Assembly: GCA_034667685.1 (NCBI GenBank)
Contig: JAXDQU010000093.1
Span: 1-10,115, forward strand
Source of the DNA: Thermoplasmata archaeon
Lineage (GTDB): Archaea; Thermoplasmatota; SW-10-69-26; JACQPN01; JAJPHT01
Direction of reading: 5' to 3'
DNA: 10,115 nucleotides
A model generated the notes under the pieces. The model did not search any database. It saw nothing but the letters and a program-made list of their open reading frames with translations, and was not told the origin of the DNA. Below, one piece after another: positions 1-10,115 of the stretch (its first letter is position 1; every line of letters begins with the position of its first letter). The position numbers and the translations under genes were made by a program.

Positions 1-63
1 TTGCCGCCATCACGCCAAGACGCCAACACGCCGCGTGTTGGCGTCTTGGCGTGATGGCGGCAA
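1..63. repeat. Perfect 30-bp inverted repeat (long hairpin/cruciform) with a 3-nt loop, built from degenerate 8-mers
   Basis: Bases 1-30 (ttgccgccatcacgccaagacgccaacacg) are the exact reverse complement of 34-63, with loop ccg at 31-33. The arms contain cacgccaa/gacgccaa/cacg units. The repeat may extend past the window start. Confidence 0.95.
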
Positions 64-77
64 GCGAAGCGCCACGC

Positions 78-97
78 AGAAAATGAAAAGAGAGAGA
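78..97 (-). terminator. Candidate archaeal-type pyrimidine/oligo-U terminator for the minus-strand cluster
   Basis: The minus strand reads TCTCTCTCTTTTCATTTTCT about 55 nt after the stop of the large surface-protein gene. Such a tract is conspicuous in GC-rich DNA, and the long hairpin follows it. Confidence 0.45.
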
Positions 98-151
98 CCT
101 CGCAGCCATGCAGCAGGTTGTGAAACAGGATCTAGGCGGGCGGGGCCGCCC

Positions 152-3100
152 TCAGGATCGTCGCGCGCGCCGCAGGACGAGCGCGAGCGCGGCCAGGCCC
201 GCCAGCACGAGCGCGGGCTCCGGCCCGGGCAGCAGGTGCGGCACGACCTTGGCGACGCTCTGCCCGAAGCTGGGATCGTAGACGACGGCGTTCTGCTGCG
301 TCGTGAGGATCTGGTTGCCCGCGAAGTCGCTGCCGCCGAGCACGAAGACGTACGTGCCGCGCGGGAGCGTCGCGGGCGCCTGCCACGAGACGACCCAGTG
401 GCCGTTCTGGTAGCCGACGTCGGGCTTGACGCTGCTCGCGCGTCCGTCGACCAGCAGCGCGACGCTCGGCTTGCCCTTGACGTCGTCGAGCAGCGCGTTG
501 GTGTTCTGATAGCGCGCGGTGAAGCTCGTCGTGAGGACCTGGCCCTCGCGGAGCGACTCGGTGGGGATCGGCGAGTCCCACTGCGCGAGGATCGTCGAGG
601 TGCGCAGGATGAAGGGGCGGCTCTGCGCGCTGATCTGGTTGCCATGGCGGTCCCCGCCCTTCATCGTGACGAGGTACGAGCCGGGCGGCGTCTGCGCGTC
701 GGTGACGAAGCGCGCGACGTAGCGCCCGGTGGTCGGGTTGACCGTGCTGGCCAGGAGCGTGACGCTCGTGGGATCGTGGCCGGCGAGCGAGCCCGAGGAG
801 GCGTCGCCGTTGGGGCCGTAGTAGGCGAGGCTGAACTGCGCGGACGTGTCGTCCTGGCCCACGGGCACCTCGACGACGATCAGGTCGCCGCGCACGTTGT
901 CGATGGGCGCGTCGGTCGCCACGCCGCGCGAGAAGGCGCCCGGCGCGAGCTTGAACGTGGAGGAGCGAAGCGTGGGGAAGCTGTCGCCCGCGACCGCGCT
1001 GCCGCTCATCTCGAACCAGTAGTCCGCGCCCGCGTCCGCGTCGGGGGGCGGGGGCCAGCTCGCGCTGAAGGTGAGCCCCTCGCGCGTGACCTGCGCGTCG
1101 GCGACGATGCCCGAGGCGTTGAAGACCGTGGCCTTCGGCGTCGCGGTGTCGAGGTAGAACTCGCCGTTGGGGTACGTGATGCCGAAGAGCGCGGTGGCGG
1201 CGCTGCCGCGGGCGACGGCGCGCGCGGGGTTGCCGATGATCTTGCCCGCCAGCTGCGTCGCCTGCACCTCGATGGGCGGCACGAGCACGTCGATGTGGTT
1301 GCCGCTGCGGTCCGCGCCCTCCAGGCGCAGCGAGTAGCGGCCGCTGGGCGCGTCGAAGGGCACGCCCCAGCTCGCATTGAAGAGCAGGTCCTCGCTCACC
1401 AGCGTGGGCGGCGGGACGGAGCTGGGCCGGCCCTCGTAGAGCACGGCGCGCCTGAAGATGATATCACCGGGCTGGCGCTCGAAGGAGAACGCGAACGACT
1501 CGCCCTTGGAGACGTTCTCGGGCGGGTCGACGAAGAAGATGCGGCCCACGTCCGCGGGCGTCACGGTGAAGTTGGCCGAGACGCCCACGACGGCGTGGCG
1601 GTCCTGCTGGCGCCCTTGGAGCACGAAGCGGTAGACGCCCACGTTCGTGTCGATGGTGATCGGGAAGAGGCCGAGGTGGTTGGGCTCCGAGTCGAGCTCC
1701 AGGACGTCGTCGGCCTTGCGCTCCCAGAGCTTGCCCACGGGGTCGAAGTAGTCGACGTGGATCGTGGGCAGCCCGGTCCCGTCGAGGCCCGTGTCGCCCA
1801 CGATGCCGTCGAAGACGACGCTGGCCGTGTCGCCGCGCTGGAGCGTGACGGGCGGCTGCGAGACGACGCCGCGCGGGCGCGCCGAGGCGAACGTGCGGAA
1901 CGGGTGCGAGACGCCGTCCGCCAGCAGCATGTTGCCGTCGCGGTCGCCGCCGCGCACGACGAAGACGAACGTCCCCTCGAAGAGGTCCACGGGGACCTGG
2001 TAGTCCACCGCGTACTGGTGATAGTCGCCGTTGTAGGGCGGCAGCAGCTTGGCGATGGGATCGCCCGTGGGCGCGCGCGTGACGGGGTCCCAGCGCATCA
2101 GGTAGACCGCGAGCGTGGGGCCCACGTCGACCGCGGCGCTGTCGTCGACGCTCTGGCGCAGGATCGAGAAGCGGAAGTGCGTCTTGTTGCCGATCTCGGC
2201 GTCGAAGGGCTGCGCCTCCTCGCGGAACTCCAGGGGCGAGCCGATGAACGTGCGGTTGAACGACGTGTGGTTGACGTTCGGCGGCGTGACGTTGTCCGCC
2301 ACGTCGAGCGCGAACGTCCACGCGCCCAGGGGCGAGTCGGTCTGGTTGGAGCGGATCGGGAGCGAGCCGTACCAGTGGCCGCTGTAGGGATCGCCCAGGA
2401 GCGTCACGGGCACCGTCGTGACCGCGCCCCCGTCGGTCGTGCGCTTCGTGACGAGCGCGGTGAGCGTGCGCGTGTGGCCGTCGGGGTTGGGCACCGCGGT
2501 GTTGTTGAACGGCGAGCCGTCGCCGTAGGAGACGTCCGCGTTGAGGAAGAGCGTGTCGTCCGCGCGCACGATCGGATCGCCGCGCGAGCCCTCGAAGACG
2601 GTGGAGAACGTCACGCGCGGCGAGCCCACGACGACCTGGAAGGGGATCGTCAGCGTGTTGGGCACGGTGTTGTTCCACGCGTCCTTGTCCTGCTGGAGGA
2701 CGAGCTTGTGCGCGCCCAGCGTCGCGTAGTCGCGGGCGTACTGATGGCGCGCGTGCCACACGCCGTCCTTGTAGGAGAGCGTGACGAGCTGGTCGCTGGA
2801 GGCCGAGGTGCAGTCGCCGCCGGTCTGCGCGTCGCGGATGAAGCAGCCCGTCAGCGGCGAGGCGTTCACCTTGTCGTCGAAGAGCTCCCCGTCGTGATAG
2901 CGGATCGCGAGCTGGACGTCCACCGGGTCGGTGCGCGCGACGCTGTCGAGCCCCTTGACGACCGAGACGTCGAGCGTCGCGGGCTGGAGCGTGTAGTTGG
3001 CGAGCGGGAAGGCGTCGACGACGTTGGAGTAGCGGTCGCGCGACTGCGAAAGCGCGAGCTGGTAGGCCACGAGCGAGCCGTTCGTCGCCGCGTCGCGCGG

Positions 3101-4270
3101 CGGCGTCCAGGTGCCCTGCCAGCGCTGCGTGTCGGGTTGGTACGCCAGAAGCACCTGCGCGACCGTCGCGGGCGTGGGCACGTCCTGGCGGATCACGTTC
3201 ACGCGCAGCACGTGCGTGCCGGTGAGCGGGTCCACGGGCACGCGCGCGTCCGTGAGCGGCACGCGGAAGCCCTGGTCGCCGCCCGGATAGGCGAGGAGGA
3301 CGCCCACCGTGACGTTCTGCGTGCGCTCCACGCGGGCATAGGGCGGCGTCGCCGCGGCCGCGGGCGCGGTGAAGACCTGCCCCTCGGACGTCAGGTGTGC
3401 GGGCGCCACCTGGAAGTCGACGGACTCGGCGTCCTTGCCCGTGCCGCTCGCGCTGACGCGATAGCAATGCACGAGGTCGCTCCCGCAGCCCGCGAAGTTC
3501 GCCGCCTCGTCGGGCGCGTAGCGGAAGCGGCAGAACTGCCCCGTCGTCTGCTTGACGCACGAGAATTCCTGGAGCGACACGGGCACGTAGCGCGACCCCT
3601 CGCGGCGCTCCACCGTGAGGTTGAGGCGCGCGCTGTCCGAGTAGCCGTACATGTGGATCTCGTGGTGCTCGCCGGGCGACACGGTCGCGTTGTCGCCCAC
3701 GAACGAGTCCTGGAGCCACGTGCCGAACCCGCGCTGCGGCTGGACCGCGCCGCGCACCACGTAGGCCGTCACGACCCACGTGCTGTTGTACGTCCCCGCA
3801 CCCTCGGCGCCCGCGGGCAGGCCCGTGGAGAGATCGGTGAACTGGTCGGGGAACACGAGCCGGTCGGCCACGTTGCCGTCCCACGTCCCCTCGAACGTGC
3901 GGCCCTCCGTGTCGCCGTTGACGTGCTTGCAGCGCGTCGCGCACTCCACGTCGAAGGTGATCGCGCCGTTCGTGTTCGCGTTGAGCGTCATCGCGACCCT
4001 CTCGCCCTCGAAATAGTTCGCCTCGTCGAGCTGCGCCGGCGAGCCCGCGCCCGGATTGAGCCCCGTGCTGGGACCGCTGCTCGACGCCGACGCGCTGGGG
4101 CAATCGTTCGCGGTGTCTCCCGGCCGCAGGTGATAGCCGTAGAAGCAGATCGCGTACGAAGGCTGCGTCGGGCTCCCCGACACCTGCGCCTCGCCCACCG
4201 GAGCCAAGGCTGGCGCGAGGAGCGTCAACGCGAGGAGGACGAACCCTCCGGTGCGGAGCCTGGCAACCAT
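152..4270 (-). CDS. Large secreted cell-surface (S-layer/adhesin-like) glycoprotein, 1372 aa, with tandem Ig-like beta domains and a C-terminal PGF-CTERM-like anchor
   Basis: ATG at 4270 gives signal peptide MVARLRTGGFVLLALTLLAPALAPVGEA; the upstream part of the listed ORF is a shadow of the CPBP gene. Recurrent motifs are Y-x-[DNG]-G (AYPGG, RYHDG, SYGDG, TYPNG) and D-x-x-[GSN]-N (DRYSN, DAWNN, DRDGN, DRSGN, DRHGN, DFAGN). There are many N-x-S/T sequons and several Cys in the N-terminal region. The C-terminus is PGPEPALVLAGLAALALVLRRARRS. Confidence 0.88.
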   Translation of the reverse strand: MVARLRTGGFVLLALTLLAPALAPVGEAQVSGSPTQPSYAICFYGYHLRPGDTANDCPSASASSSGPSTGLNPGAGSPAQLDEANYFEGERVAMTLNANTNGAITFDVECATRCKHVNGDTEGRTFEGTWDGNVADRLVFPDQFTDLSTGLPAGAEGAGTYNSTWVVTAYVVRGAVQPQRGFGTWLQDSFVGDNATVSPGEHHEIHMYGYSDSARLNLTVERREGSRYVPVSLQEFSCVKQTTGQFCRFRYAPDEAANFAGCGSDLVHCYRVSASGTGKDAESVDFQVAPAHLTSEGQVFTAPAAAATPPYARVERTQNVTVGVLLAYPGGDQGFRVPLTDARVPVDPLTGTHVLRVNVIRQDVPTPATVAQVLLAYQPDTQRWQGTWTPPRDAATNGSLVAYQLALSQSRDRYSNVVDAFPLANYTLQPATLDVSVVKGLDSVARTDPVDVQLAIRYHDGELFDDKVNASPLTGCFIRDAQTGGDCTSASSDQLVTLSYKDGVWHARHQYARDYATLGAHKLVLQQDKDAWNNTVPNTLTIPFQVVVGSPRVTFSTVFEGSRGDPIVRADDTLFLNADVSYGDGSPFNNTAVPNPDGHTRTLTALVTKRTTDGGAVTTVPVTLLGDPYSGHWYGSLPIRSNQTDSPLGAWTFALDVADNVTPPNVNHTSFNRTFIGSPLEFREEAQPFDAEIGNKTHFRFSILRQSVDDSAAVDVGPTLAVYLMRWDPVTRAPTGDPIAKLLPPYNGDYHQYAVDYQVPVDLFEGTFVFVVRGGDRDGNMLLADGVSHPFRTFASARPRGVVSQPPVTLQRGDTASVVFDGIVGDTGLDGTGLPTIHVDYFDPVGKLWERKADDVLELDSEPNHLGLFPITIDTNVGVYRFVLQGRQQDRHAVVGVSANFTVTPADVGRIFFVDPPENVSKGESFAFSFERQPGDIIFRRAVLYEGRPSSVPPPTLVSEDLLFNASWGVPFDAPSGRYSLRLEGADRSGNHIDVLVPPIEVQATQLAGKIIGNPARAVARGSAATALFGITYPNGEFYLDTATPKATVFNASGIVADAQVTREGLTFSASWPPPPDADAGADYWFEMSGSAVAGDSFPTLRSSTFKLAPGAFSRGVATDAPIDNVRGDLIVVEVPVGQDDTSAQFSLAYYGPNGDASSGSLAGHDPTSVTLLASTVNPTTGRYVARFVTDAQTPPGSYLVTMKGGDRHGNQISAQSRPFILRTSTILAQWDSPIPTESLREGQVLTTSFTARYQNTNALLDDVKGKPSVALLVDGRASSVKPDVGYQNGHWVVSWQAPATLPRGTYVFVLGGSDFAGNQILTTQQNAVVYDPSFGQSVAKVVPHLLPGPEPALVLAGLAALALVLRRARRS

Positions 4271-4299
4271 GGCTGGCGCTCGCTTCCGAACGACCGGAC

Positions 4300-5304
4300 T
4301 TAACCTTTGTTGTGCATGGTCGGACCGCGCCCCCGCCCCGCGAGGCGCCCCAGGTCGGCCCACAGGATCCGCACGGGCTCCCCGCGCGTGCGCACGAGGG
4401 CCCAGACGGAGAGCGCGCAGAGGGCCAGGAGGACCGCGCCCAGCGCGAGGGCGCCGGCCGTGCCGTGCGTGGCGACGTAGTCTGGCGCGACGCTGAGGCC
4501 CAGCGAGACGACGTCGACGCTCGCGTGCAGCACGGCGGTGACCCAGACGCCCAGGTGGCGGGCGACCCAGGCCATGCCGAGGCCGAAGGCGAAGGGGCCC
4601 ACGACGTGGCTCCACGTGCCGTAGCCGCTGTGGATCAGGCCGAAGGCGAGCGCCTGGAGGAGGGCGGCGGCGAGCCAGGGCATGCGCCTCGAGAGCCAGG
4701 TCAGAAGGACGCCGCGGAAGAGCATCTCCTCGCCGACGCCCGCGAGGGCCGATAGCAAAAGGACGAGCGGGATCGTGATGTTCTGCCAGTAGCGCGTCTC
4801 GTCGCCGTTCGCGGAGAGGGCGGCGAGGGCCGTCTGCTCCAGGAGGAGCGCCACGAGGTAGGCGGCGGCGATGAAGAGGAAGAGCGCGGCGCCGCGGGCG
4901 AGGTCGCGCCGCCACGTGGCGCGGGGGGCGAGGTCGTGGGCGGCGAGCGCGTCGCGCAGGGGCTCGCGGGGGGCGCGGCGCGAGGGGAACCCCGGCACGG
5001 CATTGTGCAGGATCAGGAGCCCGGCGAAGGGGAGGCCGACGTCGTAGACCGCGTCGAAGAGCGCCTGGCTCCAGAAGGCGGAGACGGGCGGCGCGGCGAG
5101 CACGGTGAAGTGGAAGAGGACGCCCGCGACGACGACGGTGCCGTAGAAGTCGAGCCCGAAGCGGACGAACGGCGTGAGGACGAGGCCGAGACCGATGGCC
5201 TGGATCCACGTCCACTCCTTGCGCCAGGCCATCGGGGCGAAGCCGCCCAGCCACGCGACCGCCAGCACGAGCAGGTCGTACTGGTCGCGCGTGAGCGGGG
5301 GCAT
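4300..5304 (-). CDS. CPBP family (type II CAAX/Abi, Rce1-like) intramembrane glutamic endopeptidase, 334 aa
   Basis: Polytopic membrane protein with the three family motifs EExxFR (GEEMLFRG), FxxxH (FGLIH) and HxxxD/N (HASVD). It starts 4 nt after the rpe stop. Confidence 0.92.
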   Translation of the reverse strand: MPPLTRDQYDLLVLAVAWLGGFAPMAWRKEWTWIQAIGLGLVLTPFVRFGLDFYGTVVVAGVLFHFTVLAAPPVSAFWSQALFDAVYDVGLPFAGLLILHNAVPGFPSRRAPREPLRDALAAHDLAPRATWRRDLARGAALFLFIAAAYLVALLLEQTALAALSANGDETRYWQNITIPLVLLLSALAGVGEEMLFRGVLLTWLSRRMPWLAAALLQALAFGLIHSGYGTWSHVVGPFAFGLGMAWVARHLGVWVTAVLHASVDVVSLGLSVAPDYVATHGTAGALALGAVLLALCALSVWALVRTRGEPVRILWADLGRLAGRGRGPTMHNKG

Positions 5305-5308
5305 GAGA

Positions 5309-5962
5309 TCAGCCGCGCAGCGCCTGTACGAACGTGCGCTTGTCGCCCGCGTGGCCGAAGAAGGCGTTGCCCGCGACGAAGGCGTCGGCGCCGGCCTTGC
5401 GGCACAGCGCCCCGGTCTCGGCGTTGACGCCGCCGTCCACCTCGAGCGTGGCGTGGCTGCCGGCGGCGTCGAGCATGGCGCGCGCCTTCTCGATCTTCGG
5501 CACCATGCTGGCGAGGAACGACTGGCCCCCGAAGCCCGGGTTCACAGTCATCACGAGGAGGAGGTCGAGGTCGCCCAGCACGTGCTCGACGGCGCTCAGG
5601 GGCGTGGCGGGGTTGATGGCGACGCCGGCGCGGCAGCCGTTCTCCTTGATCTCCTGGATCGTGCGGTGGAGGTGCGGACACGCCTCGGCGTGGACGGTAA
5701 GCCCGGTCGCGCCGGCCTTGGCGAACGCGGTCAGGTAGCGCTCGGGCTCGACGATCATCAGGTGCGTGTCGAAGGGGAGGCGCGTGCGCTTGCGGAGCGC
5801 GGCCACGACGGGCGGCCCGAACGTGATGTTGGGGACGAAGCGGCCGTCCATGATGTCCACGTGGACCCAGTCCGCGCCGCTCTCCTCGATGGTCCGGAGG
5901 CCGCCGGCGAGGTCGGCGAAGTCGGCGGAGAGGATGCTCGGCGCGACGCGCGTCGGACGCAT
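5309..5962 (-). CDS. rpe: Ribulose-phosphate 3-epimerase
   Basis: Signature motifs APSILSADF, HVDIMDGRFVPNITFG, DTHLMI, TVHAE, AINPATP, VMTVNPGFGGQSF and EVDGGVN are all present. ATG at 5962 is preferred over GTG at 5980. Confidence 0.97.
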   Translation of the reverse strand: MRPTRVAPSILSADFADLAGGLRTIEESGADWVHVDIMDGRFVPNITFGPPVVAALRKRTRLPFDTHLMIVEPERYLTAFAKAGATGLTVHAEACPHLHRTIQEIKENGCRAGVAINPATPLSAVEHVLGDLDLLLVMTVNPGFGGQSFLASMVPKIEKARAMLDAAGSHATLEVDGGVNAETGALCRKAGADAFVAGNAFFGHAGDKRTFVQALRG

Positions 5963-5993
5963 GGCGCGCCATGAGGGCACTCCCCGGAAAGCC

Positions 5994-6155
5994 CTATCGG
6001 AGGTGGAGCACGTGGAGCGTGGCCTCGGCGTCGGGGCCCTCGTCGGTCATGAGGCGCTCGCCCCGGTCGAGGACGAGGAAGCCGGCGTGGGCGAGCCGCT
6101 GGGCGAAGTCGCGGGCGTGGCGGGTGGGGACCGTCAGCGTCGTCTCGAAGGGCAT
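5994..6155 (-). CDS. Small hypothetical protein, 53 aa (not in the ORF track)
   Basis: Translates as MPFETTLTVPTRHARDFAQRLAHAGFLVLDRGERLMTDEGPDAEATLHVLHLR*. Nearly every codon ends in G/C, GAGGG lies just upstream of the ATG, and it fills the gap between co-oriented genes. Confidence 0.65.
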   Translation of the reverse strand: MPFETTLTVPTRHARDFAQRLAHAGFLVLDRGERLMTDEGPDAEATLHVLHLR

Positions 6156-6231
6156 CGGCCCTCGATCCGGGCGGCGGCCGTGAGGGGGGCGGTTACTTCC
6201 CCAGGCCCGTTCGTCGCGCGGAACTGGAACG

Positions 6232-6453
6232 CTACGGCGCAGCCGGGGCGGGCGTCGCCGGGCCCTGCAGGTGCGCGAGCTCGGGGAACCGGTTCTGCTG
6301 GAAGTAGCGCTCCAGCGCGATCTCGACGGTGTCGCTGATGCTCTGTCCCTTGAGCACCTTCAGGGTGTGGAGCTTGATGTGGTAGCCCACCGGGATCTTG
6401 ACCTTGATCTCCTTCCCGTGCTCCGCGCGTTGCCTCTCAGCCTCGATCATCAT
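6232..6453 (-). CDS. Small ribbon-helix-helix-like DNA-binding protein, 73 aa
   Basis: MMIEAERQRAEHGKEIKVKIPVGYHIKLHTLKVLKGQSISDTVEIALERYF shows an alternating beta strand (KEIKVKI), a helix, a G-x-S-I-S turn and a second helix, which is the RHH pattern. GGAGG lies upstream of ATG 6453. Confidence 0.72.
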   Translation of the reverse strand: MMIEAERQRAEHGKEIKVKIPVGYHIKLHTLKVLKGQSISDTVEIALERYFQQNRFPELAHLQGPATPAPAAP

Positions 6454-6534
6454 TTGCCTTCCCTCCAACCGGCTTGCACCGGCTGCAACGGCTCCACACG
6501 ATTGGACTGGAATATGAGTATCGTTTCGTGCGGA

Positions 6535-6552
6535 CTCTGGACATATCCAGAG
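6535..6552. promoter_or_regulatory. Palindromic operator candidate CTCTGGA-cata-TCCAGAG
   Basis: Perfect 7-bp inverted repeat with a 4-nt spacer in the relatively AT-rich region between two divergent regulator genes. The half-site CTCTGGA recurs at 6684-6690. Confidence 0.55.
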
Positions 6553-6597
6553 GTGCGGCCCAGGAGTTGACATTTTTCCGGATGCAGGGTCGAGGGT

Positions 6598-6607
6598 CCT
6601 TATAAGG
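6598..6607. promoter_or_regulatory. Palindromic TATA box candidate (ccTTATAAgg), usable in either direction
   Basis: TTATAA core matching the archaeal TATA consensus, located in the divergent intergenic region. Confidence 0.55.
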
Positions 6608-6654
6608 GGTGCAGCCGGCGGGTTCCAAGTGTTCCAGTTTCCCCCGTGCGGTCC

Positions 6655-6670
6655 AAGGAATGTTTTAGAA
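6655..6670 (+). promoter_or_regulatory. BRE/TATA-like element for a probably leaderless padR-like transcript
   Basis: Purine-rich AAGGAA followed by TTTTAGAA, ending about 25 nt before ATG 6695. Confidence 0.4.
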
Positions 6671-6694
6671 GAGGTGGCGCCCGCTCTGGAAGGG

Positions 6695-7231
6695 ATGGCC
6701 GAGGCGGGACCCAAGCTCCTCAAGGGGCTCCTGGAGGTGTTCGTCCTCGAGAGCCTCGACCAGCAGCCCAAGCACGGCTACGCCCTCCTCAAGGAGATCA
6801 CCGAGACCTTCGGCAGCGAGCCCAACCGGAACCGGCTCTATCCCCTGCTCGCGAAGATGGTGCGCGACGGATACATCCGCGAGGTCTCCGAGTCCGGCGG
6901 CAACCGCACGCTCTACGCCCTGACCGATACGGGACGCGAGGCGCTGCACGCCTACCGCCGCCTCCCCGGCGCGTTCCGGCACGCGCTGCGCCGCATCTGG
7001 AGCGTGGAGATCCCGCACGCGGCCGCGTCCGCGGCCGCGCCCCAACCCCAGCCCCAGCCCGGCGCCCTCCCCTACCCGTGCCCCGACGCCCGCGTCGCGA
7101 TGGAGAAGGACCCCACGAGCGGCGACCTGACGCTTCGGCTCACCGGCTGCCCCATGGGCGCGTACGCCTACTGCCCGCAATGCCCGGTCCACCAGGCGAT
7201 GGCGGGCGTGCGGAAGCTGATTCTCCCATAG
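6695..7231 (+). CDS. PadR family transcriptional regulator with a C-terminal four-cysteine domain, 178 aa
   Basis: PadR motifs LLKGLLEVFVLESL, PKHGYALLKEI, LYPLLAKMVRDGYI and RTLYALTDTGREAL are followed by an Ala/Pro/Gln linker and C-x22-C-x7-C-x2-C-P-V-H. ATG at 6695 is preferred as the start. Confidence 0.9.
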   Translation: MAEAGPKLLKGLLEVFVLESLDQQPKHGYALLKEITETFGSEPNRNRLYPLLAKMVRDGYIREVSESGGNRTLYALTDTGREALHAYRRLPGAFRHALRRIWSVEIPHAAASAAAPQPQPQPGALPYPCPDARVAMEKDPTSGDLTLRLTGCPMGAYAYCPQCPVHQAMAGVRKLILP

Positions 7232-7372
7232 CGCGGCGCGAAACGCGCGCTTCGCGCGCGGTCTCCGGCTCCGGCGCTTTCGCGCCGGGCCTGCGCGGCC
7301 GGACGCTTGTCCGGCCTATCCGCGCCCTTGCGCGGACGACACCGCGCCGCGCTAGCCGCGCCTCCGGCGCGG
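7229..7372. other. Multi-hairpin structured intergenic element (five-way junction plus one extra hairpin); candidate ncRNA or palindromic repeat element
   Basis: A 12-bp closing stem (7229-7240/7343-7354) encloses four perfect hairpins at 7244-7260, 7271-7288, 7297-7316 and 7319-7336. A fifth hairpin lies at 7356-7372. Confidence 0.7.
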
Positions 7373-7428
7373 ATCCTGAGAGGTCGTCGTCGAAAGCATC
7401 ATAGGCTGCGCTTCGCGATGCGGCGCAC

Positions 7429-8898
7429 GTGCGCGGCATCCCCACGCGCAAGCTGCTGCTCCTGGGAGGCGCGGCGCTTGCGGTCCTTCTGCTCGTCGGC
7501 GTGCCGAGCCTGGGCCAGAGCCTCCTCGACCCGCAGGGCGAGCTGGCCACGGCCGACTGCTACGGCCACCACAAGCAGGAAGGGTTCCGCAGCATGGACC
7601 TCTTCCCCAAGGTCCTCGACGAGGTCCCCAAGGGGCAGGCGTTCCCGGTCGAGCTGACGATCAAGAACCCGTGGCTCCACCAGTTGAAGGACGTCAGCGC
7701 CTACGTCAACATCAGCGACGCGCCCGGCCTGGAGTTCCCTGGCGCGAAGCCGCCCGTCGAGCTGAACAAGACCGGCGAGGCCGCCGGCGCGACGACGCAG
7801 GGCATGGCCTACGGCAAGACGGACTACAAGACGCAGGCGCTCACGGGCGCCACGGAGATCTACGCCTCCGTCGTGGGCGCGCCCACCACCGTGCCCGGCG
7901 GCATCCTCCAGCCCGGCCGCGTCGCGAACAACAGCGACTACCACATCGTGTTCACCGGGCCGGGCGGCGCGAAGGTCGAGGCCGACCCCAAGACGCCCGC
8001 CGCGTACGACATCAACAGCCAGGACCACCAGCGCATCGTCGCCGCGCACGTCAACACGAGCACGCTGCTCGCGGCGGGGCCCGGCGAGTGGACCGCGTCG
8101 GTCATGCACGGCAGCGCCGTGAGCACGACCTACGACCTCTACATGGCCACGTACTACAACGCGAGCCAGAACACCGAGCTGGTGATGAAGGGGCCCGCGC
8201 TCCTCGATCCGGGGCAGAGCTACACGTTCAAGTTCCAGGTCATCGCGAAGAACGTCGAGAGCCTCCAGCGCATGCGCTACGGCGGCCGCGCGGACGCGCA
8301 CCACGTGCACACCGACCGCGCGATCGGCGACGACGGCCTCTACGACAAGTGGGGCACGATGGAGCTCCACACCGGCGCCAAGCTCAGCTACGGCCAGGGC
8401 GGCGTCGACACGCAGGGCTCGGGCGGTGTCAGCGTCTTCGAGCCCGTGCTGCGCCGCTGGGGCCAGGTCCTCGGCTTCGCGGGCAGCTTCCTGATCATCC
8501 CGAGCCTCGTCTTCGGCGGCACGTTCGGCCGCGGCTCGGTCACGTGGATGAACAAGTGGTTCGGCGGCCCGCGCCGGCGCGTGCTGTTCCACAACAGCAT
8601 GAGCTTCTGGCTCCTGGGCGTCGCCAGCCTCCACATGTTCATCTACTTCTACGAGGCGTTCTGGGTCTGGAGCGCCGGCCTCGTCTGGGGCGGCCTCGCG
8701 CTGGCGGCGATGGTGGGCCTCGGAGTCACAGGCGCCACGCAGCGGCGCTTCGTCGCGCGCTGGGGCTTCAACCGCTGGCGCTACGTCCACTTCGCCATGG
8801 GTATCCTGGTGGTCGTCTTCACGCTGATCCACATGGTCGCCGACGGCTCGCACTTCGCCGCCATCCGCGCGATGTTCGGGGATACCGTGGCCAAGTGA
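7429..8898 (+). CDS. Membrane protein, 489 aa: N-terminal signal/anchor, extracellular beta-rich region, and C-terminal ferric reductase-like (MsrQ/YedZ-type) di-heme b transmembrane domain
   Basis: GTG start and hydrophobic N-terminus. Four C-terminal hydrophobic helices carry two H-x13-H pairs (FHNSMSFWLLGVASLH; VHFAMGILVVVFTLIH). RWRYVH resembles the MsrQ WxxLH motif. The soluble region has CYGHH and HHVH motifs. Confidence 0.8.
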   Translation: MRGIPTRKLLLLGGAALAVLLLVGVPSLGQSLLDPQGELATADCYGHHKQEGFRSMDLFPKVLDEVPKGQAFPVELTIKNPWLHQLKDVSAYVNISDAPGLEFPGAKPPVELNKTGEAAGATTQGMAYGKTDYKTQALTGATEIYASVVGAPTTVPGGILQPGRVANNSDYHIVFTGPGGAKVEADPKTPAAYDINSQDHQRIVAAHVNTSTLLAAGPGEWTASVMHGSAVSTTYDLYMATYYNASQNTELVMKGPALLDPGQSYTFKFQVIAKNVESLQRMRYGGRADAHHVHTDRAIGDDGLYDKWGTMELHTGAKLSYGQGGVDTQGSGGVSVFEPVLRRWGQVLGFAGSFLIIPSLVFGGTFGRGSVTWMNKWFGGPRRRVLFHNSMSFWLLGVASLHMFIYFYEAFWVWSAGLVWGGLALAAMVGLGVTGATQRRFVARWGFNRWRYVHFAMGILVVVFTLIHMVADGSHFAAIRAMFGDTVAK

Positions 8899-8924
8899 GC
8901 CCGCAGGCGAACTTGGTCGCGGGA

Positions 8925-8945
8925 GGCCGAATCGTTCGGCCGAAC
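8925..8945. terminator. Overlapping inverted repeats between convergent genes; possible terminator or processing signal
   Basis: GGCCGAA-tcg-TTCGGCC (8925-8941) overlaps the perfect palindrome GTTCGGCCGAAC (8934-8945) in the 60-bp gap between the stop codons. There is no U-tract. Confidence 0.3.
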
Positions 8946-8958
8946 CGTGGCGAAGTAG

Positions 8959-9339
8959 CTATCGCCACACGCGCGTGATGTGATAGCCTTCGCGCGGACC
9001 CTTCAGCCGCACGACGCCCGCCTCGAAGCTCTTCACGAACTTGAGCGGCGCGAGGCGCGGCGGCAGCCCGCTCTCGGGGTCCTCCTGGAACGCGAGCCAC
9101 TTGGGGTTCCCGAAGCGGTCGGCCTGGACGCCCACGACGACGCCGAGATCCTCCCCCGTGCCGGACAGCAATCGCGCGCCAGCAAGCGGCGTGCCCCGCG
9201 CGGGGACGAGGAGGCCCGCGCCGCCGCCCTCAGTTCCAGGCGGACGGGGCGGGCTCGGGCTCGGATCGAGGCTCGGGCTCAGGCTGGGGCTCGGAAGCGG
9301 GAGCGGTCTCGATCTCGTTGAGGTCGATTGGTCTGGCAT
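8959..9339 (-). CDS. Small PRC-barrel-like hypothetical protein; start uncertain (ATG 9339, GTG 9348 or TTG 9171)
   Basis: LAGARLLSGTGEDLGVVVGVQADRFGNPKWLAF resembles the PRC-barrel pattern L-x-G-x-x-V-x4-G-E-x-L-G-x-V-x-D. The 3' 210 nt have strongly GC3-biased codons. Confidence 0.55.
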   Translation of the reverse strand: MPDQSTSTRSRPLPLPSPSLSPSLDPSPSPPRPPGTEGGGAGLLVPARGTPLAGARLLSGTGEDLGVVVGVQADRFGNPKWLAFQEDPESGLPPRLAPLKFVKSFEAGVVRLKGPREGYHITRVWR

Positions 9340-9826
9340 GCGGCTCACCCATCACGGCGTCGAGGACCTGGCGGAACTCGGGGACGAGGTAGTATTCCTT
9401 GACGCCGCGCCGCTGGCTCGCGACGAGCGCCATCTCCTCCAGCTTGCCCATGTGCCACGCGACGGTGCTCTGCGAGAGCCCCGTCATCTGCACGAGGCCG
9501 GCCTGCGAGACGCCCGGGTGGCCCCGGACGAGCTCGACCATGCGACGCGTCGGCGCGTGCTCCAACGCCGAGAACATGCGCTTCTCGTGGTCCGTGAAGC
9601 GCCGGCGCTTCGGGAAGTAGTGGCGGCACCGCCCCTTCTTCACCGTCGTCACCATGTCGAAGCTCCGCAGGATGTTCAGATGGTACTTCAGCGTCGACGT
9701 GGGCACGCCCAGGTCGCGCCCCATCTTGCCCAGGTAGCTGCCCGGCGTCTGGACGAGGAGATCCATGATCCGCTCGCGCAGCGTGTTGTCCATGAGCTCG
9801 CCGCGCTCTAGCAGCTTGTGCGCCAA
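9230..9826 (-). CDS. Winged helix-turn-helix transcriptional regulator with two tandem HTH domains (COG3398-like)
   Basis: Two repeats, RERIMDLLVQTPG...STLKYHLNIL and RRMVELVRGHPG...STVAWHMGKL, are followed by a Glu/Pro-rich tail. The TTG start at 9826 lies 5 nt after GAGGTG; ATG at 9793 is an alternative start. Confidence 0.88.
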   Translation of the reverse strand: MAHKLLERGELMDNTLRERIMDLLVQTPGSYLGKMGRDLGVPTSTLKYHLNILRSFDMVTTVKKGRCRHYFPKRRRFTDHEKRMFSALEHAPTRRMVELVRGHPGVSQAGLVQMTGLSQSTVAWHMGKLEEMALVASQRRGVKEYYLVPEFRQVLDAVMGEPHARPIDLNEIETAPASEPQPEPEPRSEPEPAPSAWN

Positions 9827-9986
9827 TGCGCCACCTCGAGATGGACCATTGGCATGACGTTGGACGTCTATCGCCACATAACGGGAGTGGTACGCCAAGC
9901 GAAGGCGGGACGAATGATAGCAACCAGGGGGACGAGGGCTTGCCGGGCTGGCCCGCCGCTCACGACGATCTCGCCGACGCGCCAGC

Positions 9987-10086
9987 CGTGAAACGTGCGG
10001 CGTGCGGCGTGCAACGTGAACGTAGAACGTGAAACGTGCGCCGTGCAACGTGAACGTGGAACGTGAGTCGTGAACGAGAACGTGAA
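9987..10086. repeat. Degenerate short tandem repeat: 15 units of 6-7 nt, mostly with a CGTG core
   Basis: Units read cgtgaaa cgtgcgg cgtgcgg cgtgcaa cgtgaa cgtagaa cgtgaaa cgtgcgc cgtgcaa cgtgaa cgtggaa cgtgagt cgtgaa cgagaa cgtgaa. There is also a higher-order duplication, 10008-10032 vs 10042-10066 (24/25 identical). Confidence 0.9.
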
Positions 10087-10115
10087 CGACGCGGCACGCA
10101 CGTCTCAGCTAGATC

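Follow-up and report, generated by a model that had tools for sequence, protein, structure and literature searches.

Positions 7229-7376 of the window, the whole stretch of 10,115 nucleotides analysed here, probably hold a rearranged copy of a small non-autonomous, MITE-like mobile DNA element (probability about 0.6), and we favor this mobile repeat over a stand-alone new RNA gene. The element starts at the end of an ORF of 200 aa (6629-7231) that carries a PadR domain (E 7e-17) and is ended by TAG 7229-7231. The 489-aa ORF further downstream has a ferric-reductase match that is sub-threshold (19.2 bits, cut-off 28). The window copy is built from the following features.

7229..7231, plus strand: TAG, the present padR stop codon and the first bases of the element.
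7229..7240: 5' arm of the closing stem P1, TAGCGCGGCGCG, pairing with 7343-7354 over 12 nt (100% complementary); it acts as terminal inverted repeat of the shortened window copy.
7241..7243: junction AAA (AAA, AAU or AUC elsewhere in the family, according to the alignments).
7244..7260: P2, hairpin CGCGCGC-ttc-GCGCGCG, with a homologous arm in every copy.
7261..7295: P3, composed of GTCTCCG (7261-7267, the invariant 5' strand), a tip hairpin (7271-7288) and GCCTGCG (7289-7295, the first part of the invariant 3' strand).
7271..7288: tip hairpin of P3, CCGGCGC-tttc-GCGCCGG, variable among copies.
7296..7338: nested 43-nt insertion of two hairpins with a flanking CG/CG repeat.
7297..7316: first hairpin of the insertion, GGCCGGAC-gctt-GTCCGGCC.
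7319..7336: second hairpin of the insertion, TCCGCGC-cctt-GCGCGGA.
7339..7342: ACAC, the remainder of the invariant strand and the junction.
7343..7354: 3' arm of P1, CGCGCCGCGCTA, with CTA as its last bases.
7355..7376: fifth hairpin, CCGCGCC-tcc-GGCGCGG (7356-7372), outside P1, which together with ATCC fills this segment.
7377..7379, plus strand: TGA, the former padR stop codon, now 3' of the insert.

The six stems listed in the initial annotation are all present at their positions. Its start at 7229 is retained, while its end at 7372 falls short of the unit, which reaches 7376. The minimum-free-energy fold of the window copy is a five-way junction with the extra hairpin outside P1. With RNA parameters the plus strand reaches -106.4 kcal/mol, compared to -83.1 +/- 4.5 for shuffles (z -5.14; 0 of 200 as good), and the minus strand likewise beats all 200 shuffles (z -5.08). 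With DNA parameters the shuffles are again beaten on both strands (z -6.82 on plus, -6.67 on minus). Folding is indeed exceptional on either strand with both parameter sets. Every stem of the window copy is perfect, and its two strands fold equally well.

Homologous copies were found in the window genome (G000, a soil Thermoplasmata; other G numbers denote other genomes, C numbers contigs or the copies on them) and in its relatives. Model R1 gave nine matches in G000, eight clear copies and a degenerate one. Model R2 gave eight copies in G000, three in G002, two weak ones in G001 and one each in G007 and G008, placing the core in at least three genera, and no copies in the four remaining genomes of the family or in six genomes from other families of the order. 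As far as searched, the element is restricted to one family of soil Thermoplasmata. The suggestion of a dispersed, REP-like folding element stands, with 8-9 copies in the genome, more in relatives and compensatory changes among them. Copy numbers do not exceed nine per genome and stay below the about 100 or more by which REPs are recognized. The C62 copy matches window positions 7231-7295 at 64/65 nucleotides. The C2 copy is degenerate past P2 and was omitted from the alignments, and A3 and A4 also exclude the window and C76 copies because of their inserts. A match in G005 (29 bits) proved false, both invariant motifs being absent. A pattern scan of genome contigs matched at least 120 stretches. 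The 80 loci among them that were retrieved with their flanks were all fortuitous hits to GC-rich bacteria, none scoring above 25 bits with R1, and the scan is uninformative about distribution. In a corresponding scan of metagenomes 3 of 22 loci were real, all on G002's own contigs, and locus L221 is identical to the C113 copy of G002 over the compared stretches. All genomes are draft metagenome assemblies, where repeats and insertion sequences often go missing. A literature search on Thermoplasmata repeats returned nothing.

The common core of the family is a three-way junction of ~82 nt. Its arms are the closing stem of 12 bp, a hairpin that varies between copies, and an invariant helix that carries a variable tip. 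P1 covaries among the copies. Both sides have changed in 7 of 11 pairs, 94.5% are paired, and the covariation score was reached by none of 500 shuffles. In the model-fitted alignment both sides have changed in 15 of 30 pairs. Compensatory changes, on which the initial annotation had made its claim depend, are thus present. The helix GUCUCCG/CUGCGAC is invariant in all ten aligned copies, including two fixed mismatches (T.C and C.T oppositions) that read U.C and C.U on the plus strand and hence G.A and A.G on the minus strand. In P2, five of ten copies have a tandem UC/UC, which the minus strand reads as tandem GA within CGAG. Triloops are TNC on the plus strand, that is GNA on the minus strand, in 19 of 33 calls, and GNA on the plus strand in one. 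Folding with DNA parameters favors the minus strand in nine of ten copies, by a slight energy margin that vanishes in the window copy. Nearly all pairs in the core stems are perfect Watson-Crick pairs, and G.U is very rare. The idea that structure is selected on the minus strand is supported by the homologues (G.A mismatches, tandem GA, GNA loops) but not by the window copy, where both strands are equal.

Five arms instead of three result in the window copy from the nested 43-nt two-hairpin insert, which interrupts the invariant CTGCG|AC and is absent from all simple copies in the alignment. The first insert hairpin is a member of a 15-copy family, GGCCGRAC-N4-GTYCGGCC, another member of which lies inside the C76 copy. 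The complete two-hairpin unit recurs at C111:12603-12641 and C11:51702-51740. A five-way junction, as first described, is therefore not the native form of the family, which is three-armed, the two extra arms being the nested insertion. The conspicuous five arms thus arise because one small repeat is nested within another, which cautions against taking GC-rich hairpin clusters of this lineage, when seen in a single copy, for RNA genes.

No element is present at the padR site of G002, G003, G004, G007 and a ~91%-identical relative. In the latter (contig X12) 7221 is joined to 7375 and 7222-7374 are missing; the padR protein ends ..KLILP at TGA, in the context ..CTG ATC CTT CCC TGA GAGGTCG. This TGA is likewise kept in G003, directly ahead of GGTCGTCGTCGAAAG. 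Since contig X12 joins 7221 to 7375, the fifth hairpin belongs to the extra DNA. The right border of the extra DNA at the padR site reads ATCC|TGA, with no TA, which rules out a single TA-duplicating event for all of 7229-7376. As this boundary has no TA and the relative lacks all of 7222-7374, two nested events are needed. The fifth hairpin and ATCC are probably an older small insert. A hairpin resembling it, GCGCC-tcc-GGCGC, occurs within the C76 copy.

Full-length members measure 214 nt and fold as three branched domains, the middle one being the three-way-junction core. Their ends form a terminal inverted repeat of 11 bp (GTGCCGCTTCC / GGAAGCGGCAC), bordered by TA on either side. The 11-bp repeat is borne by the C113 and C97 copies of G002. 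In the long copies of G000 the terminal match spans only 5-9 nt, and the window core has the 12-bp P1 including TA; terminal inverted repeats as in MITEs are thus present. Two G002 copies are 210/214 identical, and their homology stops exactly at TA..TA, with unrelated flanks (36/60 and 28/60). TA is found on both sides in all three G002 copies, in the window core and in C109. It is absent or one-sided at C13, C106 (5' side), C62 (3' side), C76 and the G007 and G008 copies. None of the sites compared proved cleanly empty with just one TA. The element ends read TAGYGCC / GGCRCTA. The base before TAG is C in seven of nine copies, G in one and A in one. In G000 the dinucleotide TA is scarce (observed/expected 0.43) and CTAG scarcer still (768 observed, 9190 expected). 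In 8/8 copies that start with TAG, this triplet is in phase with an open reading frame upstream, and CTA terminates a convergent gene at C109, C76, C62 and C111. The element starts with G and ends with C, so that the junctions become TAG and CTA and the flanking genes retain a stop codon.

Insertion sites differ between relatives. The C111 site is empty in G003 (TGA-GCC-CTA), lacks the element in G002 and holds a different insert in G001. The C109 site is empty in G004 and carries a different palindromic insert in G003. The flanks of the relatives' copies map to G000 contigs that hold no copy at those places, and no copy was retained at the matching site in any other genome compared. Near-identical copies in unrelated flanks and filled and empty sites between relatives, both observed here, are what characterizes a MITE.

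Searches for known RNA families and mobilizing enzymes were also carried out. No Rfam family fits: the best match reached 20.7 bits (mir-1199, gathering score 80), and further best matches were naRNA4 (19.2, gathering score 59.5) and one to a long copy (15.3, gathering score 36). All lie below the gathering scores, in agreement with the earlier statement that no recognized RNA family is present. Hammerhead and hairpin ribozymes, k-turn, H/ACA and bulge-helix-bulge motifs were rejected by eye, as their required nucleotides are absent (CUGANGA is missing, ACA is not kept in subfamily II, and P1 is bulge-free). The Y1 HUH transposase PF01797 was detected in six control genomes and in none of the nine genomes of the family; the HUH/RAYT-type partner that had been suggested thus has no counterpart among them. 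PF00078 was likewise found in 0/9, and TnpB (PF07282), PF13358 and PF01548 each had no match in G000. DDE_3 (IS630) is absent from G000, and among the nine genomes only G002 carries one, which has its own 28-nt inverted repeat, unrelated to the element. In the DDE_3 partner test the element end motif gave no match allowing up to three mismatches. One IS4/5-type ORF of G000 (PF01609, C118) has no related ends. These searches found no autonomous partner with the same ends, as would accompany a MITE. Four of 13 sequencing runs were compared, all as contigs, which carry no strand, level or RNA-end information. RNA-run contigs cover only a relative without the element and give no support to the antisense transcript proposed initially.

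Missing TA flanks at several copies, the short terminal match of the long G000 copies, the right border without TA, the covarying and strand-biased interior, low copy numbers, the draft state of the assemblies and the failure to find a partner transposase with matching ends were counted against the MITE reading.

In the proposed history, the element would have settled on the TA of the padR stop, moved by a trans-acting, TA-duplicating transposase of IS630/Tc1-like type. The window copy retains the middle domain only; we infer that both side domains were lost, probably by deletion between GCGC microhomologies. The invariant helix has also taken up a two-hairpin unit from another small repeat family. 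The interior may be kept because folding is required of one strand (here the minus strand), either as single-stranded DNA or as RNA. A cut-and-paste element needs no covarying, strand-biased interior, and hence something else also acts on it. It seems unlikely that the core is more than a passenger structure and forms the active portion of a mobile element guided by structure, or of a structured RNA. This reading takes in the fixed G.A pairs, tandem GA and GNA loops of its bottom strand and includes persistence across several Thermoplasmata genera with complete site turnover and without a known transposase, HUH enzyme or reverse transcriptase in the nine genomes. If true, it would imply an unrecognized archaeal enzyme that recognizes a branched single strand.

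Two further explanations start from the conserved interior. The minus strand might fold and move as single-stranded DNA, in the manner of REP or IS200/IS605 elements, an HUH or structure-specific nuclease recognizing the mismatched helix and TA being a cleavage or target motif and not a duplication. Conservation of structure over sequence, stems that covary inside one genome, the one-strand bias of fixed G.A/A.G mismatches, tandem GA in CGAG and GNA triloops (19 versus 1), and the better minus-strand fold in 9/10 copies (DNA parameters) point in this direction. The conserved TAG at one end recalls the GTAG-tagged REPs of PMC3733652, which also describes CGTC-tagged REPs without a dedicated transposase, and in DNA the d(GNA) and GCGNAGC mini-hairpins have unusual stability (PMC3201870, PMC13037366). 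We still regard this as quite unlikely: PF01797 is missing from all nine family genomes while the controls are positive, TnpB is missing from G000, the tag is CTAG in 7/9 copies and GTAG in only 1/9, the energy advantage is slight and vanishes in the window copy, and intact copies possess a true 11-bp inverted repeat bordered by TA at both ends, features that are missing from IS200/REP elements. The same covariation and invariant junction and mismatch nucleotides are also the usual signature of structured RNA, and such RNAs typically have purine-rich GNA/GAAA loops and G.A pairs, as the minus strand does here. The core could then be a functional RNA, either a 3' UTR part (e.g. a block of 3'-5' decay) or a minus-strand small RNA, spread by a mobile carrier only secondarily. 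It is kept across at least three genera, and copies directly 3' of stop codons would be transcribed, on both strands at convergent gene pairs. We consider this improbable, as no copy is retained at an orthologous site in the other genomes compared, the top Rfam score is 20.7 bits where the gathering score is 80, core stems are nearly all Watson-Crick with very few G.U, no AT-rich promoter-like stretch for the minus strand is visible by eye, the insert splits the invariant helix of the window copy, and the RNA-run contigs, covering only a relative without the element, contain no transcript of it.

A recombination scar would account for the padR site in another way: a foreign allele of the padR 3' end with a hairpin-bearing flank would have recombined ahead of the native end. 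The persistence of the old TGA downstream and the imperfect short repeat GATTCT / GATCCT that brackets the extra DNA agree with this, as do the stops next to C109 and C111, which are TAG versus TGA in the orthologues with no old stop left alongside. Nevertheless, a duplicated gene end is not visible beyond 6 nt, the same element lies beside unrelated genes with sharp homology borders, and G002 copies are bounded by an inverted repeat and by TA at either end. We consider a scar very improbable. A rearranged MITE-like element remains our preferred reading.

Several known repeat systems can be compared with this element. REPs are 20-40-bp imperfect palindromes tagged GTAG (or CGTC), as defined in PMC3733652. 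REP, REPIN and BIME elements, also the subject of PMC3116915 and PMC2817692, share with it GC-rich extragenic hairpins at gene ends, a mosaic of modules, structure kept above sequence and a short tag (here TAG) at one end, and BIMEs also nested and composite forms. The element differs in lacking a RAYT (0/9 genomes), in its tag CTAG instead of GTAG, in its archaeal host and in its size, branching and number (82-214 nt, branched, nine copies or fewer, against 20-40-bp hairpins in hundreds). It is also unlike IS200/IS605-derived PATEs, with no PF07282 in G000 and PF01797 in 0/9 genomes. Pneumococcal BOX and Neisseria Correia elements are modular structured repeats. They are likewise modular, stably folded, gene-adjacent and able to change gene ends or transcripts; they are not known to be related to the element in sequence. 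Integron attC sites have the core sites RYYYAAC / GTTRRRY and form cassette arrays next to an integrase. They resemble the element in lying just 3' of a stop codon, in conserving structure and not sequence, and in having informative unpaired bases on a single strand, the bottom one as seen from the upstream gene. The element, however, ends in TAGYGCC / GGCRCTA without RYYYAAC / GTTRRRY and occurs as single copies on different contigs, not in arrays.

TA-duplicating MITEs are among the closest counterparts. The pneumococcal RUP is a prokaryotic MITE with TA target duplication, derived from IS630 / Tc1-mariner elements. IS630, as Tenzen et al. are said to have found in 1990, prefers CTAG and duplicates TA; a literature search on the IS630 target returned nothing usable. 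Like such MITEs, the element is small, non-coding and intergenic, has an inverted repeat and TA in intact copies, and occurs as near-identical copies in unrelated flanks, present or absent between relatives. Unlike the case for them, no partner transposase with matching ends was found for it, many of its copies are truncated or without TA flanks, and it has a conserved branched interior with covarying stems and strand-specific mismatches. It would thus be an archaeal example of a miniature element settling on the TA of stop codons, a dinucleotide that is rare in this genome of 71% GC. With its G...C ends it would restore TAG on each strand, so that tightly packed or overlapping convergent genes survive its insertion. 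The covarying, strand-biased, branched interior is kept without a visible partner enzyme; if it has a role, it would point to an unrecognized mobilizing or RNA-binding factor in uncultured soil Thermoplasmata.

The element downstream of padR (window 7229-7376) is real and strongly structured, and the best reading is that it is a rearranged member of a MITE-like family, new and low in copy number, from soil Thermoplasmata. As described in the initial annotation for window 7229-7372, five hairpins with perfect 7-8-bp stems are present, and a five-way junction with one following hairpin is the minimum-free-energy fold. The two 12-nt arms of the closing stem (P1) were found to be 100% complementary by a repeat finder. 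The fold is exceptional, with an RNA energy of -106.4 kcal/mol vs -83.1 +/- 4.5 for 200 dinucleotide shuffles (z -5.14; reverse strand, z -5.08). DNA parameters gave z -6.8 on the + strand and -6.7 on the - strand. In an Rfam search of the element every family stayed far below its gathering score.

6629-7231, + strand: upstream ORF with a PadR domain (E 7e-17)
7229-7240, + strand: P1 5' arm, TAGCGCGGCGCG
7343-7354, + strand: P1 3' arm, CGCGCCGCGCTA

The 489-aa ORF downstream of the element yielded a sub-threshold ferric-reductase match and no other. Past its PadR domain, padR carries a Cys-rich C-terminal extension (window 7075-7228; ..YPCPD...LTGCPMGAYAYCPQCPVHQ..), which aligns in relatives as well and looks like a conserved zinc-ribbon-like tail. 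Just upstream of padR, window 6300-6750 has a GC content of 58-59% vs ~70% elsewhere and may be a shared promoter region. A very long open frame of 1433 aa (window 2-4303) runs off the contig start and had no Pfam matches at E <= 0.01. The host genome (G000; 3.48 Mb, 71% GC, 124 contigs, of which the window is one entire contig) carries an archaeal SSU rRNA (1498 bits) and an archaeal RNase P RNA. The best DNA matches among sequencing runs came from soil metagenomes.

A DNA search of G000 located window 7231-7295 again on contig C62 at 98% identity. In C62 and C109 this match runs directly into the P1 3' arm, and the basic form therefore has three arms instead of five. Relative to every simple copy, the window carries 43 nt (7296-7338) that split the invariant CTGCG|AC, with a CG repeat on either side. 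The first hairpin of this insert (7297-7316) belongs to a GGCCGRAC-N4-GTYCGGCC family with 15 copies in the genome, which is also found inside the C76 copy (C76:26885-26904); both composite copies have thus been invaded. The two-hairpin unit of the insert was found again at C111:12603-12641 and C11:51702-51740. Since sequence of another repeat family interrupts the core, the proposed five-way junction is a nested composite. The window copy is probably disabled if recognition depends on the invariant helix. In many copies of the GGCCGRAC-N4-GTYCGGCC family the lower stem covaries and the internal loop is CAC/TA.

The dispersed, structured paralogs that the homologue search proposed in the initial annotation was to reveal do exist. 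A covariance model (R1) built on six simple copies (alignment A1) found nine in G000: C109, C62, C111, C106, C13, C64, the window, C76, which bears extra hairpins, and C2, which is degenerate. A second model (R2), built on ten copies of both subfamilies (alignment A4), matched 8 in G000, 3 in G002, one each in G007 and G008, and 2 weakly in G001 (38 and 36 bits), all genomes of the same taxonomic family. R2 found no copy in four other genomes of this family or in six genomes of the order's other families, and an earlier, stricter model run, which covered 61 genomes and reached phylum level, gave matches in this family only. The genomes are 72-100% complete drafts in which 150 of 6,000 to 18,000 first-look candidates were scored per genome, so that absence means not found in those searched. 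A separate palindromic repeat of ~80 nt, CCAGCCACAGAGGACACAGAGG...CCTCTGTGTCCTCTGTGGCTGG, is far commoner, with 59 loci in G000 (106 BLAST pieces; for example C111:4685-4764, L039:1582-1661).

The core reads, on the + strand from 5' to 3':
P1 5' arm (11-12 bp)
AAA, AAU or AUC
P2 hairpin
P3: GUCU(C/U)CG, variable tip hairpin, CUGCGAC
AC or CC
P1 3' arm

P1 pairing is strongly supported. When ten copies were aligned with plain MAFFT, 94.5% of P1 cells paired, and both sides changed in 7 of 11 pairs. The covariation score was equalled by 0 of 500 shuffles and was 0.45 vs <= 0.17 in slid controls. A model-fitted alignment, which leans toward structure, gave changes on both sides in 15 of 30 pairs. 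Even inside one genome P1 varies (GCGCGCGGCGCG, CCGCCCGGCGCG, GCGCCGGCCGCG), each sequence with its own matching partner, which argues that pairing is kept rather than a protein-binding sequence. The lower P3 helix is invariant and includes two fixed oppositions, T.C and C.T, in 10/10 copies.

The initial annotation had placed selection for structure on the minus strand. There the fixed P3 oppositions read G.A and A.G. P2 is GCTCGC-loop-GCTCGC on the + strand in 5/10 copies (G008 diverges in the 3' arm), which gives GCGAGC-loop-GCGAGC on the minus strand, a 6-bp stem with tandem GA in CGAG context. This motif also makes up the conserved 3' tail GCTCGC-TTC-GCTCGC of C109, C111, G007 and C76 (TAC loop) and lies within P1 of two G002 copies. 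Among 33 triloop calls in or just beside the copies (stems >= 5 bp; non-independent, homologous hairpins being counted once per copy), 19 were TNC and one was GNA on the + strand. The 19 read GAA (13), GGA (4), GCA (1) and GTA (1) on the minus strand. Loops of the d(GNA) type and GCGNAGC mini-hairpins have been described as unusually stable (PMC3201870, PMC13037366). The minus strand folded better in 9/10 copies with DNA parameters (margin 0.1 to 7.2 kcal/mol) and in 6/10 with RNA parameters. A single T.G wobble, conserved within the 5' domain, favours the opposite, + strand. Because of the G.A oppositions, tandem GA, GNA triloops and minus-strand folding, the strand assignment holds for the family; it does not extend to the window copy, where all stems are perfect and both strands fold equally.

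The whole element was seen in three G002 copies, in the following order:
TA, GTGCCGCTTCC, 5' hairpin domain, core, 3' two-hairpin domain, GGAAGCGGCAC, TA

Between two of them 210/214 positions agree, and homology ends at the TAs; their flanks gave 36/60 and 28/60 in a forced global alignment and are unrelated. The long G000 copies (C109, C111, C62, C64, C76) share the 5' domain TAGCGCCGCTCC... and a tail hairpin and are without most of the 3' repeat. C106 retains GGCTCCGGCGC-TA at its 3' end, which mirrors the 5' consensus. Site-by-site comparison with relatives found no copies at orthologous sites. At the C111 site G003 is empty (TGA-GCC-CTA), G002 lacks the element, and G001 has an unrelated insert (contig C100, ~4176-4346) flanked by 16-nt direct repeats, CGTCGTCCGCGTACTG. 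For C109, G004 has an empty site and G003 one occupied by another palindrome. Synteny at the C62 site is limited to the convergent gene, and the models match there in no relative. When the sequences flanking the relatives' copies were placed on G000, they fell on contigs C34, C21, C119 and C63 (one is unmatched), and no copy is present at these places. The padR spacers of G002, G003, G004 and G007 hold other sequences, three of them different palindromic inserts. This spacer is an insertion hot spot, with a different palindromic insert per relative: GGGGGTTTCAGGGGG... in G003, GGGTTCC repeats in G004, and in G002 an insert with an 18-nt direct repeat on either side.

A relative with ~91% identity is represented by a 159-nt contig, which belongs to a root-metagenome RNA library. 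In this contig window position 7221 is linked to 7375 through CCTTC; it reads ..AAG CTG ATC CTT CCC TGA GAGGTCG, the protein end being KLILP as in the window, followed by TGA. The window retains TGA at 7377-7379, preceded by 148 nt beginning with TAG, and G003 likewise has TGA immediately before the conserved GGTCGTCGTCGAAAG. TA stands on either side of the core (7231-7352) but not of the 148-nt block. The simplest history is a two-step insertion, in which a 24-nt TAG-hairpin unit (now 7353-7376) would have entered ahead of TGA and the core then the TA of the newly made TAG. The window and C62 cores are 64/65 identical, with P1 ends of TA/TA in the window and GC/GC in C62. If the 5' and 3' side domains of C62 are removed between GCGC microhomologies, the result matches the window's TAGCGCGGCGCG exactly and comes close to its 3' end. 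Judged from this sequence comparison, the window copy may derive from a C62-like form by loss of both side domains via these microhomologies.

Nine copies start with TAG (C109, C111, C62, C64, the window, three in G002 and one in G007); C76 begins with TTG instead. In all eight tested (the nine minus G007) TAG is in frame with at least 80 open upstream codons. Orthologue alignments, which back the TAG stop for C109, C111, the window and G002 C8, are firmer support, as other frames are also long in GC-rich DNA. At C109, C76, C62 and C111 the convergent gene ends at CTA in or at the 3' tail. TA is depleted in G000 (observed/expected 0.43), and CTAG is nearly absent (768 observed vs 9190 expected from base composition). 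G...C ends between TA would rebuild TAG on either strand, and this could permit insertion on, or in the gap separating, the stops of those convergent genes that in relatives lie 3 nt apart.

The REP-like alternative called for an HUH/RAYT partner, and a Y1 HUH transposase was found in 0/9 genomes searched. Reverse transcriptase was likewise found in 0/9, and searches for TnpB and IS110 gave 0 in G000. Such assemblies often lose insertion sequences. G000 has one IS4/5-type ORF, which showed no related ends. IS630-type DDE_3 occurred in G002 only, with an unrelated 28-nt inverted repeat. Contig C318 (L240:1376-2492) there carries an IS630-like insertion sequence (DDE_3, 94 bits, two overlapping ORFs) whose imperfect terminal inverted repeat has TA at both ends; these ends are unrelated to the studied family. 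The element stands outside REP/RAYT, IS200-derived elements, attC sites and all Rfam families. What remains odd, and what the case for a novel role rests on, is a three-way junction that covaries, shows a strand bias and has been kept in different genera with no visible enzyme.
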